A stretch of DNA of 64,000 nt from Nitrosopumilus sp. (GCA_965218695.1 OZ244651.1:1568001-1632000); one strand, 5' to 3'; shown: positions 1 through 64,000, numbered from the stretch's first letter. Translations and numbers: made by a program. The notes: generated by a model not told the origin, from the letters alone.

Positions 1-922
1 ATGGTAACATGTTTGATACGGGTATTCTGTAGTAGTCCTTGAGATAGTCTACGGCTTCCTTGATTGCCTCCATTATTCTGTCCCAAATGTCGATGATTCT
101 CTCTTTCGCCAGTGACAGAATGATTTTTTTCTTGCATTCGCCTTCAAGCGCGAGTGAAATGGTCTGCAGGATTGACATATCATATAGCGTCTCATATCCC
201 ACGTTGTCAAGCTCTTCGATCAACGCCCTGAATTTTTCAGACAAGTCAAAGTCGCTCTTAAGATCGTATGTCTTAGCCACCATTATCTCGAAGGTGGAAA
301 GACGCGTCCCACCCTCGTTCATGCGGGTAAAGATTTCAGTTGCGATGTGTATCGGCGCATCGTTTACCTCTATTACAGAGAAGTTGTAGGCCTTCAACGT
401 GTTCGAGTATTCCTTCAGTTTCCCATGGTATTTGGGGTCATATTTCATGAGATCGGCAAAGTTACCGTCGTACAGTGTTTTCAGGTCAATAACGGAATGT
501 TGCCCGGCCTTGTCGTTTTTTACCATTATGATCGGCCCACCATCCTCCGCCTCAAGGTCCACCACGATGCGGCCAAAATCTTCCTTCTTGCCGTCACCGC
601 GCGGGATCGTTTCACCCATTAGAGCCGCAATCAGACTCGTTATTCTCTGTTGTCCGTCAAGCACGAAATGTACGTAGTCGCCCTCCGGCGGGTCTGGAAG
701 ATTCATGCTGCCGACATTCCTGACGGAACGCAGTCTTTCCTTTGTCTTCCAAATGATGAATGTGCCTACTGGGTATCCCTTAATTATGCTGTCAAGGAGG
801 CTTGCGGACTTGTTGAGATTCCAAACGAAATCGCGTTGAAACTGGGGTATCTTGATTTTTCCGCTGGTAACTTTGTACATTAAATCTGACAGAGATTCGG
901 TCGTCGGTTTGGGTAGTTCCAT
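1..922 (-). CDS. DUF262-domain protein (GmrSD-like type IV restriction / defence), runs off the window start
   Basis: Not in the ORF track. Manual translation from ATG at 922 gives MELPKPTTESLSDLMYKVTSGKIKIPQFQRDFVW...LLDSIIKGYPVG...VLDGQQRITSL...IFTRMNEGGTRLS, i.e. the QR, DGQQR and FxxxN motifs of DUF262. Confidence 0.88.
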   Translation of the reverse strand, partial: MELPKPTTESLSDLMYKVTSGKIKIPQFQRDFVWNLNKSASLLDSIIKGYPVGTFIIWKTKERLRSVRNVGSMNLPDPPEGDYVHFVLDGQQRITSLIAALMGETIPRGDGKKEDFGRIVVDLEAEDGGPIIMVKNDKAGQHSVIDLKTLYDGNFADLMKYDPKYHGKLKEYSNTLKAYNFSVIEVNDAPIHIATEIFTRMNEGGTRLSTFEIMVAKTYDLKSDFDLSEKFRALIEELDNVGYETLYDMSILQTISLALEGECKKKIILSLAKERIIDIWDRIMEAIKEAVDYLKDYYRIPVSNMLP

Positions 923-1091
923 TACCGAGGTCGATCCAGTACTCTGATAAACGTTTCCGCCAGGAGGGAATCTGAATTGACCGATTCCGATGATACATCT
1001 GCCTTGCGCAACCGGCAGGCTCAAACACCGCCCCCGGATACAGGCACGTAGCATTAGACATACTTTTAACCACATCCGACACCACCCAATC

Positions 1092-4000
1092 ATGACACTC
1101 ACAACATCCAGTTTTGGTGATGTTGTGAAACATTTGGAACGCGTTGCCAAGGGGGACGGCAAAACCGAGGGTGATCTCTTTGAAGCATTGATGAGATCCT
1201 TCCTCAAGACAGACGAACTCTACCGCGACCGGTTCCGCAACGTGTGGCTGTGGATGGAATATCCTGAAAGGAACGGAAGGGGTGATTTTGGCGTCGATAT
1301 TGTGGCAGAGGAGCAGGACGGGGGATTGTGCGCCATACAGTGCAAATTTTACCCCCACACGAAGCTGACCAAGTCGCACATAGACAGTTTCCTTGAGGCA
1401 GGCAGCAGGGACGAGTTCGATTCCATGCTGCTCATATATTCCGGCGACGGGTACGGGGCCAAGGTCGAAGACGCGCTGAAGGGGCACGGCTGCCGGATTC
1501 TTGACTTCATGGCGCTTGCAGGAAGCAACATGGACTGGCCGAACTTGGCCAAGGGGCTTACGGAAGTCAGGCAGAAGCCCAAATACGGCCTGCGGGACGA
1601 TCAAAAAGACGCGGTAAGGGACGTGAAACGCGGACTTGAAAGTACTGACAGGGGACGAATGATAATGGCATGCGGCACGGGCAAGACGCTGGTTTCGTTA
1701 AGGCTCGCAGAGGACATGATCGGCAAGGGCGGACTGGTACTGTATGCCGTCCCGTCCATATCATTGATGCACCAGGCGATACGGTACTGGTCAGAACAGA
1801 AGAGAATCCCGCACAGCTACGTGGGCGTGTGTTCTGACCCAAAAGTTAGCCACAGAACCGGGCGCGAAGATACCCCCGACATTTCGATCTCCGAGATGGA
1901 AATCAGGGTCACGACGGATCCGGACAAGATTGCCAAAAGCCTGAAGAAGACGGCTGGAAAACTGACCGTGGTTTTTTCGACATACCAGAGCATGAAGGCA
2001 ATCGTCAAGGCGCAGGAAAAGGCAGGCACGGCATTTGACCTGATACTGTGTGATGAGGCGCACCGCACGGCGGGCATAGAGCAGGGAAGCATGGAAGACA
2101 TGTCGCCATTCATGCTGGTGCACGACGAGGTGGATACCAAAAAGCGACTCTACATGACTGCGACGCCGAAAATATACGGGAGCGCGGTAAGGACGAAGGT
2201 TGCAAGGAACGATGCAAGGCCGTACTCCATGGACGACGAATCCAAGTTCGGTCCCTTGCTTTACGAAATGGGGTTCGCCGCCGCCATAGACCGAGGACTG
2301 CTCTCGGACTACAAGGTGGTGGTCTTGGGCGTGGACGAGCGGTACGGCGGACGCGCGTTGCAAAACATGATAAACACCACCACCGAGTCAGGCGACATCA
2401 ACCTGACAGACGCAGCGCGGATGCTCGGGCTGTACCGCATCCTGAACGAGCCCGACCAAGACATCGACATGCCCCCACTCCAAACGGCCATCGTATACAC
2501 CAACCGGGTACGGGATTCCAAATCGTTTGCCAACACGTTTGACAAACTGGCAATGCAGGTAAGCGACGAAGGCGGGTTGCGCTGTAGCGCGACGCACGTG
2601 GATGGCACGCAGAACGCGTCTGTCCGCGCGTCCGCACTGCAGCATCTGCGCGACAGCGCAAGCGACCCCGGAGAATGCAGGATACTCTCAAACGCCAAAT
2701 GCCTGTCAGAAGGCGTCGACGTTCCGACGCTTGACGCAGTCTGTTTCATGAACCCGAAATCGTCAAAGGTCGGGATAGTCCAGGCAGTCGGCCGGGTCAT
2801 GAGGAAAGTAGATGGCAAGGATTACGGCTACGTCATACTGCCCATCGGAATTCCCCCCAACGAGAAAGCGGAGACCATCTTGGACAACCACAACGTCTTT
2901 GACATGGTGTGGAACGTGCTGAATGCCATGAGGTCGCATGACGCCAACATGGACGTCGAGGTAAACACGGCAGATCTCAGGAAAAAGATGATAGACAAGG
3001 TAAAGGTGTTCGGCGTTGACCGCGAAGGTAAAATTCGAAAGGCGGGGGATGATCCAAAAACGTACCCACTAGGTGAACTTGACGTTGATGCGGATGCCCT
3101 GTATGCCAAGATAGTCGAAGAAGTCGGCGACCGGCGCTACCTGGAATACTGGGCAAAGGATGTGGCAACAGTGGTGGCGCGACTACAGGAGCGCATAGGC
3201 CTTGCAATAACCAACAATACGGCCAGGAAGAAATTCGACCTGTTCATGAAGGGCTTGCGCGACATCATAAACGACAGCATCACGGAATCCGACGGTATCG
3301 ACATGCTTGCGCAGCACATGGTAACGCGCCGCATATTCGACGCACTATTTGGCTCGGACGACTTTACCAAGCAGAACCCGATGTCCGCCGTGCTTGATGA
3401 CACCGTGGGAGAACTGCAAAGGCATGGCCTGGAATCCGAGATGAAGGACATTGAGGGGTTTTATGCCAGCATCGAGAACCGTGTCGCAGGACTGGACACC
3501 CATGACGCTAGGCAGCCGGTAATCGCGGAATTGTATGGAAAGTTCTTCAAGAAGGCATTCCCAAAGATGGCCGACAGGTTGGGTATCGTCTACACGCCCC
3601 CGGAGATAGTGGACTTTATCCTGCGCTCAGTCGATCATGTGTTACGGGAGAACTTCGGGCGCGGCCTGACAGACAAGAATATCAACATCATAGATCCATT
3701 TACTGGTGCCGGAACGTTTCTGGCACGGCTGATGTCGCCTGAACTTGGTCTCATACAGGATCGGGACATCAAGCGGAAATACAAGAGCGAGATGTATGCA
3801 AATGAAATTGTACTGCTGGCATATTATATCGCAGCAGTCAACTGTGAATCCGCATATGGATACAAGACAGGTTCTTTCAAGCCTTTTTCTGGCGTTTCCC
3901 TCACAGACACATTCAATCCGGGAAACATGGACGAGTATGCCGGGGATGTCATGACAGGCCCAAAGGAAAGAATCAGGAGACAGCGCGAATCCCCCATAAC

Positions 4001-6122
4001 GGTAATCATGGCGAATCCCCCATACTCTGTAGGTCAGGGAAACGCCAACAAAGACAACAGGAATACGTCACACCCAATGTTGGAAGGAAGATTAAGAGAG
4101 ACGTATGTCAAACGAGCCCCCAAGGGCAACAAGGTATCTTTGTATAATTCCTACATCAAGGCATTCAGATGGGCATCTGACAGGATTGGAGAATCCGGTG
4201 TGATAGGGTTTGTAACACCGGCTTCATTTATCACCGGAAACGCGGAAGCCGGTGTCCGTGCTTGTTTGTATGGAGAGTTCACAGACATATGGTGCTTCAA
4301 TCTGCGGGGAGATGTAAAGAACAAAGATACATGGAAGAAGGAGGGCGGCAAGATATTTGGGAGTGGTTCCAAAGAACCCATCGGCATTACCATTTTGGTT
4401 AAGAATCCCACCAAGCGCGGTTGTACCATACACTACAAACAGGTGGATGATTATCTTACCCAAGGGGAAAAACTGGATGTTGTCCGGAACGTGGGTTCCA
4501 TTATGGGTATTGAAGGCTGGGAGGATGTATTTCCAGACAAGCACCATTATTGGATAAACCAGCCCGGATTGGCAGGCGAAGAGTTTGAAAGACACATGTG
4601 TATGGGTAGTAAGGAAGTGAAACGCGGAAAGAGTGTTGAAGCGATGTTTGGTACATATTCACGAGGAGCTGCGACATCACGTGATGATTGGGTATACAAC
4701 ACATCTGAAAACGAATTAGAAGTAAATATGAGACGACATATTGATTATTGCAATTCTCAGGATCCGGATAATTTTATAATAAACCCAAAACAGGCGAAGA
4801 GTAACACTTCTTTGACAGAACGTATGAAACGACTCAAAAATATTATGTTTGATAAACATCAAATACGCACATCATTATATCGACCGTTTTTCAAACAGTG
4901 GTTGTATTTTGACAATACTTTTGTGGAGTCTAAATATCGAATCCCGTCATTCTTCCCTTCTAACACATCCAAGAATCTGGCCATCATGATTCCTGACAAG
5001 ATCAAGGGCAAATTTTCCACATTCATGACAAACACCACCCCCGATCTACACATCCATGAGGCATCTCAATGCTTTCCCATTAAGGCAAAGAGTGATATTG
5101 GCAAAAAACTAACGCCTTTTGTCACCACCCGTAACCCACTCAGAACCCACTCAGAACCCACTCAGAACCCACTCAGAACCCACTCAGAACCCACTCAGAA
5201 CCCACTCAGAACCCACTCAGAACCCACTCAGAACCCACTCAGAACCCACTCAGAACCCACTCAGAACCCACTCAGAACCCACTCAGAACCCACTCAGAAC
5301 CCACTCAGAACCCACTCAGAACCCACTCAGAACCCACTCAGAACCCACTCAGAACCCACTCAGAACCCACTCAGAACCCACTCAGAACCCACTCAGAACC
5401 CACTCAGAACCCACTCAGAACCCACTCAGAACCCACTCAGAACCCACTCAGAACCCACTCAGAACCCACTCAGAACCCACTCAGAACCCACTCAGAACCC
5501 ACTCAGAACCCACTCAGAACCCACTCAGAACCCACTCAGAACCCACTCAGAACCCACTCAGAACCCACTCAGAACCCACTCAGAACCCACTCAGAACCCA
5601 CTCAGAACCCACTCAGAACCCACTCAGAACCCACTCAGAACCCACTCAGAACCCACTCAGAACCCACTCAGAACCCACTCAGAACCCACTCAGAACCCAC
5701 TCAGAACCCACTCAGAACCCACTCAGAACCCACTCAGAACCCACTCAGAACCCACTCAGAACCCACTCAGAACCCACTCAGAACCCACTCAGAACCCACT
5801 CAGAACCCACTCAGAACCCACTCAGAACCCACTCAGAACCCACTCAGAACCCACTCAGAACCCACTCAGAACCCACTCAGAACCCACTCAGAACCCACTC
5901 AGAACCCACTCAGAACCCACTCAGAACCCACTCAGAACCCACTCAGAACCCACTCAGAACCCACTCAGAACCCACTCAGAACCCACTCAGAACCCACTCA
6001 GAACCCACTCAGAACCCACTCAGAACCCACTCAGAACCCACTCAGAACCCACTCAGAACCCACTCAGAACCCACTCAGAACCCACTCAGAACCCACTCAG
6101 AACCCACTCAACCCGACAATAA
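1092..6122 (+). CDS. Type ISP (LlaGI/LlaBIII-like) restriction-modification enzyme, main polypeptide: Mrr-type nuclease, SF2 helicase, N6-adenine MTase, TRD, then a repeat-encoded tail
   Basis: Nuclease GVDIVAE...AIQCKFY; Walker A MACGTGKT; DEAH; QAVGRVMR; MTase DPFTGAGTF and NPPY; TRD-like TSRDDWVYN, YRPFFKQWLYFD and PDL...QCFP. Likely start is ATG 1092 (ORF track starts at 990). Stops at TAA 6120-6122 just after the repeat. Confidence 0.92.
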   Translation: MTLTTSSFGDVVKHLERVAKGDGKTEGDLFEALMRSFLKTDELYRDRFRNVWLWMEYPERNGRGDFGVDIVAEEQDGGLCAIQCKFYPHTKLTKSHIDSFLEAGSRDEFDSMLLIYSGDGYGAKVEDALKGHGCRILDFMALAGSNMDWPNLAKGLTEVRQKPKYGLRDDQKDAVRDVKRGLESTDRGRMIMACGTGKTLVSLRLAEDMIGKGGLVLYAVPSISLMHQAIRYWSEQKRIPHSYVGVCSDPKVSHRTGREDTPDISISEMEIRVTTDPDKIAKSLKKTAGKLTVVFSTYQSMKAIVKAQEKAGTAFDLILCDEAHRTAGIEQGSMEDMSPFMLVHDEVDTKKRLYMTATPKIYGSAVRTKVARNDARPYSMDDESKFGPLLYEMGFAAAIDRGLLSDYKVVVLGVDERYGGRALQNMINTTTESGDINLTDAARMLGLYRILNEPDQDIDMPPLQTAIVYTNRVRDSKSFANTFDKLAMQVSDEGGLRCSATHVDGTQNASVRASALQHLRDSASDPGECRILSNAKCLSEGVDVPTLDAVCFMNPKSSKVGIVQAVGRVMRKVDGKDYGYVILPIGIPPNEKAETILDNHNVFDMVWNVLNAMRSHDANMDVEVNTADLRKKMIDKVKVFGVDREGKIRKAGDDPKTYPLGELDVDADALYAKIVEEVGDRRYLEYWAKDVATVVARLQERIGLAITNNTARKKFDLFMKGLRDIINDSITESDGIDMLAQHMVTRRIFDALFGSDDFTKQNPMSAVLDDTVGELQRHGLESEMKDIEGFYASIENRVAGLDTHDARQPVIAELYGKFFKKAFPKMADRLGIVYTPPEIVDFILRSVDHVLRENFGRGLTDKNINIIDPFTGAGTFLARLMSPELGLIQDRDIKRKYKSEMYANEIVLLAYYIAAVNCESAYGYKTGSFKPFSGVSLTDTFNPGNMDEYAGDVMTGPKERIRRQRESPITVIMANPPYSVGQGNANKDNRNTSHPMLEGRLRETYVKRAPKGNKVSLYNSYIKAFRWASDRIGESGVIGFVTPASFITGNAEAGVRACLYGEFTDIWCFNLRGDVKNKDTWKKEGGKIFGSGSKEPIGITILVKNPTKRGCTIHYKQVDDYLTQGEKLDVVRNVGSIMGIEGWEDVFPDKHHYWINQPGLAGEEFERHMCMGSKEVKRGKSVEAMFGTYSRGAATSRDDWVYNTSENELEVNMRRHIDYCNSQDPDNFIINPKQAKSNTSLTERMKRLKNIMFDKHQIRTSLYRPFFKQWLYFDNTFVESKYRIPSFFPSNTSKNLAIMIPDKIKGKFSTFMTNTTPDLHIHEASQCFPIKAKSDIGKKLTPFVTTRNPLRTHSEPTQNPLRTHSEPTQNPLRTHSEPTQNPLRTHSEPTQNPLRTHSEPTQNPLRTHSEPTQNPLRTHSEPTQNPLRTHSEPTQNPLRTHSEPTQNPLRTHSEPTQNPLRTHSEPTQNPLRTHSEPTQNPLRTHSEPTQNPLRTHSEPTQNPLRTHSEPTQNPLRTHSEPTQNPLRTHSEPTQNPLRTHSEPTQNPLRTHSEPTQNPLRTHSEPTQNPLRTHSEPTQNPLRTHSEPTQNPLRTHSEPTQNPLRTHSEPTQNPLRTHSEPTQNPLRTHSEPTQNPLRTHSEPTQNPLRTHSEPTQNPLRTHSEPTQNPLRTHSTRQ
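5133..6110 (+). repeat. Perfect tandem repeat (AACCCACTCAG)x88 plus a 10-nt partial unit, inside the Type ISP gene
   Basis: 5133-6100 is 968 bp = 88 x 11, followed by AACCCACTCA. It encodes the cyclic peptide THSEPTQNPLR in all three forward frames. Confidence 0.97.
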
Positions 6123-6232
6123 TAGTACCCGACAAGATCAAGGGCGAGTTTTCGGTATTCATAACGAACGTGACGCCGGATTTGGAAGCGGTGCATCACG
6201 GCCAATGCTTTCCGATGAGGGTGATGGAATGA
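6110..6232 (+). other. Second, diverged copy of a TRD segment of the Type ISP enzyme, currently out of frame
   Basis: The third frame reads NPTIIVPDKIKGEFSVFITNVTPDLEAVHHGQCFPMRVME*, paralogous to NLAIMIPDKIKGKFSTFMTNTTPDLHIHEASQCFPIKAK at about 4974-5090. Confidence 0.9.
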
Positions 6233-6912
6233 AGGATAACATCACGGATTGGGCATTGCAACAGTATCAGACGGCGTACAAGGACAACACCATCACGAAG
6301 GAAGACATATTCTACTACACGTATGGCATTTTGCACCACACCGGATATCGTGGCAAGTACCAAATTGTCTTGGTGCGCGGCCTTCCGCGCATCCCGATGG
6401 CTCCTGATTTTTGGGCATTCAGTGATGCCGGAAAGAGGCTTGCAGATCTGCACTTGGGGTATGAGACGTGTCCAAGGTATGATTTGGGCCAGCCGCTCAA
6501 CAAAATACCGGACGGTCCACGTGCCATAAAATTTGGAAGAAAGCCGGATCCTGATAATGTCGCCAAGACCATTGACGACGAATCCGTGCTTTTCATAAAC
6601 GGTATCAAGGTGTATGACAACATTCCGGCGATATCATACAAGGTAAACGGACGCACGCCGATAGGGTGGTTTGAAGACAGGTACAAGTTTTCCACGCACA
6701 AAGAGAGCGGCATCACGAATTATCCTCTGGAAGACGTAAGTGGTGATGATATACGCGGGATAATAGAACGCCTTGTCCATGTTGGTGTGGAGTCAGACAA
6801 AATTATGGTCGGACTGGCAAAAAAAGAGTTTGAGTCCGGCAAGGATTGGCAGCCTGCAAAGACCGGGATGGACGCGCATATGCAGTCTGGGGCGTTTCAG
6901 AGCACGTTGTAA
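6229..6912 (+). CDS. Type ISP C-terminal domain encoded as a separate ORF
   Basis: MKDNITDWALQQYQ...ITKEDIFYYTYGILH...YRGKY...LPRIP...FSDAGKRLADLHLGYE...YKVNGRTPIGW is typical of the LlaBIII-type C-terminus. The ATG overlaps the TGA of the upstream segment (ATGA) and is preceded by SD-like GAGGGTGA. Confidence 0.88.
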   Translation: MKDNITDWALQQYQTAYKDNTITKEDIFYYTYGILHHTGYRGKYQIVLVRGLPRIPMAPDFWAFSDAGKRLADLHLGYETCPRYDLGQPLNKIPDGPRAIKFGRKPDPDNVAKTIDDESVLFINGIKVYDNIPAISYKVNGRTPIGWFEDRYKFSTHKESGITNYPLEDVSGDDIRGIIERLVHVGVESDKIMVGLAKKEFESGKDWQPAKTGMDAHMQSGAFQSTL

Positions 6913-7019
6913 GTACGTCATAACCACGCAAACTGGCAGTAATTCATCTAATTTACTGATAAATCTTAATTTGACTTACACGAGTAGCCATATATACCAC
7001 AAAAGCAATTTCGTCGATA

Positions 7020-7697
7020 TTGGCTCAACAAAAATGGACAATTCCAACAGACATGTTAATAGATGGCTCTCTACATTGTGTAAAAAATGCAAAACGGTTG
7101 TCGGAAGACGCGAAATCACTGTTTGAATCTAAGCGCTATTCGTCGTGTCTATCGTTAGCAGTATTGGCATTAGAAGAATTAGGAAAATCGTTCATGCTGC
7201 TAGATGCATACGTGAAAAAACAGGAAGTAGAATCGAGGGATTGGTTTAAAAAATTTAGTTCACATCGAGAAAAATTAGAATTTTTAAGCGATTATCTCAG
7301 AACAAACTCTAATGACGAATCTCATAAAAACTCACTCGATAAAATGACCAATCTTATGAGAGCATTGTTAGAGAAAAAAATGGATTCGTTGTATGTCGAC
7401 TGGAACGGCACCCGAGGGGGATGGCGTTACTTTGATGAGCATGAAGGCGATAAGCAAAGAATTGCAAAAGAGGCTTTAACAGCATGCAAAGTGCTTATAG
7501 ACACCGTGTCCAAAAGCCTTGGTGACAGCGGTTTAAAGCTTCCTAACGAAATTGCAGAATCATTACGAAATGGTAAGGCCTATGGTTTTTGCGAAGAATG
7601 TGGCTTGTGTATGCTAACAGCGACAGATGTTAGAATCCACAGCATACAAACTGCCCACTACAGAATGTCATGGTATTCTGTGCCAGAAAAATCATAA
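7020..7697 (+). CDS. AbiV-family (HEPN-like) abortive-infection protein with a C-terminal Cys/His motif
   Basis: NAKRLSEDAKSL...LAVLALEELGK...FSSHREKL...SLYVDW pattern; AT-rich. TTG start is uncertain. Confidence 0.72.
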   Translation: MAQQKWTIPTDMLIDGSLHCVKNAKRLSEDAKSLFESKRYSSCLSLAVLALEELGKSFMLLDAYVKKQEVESRDWFKKFSSHREKLEFLSDYLRTNSNDESHKNSLDKMTNLMRALLEKKMDSLYVDWNGTRGGWRYFDEHEGDKQRIAKEALTACKVLIDTVSKSLGDSGLKLPNEIAESLRNGKAYGFCEECGLCMLTATDVRIHSIQTAHYRMSWYSVPEKS

Positions 7698-7871
7698 ACT
7701 GTTTGAGTTCATGGATTTATTCTTACGGGGCTTGTTCCAGTACGGACTCTTACATTTGGGACAGATGGTCGGAAGCAAAACCGAGTCCGGATCCGACTGG
7801 TTTATCGACTTCGGGCACCACTTGTGGCCACACCTTTCACATTCGAAGCCGGTTATTTTTATTATCGCCAT
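7692..7871 (-). CDS. Small Zn-ribbon protein, divergent from the IS6-like transposase
   Basis: 59 aa: MAIIKITGFECERCGHKWCPK...PTICPKCKSPYWNKPRK, with two CxxC pairs. Confidence 0.7.
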   Translation of the reverse strand: MAIIKITGFECERCGHKWCPKSINQSDPDSVLLPTICPKCKSPYWNKPRKNKSMNSNSL

Positions 7872-8324
7872 GTCGCGTTCGAAACCAAGGAATGGGATGC
7901 ATAAAAGCCCTAAAATCAGGTAAATGTTATGTTTATATGCTTCAAAACCTATACTTATGACGTAAAAAATGCCCATAAATTCAAGAAATGAAAAAGCGAT
8001 GCAAATTCTTTCAAAAATAAACGAAATTAAAAAAATTACAAACAACAGGTTCAGCGTGAAATCCCAAACCACGACGTCGTCGTACATCGTGGAAAAACTG
8101 CAAGAAGCAAACGTGTGGACGTGCGAGTGCAGGGACTTCATGGCCGGACTCGTGAGGCGTCAAGACAAACGATGCAAGCACATCCTGGCCTGTCAAAAGC
8201 TTCAAGATTCGATACGGGCGGAACACGGGATTGAAAGAGTCGAGCTCCCGAAAATCTGCCCGAGGTGCCAGTCCAGCACCATAACCAGGCACGGCCTGAG
8301 AAAACTCAAAAACGGTTCAAAAAG

Positions 8325-10583
8325 GTAAGAGGTCGCCTTTGCGAAGCGATTTCGTGCCTGATCTGCCCCGATTAATTACCAACTGAGCTACGTTTTCGGC
8401 CGTAAATGCCCATTTAATTGGCATTATTCTGAGTTTTTCCGGGGGAGTCCGACTGAGCTACGTTTTGGCAGATCCGGTGATCGGGCTTGCGAAGTGGCCT
8501 TTTTTGGCGCTGTCCGGGGCGGTGCGTTGTGCCCGAATCGGGTGGCGGGCCGGCACGGCGGCCTGACATGTCAGGCAACCGGTGCGACGGGAGTCGCGCA
8601 GGACATGCAGGGCAGCCATGGATGGATTTTGCAGGATTTATGCAGCTGTTGCTGCTACTGCCGGTATTTTTTCGACCATGCCTCGCATGTAGTCGACCAA
8701 AAAGTCGTGCGGGTTGACGCCGCGCATCCTGCACGTCTCGCGGATGGTGGCCAGGACGGCGTGGTTGTATGCGCCGGCAAGGCTCTTGCTGCCGCCTGAG
8801 ACCTTCCGGGATGCGACGCTGGGCCGCAGGGGACGCTCGGCATCGTTGTTATGGCACTTTGTGTTGAGGCGGATGAATGGGAACAGATGGGTGATCTCGC
8901 GCCGCAGCCGCTTGACAAACCGCTTGCAGTGGGGTTCGGTGTAGCTGCCAGACATCAGGCGCCTCACCCGGGCCAGGAGGTTGCGCACCTTGAGGTTTCG
9001 CGCGGCCTTGTCGTCATGCGGGTTGAGTCCCTTCTCTGCGTGCCAGGAATCGATGATTATCCCCTTTAGGGCCTTGGCAAACTTTTTGAATTCTGGCCCC
9101 GGGTTTTTCATGGCCAGGGTGCGGATGATCTCGCGGAGATAGTGGTAGTGGCACTTTTGGTGGGTTCTGCCGATGCGGTTCCACGCGGAGTGTGAATCAG
9201 AGGTGACGTGGCCTGCGTACCCTCCAAGCAGGGTCTCCAGCACGTCTCCTCCCCGGCGCTTGTCCACGTAAAAGACAGTCGAGTTGTCACCGACTAGTAT
9301 CCACAGCCAGTACAGCACACCGGCTACCCTCCAGCTGGTCTCGTCCCCGAAGACATGCTCTGAGAAGAATATCTCCTCGAGCATCTCCTCGTAGAGCGGG
9401 TGGAGGGATCCTGTCACGGCATCCACGTGGCCGATGACAGTCGACTTTGCAAGGCCCGTGTGGTAGATTATGTTGATCAGCTTGCGGATGGGTTCGTATG
9501 GAATGTTGTACATCCTCATCGTCGTCTCAAGGCACGTCAGGCTGGCGCCGAACCGTCCACCGGGGACGACCCCTGGGATCTCGGGGGCAAACTGCCTGCC
9601 GCATTCCCTGCAGTACCTGCGGACGACGGTATACTGGATGCCGGTCAGCTTCCCGTCGATAATCTCCTCGACTACCCGGATGGTCACCTCGGTGGGCTCC
9701 TTCGAGAGGGCATGGCCGTGCGGGCAGGCGGGCATGTCGACTAGCTTTTTTTCGGATATCGGGGGAGGATCACGGCCGGTGCGCAGGCAGACGACCTTCC
9801 TGAACGGATTCGGCGCAGGCCCGGGCGATTCCCGGAGCCGCTTCTGGGAGCGGCGGCTTTTGATGCCCAGATTCTCGGCTGCCAGCGCCGAGTTGGCCGC
9901 GCGCGCCTCCCTCAACTGAGAGGCATGCTCTGATGCCTGCTGCTCCAGGCGGGCTATCCTGTCCATGACTGCCTGCGAGACGTCGCATCCCTGCAGGAGG
10001 GCGGCATTCTCTGCCCGCAGCTTCTCTACCTCTACCTTCAAATTCTCCATATCTCCTCCCAGATTCTCTATCTCTGCATCTTTCAGCTCTATCTCGGAGT
10101 CCTTTTGTTCTATCTCGGAGTCCTTTTGCACATTCTCTTCTTCCAGCAGTTTGATCCTGGCATCCATCTCCGTCAGCATCGCGTGTTCCCCTGAGAAGGC
10201 CTCTGCCTCCTCCTTCAGCTGCTCGATGTCTTTTCTCAGCGCCATGCTCTCCTCGTCCTTGGATTTGAGCATGTCAAGGACGGATTCGAAGAGGGACCTG
10301 GTGTCTGTTACGGAGTTCCAGTCAATCTTTTCCAAGTCGATTACAGGCACCACGCCATAACACGGGAAGGCATGATCCATAAAGCTTTTGGGCACGCAGC
10401 GCCTGCCGGAAAATGCGGCGCAAAAGATCCAACCGGAAGAGCCTTGATCCGAAAACCGCCCTGTCTGAGGACCGTGTTGATAACGTGCAATTAATCGGGT
10501 ATTTATGGTCAAAAACGTAGCTCAGTTGGTAATTAATCGGGACAGATCAGGCACGGAATCGCTTCGCAAAGGCGACCTCTTAC
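8325..10583 (-). mobile_element. IS66-family element (single ORF, ISBst12-like) with about 96-bp imperfect terminal IRs
   Basis: Ends GTAAGAGGTCGCC / GGCGACCTCTTAC; 8-bp TSD TCAAAAAG at 8317-8324 and 10584-10591. Confidence 0.95.
8638..10380 (-). CDS. IS66 transposase with a long N-terminal coiled coil
   Basis: GDETSW, TSDSHSAW, HQKCHYHYLR and NNDAERPLR motifs. Start uncertain. Confidence 0.9.
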   Translation of the reverse strand: MDHAFPCYGVVPVIDLEKIDWNSVTDTRSLFESVLDMLKSKDEESMALRKDIEQLKEEAEAFSGEHAMLTEMDARIKLLEEENVQKDSEIEQKDSEIELKDAEIENLGGDMENLKVEVEKLRAENAALLQGCDVSQAVMDRIARLEQQASEHASQLREARAANSALAAENLGIKSRRSQKRLRESPGPAPNPFRKVVCLRTGRDPPPISEKKLVDMPACPHGHALSKEPTEVTIRVVEEIIDGKLTGIQYTVVRRYCRECGRQFAPEIPGVVPGGRFGASLTCLETTMRMYNIPYEPIRKLINIIYHTGLAKSTVIGHVDAVTGSLHPLYEEMLEEIFFSEHVFGDETSWRVAGVLYWLWILVGDNSTVFYVDKRRGGDVLETLLGGYAGHVTSDSHSAWNRIGRTHQKCHYHYLREIIRTLAMKNPGPEFKKFAKALKGIIIDSWHAEKGLNPHDDKAARNLKVRNLLARVRRLMSGSYTEPHCKRFVKRLRREITHLFPFIRLNTKCHNNDAERPLRPSVASRKVSGGSKSLAGAYNHAVLATIRETCRMRGVNPHDFLVDYMRGMVEKIPAVAATAA

Positions 10584-11620
10584 TCAAAAAGGCAGAAATA
10601 TTCCTGCAAGCAGTGCAGGTACCGGTTCGTCCTGTCCGAGAGCGGGTTCTCAAAAGTCAGCTCGGAACCCAAAATCATCACCGAATCCATTAACCTGCAC
10701 TTTTCGGGAATGTCACTGCGTAAAATATCACGGCACGTCAAGATCGCACACGGTCGGGAGATCAGCCACGTCGCAGTGTACAAGTGGATCGAGAAATACA
10801 TGGGGATCATAGGGGCGTACGTGGATTCCATCGTGCCGAACACGGGCGACGTGTGGAGCCTTGACGAGATGATGTTAAACGTCAAGGGCACGAAAAAGCT
10901 CAACTGCAAGGGATTCCACGTCTGGCTCTGGTCCATAATCGACCCCCAGACCAGGTTCGTGATCGCCACAGAGGTGTCAAAGAGACGGGAAATGCCCGAC
11001 GCCAGACGCATAATCCGGAAGGGCAAGAATGCGGTCTTGAAGAATCCGAGTTACGTGATTACCGATTCCCTGAAAAGCTACGAGGGCGCGATAAGGAAGG
11101 AACTGGATGCGAGGAAGACGGCACACGTCAAGACCCGCTCGCTCAAGGACGGGTTCCAGAACAGGCCGATAGAAAGGTACCACAACGAACTGAGGGAGAA
11201 TACCAAGACCCGGCGCGGCCTGGGCAACGACGAATCCGCCCAAAAATTCGCAGACGCGCAAAGAATCAAACACGACTTCTTAAATCCGCACTCCGGACTC
11301 CCGGGCAACATTACCCCGGCGGAAGCCGCCGGTATAGACCTGAACTTGGGAGACGACAAGATCAGGGACCTCATATCCCTAGGTTCGCAAAAGAAGAACT
11401 TCGTGACCCACCTAGGGAAGCGGGTGGACAAGGTGACAATCGTAAACGAGACGGATTCAATCAAGGTTACCCCCAAGACATGGATTGACAAGAGAGTCTG
11501 GCGGGAGATCAACGACATCCTCAGACTGAGCAGTTTTAGTTGGCTGTCAAACGGCAGACACAGTTGCTGGATCAAGCCGACTGGAGAGTAAAATACATCA
11601 TCTCACAAAACTTGACCGCT

Positions 11621-11774
11621 TATACTGACACGCCAAAGTTCTTGCAGCACCAAATACCGTGCACCGCCACATTGATCGATTTCAGTCTCAAATCAGGCAC
11701 GAATTAATTCTAGACGTAGCCAATAATCTACATCCAGTGAAAAATGAGTGCATAAACTTTGGCGTGTCAGTATA
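11621..11774. mobile_element. MITE with IS630-like ends
   Basis: Perfect 20-bp IR TATACTGACACGCCAAAGTT (11621-11640 and 11755-11774) including flanking TA. It resembles the TATA....AAAGTT ends of the IS630 elements in this window. Confidence 0.75.
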
Positions 11775-11792
11775 GCTAAACATGAAGTTATT

Positions 11793-13536
11793 GTAAGTGA
11801 TTCGCTTTTTGAAGTTCCGCTGGCTTTGCGCGCCTATACTCGCGCAGCCTCCCCATCCGAGAGCGCGGATCGTGCCGAATAAATGGTGACGCAGGCTCCG
11901 TTGTCAGCCGTCGCCGGACGCAGAACGCACCAAGTGGTCGAAGAAGCTTTCTCTACGGACGCGGTCAGTGGCCAGCATGGTAAACAGCACGGAATTTGCG
12001 TCCATGCCCTTCCGGGACCGGTTGCCCCCGCCGTCGTTCCTCACTGAGACGAACCTTCGGTTGGCTCTCTCCACCGCGTTGTTGTCCGGACTGATGCCCG
12101 GGGTCCGCAGGCATGTTGTCATGTAGTACCCCTCGCGGTAGCGCCGCTTGCGGTATTTGGCGATGGTGCCGTGCCTGTCGTCTTGGTACGGGGCGGCAAA
12201 CAGCCCCGCCGGTTCCGAGTCTATGCAGTCAGCCGCCACGGCCCTGGAATACGGGTCCTTGACGCGCCAGGCGCGGTAGATCTTTTTGTGCACGGCAGAC
12301 AGCCCGGCCAGGAATTCGGTCACGTCCCCGCCTGGATTCCACTCCAGATCCTTCTGCACCAGGCGCTCCTGGTGGACCACGCACATCTGGCGGGCCGACC
12401 CGACATGGAGCCACGCCGGGTACGAGTCCTGCGTGATGATCCCCTCGTAGCCTGGCAGTACTCCCTTGATGGTCTTTGTCTTGCGGGAGTCTACTATTTC
12501 CACCAGGCACGACTCCTTGCCGAGTGCGACCACGCCGTAGCCGCGCCTGCCCTTGAGTGGCCAGTGGAACTCGTCGGCCCCCAGGTGCGGCTCTTTGAGG
12601 ATCTTTTTCCTCACGGCGTCGCGTTCCGGGGCCATCTGCAGGGCCCTGCTTATCTTGTTCCTGTATGCAGACGAGCAGGACACGGGCGTGCCAAGCGCGT
12701 CGCCTGCGAATTCGGCGGATCTTGCGTGGGACAGACCCGACATATTCAAAAAGTTGAGCACGGCGCCGACGTTGGCCCCGTAGCGCGCGTGCGGCGCGGT
12801 TCCGGGAGGCTTGGCAGAGACCTGTTTCTTGCAGTCCCTGCACCAGCGCCTGACTGTCACGTACTTTATGGTCTTTACAAGCAGGGTCAGCGTCTTGACG
12901 ATCCGGTCGTATTCGCCCGTGGGGTTCTCCGAGACGTTCTTCCCGCCGCACCCGGGGCACCTGTCAAAGTCTACGATCTCCGTGCAGTCTACCTTATCGG
13001 GCCTCTTGTTGATCGTGGCCTTTTGCCCCTTGGGCCTGCCTGCCTTACCGGGATTGGTCTTCTTTTTGGAGGAAGGCATGCTTATCCCGTTTGCCCGGGC
13101 GCTGAGTTTGCGGTTTGCCTCGGCGTGCTTCTTGTTGTCTTCTTTCAGGGACTTTACCTGGGCCTGAAGACTCTCCGCCTCATTGCCGTCTGACGCACCT
13201 GCAACCTCGCGCGCCATTTTCAGGGTCTTGACGGCAGCATCCACGGCATCACGCACCACGCCTGACCAGTACTGGCAGCATCTACATTCGGATTTCATGC
13301 AGGCACCGCAGTCCTGCGCGGAACGTTCAAGGATTGCCTTAAATCCCTCCTCTTCCAAGCATGTTTGGCGTGTCGGTTCCTTCATTTGTGGTTAGCTGAA
13401 GGGACTGGCACCCGCTAGTACTTGGATCTCTACAGACAATTAATTTTGACAAAGCGTGAAAAAATCCTTGGGTTCCGTCCCGGCACGGTGACTACCGGCA
13501 GGGGAATCAGGGCACTTCAAAAAGCGAATCACTTAC
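11793..13536 (-). mobile_element. IS66-family element
   Basis: Perfect 23-bp IR GTAAGTGATTCGCTTTTTGAAGT; no matching TSD. Confidence 0.92.
11904..13385 (-). CDS. IS66 transposase
   Basis: GADEFHW, TQDSYPAW, RQMCVVH and DNNAVERANR motifs; Zn finger CPGCG...CRDC. Confidence 0.9.
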   Translation of the reverse strand: MKEPTRQTCLEEEGFKAILERSAQDCGACMKSECRCCQYWSGVVRDAVDAAVKTLKMAREVAGASDGNEAESLQAQVKSLKEDNKKHAEANRKLSARANGISMPSSKKKTNPGKAGRPKGQKATINKRPDKVDCTEIVDFDRCPGCGGKNVSENPTGEYDRIVKTLTLLVKTIKYVTVRRWCRDCKKQVSAKPPGTAPHARYGANVGAVLNFLNMSGLSHARSAEFAGDALGTPVSCSSAYRNKISRALQMAPERDAVRKKILKEPHLGADEFHWPLKGRRGYGVVALGKESCLVEIVDSRKTKTIKGVLPGYEGIITQDSYPAWLHVGSARQMCVVHQERLVQKDLEWNPGGDVTEFLAGLSAVHKKIYRAWRVKDPYSRAVAADCIDSEPAGLFAAPYQDDRHGTIAKYRKRRYREGYYMTTCLRTPGISPDNNAVERANRRFVSVRNDGGGNRSRKGMDANSVLFTMLATDRVRRESFFDHLVRSASGDG

Positions 13537-13574
13537 CAACGCAAGTCAATATGTCTGTCGTGTAAAACTTGTCT

Positions 13575-16500
13575 TCAGTCTGACCTAGATTTGTCCAGAA
13601 CCTCAGATGCAACTCCAGATAGCAACGCCCAAATCTGCTTGTATTCTCCCCCTAATAGACTGCTGTCCGTAGGTACAGCCTTACCCCAATCCTCTGGAAC
13701 CAGTTCTTGTAACCAGTGTGCTACATCTCTGGATCCGACATTGTAGAAATCAGGTCTCTCATTTTTGTACATCTCTCCAATCTTCTTAGATATACTCCTT
13801 GGAACGCTGTTGAGTCTCATCAGTATGGCCTCATTAGTATCTACACCGTAGTATACCATAGCAGGAATGTTTGCAAACCTCTGTTTTTCTTCTTCTGACA
13901 TCTCTTCTGTCCTTATGCCTGAAGTAGGCAGCTTTTGGAGAGCAGCCAGTCCCCAAGTAGCAGAGTGTGATATTCGAGCATATATTGCCCTAACACAGGT
14001 GCTCATCTGAGCCGGATCCGTGCCACCAAAATATTTTTGGGCGATTGCGGAAATGGCTTTTCCCGATACCCAGTCCGATATGACCCGGCTGATAAACTCG
14101 TTTTGGTTGCCTGAACCCTTGATTTCTGAGAGGTCGTGGCTCGTTTCTGGGATTTTTTCTAACAGTATGCCAGTCAGTTTTGCAAGCGTGGGCGACTCCC
14201 CAGAAAAGAGATTGCTGCCCCACTCTGACGGCTCTATCTTGAATTCTTGGATGCTGTCAATAGCAGTTTGGAGTGTCTCCATAGTAAAACCGGTTTTGTC
14301 GGACAGAGTTACCAAGTCCTCGTTTTCGCTCAGGTAGTCGGCATATTCTCTCACGGCGACTGCAAGCTTCTTCTTCTTCTTAGGCGAGAGCTGGTTGTAC
14401 CCATATGTTCGGTTCAGGTTGGCACTTATTTCCGCTATGAATTCCTCTATGCTGTCAGACTGGCTGTACATATGTGACAGGTATTGTAGGAATGACGACC
14501 ATTCCGGCTCGTTGGCATGTGATGAGAGGTTAAGGCGTTTGCCTAGCTTGGTGGCATCTTCGATCATGTTCTTTAACACGGATACCAATTCTCCTGTACT
14601 CTTTAGTACGTACTTCTTGGCCTCGATTGCATCATCGGAATTTGCCCCATGCACAGCCACTCCTACCATGCCCAAGGAACGTTGGTCTAATCTGCCTGCT
14701 CGGCCGACAATGTTCCAAAATTCCATTGGTGGTATTGGTCCACTCATGCGCCGTTTGTATGAAGAAATTAGTATGTTATTTATGGGGAAGTTCATTCCCT
14801 GTACAACTGTCGTTGTAGATACTAGCACCTTCAGCGATCCGGATTCCATCAACCACTCCATGAGTTCCCTCACGTCGTCTGGTAATCCGGCATGGTGAAC
14901 ACCTATGCCCTTTCTCACATACTTGGCAAGCGGAAAAGATCTACCCATTTCAGATTCCACATACCTTGCGACAAGATCAAGGTTCTGGTCGACATCACTA
15001 TCACTCACATCTGGTATGATACTATCCAAATGCTTGGCCATAGACCATGTGTTTGGTATAGTGCCACTCAGAATCAGCGTATTCTGATTTTCCATTATAG
15101 ATGCTGTAAGGGCCGTAAGCTTGGAGTTATTGTTACGCAACCTGTTGACACGAAAGTCTCCATGTTTTGAATGGCCAAGCACGATGTTCTGCTTCATAGT
15201 CAATGTGTTGCTGTGAGTCACCACTGGCTGAAAGTATATGTTTGTGCCACCATCACTATCCTCTGCATAGTACAACCCAACCACCTTGTCGTTTGGCTGC
15301 CACCAATCTAGCTCCATATGTATTGACTGAGGATTGAATGGATCAAGCCATTGGGCAACTTCCTTGTGGTTTGGTACAAATGGCGTCATGAGGAGCAAGT
15401 GCGCTCGTTCGCAGTCACGCTGGATGTTGGAGATCAACATTTCCCAATTCAGGCCACGACTTTTGTTTGAAATGTTGTGTGCTTCGTCTATTACCGCCAG
15501 CACTATATCTTTTACAAATTTTTTATTCTCAGGTGCACGCACAAGCAGGTTCATTTTTTCAGGCGTGGTTACCAAGACGTCAAACGAACCCGACTCTAAC
15601 ACGTTTTCCTCAAACGAGTCTATCTCGATCGCACCACTCATTTTTTCAATTCTTACGCCCAGATCAGCTTGTCCCAAATCGCGCCGGAGACGGGTAGTTA
15701 TCTGATTGACCAGGGCTCTTGTAGGTACCACATACACGATCTTCCCTCTAGTCTCGGCAAACTGGTTCAGGGCTTGCAATATTCGGAACTCTGCGATTAT
15801 TGTCTTACCACTAGAGGTGGGCAGATTTACAACGACCGCCTTCAATGCCGGATCTAGAAGCCGTTGTTCCAAGATCGCGCTCCGTTGTGGGTACAATAAT
15901 TCAAATACCGGTTTTTTGTCACGTCGAGTAAGCGACTTGACGAACTTTGTAGCTCGTGAATTAATCTGACTTGCAACGCTCCATATGGAATTTCCAACCA
16001 TCTTCCTAAACGCCGCCTGTAGCAGCATGATGAGGAGTTCCAGTTCCACGATCATAGATCTCTCACAACACCTTGACGCGGTATCCATGTGGTAATCGAT
16101 CCTACTGATCACTTGCCGTGACCCGCCTCCATTTAGCATGTACCTACATAGTATATCCACGGCCAATGCAAGGTGGTAATATGATGCAATCTCAAGTGCT
16201 GCACTACCTTGATGATCTTGATTCATACCTGCAAAAAATCTTTCCTCATATTCCTCTTGTTCCACTTGAAGCTCCTTGACGTACTCTGTTGCTCTTGACA
16301 GATCGTTCCATGTCTCCTTCCTTACTAAGTACAGTACCGCCATGTAGATCTTAGACAACAGACGTACATCCCACTGGTCTGCTTCAGTGTTTATCTTCCA
16401 ATCTGCCTCATTTTCTATCAGAAATCGCCTCATATCTTCCCACTTTTCGCCAAGGTATGCGTATGCAAACATTTTCAAAATGTGCTTGATCTTGTCAGTG

Positions 16501-16781
16501 TGTTTAGATGGAACAGGCATCATTTGTAGCAGGTCAAAGCAGTTTCTACATGATTCGTGGAACAATGCCTTATTCACCTTGTCAGTTGTGTCAAATGCAT
16601 GCCTCCAGAAAATTACTATTGCCACCTCGTAGGCATCTATGATCTTTTGGATCTCATCAAGATTCCGATCCAGTTTAAGCTGCGTTGTGATGTATCTTGA
16701 TATCTTCATTCCGTTTACGGTCTCCATGAATTGTTCTGACCTTTTTTCTTCTATGATCTCGAGTATTCTTTTGCTGGTCAT
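13575..16781 (-). CDS. Ski2-like SF2 helicase, Hachiman HamB-like
   Basis: LPTSSGKT, VVPTRAL, TTPEK, DEAH, GVHHAGLP, STTTVVQGMN and VGRAGR motifs; long helical N-terminus; ATGA overlap with the upstream nuclease gene. Confidence 0.82.
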   Translation of the reverse strand: MTSKRILEIIEEKRSEQFMETVNGMKISRYITTQLKLDRNLDEIQKIIDAYEVAIVIFWRHAFDTTDKVNKALFHESCRNCFDLLQMMPVPSKHTDKIKHILKMFAYAYLGEKWEDMRRFLIENEADWKINTEADQWDVRLLSKIYMAVLYLVRKETWNDLSRATEYVKELQVEQEEYEERFFAGMNQDHQGSAALEIASYYHLALAVDILCRYMLNGGGSRQVISRIDYHMDTASRCCERSMIVELELLIMLLQAAFRKMVGNSIWSVASQINSRATKFVKSLTRRDKKPVFELLYPQRSAILEQRLLDPALKAVVVNLPTSSGKTIIAEFRILQALNQFAETRGKIVYVVPTRALVNQITTRLRRDLGQADLGVRIEKMSGAIEIDSFEENVLESGSFDVLVTTPEKMNLLVRAPENKKFVKDIVLAVIDEAHNISNKSRGLNWEMLISNIQRDCERAHLLLMTPFVPNHKEVAQWLDPFNPQSIHMELDWWQPNDKVVGLYYAEDSDGGTNIYFQPVVTHSNTLTMKQNIVLGHSKHGDFRVNRLRNNNSKLTALTASIMENQNTLILSGTIPNTWSMAKHLDSIIPDVSDSDVDQNLDLVARYVESEMGRSFPLAKYVRKGIGVHHAGLPDDVRELMEWLMESGSLKVLVSTTTVVQGMNFPINNILISSYKRRMSGPIPPMEFWNIVGRAGRLDQRSLGMVGVAVHGANSDDAIEAKKYVLKSTGELVSVLKNMIEDATKLGKRLNLSSHANEPEWSSFLQYLSHMYSQSDSIEEFIAEISANLNRTYGYNQLSPKKKKKLAVAVREYADYLSENEDLVTLSDKTGFTMETLQTAIDSIQEFKIEPSEWGSNLFSGESPTLAKLTGILLEKIPETSHDLSEIKGSGNQNEFISRVISDWVSGKAISAIAQKYFGGTDPAQMSTCVRAIYARISHSATWGLAALQKLPTSGIRTEEMSEEEKQRFANIPAMVYYGVDTNEAILMRLNSVPRSISKKIGEMYKNERPDFYNVGSRDVAHWLQELVPEDWGKAVPTDSSLLGGEYKQIWALLSGVASEVLDKSRSD

Positions 16782-17554
16782 GTCTCGATTCTTACATGTT
16801 CTGCTAGCGCGCTTATGCGTTTTGGTATATAAAGTGCTAGGAGCTCAACATATGCGCTATCATCCATCTCAATCCCACGCATAACAGGCATCATGTCCAG
16901 CTCGTCCGGGTCTACGTCTCTTACCATGATCCCGACAACCTTGAATTCAGATCTAGGTTCAGATTCCAAATAGAGCGTAGCGGTCTGACTATAAGCGATT
17001 ACATCTGGATCTTCGATGTTCCGGTCAATGAGTTTTTTCCCAAGCCATTTTATCAGTTCTATCCTAACACCACTGTCAGACATCAGACGGTTCAGCTGGC
17101 ATGTCAAACCATATTTGCCGTAGACTACACTTGGAGTCCCTATCTGCCTAGATGTCTTGACCTCACCAAACAGAAACAGGGTTCGATCTCCCACTGTAGC
17201 CAGTCCCACCAAATCGACTCCCGGCATACTAGCCTTCCGGTTCTTCATGTCTCTTATGTAGTTATAGGGAAAGAGGGCTCCTCTATAGTCTGCAAGGTAG
17301 CATTCGGCAAATTTCTCTCCAATCCTCCATCCAGCTCTTGGTATCTTGACAGAGAGACGATCATGTAGTTTTTTCTTGTTGAATCCTTTGATATTTCCAA
17401 TCATGTCCACAAGTGACTGTGTTCCTTTCGCATCGTCAAGCTCTGCTTTCACTCGCGTGCTCAGGTAGTCTGAGAAGCCGTCGCTTCGTATCCCAATTCC
17501 CTCATATCTTTTCCGTTCATCGCCGTGTTTATATGCCTGCCAAATGCGCAACAA
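16778..17554 (-). CDS. PD-(D/E)xK nuclease-like protein, Hachiman HamA-like
   Basis: WRIGEKFAECYL...PGVDLVG...LFLFGEVKTS; coupled to the Ski2-like helicase. TTG start is uncertain. Confidence 0.72.
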   Translation of the reverse strand: MLRIWQAYKHGDERKRYEGIGIRSDGFSDYLSTRVKAELDDAKGTQSLVDMIGNIKGFNKKKLHDRLSVKIPRAGWRIGEKFAECYLADYRGALFPYNYIRDMKNRKASMPGVDLVGLATVGDRTLFLFGEVKTSRQIGTPSVVYGKYGLTCQLNRLMSDSGVRIELIKWLGKKLIDRNIEDPDVIAYSQTATLYLESEPRSEFKVVGIMVRDVDPDELDMMPVMRGIEMDDSAYVELLALYIPKRISALAEHVRIET

Positions 17555-17954
17555 TATCAGGCTCTTGAGTCTGATCCTATAAAAATAAAATACAGCAGTT
17601 TTAGATTTCGTATGTACGGCATGGCATACTGACTTGGAAATGACATGCTCCATAGGAACATGTGGCCATATGTATACCATACAATCCATGTCTTTCTGTA
17701 GCATCCAACAATTGCCTAAGAGATCCTCATATGACGGATCTGTATCTTGAATTGAGTTATGGAAACACCATGTTGTCATCAGGATGCCCTCATACCAAAA
17801 AATATCCTAGAATGGTATAAGGCCTAAATGGATGTATTTCAAGCATTTAGGATTACCAGACTCGTATCAAATGGTTGTTTAGCGTGGAAAAATGCGGATC
17901 GCGTGGCTACCTTACAAAGAATCACAATGGACACAAGTGGCATATCGAAAGTCT

Positions 17955-18149
17955 CACCACCCTAAGTTAACACTCCACCACCCTAAGTTAACAACCGATT
18001 CGATTCGGGGAGACTTCCCCCACGTTGAGGAATTCACCACCCTAAGTTAACAGCAGACTAGATCTGGGGAAAACACCCGAAGAATTAACAGAGTGCATCT
18101 AACTTAACACCACCCATCTAACTTAACACCTAGGACAATCCGGTGAAAC
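17955..18149 (+). repeat. Cluster of co-oriented TTAACA-core direct repeats (iteron-like or transposase-binding-like)
   Basis: CACCACCCTAAGTTAACA x3 (17955, 17976, 18035); CATCTAACTTAACACC x2 (18096, 18115); a 35-bp repeat at 18062-18096 whose second copy is split by the IS66 (18138-18149 plus 19703-19725, 30/35 identical). Confidence 0.8.
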
Positions 18150-19694
18150 GTATGAATTCACCTGTCCTTCCTGTCACAAAAAAATGATCATACTGATCCA
18201 TATGCTGGCAATACACATTACTTTACATGGTAAATTCACGGCACATGAGCAGGGACCAGCTAAAAGAGGAACTCCTAGCACGGAACCGGGAGATTGCCAC
18301 CCTCAAATCCGATCTTGAGAAGGCACTTGGCAGGATAGAACGTCTTGAAAGGGCCTTGGGGTACAGCGAACGCCTCATGACATACTATACAAACCCCAAC
18401 ACGCCGCCCTCATCTGAATCCCTGGAATGGAAGGCCCAGAAGAGGGAGCGGGCAAAAAAACAGGAAAAGGAGGGCAAATCCAAGCGCGGGGGAAGAAAGG
18501 GACACGCGGGGGCGTCGCGCCCCCACGACCCGGAAAGGACCGTATCCCACAGGTTCGGGCGCAGGAAGTCGGGCAGGAGGCGGGTGCCGGTGCTCCCGGA
18601 ATGCGGGTGCGGCGGCGGCGGCGGCCGGATGGCGATTGGCAGTCCGCGCGTGCGGGACATCACGGACATCAGGGTGACTGCGTGCGAGACGCGGCACCGC
18701 GTGGAGACTGCAGTATGCGGCTCATGCGGCCGCAGGGAAGATGCTCCAAACGACCTGCCGCGGCGGGGCAACTTCGGCAAGGGCATGGTCGGACTCGTCT
18801 CAGAACTGCGCGCGGCACGGGTGCCGCTCAAGGGAATCTCGGTCGCGGTGCGCTCCATAACGGGCATTATGCTTGCAGGATCCACCGTCAACAACATCAT
18901 GGCACGCGTCGGGGACGCCTCGGGCCACGAGGCAGGCAGGATCCTCGGGGAAGTGGAGGCTTCTGACTGTGCCGGGTTTGACGAAACCAGCTGGCGAAAC
19001 GACGGCCAGAAGGTACACACAAACGTGGCACAGTCGGGCAAAAACATCGCAATAAACATCAGCCAGAGCAGGGCCACGCTCATGCTCGATGCCATGGACA
19101 AATTTGACGGGGTGGCGATAACTGACGGGTACACCGGATATGACAGGTTTGACAAGGACGGCATGCACCAGTCGTGCTGGGCGCACGACCTCCGGCAGAC
19201 AAGGCACCTGGCAGAAAAATACTGCGCCGTGCCTCCCGAGACCAAACGTGTCCGGCGGCGGCAGCAGCAGCTCCACGAGGACCACAAGTGGGTGTTTGAG
19301 AGGGCAAAACTGCTGGCCGCGCAGGAGGCGCGCTCGCCACAGCTGCGGCATACGATGAACCGCACCATGCAGGACGTGCTTGACCGGTACCGCGATGCCG
19401 GTGGTGGTGGTGACGATGACGACATGCAAAAGGTGCTGGACAAGCTCGAGAGGCACCTGCACCGCATGTTTGCGTTCCTGGAGCATCCCGGCGTCGAGCC
19501 TACAAACAACGCCAGCGAGAGGGCGCTGCGCTACCTGGTGGTGTTCCGCAAGATAAGCGGGCAGACCAAGGGCGGCTCCAAGGCCATGAAGCGCCTTGCA
19601 GATTTTGTCACGTGCGTCCTCACGTGGAGGGCACATGGCAAGAGCGTGGCCGAAGAAGTTGGTCGACTGATATAAGGGGCAGGTGAATTCATAC
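18150..19694 (+). mobile_element. IS66-family element, copy A
   Basis: IR GTATGAATTCACCTG; 8-bp TSD GGTGAAAC. Confidence 0.95.
18227..19675 (+). CDS. IS66 transposase
   Basis: NTPPSS, GFDETSW, ITDGY, HQSCWAHDLR and PTNNASERALR motifs. Confidence 0.93.
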   Translation: MVNSRHMSRDQLKEELLARNREIATLKSDLEKALGRIERLERALGYSERLMTYYTNPNTPPSSESLEWKAQKRERAKKQEKEGKSKRGGRKGHAGASRPHDPERTVSHRFGRRKSGRRRVPVLPECGCGGGGGRMAIGSPRVRDITDIRVTACETRHRVETAVCGSCGRREDAPNDLPRRGNFGKGMVGLVSELRAARVPLKGISVAVRSITGIMLAGSTVNNIMARVGDASGHEAGRILGEVEASDCAGFDETSWRNDGQKVHTNVAQSGKNIAINISQSRATLMLDAMDKFDGVAITDGYTGYDRFDKDGMHQSCWAHDLRQTRHLAEKYCAVPPETKRVRRRQQQLHEDHKWVFERAKLLAAQEARSPQLRHTMNRTMQDVLDRYRDAGGGGDDDDMQKVLDKLERHLHRMFAFLEHPGVEPTNNASERALRYLVVFRKISGQTKGGSKAMKRLADFVTCVLTWRAHGKSVAEEVGRLI

Positions 19695-19807
19695 GGTGAA
19701 ACCACTCGAAGAGTTAACAGAGTGCGGATTATCTGCCATCCACACGGCAGGCTGTGCGCCGGCTGGAACAAATCAATCTTTTTAATCGGCAATGCCTGAT
19801 GTCATGC

Positions 19808-20209
19808 ATGTCGCATCTCTTTACCGTCAGCGAGGCCAACGCGGCGCTGCCTGATGTCATAAAAAAGTTCGAGTACGCCCTGTCATGTAAGAAAGGGGTG
19901 GCAAAATACGAGCAGCAACTGCAAGTCTGCCTCTCAACTACAAACTCCCTTGAGGAGTATGTTGTACTCAAGCAGAAACTGAACTCGGCAGTAACACGGT
20001 TTTACGAGTCCGTTGAGATTCTGGAAAAGACCGGCGTTGTAGTCAAGAGCATAGATCAGGGCCTTCTTGACTTTCCCTCAAGCAGGTTCGACCAGGAGGT
20101 CTGGCTGTGCTGGAAGTATGGCGAGACTGAGATACGGTTCTGGCATGAAAAGGACTCCAGCTTTATGGGAAGAAAGCCCCTTGAGGTAAGCGACGAGTCC
20201 CTGGTGTGA
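19808..20209 (+). CDS. DUF2203-family protein
   Basis: FTVSEANAALP...GLLDFPS...VWLCWKYGETEIRFWH...GRKPL. Confidence 0.82.
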   Translation: MSHLFTVSEANAALPDVIKKFEYALSCKKGVAKYEQQLQVCLSTTNSLEEYVVLKQKLNSAVTRFYESVEILEKTGVVVKSIDQGLLDFPSSRFDQEVWLCWKYGETEIRFWHEKDSSFMGRKPLEVSDESLV

Positions 20210-20288
20210 ATGCCGGTTGCAATCTGCATGCATCGTGGAATGCCGGCCCTTATGCACTGCAGACTCGGACGGCCCCCCCGCCCTGCAA

Positions 20289-20513
20289 TCACTGGTGCCG
20301 GTTTCTTCTCCTGCCGACCCTCTTTTTGTCCCTGCATATTCCACAGAGATAGTCCCTTTTGAACGCCTGAATCTCTGCGGCAAATGCGTCACTGCCGTAA
20401 AATCTCTCTGAGACTGTCACGCCCCCGGGAACGCCCTTTTTGCAGCTGCTGCAGCGTATCTCCAGATCGAGTCTCACCACCGGCTCGCCGTCTGACACCC
20501 TTCCAAGAATCAT
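20289..20513 (-). CDS. Small Cys-motif hypothetical protein
   Basis: CSSCKKGVPGG...FKRDYLCGICRD. Start uncertain. Confidence 0.55.
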   Translation of the reverse strand: MILGRVSDGEPVVRLDLEIRCSSCKKGVPGGVTVSERFYGSDAFAAEIQAFKRDYLCGICRDKKRVGRRRNRHQ

Positions 20514-20602
20514 ACACCGGTTTGGGCCTGTCAGGCTATAAACACAGACATGCCGGATCCAAAACTCATGAATATTATGTCCAAGAATGGATGTTGATTC
20601 AA

Positions 20603-21487
20603 ATGCTGTCTGTCTGGTTCCGTGTGATCCGTGTTCGCTTCCTTCTGGCCTCTGTGATCGCAGTATCTGCCGGATTGGCGCTTAGCTGGTGGCAGAACCT
20701 GGCAATAAGCCCGTTTGATGCTGCCCTGACATTTGCAGGCGTCATGGCCCTTCATGCGAGTGTGGACCTGTTTAACGACTACTGGGACTTTAAGCGTGGA
20801 ATCGACACGATTACGAAGCGGACCTCCATGAGCGGCGGCACCGGGGTACTGCCTGAGGGCCTGCTTGAGGCATCTTCTGTGTACCGTGCAGGCATCATAT
20901 TCCTTGTAATAGGCACTGCCATAGGGGGATACTTTGTCCTCACCGACGGCGTGGTGATTGCCGTGATTCTTGGATTTGCAGTCCTGTCCATCTACTTTTA
21001 CTCCACAAAGATCGTCGATTCCGGTCTGGGCGAGTTTTTTGTTGCCCTCAAGGGCTCCCTGATTGCCATCGGAGCCTTTTATATCCAGTCCGGACAGATT
21101 ACAGTCGAATCAGTCCTGGTGGGGGCCGCCGTAGGCTCCCTGTCATCGCTGGTGCTCTTTGTTGCCTCCTTTGCTGATCACGACGCTGACAAGGCCAAGG
21201 GAAGAAAGACCCTGGTGATAGCTGCCGGCCGGAACAAGGCACCTGTCCTCTTTTGGATATTTCCGGCAGTCTCGTACTGTGCCATAATCTCCGGCGTGTC
21301 TGTCGGCCTGCTTCCTGCCTCATCCCTTGTCAGCCTTCTGGGACTGCCGCTGATGGTAAAGTCAGGAATCGGTCTGGGAAGGAGACACGACACCGTAGAG
21401 GATCTGATGCCGTCAATGTCCTCCACGCTGCTATCCAGCCGGATCACGGGCACACTGCTTGTTGCAGGACTCCTGATTGGACTCTAG
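20603..21487 (+). CDS. UbiA/MenA-family prenyltransferase
   Basis: NDYWDFKRGID and DHDADKAKGRKTL Asp-rich motifs; multiple TM helices. Confidence 0.88.
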   Translation: MLSVWFRVIRVRFLLASVIAVSAGLALSWWQNLAISPFDAALTFAGVMALHASVDLFNDYWDFKRGIDTITKRTSMSGGTGVLPEGLLEASSVYRAGIIFLVIGTAIGGYFVLTDGVVIAVILGFAVLSIYFYSTKIVDSGLGEFFVALKGSLIAIGAFYIQSGQITVESVLVGAAVGSLSSLVLFVASFADHDADKAKGRKTLVIAAGRNKAPVLFWIFPAVSYCAIISGVSVGLLPASSLVSLLGLPLMVKSGIGLGRRHDTVEDLMPSMSSTLLSSRITGTLLVAGLLIGL

Positions 21488-21517
21488 ACATAAATTTGAG
21501 CGGCTGTGATCTGTTGC

Positions 21518-22630
21518 ATGATCCCCGGTTCTGCAACACCTGAAGGAACAAGAAAGTTTGCCATTGACTCTGGCGTGAACCAGGCCAACTTCAAGGTGTT
21601 TGAAGACCTTACCCTGTCAAACGTCGGCATCGGTACATACCTTGGTGATGCAGATTCCAGGACAGACGATCTGGTCTCTGCTGCAGTCAGGCAGTCTGTA
21701 GTCTCAGGCGTCAACGTGATAGACACTGCAATCAACTACAGATCCCAAAAGGCCGAGCGTTCTGTCAGAAAGGCAGTATCCGAGCTTGTCCAGGACGGGG
21801 TGATCTCGCGCGACCAGATATTCATCTCCACCAAGAACGGATATGTCACAAATGACGCTGACGTGCAGATGGGCTTCTGGGAGTACGTCCGGAGGGAGTA
21901 TGTTCAAAGTGGTGTCGTCGGTGAGGGCGACATCACGTCAGGATACCACTGCATGACTCCTGCGTACATGTCTGATCAGCTGGACAGAAGCCTGAAGAAT
22001 CTTGGGCTGGAGTGTGTTGATCTGATGTATGTTCACAACGCCGTAGAGGGCCAGATAAAGGACGTATCCCGGGATCAGTTCCTAAGGAATCTGGAATCCG
22101 TATTTGAGCTGTACGAGCAGAAGCGGGATGAGGGAAAGCTGGCCTTTTACGGAATGGCCACATGGGAGTGCTTCCGGGTTCCACGGAACGACCCGCAGCA
22201 TCTCCAGCTTGGGGATGTCCTGGAGATGGCGGCAAGGGCAGGCGGAAAGAATCACGGATTCCGCTTCATCCAGATGCCATTTAACATGTATTATGACCAG
22301 GCGCTTCTTGCAAAGACCCAGCAGGCCGGGGGCGCAGACGTATCTACGCTGGAGGCTGCAAGGATTCTGGGAATGGGGGTCTTTACCAGCGTGCCATTCA
22401 TGCAGGGACGGCTGCTTCAGCCCGGGGTGATGCCCGGGGTGATGCCCAAGTTTGACAGACTCAAGCCCTCGCTGCGCGCACTGCAGTTAATACGTTCGAC
22501 TCCAGGCGTTCTAGCCCCACTGGCAGGCCAAAAGCTCCCGGAACACGTATCTGAAAACCTTGAAGTCATGAAGATCCCGCCGTTTACAGAAGACGAGTTT
22601 CTTGGCATCATCAAAAAGCTTACCTCATAG
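21518..22630 (+). CDS. Aldo/keto reductase
   Basis: GIGTY, IDTAINY, IFISTKNG and SLKNLGLECVDLMYVHN motifs. Confidence 0.9.
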   Translation: MIPGSATPEGTRKFAIDSGVNQANFKVFEDLTLSNVGIGTYLGDADSRTDDLVSAAVRQSVVSGVNVIDTAINYRSQKAERSVRKAVSELVQDGVISRDQIFISTKNGYVTNDADVQMGFWEYVRREYVQSGVVGEGDITSGYHCMTPAYMSDQLDRSLKNLGLECVDLMYVHNAVEGQIKDVSRDQFLRNLESVFELYEQKRDEGKLAFYGMATWECFRVPRNDPQHLQLGDVLEMAARAGGKNHGFRFIQMPFNMYYDQALLAKTQQAGGADVSTLEAARILGMGVFTSVPFMQGRLLQPGVMPGVMPKFDRLKPSLRALQLIRSTPGVLAPLAGQKLPEHVSENLEVMKIPPFTEDEFLGIIKKLTS

Positions 22631-22675
22631 GCGTTGTGCCGTGTAAAGATAATAAGTGGCATATTTTTTACTAGT

Positions 22676-23047
22676 ATGAGATTGGCCGGAAAAATTTATG
22701 ACTATGCTAAAATCTGCGACTCCGTAATGTCCGTTGATCCAAAGATCCGGTTTGCCGGCGTGATTAATGAGCGGGGCAGGCTTGTAGCAGGGGGAATGAA
22801 GGAGAACATCAAGTCGCTCGAGGATGAGCGGGATGACGAGATGATCTTCATGGAGCTTGCACTGCGTGTAAAGATGAGAAAAGAGTTTGACGAGCAGCTC
22901 GGCACTGTAAAATTTGCCATGGCCCTGCGTGAGAGGATACTTGCAATCAGCGTCCTGATTAACGACGACATCCTGTATGCAGTCTTTGAGCCTGATGCCG
23001 ATTACGGACTACTCCCAAACAAGATTCTGGATATCGTCAATTCCTGA
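22676..23047 (+). CDS. DUF6659/roadblock-like thaumarchaeal protein
   Basis: KIRFAGVINERGRLVAGGMK...LALRVKMRKEFDEQLG. Confidence 0.72.
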   Translation: MRLAGKIYDYAKICDSVMSVDPKIRFAGVINERGRLVAGGMKENIKSLEDERDDEMIFMELALRVKMRKEFDEQLGTVKFAMALRERILAISVLINDDILYAVFEPDADYGLLPNKILDIVNS

Positions 23048-23324
23048 CCAGGCGTGCCAGCCCGTCTGGCTTTTGCAGGCGACTGTTTTAAGAGAAATTC
23101 AGTTGGATACTGCTGCCGGTTCCCTCGAAATTAGACTCTCCTGCATCATCGGCTGGTGGTGCAAATTCAGGATCTTCTTCAGATTTACTTGCCTGTTTTG
23201 CGCGTCATTATATCGCTCCCATTAAACCATGATCTTCTAGGGGGTGTCTGCCTCGTTGTGATGGACAATCCCAGTCATTGCCATGACATGCATTGACGGT
23301 ACCGTCCATCGCGCCGGGGTCAGT

Positions 23325-23573
23325 CTAGACTGCTGCTGCTGCATTGCTGATGAGGGTGATCTGTCTGTCTGCCTGTCTGCCTGTTCCGGATACGATGATC
23401 CCCGCGGCCTCTGCAGGCGTCATTTTGCCAATGTTCCCGTGGGGGCGGAAAAAGCTGTGGTGGACGATCACCAGCCGCACCAGCGCGGGGCTTTCTGCCC
23501 CGAACCCACAGACTGTCTGTGACCGGCACCCACGAGGCGGTTCCGGCAAGGAATCTACCGTTTCTGTAATCAA
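23325..23573 (-). pseudogene. C-terminal remnant of an IS6-like transposase
   Basis: HHSFFRPHGNIGKMTPAEAAGI resembles HDFLNPHSGLPGNITPAEAAGI in the 7969-11591 transposase. Confidence 0.65.
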
Positions 23574-23795
23574 AAACGAGAAACGCCTGACAGACTACAA
23601 CTACATGCCAAAGCCGATACATGAAAGACTTGGCAATCCTAGCAAACTAGAGTTTGTCATTTTCCTGCGATGACATATGGTGCGCAGGCCAGACTAGTGA
23701 ATCCGGAGAGGATCCTGAATTTGCACCACCAACCGATGATGCAGGAGCACCGCAGGCAAGAAAATCTTTTAAGATAAAGCCACAGCCAGTAATGT

Positions 23796-24551
23796 ATGTC
23801 CATATTGTCGATCTCAGGAATCAAGAAGAGTTTTGATGGCAACAAGGTACTTGATGGAATCGACCTAGAACTTGATGCCGGAAAGATATACCAATTAATC
23901 GGGCCCAACGGCTGTGGCAAGACTACACTAATCAACATAATAACAGGGCTTCTTAAACCGGATGAAGGCAAGATCACCTTTGAGGGCCGGGATATTACAC
24001 ACAAGGGACTATTTGATACATACAATGCCGGTCTGATTCGGACATGGCAGACGCCCCAACCATTCAGGGATCTCACTACCTTGGAGAACTTTCTGGTGGC
24101 AGGTCCATGCAACGCAGGCGAGTCGTTCGTATATGCTCCGGCAAGGCCAAAGTGGAGAAATGATGAAGAGAGGCTATTAAAGATGACAGAAGAGGTAAGT
24201 TCCAAGATCAAACTCTTTGACAAGAGCATGACGCTGAGTGGCAATCTCAGCGGCGGACAGCAAAAGCTTTTGGAGCTTGGGAAGACAATGATGTCAGGTG
24301 CCAAGTTGGTCATGCTTGATGAGCCCATTGCAGGCGTCAATCCCAAGCTGGCAGTAGACATATTTGAGAGGATCGTAGAAACATGCAGAAGCGAGGGAAT
24401 CACATTCCTGTTTATAGAACACAGACTAGACATTGCCCTTAGTTATACAGACAAGGTATTTGCATTGAATCAGGGCAAGGTTATTGCACAAGGGACATCA
24501 GAGGAGGTCATGAACCATCCGGAGGTCATCGAATCCTATCTGGGGGTATGA
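23796..24551 (+). CDS. ABC transporter ATP-binding protein, LivG-like
   Basis: GPNGCGKTT, LSGGQQKLLE, LDEP, IEH and VIESYLG motifs. Confidence 0.9.
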   Translation: MSILSISGIKKSFDGNKVLDGIDLELDAGKIYQLIGPNGCGKTTLINIITGLLKPDEGKITFEGRDITHKGLFDTYNAGLIRTWQTPQPFRDLTTLENFLVAGPCNAGESFVYAPARPKWRNDEERLLKMTEEVSSKIKLFDKSMTLSGNLSGGQQKLLELGKTMMSGAKLVMLDEPIAGVNPKLAVDIFERIVETCRSEGITFLFIEHRLDIALSYTDKVFALNQGKVIAQGTSEEVMNHPEVIESYLGV

Positions 24552-25342
24552 GACAGGGCATGAGTAATGAGATGATGCATCCACCGATGAGCCCATCATC
24601 AGAGACCGACAGTAAACAGAACACAAACAAGGTCATTGTGCGTATAAAGGACCTGCACGCAGGATACGTCAACACCCACATCATATTCGGAGTGGATTTT
24701 GAGGCCGTTCACAACAAGATAACAGTGATAGTCGGACCCAACGGATGCGGCAAGAGTACCCTGCTAAAGAGCATATTTGGCATTACAGACGTTTATTCCG
24801 GCGAGATCGCATACAAAGACAAGATCATTACAGGTCTTGCACCGCATGTCATTGCAAGAAAGAGGGTAGCATATCTGCCACAGGTGGACAACGTCTTTGC
24901 AAATCTGTCCATCAGGGAGAATCTGGTAATGGCAAGCTACACGCTTGATTCCAAGACATTCCATGAGAGGCTTCCGAGGATCTTTAAGATGTTTCCAGTG
25001 CTTGAATCCCGCAACGACAAAGCAAAGAAACTCAGCGGAGGACAGCGTCAGATGCTTGCAATGGCCATGGCCCTGATAAGGGAACCGGAGACTCTTCTCT
25101 TTGACGAACCCACAGCTAGTCTCTCACCAAAGCTTGCAGCAGAGGTACTTGATAAGATAGTCCAGATACGTGACGAGTTTGGCCTCACAGTCATTCTTGT
25201 AGAACAAAACGTCAAGCAGGCATTAAAGATTGGCGATACGGTATACCTGATGGCAAACGGCAAGAATGTATACAACGGGAGTGCAAGCGAGCTGCTTGAA
25301 AACGAGGATCTTGGCAGCCTGTATCTGGGTGTCAAGAACTGA
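24548..25342 (+). CDS. ABC transporter ATP-binding protein, LivF-like
   Basis: GPNGCGKST, LSGGQRQMLA, DEPTASLSP and LVEQN motifs. Confidence 0.9.
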   Translation: MRQGMSNEMMHPPMSPSSETDSKQNTNKVIVRIKDLHAGYVNTHIIFGVDFEAVHNKITVIVGPNGCGKSTLLKSIFGITDVYSGEIAYKDKIITGLAPHVIARKRVAYLPQVDNVFANLSIRENLVMASYTLDSKTFHERLPRIFKMFPVLESRNDKAKKLSGGQRQMLAMAMALIREPETLLFDEPTASLSPKLAAEVLDKIVQIRDEFGLTVILVEQNVKQALKIGDTVYLMANGKNVYNGSASELLENEDLGSLYLGVKN

Positions 25343-25675
25343 CAGTGCCGAATTTCCACGGGCACGAGTCATAACCAGTTTCACAGACCTGCCTGAAACC
25401 ATATGAAACATGTCATCCTAGTCGACCACCAGGCATGTCCAGAACAGTCATCATATCAGTCATGACCGGCAGAATATCAACAACTTTTGTTCAATGCGTT
25501 GGGATTGACATGGAGTTGGGGTGGACGCTGAAATCTGCCAGACCAGAATCCGTACTGCAACGCCTCGATAAGTAATCGTGCAATGACACGACATACTGGT
25601 CTTGAGGAGCAGCCATTCTGTCCGCTACTACGTAAGGACTAAATCGTTAAATCGCAATCACGCCATCACACCCAC

Positions 25676-26305
25676 ATGGAAAAGAGTGTTCAGATTCTGC
25701 AGGGCATCGTATCGAGGAAGGGCTCAAGCAAGATGCTTACGTTTGGAATTCCCCATGTCTTCAAGGCACTTCAGATACTCTCAGGGAGTGACTTTGTCAG
25801 CAGGTCCGCTCTTGGAAGGGAGACCCATCTTGGCGACGGGGCAGTAAGGACGCTGATAGTGCACCTAAGGGAGGCAGGCATGATAGGTACGGTCAGGGCA
25901 GGAAACCATCTGACTGAGAAGGGACTGAAGATATCAGGACGCATTCAGAGGATCATCTCCGGGGAATGCAGAATCAGCCGGTGCAGTCTGGCCCCTGGCA
26001 GGAGTAACCATGCAATAATCCTCAAGGGATACTCGGGTGCACTAAGATCAGGAATCGAGCAGAGGGACTACGCAATAATGTATGGCTCTACAGGGTGCGT
26101 TACCATCACATACAGGGGCGGCATGTTCGTGTTTCCAGGAGACGGCAGAGACTGTCTCAGGGGAGACCCGGAGACGAGGCATGTACTCTGCAGGAGTCTG
26201 AATCCCGAGGAAGGCGACGTAATCATCATCTCGTCGTCGGATGACGAGTTTACAGCAGAGATCTCTGCAAAGAACTCCGCCCTGCAGACATTAGCTGCAG
26301 GCTAG
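25676..26305 (+). CDS. Winged-helix protein, DUF4443-like
   Basis: N-terminal HTH SRSALGRETHLGDGAVRTLIVHL; GIEQRDYAI motif. Confidence 0.65.
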   Translation: MEKSVQILQGIVSRKGSSKMLTFGIPHVFKALQILSGSDFVSRSALGRETHLGDGAVRTLIVHLREAGMIGTVRAGNHLTEKGLKISGRIQRIISGECRISRCSLAPGRSNHAIILKGYSGALRSGIEQRDYAIMYGSTGCVTITYRGGMFVFPGDGRDCLRGDPETRHVLCRSLNPEEGDVIIISSSDDEFTAEISAKNSALQTLAAG

Positions 26306-26579
26306 GGTGCGCCCGGATATGGTGGCAGATGTTTGCACGGCCCACGCAATCACAAAAGATCCAACCACGTTCATCGCAGACGGAGACGCAAACGCGGGTA
26401 AAACACACCCTTTCGTGGCCTTGGGGCCCGGGCCAGACGGCGCGTGTGATGCGATGGTGAGGGGATCCCCCGGCGGCACGGCACGGCTAGTCGATGCCTG
26501 CCCGATGCGAAAGGATGCGTGCCTGCGCACCGATTGCACATAAGGTCTTTAATGTGCAGACATGCAGGAAAACCCACAA

Positions 26580-27860
26580 ATGACAAAGATCAATATAAAA
26601 AAACTGGATTCAGTCAAAATCTACAAGATTAGAAAGATTCTTGACGAGTTGTCGCAAAAATCGGGCAGGGGAACCGAACTCATCACAGTCTACATCCCCA
26701 AAAGCAAGCAGCTTCACGAGATCATAAACTCGCTGCAGCAGGAACAGGGTACAGCAGACAACATAAAGTCGGATCTGACAAGAACGCACGTGGTGGGATC
26801 CCTGGGAAAGGTAGTCCAGAAGCTCAAGATGTATAAAAAGACCCCCGAGAAGGGACTGGTGATATTCTGTGGCGCGCTGCCGCCGGAGGGGGGCTGCCCC
26901 CTTGGGGGCGAGGTTCTCCAGGTATGGGTAATTGACCCTCCCAAGGATCTAAACCAGTATCTGTACAGGTGTGATGATCATTTTCATGTGGATATTCTAA
27001 AGGACATGCTAAAAGATGACAACCTCATCGGGTTTCTGGCAATTGACGCAAAGGATGCAGGATGGGGGCTTCTTCACGGTGACAAAATCGAGGTGCTTGA
27101 CCAGACAGGTTCAGGCGTTGCAGGAAAGCACAGGCAGGGCGGCCAGTCTGCAAAGAGGTTTCAAAAGCTCAGGGAGATGGAGCTGACGTACTACTTTAAC
27201 AGGGTGGCTGCAACCACAAAGGAGTACTTTATCGACATCTATCCGGTCAAGGGCCTGATCGTGTCAGGTCCCGGACCCACCAAGGAGGACTTCATCAACG
27301 GCAACTATCTGGAGTACAGGCTGCAGGACATGATACTGTCTACAATCGACTCGTCATACTCGGGATCAGAGGGCGTGAGGGAGGCGTTTGTAAAGTCTGC
27401 AGACATCCTCTCTGACTTTAGAATGGTCGAGGAGGGCAAGCTGGTAGCGGATCTGTTCAAGGAGATAAACTCGCACTCGGGGCTTGGCTCATACGGGCTG
27501 GGGGATGTAATCGGATACCTGAAGAACAACGTAGTCAGCACGCTGATCATCACTGACAATACCGGCCTGCACAGGGTCGAGGGCAAGTGCAGAAGATGCC
27601 AACACGCTCAGGAGGAGATCATCGAACGATCCCAGGTGATTCCAAAAAAGACAGAGTACACAGGCAGTCCGTGTCCGGGCTGCGCTGCAATGGAGGTTGT
27701 GGCAACAGAACAGGACATTGTGGACTATTTGGAGCTTCTGGCATCCCAGACCGGCGCCAAGCTGGAGATAATATCCGGGGTTGCCGAACACGGAAACATG
27801 CTTGCAAGCCTGGGAAATATAGGCGCGATCCTAAGATACAACCCGGGCCACTCTAGCTGA
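26580..27860 (+). CDS. prf1: Archaeal peptide chain release factor aRF1
   Basis: GRGTELITVYIP, NIKS, YRCDDHF, GKHRQGGQSAKRF and GAILRY motifs. Confidence 0.97.
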   Translation: MTKINIKKLDSVKIYKIRKILDELSQKSGRGTELITVYIPKSKQLHEIINSLQQEQGTADNIKSDLTRTHVVGSLGKVVQKLKMYKKTPEKGLVIFCGALPPEGGCPLGGEVLQVWVIDPPKDLNQYLYRCDDHFHVDILKDMLKDDNLIGFLAIDAKDAGWGLLHGDKIEVLDQTGSGVAGKHRQGGQSAKRFQKLREMELTYYFNRVAATTKEYFIDIYPVKGLIVSGPGPTKEDFINGNYLEYRLQDMILSTIDSSYSGSEGVREAFVKSADILSDFRMVEEGKLVADLFKEINSHSGLGSYGLGDVIGYLKNNVVSTLIITDNTGLHRVEGKCRRCQHAQEEIIERSQVIPKKTEYTGSPCPGCAAMEVVATEQDIVDYLELLASQTGAKLEIISGVAEHGNMLASLGNIGAILRYNPGHSS

Positions 27861-28266
27861 GGATGCTGCGGATCCTTTGCGCAAGGTCTGCCAGCTCTGC
27901 ATCATCAGGAATGCTGCGTTTTGTCCAGACCGAGCCCCTGCTGTTGTATCGGGGAATTATGTGTATGTGGACATGCGGGACTATCTGCTTTGCTGCCCGG
28001 CCGTTGTTCTGGCCCACGCTAAAGGCGTCTGCGCCGGCAGCCTCTAGGACTGCGCCGGCGATCCTTGGAACCAGTGAAAATATCCTGCCCACTGCCTCGG
28101 AGGTCATGTCAGTGATCCTTTCGTGGTGGCTACGCGGTATTATCAGGCTGTGGCCCACATCAATCGGATACTTGTCCAGCAGCGCGACGTGGTCCTCGTC
28201 AGAGTACAGCACGTGTCCGTCCAATCTTCCTGCAAGGATATCGCAGAATATGCAGTCCATCGTCAT
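27853..28266 (-). CDS. HIT-family protein
   Basis: DCIFC, GHSLIIP and VPHVHIHIIPR motifs. Confidence 0.93.
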   Translation of the reverse strand: MTMDCIFCDILAGRLDGHVLYSDEDHVALLDKYPIDVGHSLIIPRSHHERITDMTSEAVGRIFSLVPRIAGAVLEAAGADAFSVGQNNGRAAKQIVPHVHIHIIPRYNSRGSVWTKRSIPDDAELADLAQRIRSILS

Positions 28267-28406
28267 GTTCAAAGGGCAATTTTATTTATTGTTTTAAGAT
28301 GGATTTGATGTTGTCGCCAGGATGCCCGTGAAGAATTCCATGAGGAGGCATCTCCCGGCCATACTCCGAATGGTTAATTAGTGCAAATTTTTGAATTAGA
28401 CTAGTC

Positions 28407-29000
28407 ATGGGTAGAAAGGAGAGAAGGGCACGCGAAGAAAAGCGTGAGAATTATGCCACAAAGCACACTGCCCAGAAGAGAAAGAACACGCTGATCGCGA
28501 TCGGCGTTTTAGGGGTAATTGCCGCCATCGTAGTCTATGCCGCCTTTGTCTTTGTCACATCTACCGGGACGACTCCGGGCGGACCGCCAAACGCAGGGGT
28601 ACTTGGAAGTGCCCATGATCATGCAGGCATCCTGGTAAAGATATTCAATGACGAGTTTGACTTTTCAACGACTTCATACCAGATAAAATCCAACTGGATT
28701 CACTTCGAGGGAAGGGACGGGACCACTGTCCACAAGCACGCCACGGGAGTGACGTTGGGGTATCTCTTTGAGACACTCAACATTGGACTCGATGACAAGT
28801 GCTTTGTGTTCCCGGACGCAAGGGAGTTTTGCACCGACGATGTATACGACCTTAGATTTTTCATCAATGGCGAGGAGCTTTCAGACATCAGGGAATATGA
28901 GATCTTCGAGGACGACAGGATTCTAATCTCATATGGCGCCACACCGGAACAGCTGGAATCCCAGATGCTCCAAATAAGCAACCAGGTCATAGTAAAGTAG
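28407..29000 (+). CDS. Membrane-anchored His-motif protein (conserved hypothetical)
   Basis: Basic N-terminus, one TM helix, HDHA and IHFEG...VHKH motifs. Confidence 0.7.
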   Translation: MGRKERRAREEKRENYATKHTAQKRKNTLIAIGVLGVIAAIVVYAAFVFVTSTGTTPGGPPNAGVLGSAHDHAGILVKIFNDEFDFSTTSYQIKSNWIHFEGRDGTTVHKHATGVTLGYLFETLNIGLDDKCFVFPDAREFCTDDVYDLRFFINGEELSDIREYEIFEDDRILISYGATPEQLESQMLQISNQVIVK

Positions 29001-29065
29001 AACTCGGGCAGTAACATTATGCCACACACGGGGCGGCGGCAGCTGTTTTGGGGACCAAACGGCAC

Positions 29066-30598
29066 GTATGAATTCACCTGTCCTTCCTGTCACAAAAAAA
29101 TGATCATACTGATCCATATGCTGGTAATACACATCCCTGTCCATGGGGAACCCACGGCACATGAACAGGGAACAGCTGGAGAGGGAACTGGCTGAGGAAA
29201 GGAAGAAAAATGCCATGCTCGAGTCCAAGATTGAAGAGGTGCTTGCCAAGATCGAACGTCTTGAAAGGGCCTTGGGGTACAGCGAGCGCATCATGACATA
29301 CTATACAAACCCCAACACGCCGCCCTCATCTGAATCCCTGGAATGGAAGGCCCAGAAGAGGGAGCGGGCAAAAAAACAGGAAAAGGGAGACAAAGCCAAG
29401 CGCGGGGGAAGAGATGGACACGTGGGGGCGTCGCGCCCCCGCGACCCGGAAAGGACCGTATCCCACAGGTTCGGGCGCAGGAAGTCGGGCAGGAGACGGG
29501 TGCCGGTACTCCCGGAATGCGGGTGCGGCGGCGGCCGGATGGCGATTGGCAGTCCGCGCGTGCGGGACATCACGGACATCATGGTGACTGCGTGCGAGAC
29601 GCGGCACCGCGTGGAGACTGCAATATGCGGCTCATGCGGCCACAGGGAAGATGCCCCAAACGACCTGCCGCGGCGGGGCAACTTCGGCAAGGGACTGGTC
29701 GGGCTCGTCTCAGAACTGCGCGCGGCACGGGTGCCGCTCAAGGGAATCTCGGTCGCGGTGCGCTCCATAACGGACATTGAGCTTGCAGGATCCACTGTCA
29801 ACAACATCATGGCGCGCGTCGGGGACGCCTCGGGCCACGAGGCAGGCAGGATCCTCGGGGAAGTGGAGGCTTCTGACTGTGCCGGGTTTGACGAGACCAG
29901 CTGGCGAAACGACGGCCAGAGGGTGCACGCAAACGTGGCACAGTCGGGCAAAAATATCGCAATAAACATCAGCCAGAGCAGGGCCACGCTCATGCTCGAT
30001 GCCATGGACAAATTTGACGGGGTGGCGATAACTGACGGGTACAACGGGTATGACAGGTTTGACAAGGGCGGCATGCACCAGTCGTGCTGGGCGCACGACC
30101 TCCGGCAGACAAGACACCTGGCAGAAAAATACTGTGCCGTGCCTCCCAAGACCAAACGCGTCCGGCGGCGGCGGCAGCTCCACGAGGACCACAAGTGGGT
30201 GTTTGAGAGGGCAAAACTGCTGGCCGCGCAGGAGGCGCACTCGCTACAGCTGCGGCATACGATGAACCGCACCATGCAGGACGTGCTTGACCGGTACCGC
30301 GATGCCGGTGGTGGTAACGATGACGACATGCAAAAGGTGCTGGACAAGCTCGAGAGGCACCTGCACCGCATGTTTGCGTTCCTGGAGCATCCCGGCGTCG
30401 AGCCTACAAACAACGCCAGCGAGAGGGCGCTGCGCTACCTGGTGGTGTTCCGCAAGATAAGCGGGCAGACCAAGGGTGGGCCCAAGTCCATGAAGCGTCT
30501 TGCAGATTTTGTTACATGCGTCCTCACGTGGAGGGCACATGGCAAGAGCGTGGCCGAAGAAGTTGGTCGACTGATATAAGGGGCAGGTGAACTCATAC
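29066..30598 (+). mobile_element. IS66-family element, copy B
   Basis: IR GTATGA(A/G)TTCACCTG; 8-bp TSD AACGGCAC; near-identical to 18150-19694 except at the 5' end of the ORF. Confidence 0.95.
29143..30579 (+). CDS. IS66 transposase
   Basis: Same motifs as 18227-19675. Confidence 0.93.
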   Translation: MGNPRHMNREQLERELAEERKKNAMLESKIEEVLAKIERLERALGYSERIMTYYTNPNTPPSSESLEWKAQKRERAKKQEKGDKAKRGGRDGHVGASRPRDPERTVSHRFGRRKSGRRRVPVLPECGCGGGRMAIGSPRVRDITDIMVTACETRHRVETAICGSCGHREDAPNDLPRRGNFGKGLVGLVSELRAARVPLKGISVAVRSITDIELAGSTVNNIMARVGDASGHEAGRILGEVEASDCAGFDETSWRNDGQRVHANVAQSGKNIAINISQSRATLMLDAMDKFDGVAITDGYNGYDRFDKGGMHQSCWAHDLRQTRHLAEKYCAVPPKTKRVRRRRQLHEDHKWVFERAKLLAAQEAHSLQLRHTMNRTMQDVLDRYRDAGGGNDDDMQKVLDKLERHLHRMFAFLEHPGVEPTNNASERALRYLVVFRKISGQTKGGPKSMKRLADFVTCVLTWRAHGKSVAEEVGRLI

Positions 30599-30646
30599 AA
30601 CGGCACAAGGCAAATGTAAATATGACATGTCAGGGCTGATGCCATC

Positions 30647-32320
30647 ATGGAGATATCCAGCAGGAACGTGGTGGAGGGAACCGCCAGAGCCCCGCACAGG
30701 GCCATGTACAAGGCCATGGGGCTTGATGACGATGATCTGGCCAAAAAGTTTATCGGCGTATGCCATACGGGAAACGAGGCCACGCCATGCAACATCCACC
30801 TTCCAGAACTGGCCCTCAAGGCAAAGGACGGCGTCAGGGATTCTGGGTGCACGCCAAGGGAGTTTTCAACCATAGCGGTAAGCGATGGGATTGCAATGGG
30901 CCACGAGGGGATGAAGTCATCGCTGGTCTCCCGCGAGGTCATTGCAGACTCGATTGAACTGATGGTCAGGGCGCACCAGTATGACGCGCTGGTGGGAATT
31001 GCAGGGTGTGACAAGAGCCTGCCTGGAACAATGATGGCCATGGCCAGGCTGGACATTCCGTCCGTGTTCGTCTATGGGGGTACCATCATGCCGGGAATGC
31101 TTGGCGGGAAGGAGCTTACAATAGTTGATGTGTACGAGGCAGTAGGGGCATACGATGCAGGCAACCTCACGCTGGAGGGCCTCAAGAGCATAGAGGACAC
31201 TGCATGCCCAAACGCAGGATCCTGCGGGGGAATGTTCACTGCAAACACAATGGCCTCCATATCGGAGGCCATAGGTCTTGCGCTGCCGGGAAGTGCCAGC
31301 CCCCCTGCAGAGGACAGCCGAAGGGGAAGAATGGTGTATGACACGGGGGCCGCATGTGCCAGGCTCTTGGAGATGGACATAAGGCCCAGCGACATCCTGA
31401 CATTCGAGGCCTTTGAGAACGCAATTACGATGCTAAACTCGGTAGGCGGTTCGACAAACGGCATCCTTCACCTGCTTGCGCTTGCCGGCGAGGCCGGAAT
31501 AGATCTGACGTATGACGACTTTGAGAGGATTCGAAGGAGGACCCCACACCTGGCAGATATGAAGCCGGGGGGAAGATATGTGATGAACTCGCTGGACAAG
31601 ATAGGGGGAATTCCGCTTGTCCTAAAAAAGCTGCTTGAAAAGGGGCTCATCAACGGCCGGTGCATGACTGTGACCGGGAGAACCATCAGGGACAACATCA
31701 CGCAGGCAGGCATTGCAGAGCCAGAGCAGCACATCGTAAGACCGGTGACTGACCCCATCCACACGGAGGGTACGGCACTCATCCTAAGGGGGAGTCTGGC
31801 GCCGGAAGGGGCAGTAATCAAGACGGCAGGCGTGGAGATGTCAGAGTTTACAGGAAGGGCCCGCGTCTTTGACAGGGAGGAGACGGCCTTTGATGCAGTC
31901 TCAAAAGGCATGATAGACGAGGGGGACGTTGTGGTGATTAGGTACGAGGGGCCAAAGGGCGGTCCCGGAATGAGGGAGATGCTTGCAACCACTGCGGCGC
32001 TTGTGGGACAGGGACTTGGCAGGAAGGTCGCCATGGTGACTGACGGAAGGTTTTCAGGGGGCACGCGCGGGTTCATGGTGGGCCATGTGGCCCCCGAGGC
32101 GTACGTGGGGGGAGCAATAGCACTTGTCAGGGATGATGACACGATTACAATCAACATCAGCACCAATACCATTGATCTCCACGTATCCCCCGACGAGATT
32201 CGGAGGAGGAGACGCATGTGGAGCCCACCAAAACCCAACTACACGACAGGCGCGCTTGCAAAATACGCCACGCTGGTAGGCTCCGCAGCCCAGGGTGCCA
32301 CAACTAGGCCGAACCTGTAA
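30647..32320 (+). CDS. ilvD: Dihydroxy-acid dehydratase
   Basis: [49 protein letters not shown] and TDGRFSG motifs. Confidence 0.97.
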
Positions 32321-32472
32321 CTGTACGGACCGCCTGCAGCACAGAACACGGATTGGCGCAGACGCATGACCGTATTCGTTTGTAAGCATCAGGCACCTTC
32401 ATGCATCAATACAGGTGCGGATCACCCCATGCATCCAAGAAGCCGTGCCACTCCGATGGACGGATGCAGGCA

Positions 32473-34161
32473 TTACATTCCCAAAACGTCGCGGTATGCA
32501 GCAGGGATCATGTTATGCGCACGAAACAGGATGATGTTTACTGCCTTGTCGAGCACGTAGGTCTTTGCCCAGTCGTCCTCGCTCCGAATCGAGCGCCCAA
32601 ATCCCTGCAACATCTTGATGAGTGTCTGGGACTGGTACCAGAGGGGGAATCTCTTCATCTTTGCCTGGACCCGTTTCTCGACGTAGCTTGGATAGGGAAT
32701 CTTTGCAATGATTTGAAACCGGGACAGATCATCCTTCAGGTCCACGCCCTCCCACAGGGAAGACGAGAGCAGTACTCCGGTGGGATCTGCAGCATGCTCG
32801 GAGAGTACCTCGTTTTGGGTCTTGCCGTTCCTGTTCTTGCTGTGACAGATTCGGACCCTCCGGGCATTCCTGGGAGAGAGGTTCATTAGAATCTTGTAGC
32901 ACCTTGGAATCGATGAGGTCAGGATCAGCCCCCGCTGGTCTGAATGGTTCTCAAGAATCTCGTCGATGGTCCTGATGACTGCAAGCTCGTCGTCTTCAGT
33001 GGATCGGTAACTGAGCTGCCTGACATTGAGCATGTCTATGCTCCGGTGTTTCATTGGGAACGGGGATCTTGGGGTGTCGATAAACGCAACATCCTTCGGA
33101 TCCATCCCCATGTTCTCACAAAAGCTTGACTTGTCAACTGTGGCAGACATGAACAGCTGGTACTCGGTATCAAAGAACTCGTCTGTGAATTTTGAGATGT
33201 CGATGGGCTTTACGGACAGGGAGTCAAAGCTTCCGTCCTGATGGCGTGCGGGCCTGCCTGCCACAAAGTTGTCCTTGTCCCTCAGTATGTCGATCCTGGC
33301 CTGTGCTGCCCGGTCATACTGCCTTTCAAGCCTGGTCACCAGTTCATAGTCTGGGTTGTTCCGGAATGACGGGCTCTCCTTGACATCTCTGATCTTTTTA
33401 GAGTATGACTGGGCAATATCGTCAAGCATTCCTGTTACCGAGTCCAGATCATCCAAGGCATATCTGTCAGGATTGATCCTGCATTCCTCAGTCTGCCAGT
33501 GGGAGATCTCAACTCCCACAAATTGGATTATCTGATCCTCTATCCTGTGCGCCTCGTCAAAGACGGACACCTTTCGGTCCAGGTATGGCTCAAAGAGCTT
33601 CTTGTTGTACTTCATTATCTGAAAGAATGAATGGTAGTTCCACAGGGAGTGCGGGGATGCCAGCGCGTGATATTTTTGCAGGTAGTAGTGGCACGACCCC
33701 GAATCATGCCTTCCGTCCACGACATCGGCTATGGCCGGCTTGAACTTGCACACCTCGACGAACTCCTTGCCGTCCTTTACCCTGCGCTCGACGCACTGCC
33801 CCTTCTGGCACGTCAGTCCCGCCTGCATGGCCATCTTTGAATCCTCGACCTTCTTTACAGACATGAGTTTGAGGCACGGAAAGTTCTGCTTTCCCTTTAC
33901 GGGTCTTATGAACGGAAGATCCCGAGCATACTGATCCTGAAGACTCTTTGTAGCCGTTACAATAAACGACCTTCCAAAGTGTTCAGATACGGTAACCCCT
34001 ACAAGCGACTTGCCTATTCCGGTGGGCGCACACAGAAGAATCTTCTTGTATCCAGAATCAATGCTCTGGCCGATCCTGGAGAGGATCTCCTTTTGAATCT
34101 CCCTGGGCACAAATTGCCTTGGAAATTTTGTAATCAGTGACAGGATCTTCGATGTTTGCAT
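32473..34161 (-). CDS. DinG/Rad3/XPD-family helicase
   Basis: APTGIGKS, Fe-S-type Cys residues, DEAH, MSAT, LWEGVD and QGFGRSIRSEDD motifs. Confidence 0.9.
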   Translation of the reverse strand: MQTSKILSLITKFPRQFVPREIQKEILSRIGQSIDSGYKKILLCAPTGIGKSLVGVTVSEHFGRSFIVTATKSLQDQYARDLPFIRPVKGKQNFPCLKLMSVKKVEDSKMAMQAGLTCQKGQCVERRVKDGKEFVEVCKFKPAIADVVDGRHDSGSCHYYLQKYHALASPHSLWNYHSFFQIMKYNKKLFEPYLDRKVSVFDEAHRIEDQIIQFVGVEISHWQTEECRINPDRYALDDLDSVTGMLDDIAQSYSKKIRDVKESPSFRNNPDYELVTRLERQYDRAAQARIDILRDKDNFVAGRPARHQDGSFDSLSVKPIDISKFTDEFFDTEYQLFMSATVDKSSFCENMGMDPKDVAFIDTPRSPFPMKHRSIDMLNVRQLSYRSTEDDELAVIRTIDEILENHSDQRGLILTSSIPRCYKILMNLSPRNARRVRICHSKNRNGKTQNEVLSEHAADPTGVLLSSSLWEGVDLKDDLSRFQIIAKIPYPSYVEKRVQAKMKRFPLWYQSQTLIKMLQGFGRSIRSEDDWAKTYVLDKAVNIILFRAHNMIPAAYRDVLGM

Positions 34162-34331
34162 TCGATATTAAAAGTATGGAGATCTCCGCGGCGTCATGCC
34201 GGAGGGGAACACATCAGGGTATTCGAGGGGCGTGTGCCTGCATGTAACTGCAGGCACGATGTTTCCTATTCCACAGAGGTAAAACAGCCATAAAAGGAAA
34301 CGATTAATTCGGGAATACGTGTATGAGAGTC

Positions 34332-34478
34332 ATGCATCAATGCTATTACTGTGAACAGCTGTTTGAATCGAAGGAAAGGTTGTACGATCACCTAGAGGTA
34401 CACTCAGACACCGACAGAGGCAAGGGAGTGGAGGGCAAAAAGAAGAAGACCACCACGAAAGGAACCAAGACGAAGTGA
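34332..34478 (+). CDS. Small C2H2 zinc-finger protein (below the ORF-track cutoff)
   Basis: MHQCYYCEQLFESKERLYDHLEVHSD...KKKKTTTKGTKTK*. Confidence 0.7.
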   Translation: MHQCYYCEQLFESKERLYDHLEVHSDTDRGKGVEGKKKKTTTKGTKTK

Positions 34479-34751
34479 TTTATTATTCAGAAGGCATGCG
34501 TGGCAAGGTTCCAGTAACATGGAATCCATATGCCTCCTAGACTACGGCTCACGGTCAATCCGTGTAGGAATGACACGGATGTGCTGCAAAGACAGGGCTT
34601 GGGATGCCGTCACGGTCCAGCATACGGTGCCTGGTGCAGAACGCCTCGAGGATCAGACAAAAGCGGCCCGTGCCACGAGTCAGGCGCAGCCGGCCACGAA
34701 TGCGGTTCTCTGCCATCTGTCCTAAACACACGGCAATCGCGGTGCCCACAG

Positions 34752-35291
34752 TCATGGAATTCTCAACCCCGCAAAGACTGCGTCGTACTCTGACTGCCTT
34801 TTGGAGTTGTGGCCAAAGTCCGTATCTGCATCATACTCTTGACGCCTCTGCTTGAGGGTGTCTTCCAGAGACTCGACATAGCCTGCCATCATCCGTCCCG
34901 AGTCAGACCTGGCAAACTGCTTTCTCTGCTCCTCGTTTTGTCCGCGTGTCGGAAACACCCTTCCGTCAAATCTGTGCCGTATCGTCCCAACATTCTCTCG
35001 GGCTACCAGTTCTGCCAGATCAAAGTGTCCCTGTTCATGCCGCAGCAGGCTGTCATCGGATTGGGATATTCTGACCCATGACAGCTGCCTGTGAAACTCT
35101 ACGGAGATCTGTATGTCCCGTACGATAAACACGACATCGCCTCCAACCTGCTCAGAGTCCACCACCCATGTAGGCCTATACCGGATCATGCCGTGCGAAT
35201 CCTCATAGGCTGCAGGGTTGGACTCTGCCTTAAAGTCAGACCACGAAAGAAACGAGTTCTTGGACCAGACAACTACGTCATTCTCACTCAT
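34752..35291 (-). CDS. DUF922-like putative Zn-dependent protease
   Basis: LSWSDFK, LLRHEQGHFDLAE (HExxH) and QEYDADTDFG motifs. Confidence 0.72.
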   Translation of the reverse strand: MSENDVVVWSKNSFLSWSDFKAESNPAAYEDSHGMIRYRPTWVVDSEQVGGDVVFIVRDIQISVEFHRQLSWVRISQSDDSLLRHEQGHFDLAELVARENVGTIRHRFDGRVFPTRGQNEEQRKQFARSDSGRMMAGYVESLEDTLKQRRQEYDADTDFGHNSKRQSEYDAVFAGLRIP

Positions 35292-36097
35292 GACCCAGAC
35301 TCATTTTGAACTTGAACTGCTTATATGGCTTTGCCGGCGACTCGGATACATGCTCAGATCCCAACCAAATCTAGGCGCGGATACTGGTATAGCCACGTAT
35401 GCTTGCGCCTAACCAAGTTTGGATGAGTATACACTGGCTCGAGTTCTGTCAGGATATGCAGCAGACTCGATAATCAATCAGGCAGCATCATCATCACGCC
35501 CTGATTGCAGCGGTGTCCAGTCACACTACAGTGAAACGCCGACCGGAGGCTGTCAACTGGTGTCAGAATCCAAACTATTAATCCCGGACATCCAGACACG
35601 CCTCATGAACGGCAGGTTCTATTTCTGGATGGGGATCTCGATAGCTGCATTGGCTGCAGGATTCATCATACTGTTTTCATGACACTGTTTCAGATGCCCT
35701 GCAGGCAGGCACGCAAGAGAGGACAGACGCGCCTCTGCATGCATGGATTGACTCCCGAATCATTTGGACACGTCCTGGTCTGAGTGCGGCGCAGCATGGG
35801 CATTCCCCGGACAGAATCATTGCCATAGTTTCGTCTGATTTCTTGTTCGCGAACCTGCTCCATATTCTGCTCTAATGCGCAGTCAGTACCACACATGCCA
35901 GGCCAGGAGGCGCACCGCCGCCTGCCATGACCAATACTGCTGCAAACATGTGTTCTGACTTTGGTACGGTTCACATTCATCCGGATGCAGTCATGATTTG
36001 GCATACGGCAGAATGGCCCTGAGAGGATTTCAAAGGATGCCGGTGCGGGACAAATCACAATAAATCAGCTAAAATACTAGAACGAATTGAAATATGC

Positions 36098-36448
36098 ATG
36101 GAAGGCAGGAGGCCGTTTAAAGGATACAAACGAAAAGAGTCTTTCCTTACCATCGAGCAGAAGGTCGAACAGTTTGTGCTGCGAAACTCCAGAAACGGCT
36201 TCTTTACCAGAATCTCAACGATCCAGAACAAGTTTGAAGTTTCAGAGGAAAGGACATGGGAGATCGTAGGCGAATTACTGACAAACGGCTTACTGGAGTC
36301 TACGCACGATCCCGGTACAGGAGAGATGAAGCTCTGTGAGATAGACAAGACGTATTCAATAATGAGCACAAAACGAAAGAAGCAGAGATATGACAAGAGG
36401 GGCTCAAAAAAGCCATCCCCAAAATCAGGCTCTGGCCCCCCGCGATAG
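36098..36448 (+). CDS. Hypothetical protein (possible winged helix)
   Basis: Clean 116-aa ORF with an AT-rich upstream region and protein-like composition. Confidence 0.6.
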   Translation: MEGRRPFKGYKRKESFLTIEQKVEQFVLRNSRNGFFTRISTIQNKFEVSEERTWEIVGELLTNGLLESTHDPGTGEMKLCEIDKTYSIMSTKRKKQRYDKRGSKKPSPKSGSGPPR

Positions 36449-36487
36449 CCGTCGATGGAGGCTGCTACCGTCAGGATGACTCGTGCG

Positions 36488-36670
36488 CATGCCTGGCAGG
36501 TTATGAAGCCGAACTTCAGTGTTTGCCGGCACGGATACATCAGCACATGCCTGGCAGGTTATGAAGCCGAACTTCAGTGTTTGCCGGCACGGATACATCA
36601 GCACATGCCTGGCAGGTTATGAAGCCGAACTTCAGTGTTTGCCGGCACGGATACATCAGCACATGCCTGG
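36488..36670. repeat. 58-bp perfect tandem repeat, 3 copies plus 9 nt
   Basis: Unit CATGCCTGGCAGGTTATGAAGCCGAACTTCAGTGTTTGCCGGCACGGATACATCAGCA starts at 36488, 36546 and 36604. Confidence 0.95.
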
Positions 36671-37065
36671 TAGGGTGCAGATCCTATCCGCTCGGGTTGT
36701 TTATGGCGTACATGGTAACTGTAACATGCAATATGTTTCTATTGAATATTTGATTGATTAATATGAATATTCTGTATAATCATTTAGGATTTTATCCAAA
36801 TAGTTTATCAACTGTCTCATGTAATGTATGTCATGAGAGGAATAAAGATTATCAGGAAGATACATGAAAAGTGCCAGTTATGCAGGCAGGCATCAGTGTA
36901 CTGCGACTGCATGTGTTCTTATTGTGGTAGTAAGGAATACTGCGAATGTGATGCACTTCCACGGCCGATCCTTCCATAATTTTTTTGCATGGCGGGCAAA
37001 ATTTGAGTCAGCGGCTAGAAAAAATTTACCCCTGCTGTGTAATATCAACTGGGTAAGCATACCTC

Positions 37066-37278
37066 ATGTCTGTAATGGAGGCGTACGATCTCAAGGCACG
37101 AAAAAAGGTGCCAATAAAAGACCCACAACCGTACCTCATGAACAACGGCATGTGGGCAATCAGGGGTACTAGCCCTGAGACTGGAACAAAGGTGTTTAGG
37201 ATTGTCGGTAGGACAAAACCATCACTGCAACAGTCAAGATTCGGTGCATTCAAGAGGATCTTTACGAGCCAAAGATAA
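37066..37278 (+). CDS. Small basic protein, CC1/DUF5679-like putative chromatin protein
   Basis: AYDLKARKKV...NGMWAIRGTSPETGTKVFRIVG. Confidence 0.65.
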   Translation: MSVMEAYDLKARKKVPIKDPQPYLMNNGMWAIRGTSPETGTKVFRIVGRTKPSLQQSRFGAFKRIFTSQR

Positions 37279-37464
37279 GAATGCAGAATCACGCTGATCC
37301 TTCTTTTTAACCATCAGTAAGTTACACGTACATGCCCGGCCGCCCCCAAAGACGGGCACGGCTATTTGCAGGATTCATGCCTGGCAGATATGACACATAC
37401 GACCACGCGTCGTGATCCGTCCTGAATTCGAAACTGTTAATTTGACTGCAACGTAACAGAGTGC

Positions 37465-37935
37465 ATGTCCTTTGAGATTGACTGGCGGAGTGATTTTTAC
37501 GGAATCTCATGGGCGTATGAGAAGAGCAGATTGGTGGTATCGACAATATTTGAGGACAAGAAGAATGCAGTGGAAGTCGCAATGGACATAGACGGCTGGA
37601 GTGACAAGTTCACGCGGATGACAATAATAGAGAGAAGCAACGGCGAATTTGCGATCTGCTGCTATCAGGACCCCCAAGTAGCAAAGGGCAAAAACTCCAT
37701 AGGGTTGTTCAGGACAGGGATGATACAGAGCGGCGGATACGAACATGCAAAGCCCATGATTGAGGAAAGGTCCCCCCTGCTACAGATTGCATATGCAGCA
37801 GATGTCAGGGATATGGGCACGTACGAGCAGATCTCCAGGCTGGTGCCCATAAGAAAATGCAGGATAATCTCTGAAAAGGATTTGAGGCGGCAGGAGTACT
37901 ACTACGAAAAGAACGCATGTGAAAAATCAGCATAG
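37465..37935 (+). CDS. Hypothetical protein
   Basis: 156-aa ORF with coding-like composition; no recognised motif. Confidence 0.6.
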   Translation: MSFEIDWRSDFYGISWAYEKSRLVVSTIFEDKKNAVEVAMDIDGWSDKFTRMTIIERSNGEFAICCYQDPQVAKGKNSIGLFRTGMIQSGGYEHAKPMIEERSPLLQIAYAADVRDMGTYEQISRLVPIRKCRIISEKDLRRQEYYYEKNACEKSA

Positions 37936-38107
37936 GCTGCGTGAACACGACGACGCGGTTGCCTTTACAGGACGCTGTGGCGCCTCACCACACCTGCACT
38001 CTTCAACGGGAGCATGCCCGCCTGACTGCATTGGTATGTCGCGCCTGGGTTGTAAGGCCAGCTACCCAAACCCAATACTTTAATTGAACTTACGGGACAA
38101 GGCAATA

Positions 38108-38509
38108 ATGAATTATGACAACCTTTTAAAGAGAATCATGGCATCGGACGTAAATATACGACACAGCATCATCACAAACACCGAGGGAGCCATACAGGCC
38201 ACCGGACACCGGGCAGGGGTTCGAAACTATCTTTCCCAGGAGGAGACAGAGGCATCATTGAAGAGGGCCGCATATGCATGGAAACAGAGAAAGCAGCTGT
38301 ATCCAAAGATTGGGAAAGGGGTATACGCAGCGGCAGTCTTTGAGAGGATAACAAGGATTACATTTCCGGTGGACGAGGATCATCTGATATTTGTCAGCAT
38401 GGGTTCTGAGCAGACACGAACGAATCTAGATGCAGGTGGCCAAAGACACATCATTGACAACGTGCTGAACATATTGAGTCGTGATCCCACAAGGGCAGTA
38501 AGAGTCTAG
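38108..38509 (+). CDS. DUF6659/roadblock-like thaumarchaeal protein
   Basis: NIRHSIITNTEG...RKQLYPKIGKGVY...RITFPV; similar layout to 22676-23047. Confidence 0.65.
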   Translation: MNYDNLLKRIMASDVNIRHSIITNTEGAIQATGHRAGVRNYLSQEETEASLKRAAYAWKQRKQLYPKIGKGVYAAAVFERITRITFPVDEDHLIFVSMGSEQTRTNLDAGGQRHIIDNVLNILSRDPTRAVRV

Positions 38510-38680
38510 GGCTTTTGCGCCTGGAGATATCACAGTATTTTTAATTTTAAAGAGGGTGGGTGTTGCAGCATGTGGGTTAGTGGCACCTGTCCACAATTGG
38601 CACCAACGGTAGCCGGTTCAAAATATTCATTTAGATTTGGTTTTGATCGAGCCTTTTAAAGAAAGCACGTTCTCAAGGCC

Positions 38681-40045
38681 ATGAGGAGGAAGAAAAAGCA
38701 CAAGGTAACGGATCACATGCTTGAATTTGCCAGCGTTGTGGAATGGCTGGAGCAGCTGAGGCCGAGCGGAATCAGCCACGACATAAGGATCTGCACCAGC
38801 ACCAGGGTAGTGTACCTGTCCAACCTGACCGCGTTCAACGCGTGGCTGCCCGGCCGCGAGTTCCTCATCCGGGTGTCGGCCGCCAAGGACAACAAGATTG
38901 ACCACGAGAACGTCAAAAAGTCGTTTGCCGACGTGGAGACGTTACTCTATTTCGGGATGGACGAGAACGGGAACGCCAGGGAGGTAAGGAGAATCATAAA
39001 CAAGTACCTGGCAGACGCCATGCACGAGGGCAAGGCGCGCGCCACGAGGATGGGGATGTGCGCAGCGATAAAGTCGTACTTTGACACGCACGACGTGATG
39101 ACGTACGTCAGGTACGACGGGCGCGAAAGAAAGACGGAGGTGTCCGCCGACTCGCCCGAACTCACGCTGCCCGAATTCTACAAGATGATCACCGTCAGCA
39201 AGATAGACCACCTGACGCGTGCCGTGATGCTGGTAAAGTTGCAGGCGGGACTCGACAGGAGCACGCTTGCCGACAGGTTCAATTTTTACGCATACAAGCA
39301 GATAGCCAAGTTTTGCGGCACCATCAACCACAGGGAATGGTCATTGGACAAGTGCCCGATCCCCATCAAGCTGATGCGGGTAAAGACGGACCGCACGTTT
39401 ACCACCTTCATAGACCGCGACGCGTTGGAAGCCATCAAGAATTATTTAGCGTGGAGGGAGGAGACCCGCGGCCCCCACGATCCCGACGGGCCCATGTTTT
39501 TTACCAGCAGAAACGCGCCGGTGTCGATTGCCTGGACGTCAAACGCGTTTTCAAAACTGGCCAAATACGCCAGGACGCAGAAGCGCCTCGGGCTGCGCAC
39601 GTTCAAGATCACCTCTCACATGGTGCGCCACCTGCTGAAAACGACCATGCTGACGTGCGGGTGCGCGCCGTACGCAGCCGACCACTTTCTGGGCCACAAG
39701 CCCAAAGACCCCTATGAAAACCACGACCTGTACCCGGAAAACCTTAGAAAACAGTACGCCAAGGCGTCGCACAGGCTCAACGTGCTTTCCAAGGCCGTCT
39801 CGAACATAGAAGATCCCGAACCGGCAGACGCCGCAGAGAAGAGGCTCAAGGCCAAGGAAGCCGAAGTGAAACGACTGAAAAAAGAGAACAACGAACTGGC
39901 AGAGGCAAACGCCAAGAAAGACGCCGTGAGCGCCGGCGTGAAGGCCCAGCTCGAGGGAGTGGTAAAGGCGATCATCGACACGGCCGGAGAGCCGGACGGG
40001 GACTTTAAAAAGAACCTCAGGGACAGGCTCAGCGGGCTCGTTTAG
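38681..40045 (+). CDS. Tyrosine recombinase/integrase-like protein with a C-terminal coiled coil
   Basis: RVKT (K), SHMVRH (HxxR), FLGH and downstream Tyr residues; box I reads QAGLDRSTL. Confidence 0.8.
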   Translation: MRRKKKHKVTDHMLEFASVVEWLEQLRPSGISHDIRICTSTRVVYLSNLTAFNAWLPGREFLIRVSAAKDNKIDHENVKKSFADVETLLYFGMDENGNAREVRRIINKYLADAMHEGKARATRMGMCAAIKSYFDTHDVMTYVRYDGRERKTEVSADSPELTLPEFYKMITVSKIDHLTRAVMLVKLQAGLDRSTLADRFNFYAYKQIAKFCGTINHREWSLDKCPIPIKLMRVKTDRTFTTFIDRDALEAIKNYLAWREETRGPHDPDGPMFFTSRNAPVSIAWTSNAFSKLAKYARTQKRLGLRTFKITSHMVRHLLKTTMLTCGCAPYAADHFLGHKPKDPYENHDLYPENLRKQYAKASHRLNVLSKAVSNIEDPEPADAAEKRLKAKEAEVKRLKKENNELAEANAKKDAVSAGVKAQLEGVVKAIIDTAGEPDGDFKKNLRDRLSGLV

Positions 40046-40075
40046 GGCTTTTATTCTAATCGTTCCACGCTGCGC

Positions 40076-40354
40076 ATGCGGCAAAACATGGAATCGGTCA
40101 TGGAATGGCGACGCCTACTTGACGGCCTCAAGACGATAAGGATGTGCGAGCACGAGCAGGAAGTCGACGTCAAGTACGGCGACTGCGACGGCTTGAGGTT
40201 CCATATGTGCAGGGAGTGCTGGAACCGCGAGACGTTCCACAGGATAAGCAAGGATTCGGTGCAAGCAATCAGGCCGAACCAGTTGGACTCAGTGTCGGCA
40301 AAGTGCCTCAAGTGCGGTTCCGGCATGGATTCCTGCGGGTGCGGGACAGCATGA
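40076..40354 (+). CDS. Small Cys-rich hypothetical protein
   Basis: CREC and CLKC motifs; directly downstream of the integrase. Confidence 0.45.
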   Translation: MRQNMESVMEWRRLLDGLKTIRMCEHEQEVDVKYGDCDGLRFHMCRECWNRETFHRISKDSVQAIRPNQLDSVSAKCLKCGSGMDSCGCGTA

Positions 40355-40740
40355 CGGGAATCTTGGCTGAGGCATGGAACGCGTCGATTAAACCCAGATT
40401 GGGTCATGGCGCAACCGGCTACATGCTTGGGGCGTGGGCACCCCTCACGCCATTTCGTACCATTCATGCCATAAATGATAAACTGGTAATATTTTGAAAT
40501 ACGCGGTACGGCTCATGCAAGGATCTTCCGAGGACTTGACTCGGGGAGGCCTGCAACGGATCACGCTACGGGATCAAAAAGCCCGTTGGTAAAATCAGAC
40601 AACAAATAACTCCAGGCATGATCTAGCTGCCAGTATTCGCCTTCACAGTATATGGCCCTGTCCTCTGGTAGCAACCCCTCATCTATCATATGCTGGTTGC
40701 GTTCAGGATCCGCCCCGTATGAATAGCATGATACGTTGTA

Positions 40741-41835
40741 TAGTGGCGATCAAAAGTTCCTGCAAAATAATTCGGCTTTTCTGTTAAGGAATTTGAACAA
40801 ATCCAGATTGAATCTTGCAGTTCGATAATACTGGGAGACGGCACTGTGCATGTCCAAGAAGGTTTTGTAGTATTCTGAGACAAGCAGGTTCCGTTTTCCT
40901 TGGTGCCAGCATTCTTCCACGGCGTTGAGATACGGCGAGCCTTTTGGCAGGTATATGATCTTGATGTTCTTGTTCTCGCGCAGCAGCGTCCGGACGGCTT
41001 TTGCGCGGTGCGGGGACGCCCTGTCCACCATGACGGCCACCTTCCCAAAATGCCTCTGCAGGGCCTTGAGGTACGCAACAAATGTGGGCGCGTTAAACCC
41101 GCTGGCAGTCCTGAAGAACTGCCTGCCATCGGTCGTGACTGAACCGTACACGGCGATTCTTTTGTGGCTTCCCGTATATGGCACGGTTATTGGCACCCCC
41201 ACAGGCGACCAATACTTGCGACCCGATTTTACGTCGTGTATGAAGAACGCCTCGTCTTCCACGACTGGGACAAAATCGTCCTTTTCTAGGCGTGAAATTC
41301 TCTTTTTGAGGCGATATTGCCAGCTTTTTACGGCCGTTTTGGTGGCCCTGTTGATGTGGATCCTTTGCGACCCCTTGGGAGACAGGCCGTATTTTTGCAT
41401 GATTTTCCTGATATTCGTTCTGTGCATCTTTGTTCCCGTTTCCCTGTGTATGACCTGCTGCAGTTCGGCAGGAGTGGTCTTGAACCGGTCCACTACCTTG
41501 TCCAGTATGCCGTCCATCGCTTCCGGCGAAATCTTGGGCGGCCTGCCGGATCTGGGAAGATCCCGGAGGCCTTCGAGGCCTCCTTCCTCGTATCTGCGCA
41601 TCCAGCGGTATACCCACCGGTCAGCCTGCAAGAGAATGTCTGCGGCATCGCTTATGCTCATCTTGCGCACGTGTACCATGTGCACTGCAAGCATTCTGAC
41701 ACGCACCCTGCCGTCTTTTTCCTTTTTGTACGCCTTTTCGAGTTCTTCCTGTTTTGTTTCGTCCATGCTGCGTTCAAGGACCACGGATCTACATAGTTTT
41801 CGGGCAGAATTTGTCAAAACTTTTGCGCGTCACTA
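40741..41835 (-). mobile_element. IS630-family element, copy 1 (transposase 40750-41766)
   Basis: TA flanks; imperfect IRs TAGTGGCGATCAAAAGTT / TAGTGACGCGCAAAAAGTT; DLPRSGRPP, EDEA, VDRASPH and SPYLNAVEECW motifs. Confidence 0.93.
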
Positions 41836-42707
41836 TAGTCAAGGAGCTTCCATCAAACATATATCATGACGGAGGTGCCATGGTTACGGGTCTGGACAAC
41901 CAAGTGTATGCGGTGATTGGCGACACCGGAAAATACGGTCCCCTTCAAAACAAATCCCTTGAGAATCTTTATCCGCCCGGCACTACTGACTATCTGGATA
42001 CCAGCGTCATTCTGCGCGTGGATCCGGAGGGGCCGTACCAAGCCGTGGGGATCAGAAACAGCTTTGGACTGGCCATAGATCCGATAACCGGAAACCTGTG
42101 GGACACTGAAAACGGGGATGATGATTTTGATGAAATCAACCTGGTTCCGGATAGATTCAACAGCGGATGGAACAAGGTATCGGGACCTGCAACGCAGTCC
42201 GAACTTGACAGCCTTGTAGTTTATGAGGACTATGTCTACAAGGATCCCGAATTCAGCTGGAAGCAGGTTGTTGCGCCCACCGGTCTGAGTTTTGGAAAAT
42301 TCAAAGAGACCAACGCTCATGACGACTCGCTCTTTGTAGGGGACTGCAACTATGGAAATCTTTACAAGCTCACGCTAAACCAGAACCGGGATGGATTCGA
42401 GTTTGCCAATCCTGATCTGCAGGACAATCTGGTCGGCGACGGTGATTCCATGGATGAGATAATACTTGGCACAGGCTTTAAATGCATTACAGACATCGAA
42501 AGGGGACCTGACGGTTTTCTATACGTTGTATCCCACGGCGAAAAGGAAATTTATAGAATTGTTCCAGTAGAGGCCCTAGGAGAAGGGCCCGCACCTGATA
42601 GCCCACCACCAGAACAGGTGACGACCACTTCCATTGTGCTGGTGGCCCTGCTGGGCGTCTTTACAGCCGTTGCAGTATTCTTCGTAATGAAGACAAAAAA
42701 GAAATAA
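41836..42707 (+). pseudogene. PQQ-dependent (GSDH-like) sugar dehydrogenase, 5'-truncated at the IS630 end
   Basis: HDGG, IGD, GIRNSFGLAIDP, ENGDDDFDEINLV, NSGW and APTG motifs; C-terminal TM helix. No N-terminal half on the other side of the IS. Confidence 0.8.
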
Positions 42708-42714
42708 TGCAATT

Positions 42715-43155
42715 ATGGAAAGGTTTTTGAGGAAACAAACACCAATACCGTCCATGACCGGTACGGGAAGAGCGCTCAAGGCAACATCAATCGATCATGT
42801 AAACATGCAGGTCAAGAATTTGGAACAGAGTGTGAGGTTTTACGCCGACCTCTTTGGTTTTGAAATAAAACAGGAATCCAACACAAACAAGGCAGATCTG
42901 CCGTCCAAGATCATTGGTAATGATGCAATCAAGCTTTGCATGTATGAGGTGCCTGACATGTCTCCGGAGGGAGGAATTGCCCATTTTGGATTTAACATTG
43001 CCAATTTTGATGAAATAATTGAAAAATGCAGGGAGTCCGGGGCTGAGATACTTTATGGCGGCATAGTGGACTGGGAGACATCAAGATCAGTGTACATCGT
43101 AGATCCGAGCGGCTATGAAGTGGAACTAGGCGAAGTTCCCGGCGGCGGAATATAG
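42715..43155 (+). CDS. VOC/glyoxalase-family protein
   Basis: IDHVNMQVKNLEQSVRFYADLFGF, HFGF and YIVDPSGYEVEL motifs. Confidence 0.9.
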   Translation: MERFLRKQTPIPSMTGTGRALKATSIDHVNMQVKNLEQSVRFYADLFGFEIKQESNTNKADLPSKIIGNDAIKLCMYEVPDMSPEGGIAHFGFNIANFDEIIEKCRESGAEILYGGIVDWETSRSVYIVDPSGYEVELGEVPGGGI

Positions 43156-43656
43156 GATTCGTCGTCTATCGGCCAGATCCTGCCTGTAGAATCTGTCCGG
43201 GTGCGGCATGATGCCGGACATGACGATGAATATTTGCAGAATCATTCATACCAATATCTGAACAAATCCTGCATACTGTTAGGGAAGTAGCACGTTTTGC
43301 TAGAAAATAATATTAAACTGATCGATTCATGCGCTCGCGTTTGATACATGAAATACGTTGCATCCAGAAGTTCTTAAACACGGATGGTCCGGTTGCGGCC
43401 ACGTGTTGGCCAACCGAGCTTGACAAAAGCGCATCGGGGCGGGCAGAGGTCACCGGAGTTTGGATGTATTATGCGGCGTGTAATTGACCTGATGCATGAT
43501 TTTTTGACATATGCTCAAAGACGACGAATTGGAAGGGTTTCTGCCGGCTTGTGCAGTCATGACATATTTACAGCACGTTTTTTATTCTTCCAGTTCCAAA
43601 CTATCAATACAATTACTGTGAGTGCTCCAAAGTAATTAAGAACGATTTTAATGTTG

Positions 43657-45182
43657 GTAAGTGTTCACGTGGTTTAACTCATTTTTAGGCGTATTTTGCA
43701 ATCTCCGCCAAGTAATCCAATTTCTTGTTTTTCCATGTCATTACGCATGAAAAGAAATTCGCCATCCACGTCATCGTCTCCTCTGCCCTTATGCTGCCCC
43801 GTATCTTTCTGTGCACGACTATCTCGCGCAACCCGCGTTCTGCAGCATTGTTTGTCGGCGGGATCTTTGGATTCAGCACGAACCGGAACAGGTCGCTGCC
43901 AGCATTGCTGATCTTGACCATGAATTTTTTCAAGATTGGATCATCGGCGTACCTTGCAACGATCTTGTCGATGCATGACGTCAGCATGGCAGATGCGTTG
44001 TCCCGGAAAGAGCGAGAGCGTTTCCTGCTTGCCCTTCTGGCATAGTCATAGATTATGCGCAGGTGCTTCAGGACGTTGCGCGCGCCTGGGCAGTCAGGAT
44101 TGCGGTTGCAGATGTCCCTGGCCTCGCGTATTATGTGCGACCAGCAACACGCTGGACGCGGTATTTTCCGTACGCCGTCCAGCCGTCGCACACTAATATG
44201 CCGTTCCAACCCCCAAGTGCTTCTTTCAGAACCTTTGCCCCCCGGCTGCCTCGTATCACGTACAGCGCGTGCCCGGTCAGCGGATCGTGCAGTATCCACA
44301 CCCAGACGTTGCGGCCGTTTAGGTGAATCGATGTCTCGTCGGCGTGCAGTATCCTAGCCTTGCGTATCATGGCGGCAATGGCTGCTGCCGGGGTACCCGG
44401 CGACGCTCCCAGCCTGCGCATTATGTTGTGCGTCGTGCCCGAGGAGAGTGTAATTCCGTACCGCGACATGCGGTCTGCGATCATCCTAAACTGCATGCGA
44501 CATGCATAGTCGTCTGCAACCTCAGTAGTTATGCTCGAATCGTAGCTGCCCTTGTCTGGAAGGCAGGTCTCGGGCTTGATGTCCCCCGGACTGCAGGAGC
44601 AGCGACACGTGTTTACGGTGTGGCGCGTGGTGATGACCTTTGTCGTGCGCTCCACCCGGGTGATGTCGCGTTTTTCTGACTGCACTATGGAAAGGTTTTC
44701 CGAGCCGCATTCCGGGCAGGCCTCCGGGGTGTGTTCCTCAAACTCTGTGGGTTTTGGCTTGCTGGTGCGGCCCTCGTGGCCTTTTTGTCCCCCGCGCGAC
44801 TTCCCGCTGCCGGCCGCATCCACGCGGTCCTTTTGGTTCCGGGGGGTTTTTGTGGATTTATTGTCGGCATTCTTTTTGCCATCTTTTCCCTTTGCGTCGG
44901 GCCATCCGGGCCCCCTTTTGTGATGACGGGGTGTTGTAATTGTCATGTCGCGCCAGCCTGCGCTTAAGATCAGCAACTGCCAGATTCAATTCCTCAATCA
45001 TCTGCCCTTGCATCTCAATCGTCTGTTTGAGCTTGATGTTCTCAGTCTTGAGATCCGCGTACATCCTTTTGAGTTCAGCCTGGCTTTTCACATCGGGTTT
45101 GGATTACCATCCTATTTGGATCTGTGGTTTGCACAAAATTTACTCATGAGTGAACTGAATTAGGCACGACGTGAACACATAC
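43657..45182 (-). mobile_element. IS66-family element with a frameshifted transposase (43685-45091)
   Basis: IR GTA(A/T)GTGTTCACGT; pieces YNTPSS, HADETS, VCDGW and PTNNAAERGLR lie in separate ORF pieces; no TSD. Confidence 0.88.
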
Positions 45183-45184
45183 CA

Positions 45185-45907
45185 ATGAACGATGCAGTCA
45201 TTGACGTAAAGAAATACATGAAACCCACGATGCGGTTATTCAAGCGCGTGTTAAAGAATGCCGGTTACGATGTTCCGTATGTAGCGCGCATTTGTGGTTT
45301 AGCCCTAAATGAAGCAGGACGTCATGATGAGACGATATCTGTACTTCAGGGTTTGGTCGAGCAGGTACCCTATGATGGCATTGTGCTCCAAACTCTTGGA
45401 GAATCATACTATGCGAAAGGAGACGCTATCTTTGGCAAAGCATGGCTCATAATCGCAATGAAGACAGCGCACAAGGTGTGTGAGATGTTTGGAACACAAA
45501 ACAGTCCCAGAGGCGCCGCGCATGCTTCAAAGACGAATTTGCCAAACGTTTGGATCAATAATGCATTACTCTACAGGGCGATCGGGGAGACGTTTCGGCT
45601 CAACGAGGAAATGGACTTGGCGGCGCGGTGCTTTGAGGCCGCCCTTACACAATATCCGAGCTATATCTTGTTGCAAATAGACATCGGAAGCACGTTTATC
45701 GGAATGAGAATGAATGAAAAAGCAATTGGTTGCTTCAAAAAGGTGGTTGCTGTAGAGCCCACAAACACGTTCGCATTAGGACAGCTTGGAATACTTTATG
45801 GAGTATCAGATACAAAGGAATCTGAGAAATATTATAAAATGGTGCTAAAACTGGAACCGGAAAACGAATCAGTCAAGCGCGACCTAGAATCTTTACACGA
45901 TATATGA
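45185..45907 (+). CDS. TPR-repeat protein, possibly 5'-truncated by the IS
   Basis: TPR-like segments such as LGESYYAKGD, AIGCFKKVVAVEP and YYKMVLKLEP. Confidence 0.75.
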   Translation: MNDAVIDVKKYMKPTMRLFKRVLKNAGYDVPYVARICGLALNEAGRHDETISVLQGLVEQVPYDGIVLQTLGESYYAKGDAIFGKAWLIIAMKTAHKVCEMFGTQNSPRGAAHASKTNLPNVWINNALLYRAIGETFRLNEEMDLAARCFEAALTQYPSYILLQIDIGSTFIGMRMNEKAIGCFKKVVAVEPTNTFALGQLGILYGVSDTKESEKYYKMVLKLEPENESVKRDLESLHDI

Positions 45908-45988
45908 CAAGGAATGTTCAAACCCTCTGCCTGAATGTGTTATGTTTGATCATAAGCCGTCACATAAAACACACATGATTCACGAAGG

Positions 45989-46546
45989 CTAGTAGATCAT
46001 CAGATCCTTCTCTTCCAAGAGCGCGTGGATGCCGTGTACAGAACGAAACACGTCCTCCTCGGTCTTGCCGCCCGTGCACACCAACTTGCCGGAGGCAAAC
46101 AACAGTATGACGGTCTTTGGATCCAATATCCTGTGTATGAGTCCCGGGAACTGCTCCGGCTCGTATATGCTGCGCGGCAGCGTGCGTGCTGCATCCTCGA
46201 TGCGGATTCTCCCGCCCAGGTTTATCGCGGCCACGATGTTCTGGACCGTGACTGTCGCGTCGTTTTTGATATGGATGCCGTTCTTCCTGAGTTTGTGCAC
46301 CACGGTGTTTACCGCCTTGGCTGCCAGCTCTCCTGACTTTGCACCCGTGCACACCATTTTGCCGGTCCGGAATATCAGCGTGGCAGTCTTTGGTACGGCA
46401 AGCCTGAAGACCAGGCCGGGGAACTGTTTCGGGTGGTACTCGGTTCCTGGAAACTTTTCCTGTATGTCATACAGGTCCATCTTCTGGCCGACTGACGCGG
46501 TAGCGACCACGTTCTCGACTGTGATCACGGGCTTGGTCTGCGGCAT
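45989..46546 (-). CDS. tbp: TATA-box-binding protein
   Basis: Two TBP repeats: VENVVATA...EYHPKQFPGLVFRL...LIFRTGKMVCTGAKS and VQNIVAA...YEPEQFPGLIHR...LLFASGKLVCTG. Confidence 0.97.
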   Translation of the reverse strand: MPQTKPVITVENVVATASVGQKMDLYDIQEKFPGTEYHPKQFPGLVFRLAVPKTATLIFRTGKMVCTGAKSGELAAKAVNTVVHKLRKNGIHIKNDATVTVQNIVAAINLGGRIRIEDAARTLPRSIYEPEQFPGLIHRILDPKTVILLFASGKLVCTGGKTEEDVFRSVHGIHALLEEKDLMIY

Positions 46547-46700
46547 GGATCGGGCTTTGCTGCCTGCCATATATCAGTGATGGGGCCGCAAATCTAAATC
46601 CGTGATCATGGGTGCGTTGGTGTCGGCAACACACGTTGGCACGCTCTGACTGCACGTTGTCCGGTGCCTGGGCAAATACCATAAATGTGGGAGGGAGGTT

Positions 46701-47039
46701 ATGCCGTCTAGTATGGAGAAACTGGAAAAAATAGGAGATTTGGTTAGGCATTATGATGGGCCCGGCGTGTTTTTGTTTACGAAGCACCTGTCCGATGATA
46801 GTCGCATACATGCCACGTCGTGCCAATCCGTAAAATTCCGGTATGATGCGAACCTCGTTCGGAACACCCCGCTCAGTGCCGGCCACGGAAGGAACGAATA
46901 CTTTTGGTGTGAGACGCTGGAAGAGGCCAAAAAGGTATGGTTAAAGTGGCACACGAACCCAAAAGATCAAACGTGCAGGAAGTGTAAAATGCCCCCGCTC
47001 ACTGATGATGAGATACAGGCAGCAAGGCCATCAAACTGA
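46701..47039 (+). CDS. Hypothetical protein
   Basis: 112-aa ORF with HATSC and CRKC; co-oriented with and 10 nt from the nuclease gene. Confidence 0.55.
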   Translation: MPSSMEKLEKIGDLVRHYDGPGVFLFTKHLSDDSRIHATSCQSVKFRYDANLVRNTPLSAGHGRNEYFWCETLEEAKKVWLKWHTNPKDQTCRKCKMPPLTDDEIQAARPSN

Positions 47040-47049
47040 TTGAACGCAG

Positions 47050-47604
47050 TTGAACGGCAAAACAATCATAATTCTTGGCGTCATCTTGGCTGTCGCATTG
47101 GGCGTGGCCCTGGCAGCCGCGCTGTTTGCAGGTCTGCAGGACGACACGGCGCCGCATTTGGTGGAACCCCAACACGATCCTGTACCGGTAGAACCGCGTC
47201 CCGCAGGAGTGCACCCGGATGCAACACAAGGCAAAATAACCAAGATTATCGACGGCGACACGCTACATTTTGACGCCGTCAGGTACAGGCTCAGCCTGAT
47301 TGACACGCCGGAACGCGGGGAAGACGGATTCTGGGAGGCCACCAACGCCTTGAAGGAACTGTGCCCGAAGGGCAGCATCGCGTACATGGACGAGGACTCC
47401 ATTAGACAGTTCGACAAGTACGGTCGCCACTTGGGGACGGTGTGGTGCGAGGGCAATAACTATTCCACGACTGCAGGCGCGTGGCTGCACGCAAACGGCC
47501 TTCTGGAGAAGTTTTACGCCGAGTTTTGCAGTTCCACGGAGGCCGCTACATCGGAATGGGCCGAAGTCACCGGGACATGGACGTATTATGAGGCGTGCAA
47601 ATGA
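47050..47604 (+). CDS. Thermonuclease (SNase)-family protein with an N-terminal TM anchor
   Basis: IIDGDTL, RLSLIDTPE and DKYGRHLG motifs. Confidence 0.88.
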   Translation: MNGKTIIILGVILAVALGVALAAALFAGLQDDTAPHLVEPQHDPVPVEPRPAGVHPDATQGKITKIIDGDTLHFDAVRYRLSLIDTPERGEDGFWEATNALKELCPKGSIAYMDEDSIRQFDKYGRHLGTVWCEGNNYSTTAGAWLHANGLLEKFYAEFCSSTEAATSEWAEVTGTWTYYEACK

Positions 47605-47663
47605 CATGACATGCGTCTGATTTCTAATTACGGATAGTCTACTGTATTGTTTCCCATACATAC

Positions 47664-50536
47664 TCATGAGCCGATTCGATATTTGTCCAATCCCTTCTTC
47701 CCAACATTGGTGTCAAACACGTCTCCCGTGACAAACATCGCCCCCACCAGTTGCAGTTTTACGTCGGCGGGTTCTTCCGGAACCTCTTCGCTCTCGCGTG
47801 GCTTGGCCGCTATTGCCAGGTGTTTGCCCAACGCGAGTATGCCCGAGACCAGAGCGCCGACGTCCTTGCCGCGCTGATACTCTGCAAGCATCCGGTCAAT
47901 GTCTGTGACCCACGGTCGGATGTAATCCGAGGTGGCCACGTGCAGCACTGCTTCGGCATCACTCTCGGTAATGTTCCCGCCGTCAACCTCCCTGCCGAGG
48001 GTTCTCTTTATCTCGGTGACATTCTTTTCGTGTTTCTGTTTCTTCTTGGTCTTGAGGTATACCAAAAGTGAAAAGTTGATGCGATTGTCACATATTTTAC
48101 CGCATCTAGAGTTATACCAATTTCACGTCCCACAGTCAATGAAGATCAAGACGATGTTGAAAAGATACACCGCTGAGACAGACTGCGATACCAAGGACCG
48201 CATGATGCTGATCATCAGAGTCAAACGTGATGGAATAACCATGAGGGATTCTGCAAAATCCCTGGGAAAGTCAGCCTCGTGGGGCTACAAGTGGCATGAG
48301 CGCTACCTGGAAGTCGGATTTGACAGGCTGGGAAACATGCCGCGCTCCGGCAGGCCGACCAAGGCGAGCAAGGCAGACATGAAGAAGATCAGAAAGGCCG
48401 CATGCAGTAAACCGGTCTGGACGGGCAGGGAGATGCAGCAATACATCCAACAGAAGACCGGAGTAAAGTACGAACTCGGATATGTGCGCCAGATACTGCG
48501 CGGGTGGGGCTATTCCCAAAAGGTTCCCGTAGGAAAACATGCAAGAAGGGCACCTGACGAGGAGATCAGGAAATTCCAAAAAGAGATGCCAGAGATTATA
48601 AAAAAAGAACAGTGAAGGAACAGTCGTAGCGATACAGGACGAGTCCATAGTAATCTCCGATGCGCGGCCGCGAAGACGCGGCTACACCAGGAAGGGAATA
48701 CGGGCGTTTTTCACGTACACCGGCTCACACTCCAAGACGATAATCCATGGACTAATCACCACGGACGGCAGGGGCATGTTCCGGCAGTACGATGCGTTTA
48801 CCAAGGACACCTTTGAGGACTTTCTAAGGCAGGCGATGTACAGGTTCAAGAAGATCTGCCTGATCATGGACAAGGCCTCCCAGCACAGGGCATCAAACAT
48901 ACGCAAACTGCTTGATGGCACAGACGGCCTGGAGATAATCTTCCTGCCAACTGCAACCCCGGACCTGAGCGCCATAGAGACGTACTGGAGGGATCTCAAA
49001 CGGGCAGTGCTTGACGTGCCGTACACCAGCCTGAGCATGCTCCGCGAGGCGATCACCCGGTACACGAGGTACAAAAAACCGAATCTGGTAGTCGAGAATT
49101 TTCTGTACAGGGCCATCTAGAACGACATCAAACCGCACCGGATCCACGCCGCCTAGCGTGTGCCATGCACGGCGCACCAGAGCATGCAATGTCTAATGTT
49201 TGGAGCGTCTTTTCTCGTCATTTGGGAATTCAACGCACCTCGTAATTTCCAGAGACGGCTGTTGCATCAAAAATTTATGAGCGATTTTGATATGAATTTT
49301 TCATTGCTGGTATACTTTACGTCGTTGAGTACCTGCCCCTTGTTTTTGATTATCGCCGCGCGCGCCTTGGCGTCTATCATCAGTAACTCCCTGAATGATT
49401 CGGCATTGTCTTGCCCGTCCATAGGAAGGTGTCTGGGGGTGTCTACGCCGCATGACGCCCTCAGTATCGCTTCCGTGTCGTCGTCGGGAACAGTCGCCGT
49501 GTCCTTTTTGTAGTCATACATCACGAAATACACGCGGCGTTCAGGCTTTTCTTGCAGGTAGGCAAGCACGGCGTGCTGTCCCTCGCCTCTCTTTCCGCTG
49601 CGCCGTCCCATGGAAATTTCCTTCATGCTGTCGATTCCGCGTTCCTTGATGCACTTGGAAAGCTCGTTTATGGGCGTGTTTGCCGGCATCAGGTCTGACT
49701 CGCGCTCCATCTGCTTTACTATCGTGTCGGATCCGTCCCCGCTCTCGCTCAGGACCCTTATCCTTTTCTCGATCGAGCCGTTGTACTGCTTGTATTCGGG
49801 AACAGTACCCAGCAGTTCGGCTGCAAGCCCCACGGTCTTGTTCACGACGTCTATCTTGTGCAAAAGCTTGCCCACCAACTTCAGGACCGCGTCCAGCTCC
49901 TTGTCCGGATAGCACGCCCTGGAATGCACCACGCCGTGCCTGCTCGTGAGTCTGTCTACCCTTCCGGTTCTCTGCACTATCCGCATCGGGTTCCATGGAA
50001 GGTCGTAGTTTATGATATAGTTGCAGTCCTGAAGGTTCTGTCCCTCGGAGAGGACTTCGGTGGACACCAGAATGTCTATCTCCTTGTCGTTGAGTTTCTC
50101 GTCCTCGGCCAGGTTTGATTTCGGGGCAAACCTCCGAATGTAGTTCATCCGGGTTTTTGGGTCAGAGCTTCCTGTTATGCACTCGACTGACTTGTCCTTG
50201 AATATGTTTTTCAGGTTTTTGGTGACGTATTTTGCAGTGGCGGTGTATTCGGTGAACACCAACACCTTCCCACCTTCGTTTTCCAAGATTCGATCCTTCA
50301 TTATCGTCTTCTCCACTTCCTGCAGTTTGGTGTCTATCGTTATCTTCTCCACCTCGGCAAGGAGGTATTCGAGCCGTCCCAGATCCGAATCGACATCGCG
50401 TTTGAGCCCTTCAAGGTCGTACTCTTTTCCGACGTCTTCCTGGGGGATCTTTTCAAGTTCCTTCATGAGGTATTCCTCTTGCTCCTCGTCCGTGTCCGAA
50501 TCGCTGCCGCGCACGGATGAGTGAAACTTTTGCATT
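47664..50536 (-). pseudogene. SNF2-type helicase C-terminal half, split by IS630 and 5'-truncated
   Basis: VLVFTEY, STEVLSEGQNLQ and NYDLPWNPMRIVQRTGRVDR motifs. Removing 48060-49312 plus one TA joins ...LNDVKY|LKTKKKQKHEK... in frame with ORF 47664-48065. Confidence 0.85.
48060..49312 (+). mobile_element. IS630-family element; transposase in two frames (about 48139-48615 and about 48605-49120)
   Basis: Ends TATACCAAAAGTGAAAAGTT / TATACCAGCAATGAAAAATT with TA duplication; PRSGRP, IQDES, MDKASQH and PDLSAIE motifs. Confidence 0.88.
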
Positions 50537-50621
50537 AGAAGATATGCGTAATCCATCCATTTTACCAACCCTGCCATAAAAAACCGGAAAAATACGGCCT
50601 AAAACTACTCGTGTCGGGCAT

Positions 50622-51913
50622 CAGTCTTCCCAGAAGTAGCTCAGGGTAGCACCGGCGGCGGGGGCTCCGGCGGCTCTTTGTAGCCAAATACGATCAGCAA
50701 CAGCAGCATGTCCCTGAGATCCTGTTGGGTGATCGGGGGATCCGTGGGATAAATCCCGGTAACGTGCATCAGCGTTGCGTTTGCCATTACCCAAGCGTTA
50801 AAGACGGCTACAGAGTACACAAAGCACAAAAGTCGCGCCATCGGGTTCTTGCTGTGCGTCTTGGCCCTTGTGTTTTCTATCATCCGGTATCCAGTCTCTA
50901 TGCCCCACCTGTTCCCGTACGAGTCCGGATCCACGTCGGGGACGTTGGTGGCAAACCCGATGTATTTCTCGTGCGGCAGCAGCTCGTCGTCGTCCTTTCT
51001 TTTCTTCCTCTTCTTCCTTTCTGTGATGGTCATCGTATACGACACCTCCCTGCCATCTCCCCCGACGATGACGGATTTGGAGACGCGGCCGCGCCTGCCT
51101 GTAGCAAACTCTGCGATGGCATCCACCACAGTATCCGTATTCTTGCATGGTATCAGATATTTGATGCCCATGTCCCCAAGCGTCCCCATTACGTCTGCCG
51201 TAAAGAACTCCCTGTCCAGCATCGCCATTCCGATGCAGGCCCCCACGTCCCGTGCAGAGCCGATGATTTTACGCACGAAATCGGCAGTATCCTCAAGTGA
51301 CGGCATGTTCAGGACGCCTAACACGAGGCGAAGGTTCTGAACCGTGGACTGTATCGTGATGTACCTCTCAAAGACGTGTGTCCCGTCCTTGGCCTTTGAG
51401 CGCACCAGTTCTGCCCCGTAGCTCTTGTCGTATCTGGGTATCAGGTGCATGTCGATTGCCAAGTCAATCTCCTGGTCTTTCTTGAGCAGTCTCATCTTGC
51501 GCATCTGGTCAAGCTGCAGGACGACTGTCTTGGCAAAGCATTTGTAGACGTCGCTGCCACGCGTCCGGGATGCCGCATCGCGCATCCACTCATCACTTGG
51601 GCGTGAGTCCCCGTCTGCACCGCCGATTCTCTTGGAGGACCTGGTGCATCCGGCCACCTGCCTGCCGTGCGCACATGCGCCTGCCATGCTTCTGTGAAAA
51701 TCCTCGGTGCCGTAGATGGCATTGTGCCTGTGTGAGACCATGATGCACGGGGACATGCCTGCCCCTACCGTGTCCAGAACATCTTGATATATGCGTGGGT
51801 TGTTAAGCAAGTCGCGTCTCAGTTGGTTCATTGGTAGTTCGATGACCTTCTGAGATTGCCCTAATTGATCTGTTTTGATTTTGGGCTGTTTTCAGGTACT
51901 TCTGGGAAGACTG
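50622..51913 (-). mobile_element. ISH3-family element (transposase 50641-51831)
   Basis: 17-bp IR CAGTCTTCCCAGAAGTA; 5-bp TSD GGCAT; LAIDMH, MLDREF and RWGIETGYR motifs. Confidence 0.9.
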
Positions 51914-52101
51914 GGCATGTGACAAGTCCGTTCACCCCAAAATCCAAAACAACATGCGCAGCCTTACAGCACTTCATCGTGCCCTGAATTCTACTTGGCC
52001 GGAGCCTGGGAGCAGGCCCTGTCCCAGTCGACTGACGTCTTCCACTGCCCTGGCGGTGGCGGACCCTTTTCCATAAAGTCCCACAAAAGGTCCAGGTTTA
52101 C

Positions 52102-53278
52102 CAGAGACATAATCCGTAATTGGGCATAACCACGCGATTGGACGCATTGCAGGACAAATCCGGTTGACTGCATGGAATTGCATGTCAATTCGAACTTACC
52201 CAATGATCAAAACTATACGTCAGTCGTGTTTTATTCTGATTGCCCATATCAAAGCATGTCATTATACGACAGATTGGCAAAAAAGCCCAAACTGTTCATC
52301 CGGTGCACTGGACTGACAGTCTCCGAATTTAATTTGGTGGCAGGACGGCTGGCAAAAAAATACCCCAAGGCAGAGCAAAAGCGACTCTCCAAAAGAAGCA
52401 GGGTGCGCGGCATTGGTGCCGGACGCAGGTGGAAACTGGATCTGAAAAACAGGTTTCTTCTGGTCCTGTTTTATTACAGGACATACGCCACGCAGGATCT
52501 TCTTGCCATGGTGTTTCAGGTGGGCCAGGCCAGCGTGTCCCGCAGCATGGGGGCACTGGAGCCGTCGATCCGGCAGTGCGTTCCGCTTCCGTCAAAGATA
52601 TACTCTGACATCAAGGCCACCAAGACGCTTGACGATCTTGAGGAGATCATTCCGGGCCTGACTGCCCTGATTGATGCCTCCGAGCAGCAGATACAACGTC
52701 CCGGGCGCAAGGACATGGAACGGTTCCACTACTCGGGAAAGGCACACAGGTACACGTCCAAGGTCCAGTACACATCGGCCACGGACGGCCTCATCCTTCA
52801 CAAGACCCGGCATTCCCCGGGCAGGATCCACGACTTTGCAGTATTCAAAAAGAAACACCCGGCATTCCCTGACAACCTTACACGCAAGGACGGGAGCAGG
52901 GACAAGAAAAGGACCAAAGTAAGGGAGCTTCTGGACAGCGGATACCAGGGGATCAACAAGGAGTTTCCTGACCGGGATGCCGTAGTGCCGTACAAGAAGC
53001 AAAAAGGCGTAGAATTGTCCCCCGAGCAGAAGGAATTCAACAAAAAACACTCAAAGGTACGGGTGTATGTGGAACACGCCATCCGCAGGGTCAAACGGTT
53101 TCGCATAATGGGCAGTGTCTGCCGAAACCGCCTGAAAAAATATGACACCGTCAATGACATCGTCTGTGGATTTGCCAACCTCAGAGTTCTCCTAGTCCGG
53201 GAAGCGGCCGGATAGGAGTCAAAAACCTACACAATATAGGAAAATATGCACAATTTCTAATTACGGATTATGTCTCTG
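52102..53278 (+). mobile_element. IS5-family (ISL2-like) element; transposase about 52256-53215
   Basis: 20-bp IR CAGAGACATAATCCGTAATT; LIDASEQQIQRP, YSGK, GRIHD, LDSGYQG and RVYVEHAIRRVKRF motifs. Confidence 0.88.
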
Positions 53279-53510
53279 TAAGGGATACGGATCGTTGACT
53301 TGACTGCCGCCAGGGAGGCAAAGAACGAGTCTGCATACTGGAAAGGAGCCCCGACCTTGCGACGGTTGGCTTTTTTGACCTCGATGCACCTCTCCGGGTC
53401 ATCGCGAATAATTAATGCCTGACCGCGCCTGATGTATTTTTCGTTGTCCGTCTTCAATCCGACACTCTAGGATCCACTGATCTTTAGCTTTTTCGGTCTA
53501 GAACACAGCC
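53279..53510 (-). pseudogene. 5' remnant of an IS5 (IS903-like) element
   Basis: NEKYIRRG...KVGAPFQYAD...IPYR cut at the adjacent IS end; terminus GGCTGTGTT at 53510. Confidence 0.6.
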
Positions 53511-53822
53511 AACATCACTCACTGCAACTAGGCGTAATTATGCATCTATGTAACCCATCCCCGGACTTATCCAGGTTTTGCGTCCAGCTTGTCATTTTGG
53601 GTGTGTTTTTTGTCTTCTTAAGCGTTACCTGCATGCAGAATCCTGCCAGATCCGCAGAAAACGTGGCTTGTTGCCCCGCGGAGTGACATGCATAATCCCT
53701 TCCGGGGGGTCTGGGGGGCTGGCCCCCCAGCATTCATGTAGAAACATCCCACAATTCCCACAATTCGTACACAGCATCCGCTAGGGCCGGCACTGCATTT
53801 ACTGACACCACCGGTTCCGCGT

Positions 53823-54772
53823 CTACGCCTCCTTCATGACTTGTCTGATCTTGGCGCGGTACAGCTTTTCGTTTCTGTCCTCGTACAGGTTGTCTTCTGT
53901 CAACATGTGCCAGATGATCGTCAGCATCTTGTTTGCGACGTGCGTTATGGCGATGTTGTGCCTGTGCCTCTTCATGAGGCGCTCGTAGTATGCCTTCATC
54001 CTCGGGTCGTGCCTCACTGCCACCAGCGCGCACTGGACCATGACCCAGTTGACCCTGCCAGTAGTGCTGCAGAAAACGCGTCCATCCCGGTAATGCTCAT
54101 CAGTATCTTCGGGCTGTGGGCGTCGCGGACGTAGCGCCTGATCTCGTTTTCGGTCTTTTTTATCTCGTCGTTGTAGTGCCGTATCTTGGCTATGCAGCGG
54201 TCCAGGACGAACCTGTCATGGGGACTCTCCACGTCGGCTTCTTCAAGGTACGCCAGGACCCTTTTGGTCCAGACGTTTTTCCCGCCGTCCTTCGGGTTCA
54301 CGTCATACTTGTCAGTCAGCGTGTGCACGAAGTTTATCGCCCTGGTCCTGTCCTGCACCAGGCGGATCTGGTACCTGAGGATCTGTTTTATCCCCCTGGA
54401 TTCGGCCGAACCCAGGTGGCAGGCGGGAATCAGGTTGGATCTTAGCAGGTGGGCAAGCGTTCTTGCGTCGATGGTGTCGTTTTTTATGCTGGCAGACGCG
54501 ATTGCCTTGATCTTGAACGGGTTTGCAAGGGCGATGGGGATTCCCACGCGTTCAAAGGCATCGATGGTCTTTATCCAGTGGTTCCCGGTGGACTCGCAGA
54601 CTGCCCTGCATCCACCGTGTCTGGCCCTTGCGGACGTGGCAAACTCTAGCGCGTCCTTGGCCGTGTTGGCATACGATGACTCTTCGAGGATCTCCCCGTC
54701 GTGCGTCATTACGCATGTCACGCATTTTCTCTTTCCTATGTCGATTCCAATACTCTTTTCTATTTCTCTCAC
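53823..54772 (-). pseudogene. IS110-family recombinase/transposase with an internal deletion and frameshift
   Basis: RuvC DEDD motifs IGIDIGK, VCESTG and KNDTIDARTLA. After SAALLA the sequence jumps frame to RVNWVMVQCA...HVANKMLTIIW, so the usual SG-containing segment is missing. Confidence 0.88.
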
Positions 54773-54779
54773 CTCCTTT

Positions 54780-54913
54780 CCGTGTGTGACAGGCTGGAAG
54801 CTGCATGCATCTATCAGGACTCGAAGTCCAGTAACCCAGCAGCTCGGATAGCCCCATTCAACAGGAAGGCCTTGACGACCATGCATAATTAGGGGTCAGC
54901 CCGTCACACACGG
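54780..54913 (-). ncRNA. Candidate structured non-coding (bridge-like) RNA upstream of the IS110 ORF
   Basis: 17-bp closing stem CCGTGTGTGACGGGCTG / CAGCCTGTCACACACGG (single G-U pair on the minus strand); internal GGAC-TTCGA-GTCC hairpin and two ATGCAT copies. Confidence 0.5.
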
Positions 54914-55342
54914 TGAGTGGGTCGGGTTATCATGTATTCAACAGGCTATACTCGCCCGCACGTGAAAAAGGAGGCATCCGCAAGCACGTCGGATCCGTTT
55001 TTCTGGCATGTCGCGTCGGCCACGCCCCGGCAGGCGTTTGACACGCTGTGAATTTTAATGGAATGCAAAAAACGAGTGCATGCCATGCCGGGGCCGCGCG
55101 TTCCGCGGGCCGGCATTCGCGCGTGCCTTGCATGCTGCCAAGGCAAACCAGTTTATAGTCAGAGCCGCCCAACCGAGACATCATGGCCGCCTGTAACCCC
55201 TTCCGATTCGATGCTTTCCGGGCCCTGGCCCGCTTTGAGGCAGCCTATGGGTAGCTTGCAGCGTCCTGACGGTTGCGGCCGCGGCGGCGTCCTGCGTGGG
55301 GATCCCGCCCCCTCCCCGCGGCGCGAAGGCGGGGGAAGCGTC

Positions 55343-56128
55343 TTGAGCAAAGCCGTGATCCGGCAGAGGACGGACAGCCACTTCTCAAGGATCGCCCCGA
55401 GGTACGGGGACCTGCGGACGACAGACTCTGATCACATCCTGCACATAAGGGACCGGCTGCCCAAAAAGTCCCGGATCGTGATGGCAGACGTAGGCTGCGG
55501 CGACGGGCGGTACTCGGCGGATCTTCTGAGGTGCCTGGGGGACGGCTGCTACCTTCACTGCATCGACTTCAACGAGAGCATGATCAGGCACCTGAGGGCC
55601 CGCCTGGCGGGCCACGGCATCCTTAACTTCTGCGCCGCGCCGGGGGATGCCGGCAAGCTGCCTCTGGAAAACGACACCATGGACTGCATCGTGACGTTCA
55701 ACGCCATCCACCACTTTGACGTCCAAAGGTTTTTGGCGGAGGTCTACGGGTGCCTCAAGGACGACGGCCGCGCGTTCATCTACACGCGGCTGCGGAGCCA
55801 GAACTCGAGGAACATCTGGGGACGGCACTTCCCGCTGTTTGCCGAGACCGAGGATCGTCTGTACGAGCTCGACGAGCTGCGGCACGCCGTCAGGAAGGCG
55901 GACATGAGGATCACCCGTGCCGACGTGTTTGGACACGACAGGGCGTCCAGCTTGGCGGACCTCGTAAGCAGGGCAGAAAGCAGCCACTATTCCACGTTCG
56001 ACCTGTACGGCAGATCCGAGTTCAGAGAGTCACTGGCCGCGTTCAGGCAGAACCTTGCCGACAACTTTGACGACCTGGACGACATCCGGTGGCGGGACGA
56101 GAACATCCTCATCGAGATCAGCAAGTAG
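55343..56128 (+). CDS. Class I SAM-dependent methyltransferase
   Basis: ADVGCGDG, GDAGKLPL, DCIVTFNAIHHF and LKDDG motifs. TTG start inferred. Confidence 0.88.
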   Translation: MSKAVIRQRTDSHFSRIAPRYGDLRTTDSDHILHIRDRLPKKSRIVMADVGCGDGRYSADLLRCLGDGCYLHCIDFNESMIRHLRARLAGHGILNFCAAPGDAGKLPLENDTMDCIVTFNAIHHFDVQRFLAEVYGCLKDDGRAFIYTRLRSQNSRNIWGRHFPLFAETEDRLYELDELRHAVRKADMRITRADVFGHDRASSLADLVSRAESSHYSTFDLYGRSEFRESLAAFRQNLADNFDDLDDIRWRDENILIEISK

Positions 56129-56399
56129 CGCCGCGGCCGGCCGCTGCGTCGGGGGACGGGTCAGGCACGACCGCGTACCGCCTGCAGGCGGTGCCGCCCG
56201 GCTGCAGGACCTGCCACGTAAGGGGGGGAGACGCTCCTTGTTCCGTTCCCGGTACGCCTGACCCTGCGGAAGGGGGATTCCGTCCCGCGCGGGCGCTGAC
56301 GGAACCGCGACTCGGGCGGTGCCCGGATACCGAGATGGGGCCCGACGGACGGCCGCTTGGAGGGCTAGAAAGAAATACCCTCGGGCCGCATGCACGCCA

Positions 56400-56828
56400 T
56401 TGGCAGACATCTTCACCCCCGAGAAGAGGTCGTGGGTGATGTCCCGGATCAGGGGGACCAACACGGAGATAGACCTCCGGATGAGGCAGCTTCTCGCGGA
56501 GGAAAGGTACCGGTTCGAGATGTATCCCAAGATGTACGCAAACCCGGACTTTGTGCTGAGGCGGAGGAGGATAGCGATCTTCTGCGACGGCGACTTCTGG
56601 CACGGCTACAGGTACCGCGAGAAGAGGAGGCTCCGCAAGAAGTTCTGGAGGGACAAGATAGAGGCAAACATGAGGCGCGACCTGAGGTACTCGAGGGAGC
56701 TGCGGCGCAGGGGATGGTCGGCGCTCAGGTTCTGGGAGCACGACATCGATGGGGATCCTGACAAGTGCGCCAGAAGGATAAGGCGAAAGTTCAGGGAGAG
56801 GGGACGGCCTAGACCCGGTCCCGCCTGA
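56400..56828 (+). CDS. vsr: Very-short-patch repair endonuclease
   Basis: DIFTPEKRSWVMSRIRGTNT, PDFV, IAIFCDGDFWHG, FWRDKIEANMRRD and LRFWEH motifs. Confidence 0.9.
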   Translation: MADIFTPEKRSWVMSRIRGTNTEIDLRMRQLLAEERYRFEMYPKMYANPDFVLRRRRIAIFCDGDFWHGYRYREKRRLRKKFWRDKIEANMRRDLRYSRELRRRGWSALRFWEHDIDGDPDKCARRIRRKFRERGRPRPGPA

Positions 56829-57079
56829 AGCAGTGCAGCAGGTGGTCGTTTGCCATCCCCACCGTCTGCATGAACGCGTAGCATACGGTGGGACCTACGA
56901 ACGTGAACCCGCGCCCCCCGGTCGGCCTCCACCCGTAGGCTGGGTTCTGGGACCTTTGGACCGCGGCCTCGTCCTCGGCAAAGACGGTCATGCCGTCCGC
57001 GCGCCTCTGGGCCGCGCGCTCCCCGACCTCCCTTTTGAACTCCTCCTGCCTCTCTTTGGAGACTGACCTGTACGGGACG
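56809..57079 (-). pseudogene. Chimeric remnant: IS630 fragment fused to the C-terminus of DNA-3-methyladenine glycosylase I
   Basis: VPYRS...FAEDEA...YGWRPTGG (IS630-like) is followed by RGFTFVGPTVCYAFMQTVGMANDHLLHCFR (Tag-like). Confidence 0.7.
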
Positions 57080-57081
57080 TA

Positions 57082-58363
57082 TACCAAGGAAAATAAGTCT
57101 GTGAACGAAAATCAAATTTATTGCAAAATTCCATTCAAATTGCGCTCATGATGGGGGCAGATATTTTGCACGTTCAGACGTGCAGAAGAATCAGACCATC
57201 TCGTCAGACGGATGTGCGCAGAATCCCCTGCGTGGAAAGCCGGCTCCCGGCTTATGCCTTCCTGTAAAGGTATTTTTCGATGTCCAGGTTCGGCACGGAT
57301 GACCTCAGCCAGTTGTCAACGTCGTGGCACATGTTGCCAAACGTGACGTATCTGGCATCCAGCACGGCATGCTTCATCTGCCGCCAGACCTCCTCGATTG
57401 CGCTCAGGTCCGGACAGCCGGGTGGCAGAAACGCCAGCTCCAGGCCGTCCAGGCTTGCGAGTTCCGCCTTGACGTCGTTTGCCCTGTGCTGCGGCGCCCC
57501 GTCAAGAATCATCAGGATCTTGCCGAATTTCTCATGCGTCCTCTTCAGAAAGTCCACAAACTCTTCCTTGCGGAACCTGTCATACCTCACAAAGAAGTAC
57601 TTCCCGTCAGAGGTGATCAGCCCGAACACGACGGTCCTGGAGTGCGTCCCGGTGTACGTGTAGGCTGCCCGTACGCCCCTTGGGGTGTAGACGCCCTTTC
57701 GAGGCCTGGCATCGGCAGTCACGATTGACTCGTCCTGAACGCATATCGTGTAGCCCTCGCGCCTCTTGGATCCTATCAGTCCCCTGAGCTTCTTTCTGAA
57801 CCAGGCGATCTTTTGGCGGCTTGCCCTCCTGACATGCCTTCCCACCGGGACCTTTCTGGTGAATCCCCACGACCGCAGTATCTTGCGGGCGTATTGCAGC
57901 GAATATTCTGTCAGGTACTCTATCCCGGACATGTTTCGTATGAGATCCAGCATGTCCGTGGCCACCACGTAGATTATCTTTTTGGTCTTTTTTTTACCTC
58001 TTTCAGGGTATCCTTCGATACCCGTGGCGGCCTTCCGGACCTGCTGCGCGTCTGCATCCCGTCCACGCCCTCCTTTACGTAACGCCGTCGCCACTTGACG
58101 CCCCATGACGGGACCATTCCCAGATGGCGTGAAGCCTCAGATATGGACATCTTGTCCCGAATGACGAGCACGTTCAGCATTATCCTGTCCCTGACGAAGG
58201 GATCCCTTTCCGTTTTGCGAATTGCAAGCAGCTTCTTTGGTTTCATGGGTGTTGTAGGATGGTCGGATCCAAATAGTTTTCCTGCGTCATGACAGGTTAG
58301 GCGCGTTCTGCAAAATTATTTGCAATTCCTGATGGAACGATCTCGGACTTTGTTTCCGTGGTA
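57082..58363 (-). mobile_element. IS630-family element; transposase 58246-57252 with a -1 shift at an A8 run
   Basis: Ends TATACCAAGGAAAATAAGT / TATACCACGGAAACAAAGT; RSGRPP, VQDES, LDGAPQH and PDLSAIEEVW motifs. Confidence 0.88.
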
Positions 58364-58597
58364 TATGCCGAACGATTCAATCTCTCCGCCTCCAAAGATT
58401 GGAAGCGGGGAATCTTCCTACTCGTGACATCGTCCTTCAGGGTGTGGTTTCTTAGCAAAGGCAGGAAAAACGAACAGTTGTACATACTCAGATCCCGGTA
58501 TTGTCTAGGCGTAAACATGTACTGTTTTACGTATATTCACGCCTGAGTTTGAGGGGGACCTGAGTCCATACGAACAGTTCACTGTTAGACTAAAATA

Positions 58598-58987
58598 TTG
58601 ATCCTGCGGTGCTACTTTGTGCTAATAATTGATTGTACGGACGTACTGTCCATTAGAAACGATCTGCTAGTATATGTCTCCGATCAGGTCGCTGCCATTC
58701 CAACCCTAAAGCACAACCAGTTCACGCTGTCTGCGTTTGACGATGAGAAGGATATAGATCTCAGCACCGTAGTTACGGCAATCAGGGAATTTCTGGATTC
58801 GATCGGTGAAGGCCGCAATTTTGCCGTAATTCCAGATGACGGAACGATACGCATCAAGTCCGTATATGGCAAGACCATCGAGCATGAGAATGCCCCCACC
58901 CAAGAGATGTTTTCGTGCACCCATTGCGGATTCATTACAAGGTACCAGATGGAGCTGAACATCCATATGAGAATCCACTATCTTTAG
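58598..58987 (+). CDS. C2H2 zinc-finger protein
   Basis: C-terminal FSCTHCGF...ELNIHMRIHY. Start uncertain. Confidence 0.75.
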   Translation: MILRCYFVLIIDCTDVLSIRNDLLVYVSDQVAAIPTLKHNQFTLSAFDDEKDIDLSTVVTAIREFLDSIGEGRNFAVIPDDGTIRIKSVYGKTIEHENAPTQEMFSCTHCGFITRYQMELNIHMRIHYL

Positions 58988-59163
58988 GCCCATCTGTGTT
59001 CATGGCAGAATCATGCCGTATTCCTAGCGCATGCACCTGCTGTGTCCGGTATCCCGGCATGGCTGCGCATGACAGTGTCTGATCTTTCATGCATGTTTTG
59101 ATGTGTCCGGCGACCCCGTACCGCGTGCAAGATCTTTATAAACATTGGATATGAAAGGCAGTC

Positions 59164-59346
59164 ATGGAAGAGCCTGCCAAAAACAACCCCACAAAGGTTT
59201 ACTGTTCCAGATGCGACATGATTTTCGAGTCCAGAAAAAAATTCCAGAGTCATCTTGACAGGCATTTATCCGATCCCGGTTGCGAGCAGTGTCCCATTGA
59301 CACTGTCATTGCCAAGCTTGTAGGGCTCTTTAGATCAAGAGCATAA
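59164..59346 (+). CDS. Small zinc-finger protein
   Basis: CSRCDMIFESRKKFQSHLDRH...CEQCP. Confidence 0.7.
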   Translation: MEEPAKNNPTKVYCSRCDMIFESRKKFQSHLDRHLSDPGCEQCPIDTVIAKLVGLFRSRA

Positions 59347-59367
59347 TCCTGGAAAAGCATCATTATT

Positions 59368-62300
59368 GTGGGAGGCATTTCAATTTTAAGTCCATTTAAA
59401 ATTTTTCTGGCCATTCTTACAATCCACATCATTTCGATTGCATCCCACGGCGCTTTTGCGTCAGGGGGCACTCCTCCCCCGGGACACGCATGGATGGAAA
59501 TATCCGAACCTCCGATGCTGGGCCAAGAGTTTGATCTTACCATTTTTCTCGCGCCCCGTAATTATGATGACAGCTGGGCAAATGCCTCTGATGAAAAGAA
59601 ATGGTCAACAGAATTTACAATCATCCTGCCAGAAAGCTTTGAAATCATCGATGATGGTTTTTCTGATGGTGGGCGTTACTATCAGAAGGTTCCCGATGGC
59701 TATCGTGTCTTGTCTGCAGTCAGAGATGTTGGATTTCCTCCCCAAACAACGGTAAAAATCAAACCGACAGAACCGGGCATTTGGCAAATTATTGCTACCG
59801 GCGGCGCATTCACACACGGAACAATATTTGTGACGCTGACTGAAAGCTATTCGTATGTCTCTGATAAATCAAACAATGTCGTGCAAAGAGACGCGTGCGG
59901 CAAAGATTGGGATGGCTGGTATGACCGCATAGCCATGTTTGATGTCGAATCAGACTCGATAATAAGAAATGTAAAAAACGATTTCATGATGGAGGAGTTT
60001 TCTAAAAACTGGAAAATAACCACAAATCCCGCCACCGGTCTTGTCTACGTCTACGAGTATTACACAACAACAATCCCAATCATACATGAAAATTCCGGTG
60101 AAACAAAAGACAATTTGGAACTAAATAGCCAAACATCTGATCATGCCAGAATATCTGACATCGCCATAAATTCTGAAACAAATCTGATCTATATGGCAAA
60201 CAACGGAAGGATAGATTGGAAGAATCATGACAGAATCATGGTGTTTGATGGAGAAACCCATTCGGTTATTTCAACAATAGAATACCATGACAGATCGGAG
60301 GGGAGCGAGTCCACCCAATCAATTGCCGTAAATCCCGAGACCAACACCTTGTATGTTGCGACAGGTAGGGATAATTTGTATATAATTGATCTTGATACGG
60401 AGCGGGTAATTACAAAACTTCATTTGGGAACCGACAGAGACTCTGGAAGTTATGACGTTGAAGTTAATTCGGCAACTAACAAAATCTACGTATTGAATAG
60501 TGCCGAAGGTGCGTTGTATGTAATAGACGGACACAAAAATTCCGTTGAAGAGATCATATCCGCTGATAGCTGGCCAAATAAAATCCTGGTCAACGAGCAA
60601 GACAATGAGATCTATCTCCTAAACTCCTCTACAGGGAAGTTGTTGGTGATTGATGGAATTGATCACAGAATCATCACAATAAACCTGCACCGGCCCGGGC
60701 ACGATATGGATTTTGATTACGTGCATGACAAATTGTACGTTACAAACAGGGATGGGCCATTAACCGTAATCGATACCAACACATTTGACTTTGATATACT
60801 GGACGACTGCGTCTTTGTCTCCAGCATCTCTATAAACCCCAAAACCGGAATTCTGTCTGCAATCGATAAAAAACAATACACTGTTGTAAACGTAGTAGAA
60901 TCTGTAAAACCCAACCAAAATGATCGGATGTGGATTGATAATTCAGAATATCCAAGAACAGAGTATCTGTCCGGCGAACCCATATCTTTCAAACTGTCCA
61001 ATATGGGTAATGCCGACATTGAAATCGACTCGGTAAAGATACAAAACACCAATACCGGCAATGTGTCCGTTACATTTACGGAATTACAGGCAATCGAGCA
61101 AAATGACTTCATTGAGATCATGTGGGACCAGACTGATTCCAGCGGAAAGCAGGTCCTGCCTGATCGTTATGCCGTGATCCTGAAAGGCCACGATGGGGAA
61201 AACGCCATTCATGAAGCACACAAGCTATTCTCAGTCATAGACGAGGACAGATTGAGCCATCTCAAATCGTTGCACAATGACATGTTTTCACATATAAAAT
61301 TAAATGACAGTAATTCTGAAAAGGCTGCCATGCCGCCTGCATCAGATGGCTCAGCGCCCGCAAACACTGCTGCTGATTCGACATCCCAGCAGTCGCACCC
61401 TGGTGTTTTTTCAGATGGCATTATGTGCAAGAACAATCCTGTGCTTGTAACCCTGAATCATGAAAGATTTGCATGTGTCAAATACACCACGTCTGAAAAA
61501 CTCGTCTTGCGCGGTTGGGAAGTGGTTTCCACAAAACCTGATGCGGATGATCCTGGCAATGCCTCGGCGGATATCCCGGCGCCACCGCGCGACATCATGC
61601 TGGATTTTCCTTTATCCAGCGAATTCATAGATAACGGCATTGCAAGATTCAATGTGGAATTCTCTCAAAAACCTGTTTTAAATGAGGAATTTGACATTAC
61701 CATAACGTTTGAACTTTTAGACGATGAGTTCTCTGCCAAAAAATCCGGCAAGACGATCCCGTTCACCCTCACATTAGGTGAGGGGATAAAATACGTGGGT
61801 GGAGACATGAAGGAAATCGAAAGAAAGTACAGTCTTGTTACTGAACAATACAACACAATGTACATGGCAGAAAACCCGGCCACAATTCCGAATACCCATG
61901 AATCCACATCCACCCTGAAATTCTTACAGTCCGGAGAACGCTATTTTGGAGTACATGTCTCGGGCCAGTTTGACGCATTTTGGTTTTTTGTAGGCGGTGA
62001 CGGAACGGTGCATATGAAAGAAGACGTCACTTATGATTACCGGGCGCTGAGCCACCTATAGTGGCGATCAAAAGTTCTTGCAAAATAATTCGGCTTTTCT
62101 GTTAAAGAATTTGATCAAATCCAGATTGAATCTCGCAGTTCGATAGTACTGGGAGACGGCACTGTGCATGTCCAAGAAGGTTTTGTAGTATTCTGAAACA
62201 AGCAGGTTCCGTTTTCCCTGGTGCCAGCATTCTTCCACGGCGTTGAGATACGGTGAGCCTTTTGGCAGGTATATGATCCTGATGTTCTTGTTCTCGCGCA

Positions 62301-64000
62301 GCAGCGTCCGGACGGCTTTTGCGCGGTGCGGGGACGCCCTGTCCACCAGGACGGCAACCTTCCCAAAATGCCTCTGCATGGCCTTGAGATAAGCAACAAA
62401 AGTGGGCGCGTTAAACCCGCTGGCAGTCCTGAAGAACTGCCTGCCATCCATTGTAATTGAACCGTACGCGGTAATTCTTTTGTGGCTTCCAGTGTATGGC
62501 ACGGTTATTGGCACCCCCACGGGGGACCAATACTTGCGGCCAGATTTTACGTCGTGTATGAAGAACGCCTCGTCTTGCACGGCCAGGACAAAACCGTCTT
62601 TTTCTAGGCGTGAAATTCTCTTTTTGAGGCGATATTGCCAGCTTTTTACGGCTGCCTTGGTGGCCCTGTTGATGTGGATCCTTTGCGACCCCTTGGGGGA
62701 CAGACCGTATTTTTGCATGATTTTCCTGATGTTCGTCCTGTGCATCTTTGTTCCCGTCTCCCTGTGTATGACCTGTTGCAGTTCGGCAGGAGTGGTCTTG
62801 AACCGGTCTACCTTGTCCAGTATGCCGTCCATTGCTTCAGGTGAAATCTTGGGCGGCCTGCCGGATCTGGGAAGATCCCGGAGGCCTTGTAGACCTCCAT
62901 TCTCGAAGCGTTCCAGCCAGTTGCGTACCCACCTGGGACATCGCAGAAGATTGACGGCCGCATCATCTATGCTCATTTTACGAAAATGTACCATGTGTAC
63001 TGCAAGCATTCTGGCTCCCACCCTGAGGTCCTTTTCTTTTTTGTATGCTACTTCGAGTTCTTCCCGTGTTACTTTGATCATGCCGCGTTAGGCGACCGGC
63101 TGATCTACATAGTTTTCGGTCTGAGGTGCTGAACTTGGAACGAACTTTCACTTTTCACTATAGTACAAATACTGGCTACTGGCAACCCTGAATCAATTGA
63201 CAGTGAATTAGAAAGCATCTTTGGCAGTGACGCAAGACGAGTTTTGGAGGAACATTATGAGTATTTTGAATACCAAAGACCGATTGCACCCGTGGACATA
63301 TCTGCAACTAAGATACAACTGCGGGACATAGTATGTCCAAACGACATATTTTACAAGTTTACTCAGAACGATTCTGTGCTGAGAGACGGCATACATTGCG
63401 GCTCAGAGTCCTCATTGGAGTATTATTCCGAAATACCGCTTGACGTCTATGATCGTAATGAGGCAATGAAGATACTTACAATCAACACGGATTCTGCCAC
63501 CATGTCTGAAAAAAACATACTTGTTGATACCCGAGACAATACGCCGGCACGTGATGAATGGGGTAGATCACGGCAGCCAAACAAAGCAGTATTGCCCCCT
63601 CCTTACTATTATCTCGGGGAACCGTGTTCCAACAATGCATTGTATGCCACCTTTGAAATTCCAGAACAAGTAAGGGTGGGAGATGCATTTGATGCGGTGC
63701 TTACGTATAACTGGAAGATACCAAACCCGAATTGGGGTGTGATGTCAGAGGATGATAGAAAAACCATGCAAAGTCTGCGAGATGAGTATATCCCACTGGC
63801 AGAAACAGAGGAAATGGCAGGCAACAACCATACAACTTTCACTGAGCAAGAATTAGACGATCTTGACGATCAGTTGGACGCAATGCTTGAACAGATGGAG
63901 GAAATTCTGGATAAATATGGGCTAGACGGCCATGATTTCAACATATATGGATACCAGATAGCAGAATATTATCCGGAATGCAAGGAGCCCACTCTGAGTA
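59368..64000 (+). pseudogene. Large secreted/surface protein with a YVTN/YncE-type beta-propeller, split by IS630; runs off the window end
   Basis: Signal peptide; repeated IAVNPETNTLYV / VNSATNKIYV...VIDG blades; ACVK..T..KL..RGW motif. Removing 62059-63160 plus one TA gives ...ALSHL|VQILATGNPES..., open to base 64000. Confidence 0.85.
62059..63160 (-). mobile_element. IS630-family element, copy 2 (transposase 62068-63081)
   Basis: TA duplication at 62057-58 and 63161-62; ends TAGTGGCGATCAAAAGTTC / TAGTGAAAAGTGAAAGTTC; close relative of 40741-41835. Confidence 0.94.

What the first reader, a model, noticed from the sequence alone, without database searches (positions are those of the whole stretch)
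6110..6232. Hidden alternative TRD cassette that looks conserved at the protein level
Seen: in the frame missing from the ORF track, 6110-6232 encodes IIVPDKIKGEFSVFITNVTPDL-EAVHHG-QCFP versus IMIPDKIKGKFSTFMTNTTPDL-HIHEAS-QCFP before the repeat. Many differences at shared residues are synonymous (CCT/CCC, TCC/TCG, ACA/ACG, CCC/CCG, CTA/TTG), while the six residues between PDL and QCFP are all replaced. A 15-bp identity, GACAAGATCAAGGGC (4995-5009 and 6131-6145), would allow an in-frame deletion that swaps in cassette 2. Inference: the copy is old, under coding constraint although currently out of frame, and varies at a probable DNA-contacting loop. It would be a stored alternative specificity reachable by slippage, recombination, or swapping of the segment across a long flexible linker.
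Basis: partly seen in the sequence, partly recalled or inferred. Interest (0 to 1): 0.85.

Follow-up and report, generated by a model that had tools for sequence, protein, structure and literature searches.

The report
Repeat-driven switch of DNA-reading loops
A restriction enzyme gene of a marine ammonia-oxidising archaeon holds two versions of one DNA-reading loop separated by a slippery 11-base repeat, so gaining or losing a repeat unit decides which version is made, and the same design recurs in many related genes.

Summary
Window 6110-6232 encodes, in a third frame, a second copy of a 33-36 codon piece of the specificity domain of a Type ISP restriction-modification gene (990-6912). By alignment to LlaGI and LlaBIII, the six variable residues are Loop VI, which reads target base +3.

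It is not a lone relic. In 18 of 18 related Nitrosopumilaceae loci the order is copy 1, linker, copy 2, then a TGA stop one frame off from the C-terminal ORF. The stop overlaps that ORF's ATG (ATGA) in 17 of 18, and 17 of 18 linkers hold a perfect repeat whose unit is not a multiple of 3. Copy 2 evolves as protein in its own frame (pN/pS 0.28) and has no stops in the frame that reads through it (0 of 19 cassettes, against 17 of 18 for copy 1). Loci sit in all three phases (4, 9 and 5).

The window, with 88.9 units, is in the truncated phase. One unit fewer translates copy 2. One unit more fuses copy 1 to the C-terminus.

A specificity change is inferred, not shown.

The parts
990..6122 (+). 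ORF1 in its present phase. It is a Type ISP enzyme through the first half of the specificity domain, then the repeat read as (NPLRTHSEPTQ)n, ending at TAA 6120-6122. The likely start is the ATG at 1092, where the near-identical protein P0002 begins.
   Evidence: ORF list and translation. Pfam hits: Mrr_cat_2, ResIII, Helicase_C, ISP_coupler, N6_Mtase, and Type_ISP_C profile positions 2-153 of 342. P0002 sequence.
4974..5081 (+). Copy 1 of the beta-hairpin plus Loop VI segment, in the gene frame. Loop VI is HIHEAS at 5049-5066.
   Evidence: Codon table. Alignment to LlaBIII 1300-1363 and to LlaGI chain positions 1142-1205. Loop VI and base +3 contacts are taken from PMC4872093 sections 16 and 18.
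5082..5132 (+). Start of the linker (KAKSDIGKKLTPFVTTR). It resembles the linker starts of relatives (LKTKSE.., LKAKKQN..).
5133..6110 (+). Perfect simple sequence repeat AACCCACTCAG x 88.9. It is open in all three forward frames, and each unit shifts the frame by 2.
   Evidence: TRF reports 100% matches and no indels. It is the only such locus in the genome. In run X1 the pure-repeat contigs have depth 420-425 against flanks of 4.9-6.5.
6110..6232 (+). Copy 2, the alternative hairpin plus Loop VI cassette, in frame +2 of the gene. Loop VI is EAVHHG at 6185-6202. It ends QCFPMRVME with TGA at 6230-6232. In the C-terminal frame the same bases read as a stop-free linker (..PDNNSTRQDQGRVFGIHNERDAGFGSGASRPMLSDEGDG).
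   Evidence: No stops in the read-through frame. pN/pS 0.28.
6220..6232 (+). Junction. GGTGAT (6220-6225) is complementary to the 3' end of this genome's 16S rRNA. The ATG at 6229-6231 overlaps the TGA at 6230-6232 (ATGA).
   Evidence: sequence; ATG in 18 of 18 loci, ATGA in 17 of 18, match of 5 nt or more in 13 of 18; 16S ends ..GGATCACCTCCT.
6229..6912 (+). ORF2, 227 aa. It is the C-terminal half of the specificity domain (core helices plus 'guide'), in frame +1 of ORF1.
   Evidence: Translation. Type_ISP_C profile positions 167-327. 102 of the 120 listed homologues of similar length start at this Met. Complex model.

Best explanation
The segment at 6110-6232 is the second of two alternative cassettes for one structural element of the target recognition domain of a Type ISP restriction-modification enzyme. 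That element is a beta-hairpin plus Loop VI, the loop that reads target base +3.

The cassette belongs to a conserved module in Nitrosopumilaceae: copy 1, then a hypermutable repeat whose unit is not a multiple of 3, then copy 2, then a TGA stop overlapping the ATG of a separate C-terminal ORF. Slipped-strand gain or loss of repeat units moves the upstream enzyme among three phases.
- Phase A: copy 1 and copy 2 are both translated and ORF1 stops at the ATGA. ORF2 is made as a second chain, by re-initiation and/or its own Shine-Dalgarno-like site, and binds ORF1.
- Phase B: copy 1 is read straight through the copy 2 DNA in another, stop-free frame and is fused to the C-terminal part, so only the copy 1 loop exists.
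- Phase C: there is an early stop after the repeat.

The window is in phase C. One unit fewer gives phase A and one unit more gives phase B.

Shown here: the anatomy, its conservation, the two-frame constraint on copy 2, the repeats, and loci in all three phases. Inferred: that switching is frequent and reversible within a population, that ORF2 is translated on its own, and that phase A uses the copy 2 loop and so recognises a different base at +3 than phase B.
For: 1. Family and position.
- Pfam finds all Type ISP domains, and the Type_ISP_C match is split exactly at the module.
- The first residue after PDL aligns with LlaBIII N1360 and with LlaGI chain position 1204, which is H1368 after the deletion of residues 2-165.
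- The paper says these two residues read base +3, and that G1372 and Q1373 of the same Loop VI (1365-1374) read the other strand.

2. Conservation, from the table of 18 two-copy loci in 11 genomes.
- Copy 2 frame is the C-terminal frame +1 in 18 of 18.
- 17 of 18 linkers hold a 100% pure repeat, with units of 1, 2, 7, 8 or 11 bp and none divisible by 3.
- Loop VI differs between the copies in 18 of 18.
- Phases: A in 4 loci, B in 9, C in 5.

3. Dual constraint on copy 2.
- 0 of 19 silent cassettes have a stop in the read-through frame. 17 of 18 copy 1 segments have one in the equivalent frame (42 stops), as do 16 of 16 single-copy genes (35 stops).
- Among 12 copy 2 sequences, pN/pS is 0.28 in their own frame against 2.2 and 1.7 in the other two. 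Differences by codon position are 0.22, 0.12 and 0.49.

4. Junction.
- An in-frame ATG lies 2-4 codons before NIT in 18 of 18 two-copy loci and in 0 of 16 single-copy loci. ATGA is present in 17 of 18, and a match of 5 nt or more to the anti-16S sequence in 13 of 18. The 16S 3' end was read.
- 14 database proteins (P0122-P0135) end right after copy 2.
- 569 proteins of 124-398 aa match ORF2 at E<=1e-20, and 102 of the 120 listed start at that Met.

5. Length variation.
- L042 and L043 are 99.29% identical over 3364 nt, with one 8-nt gap equal to one repeat unit. One is in phase C and the other in phase B.
- P0002 is this gene with one residue changed and 2.9 units, read in phase B.
- In Logan contigs, X1 gives pure-repeat depth 420-425 over flanks of 4.9-6.5, where 86 times the flank is expected for 978 nt. 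X6 gives 50 over 2.8-4.9. In X3 a depth-2 contig bridges a 32-nt tract and no high-depth repeat contig is listed.

6. Binding of ORF1 and ORF2.
- The complex model of P0122 residues 1040-1361 with P0250 scores 0.88 against a best control of 0.01 (3 controls).
- That mark was reached by 58 of 80 solved complexes and 2 of 110 mismatched pairs. The runs agree in at least 85% of contacts, and the partner's pLDDT is at least 86.
- My own alignments were used, so those counts hold only roughly. These are halves of a fold solved in LlaGI and LlaBIII, so the pass may come from likeness.

7. Copy 2-type loops work in ordinary genes.
- L048 is a one-frame mosaic carrying the copy 2 loop QVITNG.
- EVVHHG-type loops occur in single-copy genes.

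8. Parallel design in bacteria.
- Four loci have a repeat upstream of two cassettes in different frames, and all four have a prfB-type +1 shift motif after copy 2. Three of them sit in three different phases.
Against: - In the complex model, the confident interface of ORF1 with ORF2 uses copy 1 residues (1252-1291) and none of copy 2 (1323-1358). The one structural model I have does not place copy 2 in the core when both copies are present.
- No read-level data from a single population show switching. The depth ratios come from contigs at depths of 2-6, and the 32-nt tract is also the shortest form a 31-mer assembly can give, so P0002 and X3 could be collapsed assemblies.
- No RNA or protein evidence exists for ORF2 or for any phase.
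- The 18 loci are not independent. Six come from one bin (G194), and two of those are near-identical.
- 88.9 units would put about 326 repeat residues into the domain in phases A and B, far more than the 5-26 units seen in other loci, so this particular allele may be beyond use.
- Whether Nitrosopumilaceae use Shine-Dalgarno pairing is not known to me.
Confidence: 0.62

Rival explanations
1. The repeat is a phase switch for the form or level of the enzyme only (fused, split or truncated). Copy 1 is always the working loop and copy 2 does not change specificity.
For: The complex model puts copy 1 at the interface with ORF2 and leaves copy 2 unplaced. Phase B, which uses copy 1 only, is the commonest state (9 of 18). 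Known repeat-driven switches of restriction-modification genes are ON/OFF, for example the Campylobacter jejuni Type IIG enzyme of PMC4889913 (title and abstract seen in the listing).
Against: This does not explain why copy 2 keeps every fold-defining residue of the segment, evolves with pN/pS 0.28 in its own frame, differs from copy 1 in Loop VI in 18 of 18 loci, and shows the same loop types as working single-copy genes. It also does not explain the bacterial loci, where each phase translates only one cassette.
Confidence: 0.17
2. Copy 2 is a silent donor used by recombination with copy 1, either by deletion through shared bases such as the 15-mer or by gene conversion.
For: The 15-mer is shared at 4995 and 6131. 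L048 is a natural mosaic: 23 nt identical to the start of copy 1 of L042, then 48 nt identical to copy 2 of L042, all in one frame. In run X3 the copy 1 piece laid on 6131-6169 shows 0 differences, against 7 in X1 (one contig at depth 2).
Against: Copies within a locus are no more alike than copies from different loci: a mean of 53.6 against 55.0 +/- 5.5 identical bases of 99. The longest shared run is 4-9 nt in 9 of the other 11 loci, and 6 and 17 nt in the remaining two. A deletion is irreversible and cannot by itself keep both cassettes under selection. It also leaves the pure repeats, the ATGA overlap and the stop-free second frame unexplained.
Confidence: 0.1
3. The locus is a decaying gene: a scar of an imprecise exchange of specificity-domain halves, followed by a frameshift and a runaway minisatellite.
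For: GC is 0.35-0.38 at 4651-5100, against about 0.50 after the repeat and 0.55-0.60 in 1201-3000, so the gene is mosaic. The present phase truncates the protein. The gene lies in an island with IS66 and IS240 transposases. Some relatives are clearly decayed (L044b, L045).
Against: The same layout, frame offsets and ATGA overlap recur in 18 of 18 loci whose C-terminal parts are only 54-63% identical to the window's (14 of them aligned). No stops occur in the read-through frame. The 1362 codons upstream of the module are intact with all domains.
Confidence: 0.07
4. The 978-bp perfect repeat is an assembly artefact.
For: It is 100% pure over 88.9 units. Short-read assemblies give only 32 nt.
Against: In run X1 the pure-repeat 31-mer contigs have depth 420-425 where the right flank has 4.9. 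For a 978-nt tract, 86 times the flank (about 422) is expected. X1 may be the source sample, so this checks the assembler, not the biology.
Confidence: 0.03

Closest known systems
Type ISP restriction-modification enzymes LlaGI and LlaBIII (PDB 5FFJ, 4XQK)
   Same: Same domain order: Mrr-like nuclease, SF2 ATPase, coupler, gamma-class N6-adenine methyltransferase, and a specificity domain with core and guide. The duplicated piece aligns to the hairpin and Loop VI of the core.
   Different: The solved enzymes are single chains with one Loop VI. Here there are two Loop VI cassettes, a repeat between them, and a C-terminal part that can be a separate ORF.
Repeat-driven phase-variable restriction-modification genes of bacteria (Type III mod genes; Campylobacter jejuni Type IIG cj0031, PMC4889913; phasevarion surveys PMC5909438 and PMC7383803, titles and abstracts seen)
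   Same: A pure intragenic repeat whose unit is not a multiple of 3 shifts the frame of a methyltransferase-bearing gene.
   Different: Those switches turn the gene on and off and mostly sit near the 5' end. Here the repeat sits inside the specificity domain between two alternative cassettes, two of the three phases give full sets of domains, and the hosts are archaea. I found no paper linking Type ISP, Nitrosopumilus or Cenarchaeum with phase variation.
Specificity switching in Type I systems (hsdS inversions; a homopolymer in hsdS of NgoAV). Recalled from memory, not from a call.
   Same: A stochastic genetic change alters which DNA-reading part is used.
   Different: Those systems swap whole recognition domains by recombination or truncate HsdS. 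Here one loop-bearing segment is chosen by reading frame within one stretch of DNA that is open in two frames.
prfB (RF2) programmed +1 frameshift (PMC12421855, passages read)
   Same: The bacterial relatives (L084, L092, L105, L117) end copy 2 with G5, 3 nt, CTT TGA C. That is every element of the motif described for prfB.
   Different: The site is not in prfB, and the window's archaeal junction is an ATGA overlap with the opposite frame offset. Frameshifting at these sites is untested.
Engineered 'alternate frame folding' proteins. Recalled from memory, not from a call.
   Same: A duplicated segment gives a protein two mutually exclusive ways to complete one fold.
   Different: That is a laboratory design. 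Here the duplicate is natural, and its presence is set by the reading frame.

Membership tests
Type ISP restriction-modification enzyme | Mrr-like nuclease, SF2 helicase-like ATPase, coupler, N6-adenine methyltransferase and Type ISP specificity domain, in that order | tested here: met
   Pfam gives Mrr_cat_2 4.4e-26, ResIII 3.1e-20, Helicase_C 1.4e-9, ISP_coupler 3.6e-36, N6_Mtase 1e-6, and Type_ISP_C 6.3e-31 (N part) and 3.4e-41 (ORF2). The motifs DEAH, NPPY and FTGAGTF are visible.
Type ISP restriction-modification enzyme | All activities in a single polypeptide | tested here: not met
   In the window ORF1 stops at 6120-6122 and the C-terminal 227 aa are in another frame. Only phase B would give a single chain.
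Type ISP restriction-modification enzyme | ATP-driven translocation, collision-dependent cleavage, and methylation of one strand | not testable with these tools
   These need enzyme assays.
Repeat-mediated phase-variable (contingency) locus | A pure simple sequence repeat inside the reading frame, with a unit not divisible by 3 | tested here: met
   11 bp x 88.9 at 100% purity. 17 of 18 homologous loci have one at the same place.
Repeat-mediated phase-variable (contingency) locus | Unit number differs between otherwise near-identical sequences | tested here: met
   L042 and L043 are 99.29% identical over 3364 nt and differ by one 8-nt unit. P0002 has 2.9 units against 88.9 in the window. Depth ratios in X1, X6 and X3 are indirect.
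Repeat-mediated phase-variable (contingency) locus | Frequent, reversible switching within one clonal population, with a change of phenotype | not testable with these tools
   Only contigs of runs were available, no raw reads.
Translationally coupled overlapping genes | Stop of the upstream ORF overlaps the start of the downstream ORF (ATGA), with a ribosome-binding match upstream | tested here: met
   ATGA at 6229-6232, and in 17 of 18 loci. A match of 5 nt or more to the complement of the 16S 3' end in 13 of 18 loci. Actual re-initiation is untested.
Invertible or shufflon-type specificity switches | Inverted repeats flanking alternative cassettes, plus a site-specific recombinase | tested here: not met
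   No inverted repeat involves 4900-6900. The only long pair (8325-8420 and 10488-10583) flanks an IS66 transposase.
prfB-type +1 programmed frameshift site | SD-like G-run, 3-nt spacer, CTT TGA C | tested here: not met
   The window junction is GGTGAT GGA ATG A with the C-terminal frame at -1. The motif is present in the four bacterial relatives only.

The most novel reading that the evidence does not exclude
Type ISP enzymes of marine and sponge-associated archaea and bacteria carry a frame-selected pair of DNA-reading loops. A hypermutable repeat chooses the reading frame, and the frame chooses which of two cassettes for Loop VI is translated, while the other cassette's DNA is read through as a stop-free linker. 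The cell population therefore flips its restriction-modification target at base +3 without recombination. The archaeal version rejoins the frame through a split C-terminal subunit at an ATGA overlap, and the bacterial version through a prfB-like +1 ribosomal frameshift. This would be the first repeat-driven contingency switch described in archaea and a new way to vary the specificity of a restriction enzyme.
Probability: 0.42. Interest if true: 0.9.

Novelty: new variant of a known kind. Interest (0 to 1): 0.85.

Why it matters
[quoted passage not shown] This module would change one base-reading loop through the reading frame alone. Its DNA is kept meaningful in one frame and merely open in another, an unusual and directly testable case of selection on two frames.

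The module is common. ORF2-like stand-alone proteins form 569 clusters in the protein collection. It lies in ammonia-oxidising archaea, for which I found no report of contingency loci.

It also offers natural pairs of Loop VI sequences on otherwise identical enzymes. Such pairs are the material needed to extend the partial recognition code proposed for Type ISP enzymes (PMC4872093).

For genome annotation, it means that many 'frameshifted' or 'split' Type ISP genes, and the 220-aa 'hypothetical proteins' beside them, are parts of one switchable gene.

Tried and rejected
- **AlphaFold2 model.** A model of the fused two-copy homologue P0048 with a 22-row alignment had mean pLDDT 60 and pLDDT under 50 over residues 767-871 and 879-920, which include both copies. 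It gives no answer on which copy sits in the core. The second structure job was not used.
- **RNA evidence.** No RNA holder was listed among the runs.
- **Run X7.** It gave only short pieces of low likeness from other genes, so nothing was concluded.
- **DNA search in relatives.** A search of 3600-7400 in 40 relatives (24 of the same genus) gave 0 of 40 matches. A protein search in 37 genomes of the same genus gave 0 of 37. The locus is therefore not shared at genus level in those searched.
- **Gene conversion between the copies.** Tested and not seen.
- **The 15-mer as a conserved recombination site.** Not supported by the other loci.
- **P0002 as proof of a short allele.** Weakened, because 32 nt is the shortest tract a 31-mer assembly can give (my reasoning).
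- **+1 or -1 ribosomal frameshift at the window's junction.** I saw no slippery heptamer or CTTTGAC there.
- **Earlier findings of this scan.** Two look-ups returned nothing.
- **Tree of C-terminal parts.** Only the quick tree finished. It puts the 16 labelled archaeal two-copy rows in two clades mixed with single-copy rows (2 changes needed). I draw no more from it than an old origin with losses or exchanges.
- **Supplements.** The supplementary figures and text of PMC4872093 (its alignment and recognition code) could not be seen and may refine the Loop VI mapping.
Full report
**What is in the window**

- A Type ISP restriction-modification gene starts at 990 on the + strand, probably at the ATG at 1092. 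Pfam finds Mrr-like nuclease, ResIII/Helicase_C, ISP coupler, N6 methyltransferase and the Type ISP specificity domain.
- The match to the specificity domain is split. Profile positions 2-153 end at QCFP (5067-5078). Positions 167-327 lie in a 227-aa ORF at 6229-6912, in frame +1.
- Between the two parts lie four elements:
  - a 17-codon linker;
  - a perfect repeat, AACCCACTCAG x 88.9, at 5133-6110;
  - a TGA at 6230-6232 that overlaps the ATG at 6229-6231.
- The repeat occurs nowhere else in the 2.63-Mb genome.
- The neighbours are a GmrSD-like gene, an AbiV-like HEPN gene and IS66/IS240 transposases, so this is a defence island.
- Named records of relatives show that the family is Nitrosopumilaceae.

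**Check of the observation**

- A profile of the segment hits both copies strongly, at 75.3 and 72.5 bits.

**What the segment is in the protein**

- The window's copy 1 aligns to LlaBIII 1300-1363 and to LlaGI chain positions 1142-1205.
- The LlaGI crystal construct lacks residues 2-165, so chain position 1204 is H1368.
- The residue right after PD(L/V/M) is therefore LlaBIII N1360 and LlaGI H1368. The paper names these as the equivalent readers of the top-strand base at +3. G1372 and Q1373 of the same Loop VI (1365-1374) read the bottom strand.
- The duplicated piece also covers the beta-hairpin 1347-1358, which packs on Loop VI.
I read sections 13, 15, 16 and 18 of the paper plus passages. 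Its supplements were closed.

**The two-copy layout is a conserved module**

- Of the 120 homologues of the C-terminal part listed from the longer-protein search, 3 carry both copies in one frame: P0011, P0027 and P0048.
- A search with the two-copy region of P0048 returned 22 proteins. Fourteen of them (P0122-P0135) have copy 1, a linker, copy 2, and then end with ..FPMKVME(K), just as the window's copy 2 does. Their linkers show peptide periodicities that betray DNA repeats.
- Other proteins (P0046, P0036, P0096, P0017 and the near-identical P0002) read from copy 1 through copy 2 in another frame into the C-terminal part.
- A search of 301 genomes of the family found the C-terminal part in 24, counting the window's own. 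I analysed DNA from the 30 loci it returned (L012-L041), 18 further places (L042-L059), and 80 loci of named genomes (L060-L139).
- Eighteen loci from 11 genomes have the window's layout. The counts are:

| Feature | Count |
|---|---|
| Copy 2 is one frame ahead of the C-terminal ORF | 18 of 18 |
| Linker holds a 100% pure repeat (units of 1, 2, 7, 8 or 11 bp; none divisible by 3) | 17 of 18 |
| Loop VI differs between the copies | 18 of 18 |
| Copy 1 in frame with copy 2 (phase A) | 4 loci |
| Copy 1 in frame with the C-terminal ORF (phase B) | 9 loci |
| Copy 1 in frame with neither (phase C, the window's state) | 5 loci |

- These loci are not independent. Six are from one bin.

**Two kinds of selection on the same bases**

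- Among 12 copy 2 sequences, pN is 0.176 and pS is 0.626 (ratio 0.28) in their own frame. The ratios are 2.2 and 1.7 in the other two frames, and differences concentrate on third codon positions. Copy 2 has therefore evolved as protein.
- None of the 19 silent cassettes has a stop in the frame that leads into the C-terminal ORF. In the equivalent frame, 17 of 18 copy 1 segments have stops (42 stops), and so do 16 of 16 single-copy genes (35 stops). In the third frame, 12 of 12 copy 2 sequences have stops.
- Read-through of copy 2 DNA as a linker (phase B) is therefore also kept by selection.

**The junction**

- All 18 two-copy loci have an in-frame ATG 2-4 codons before the NIT motif. In 17 of them it forms ATGA with the stop of the copy 2 frame. 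None of 16 single-copy genes has an ATG there.
- In 13 of 18 loci, a match of 5 nt or more to the complement of the 16S 3' end lies 2-12 nt upstream. This genome's 16S ends ..GGATCACCTCCT.
- Gene callers agree with a separate ORF2. 569 proteins of 124-398 aa match ORF2 at E<=1e-20, and 102 of the 120 listed begin within six residues of NIT.
- A complex model of the ORF1 specificity part (P0122 residues 1040-1361) with its neighbouring ORF2 (P0250) scored 0.88, against 0.01 for the best of 3 controls.
  - That mark was reached by 58 of 80 solved complexes and 2 of 110 mismatched pairs.
  - The runs agree in at least 85% of contacts, and the partner's pLDDT is at least 86.
  - My own alignments were used, so those counts hold only roughly.
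  - These are two halves of a fold solved in LlaGI and LlaBIII, so the pass may reflect likeness.
- Against my reading, the confident interface in that model involves copy 1 (1252-1291) and not copy 2.

**Does the repeat vary?**

- L042 and L043 are 99.29% identical over 3364 nt and differ by one 8-bp unit. This puts one in phase C and the other in phase B.
- P0002 is the window's protein with one substitution and 2.9 units, read in phase B.
- In the laid contigs, X1 has pure-repeat contigs at depth 420-425 beside flanks at 4.9-6.5. About 86 times the flank is expected for 978 nt.
- X6 has 50 beside 2.8-4.9, roughly 13-21 units.
- X3 has a depth-2 contig that bridges a 32-nt tract, with no high-depth repeat contig listed.
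- No base differences or indels were reported in 6078-7400 for any of the four runs. X1 and X3 cover all 30 bins of that stretch and X6 covers 22, so the junction is the same where they cover it.
- Caveats: these are contigs at low depth, X1 may be the source sample, and 32 nt is the shortest tract a 31-mer graph can yield.

**Mechanism for the window**

- With 88.9 units, ORF1 ends at TAA 6120-6122 (phase C).
- Losing one unit puts copy 2 in frame, and ORF1 then ends at the ATGA (phase A).
- Gaining one unit, or losing two, fuses copy 1 through the stop-free frame of copy 2 to the C-terminal part (phase B). This is frame arithmetic.
- Copy 1 has HIHEAS and copy 2 has EAVHHG. The first residue, H against E, sits where LlaGI uses H1368 for G and LlaBIII uses N1360 for A.
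- I infer that phase A and phase B enzymes differ at base +3. This step is not shown.

**Recombination**

- L048 is a single-copy gene whose segment begins like copy 1 of its relative L042 (23 identical nt) and continues as copy 2 (48 identical nt, including Loop VI). A net +1 nt at the junction places everything in one frame.
- However, copies within a locus are not more alike than copies between loci (53.6 against 55.0 +/- 5.5 of 99), and the 15-nt identity is not a shared feature. Recombination is an occasional exit from the module, not the conserved switch.

**A parallel design in bacteria**

- Four loci from Rhodothermales, Thiotrichales, Bryobacterales and Vicinamibacterales bins have a pure repeat just upstream of copy 1: (CCAA)21.8, (ACCG)11.5, G12 and (GGAC)15.
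- In these loci copy 1 is in the C-terminal frame and copy 2 is one frame behind.
- After copy 2 comes G5, 3 nt, CTT TGA C in 4 of 4. These are all the elements of the prfB +1 frameshift motif as described in PMC12421855 (passages).
- The long upstream ORF is in the copy 1 frame in L117, in the copy 2 frame in L105 (where it ends at that TGA), and in the third frame in L092. Each productive phase there would translate only one cassette.
- Copy 2 again evolves as protein (pN/pS 0.20, 6 pairs).
- This supports the idea that the cassettes are alternatives chosen by reading frame.

**Literature**

- Three searches found repeat-driven on/off switching of Type III and Type IIG enzymes, and Type I phasevarions.
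- They found no paper linking Type ISP enzymes, Nitrosopumilus or Cenarchaeum with phase variation.
- In Helicobacter pylori, the frameshifts reported in Type ISP genes are stated not to be due to repeats (PMC3936762, passages).

**Verdict**

- The finding is real, and it is the visible part of a conserved, repeat-driven frame switch inside the specificity domain.
- The anatomy and its conservation are shown.
- Reversible switching, separate translation of ORF2, and a change of specificity are inferred.

Noticed in passing
L084, L092, L105, L117 (bacterial genome records): Bacterial Type ISP relatives have a pure repeat ((CCAA)21.8, (ACCG)11.5, G12, (GGAC)15) upstream of two Loop VI cassettes lying in different frames. 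Copy 2 ends in G5-N3-CTTTGAC, the prfB-type +1 frameshift motif, in 4 of 4. The three loci with a visible upstream ORF are in three different phases.
   Followed up: partly
L066, L070, L071 (Nitrosopumilaceae and Nitrosopumilus records): A second archaeal layout: copy 1, (GA)n of 10.5-24.5 units, then copy 2 one frame behind the C-terminal part and without the ATGA overlap. L070 and L071 lie 44 kb apart in one genome and differ in unit number and phase.
   Followed up: partly
L021 / L067 (G056): A three-cassette version: copy 1 in the C-terminal frame, followed by two silent cassettes (Loop VI NSVSPT and EVIHHG) separated by G7. Both are stop-free in the read-through frame.
   Followed up: partly
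L038 and L050 (G123:C1, about 2,083,000-2,090,700): Two loci about 6 kb apart on opposite strands share an identical first half of the specificity domain up to the start of the segment and then diverge. One of them (P0046, 470 aa) is an ORF holding only a specificity domain. This may be material for exchange by recombination.
   Followed up: no
G194 (nine matches to ORF2): One family member (a bin 87% complete) holds nine copies of the C-terminal part. They include several two-copy loci, a tandem pair (L044) and orphan or decayed ones (L044b, L045).
   Followed up: partly
run X3 laid on window 6131-6169: The bridging contig's copy 1 piece matches copy 2 with 0 differences over 39 nt, where run X1 shows 7. 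This is either a conversion tract or a reporting quirk. It is one contig at depth 2.
   Followed up: no
G000:C4:18046-18129: (AGTTCACCAC) x 8.4, 100% pure, lies about 130 nt upstream of an 805-aa ORF with a DNA methylase domain (N6_N4_Mtase). This may be a second repeat-controlled methyltransferase in the same genome. The genome has 27 pure arrays, 7 of them with a unit not divisible by 3, and 21 G or C runs of 9 or more.
   Followed up: partly
G000:C1:301122-301376: (TGCC) x 63.8, 100% pure, lies between an ABC-transporter permease gene and a homocysteine S-methyltransferase gene.
   Followed up: partly
window 3600-5100: GC falls from 0.55-0.60 (1201-3000) to about 0.47 (3600-4650) and to 0.35-0.38 (4651-5100), then is about 0.50 after the repeat. 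The first half of the specificity domain looks imported.
   Followed up: no
window 2-1207 (-), 7020-7697 (+), 8325-10583: The neighbours are a GmrSD-like restriction gene, an AbiV-like HEPN gene, and an IS66-family element with 96-nt inverted ends (92% complementary).
   Followed up: partly
G000:C6:21718-22383 (L039): A second Type ISP gene in the same genome, single-copy and all in one frame. It is 52% identical to ORF2.
   Followed up: no
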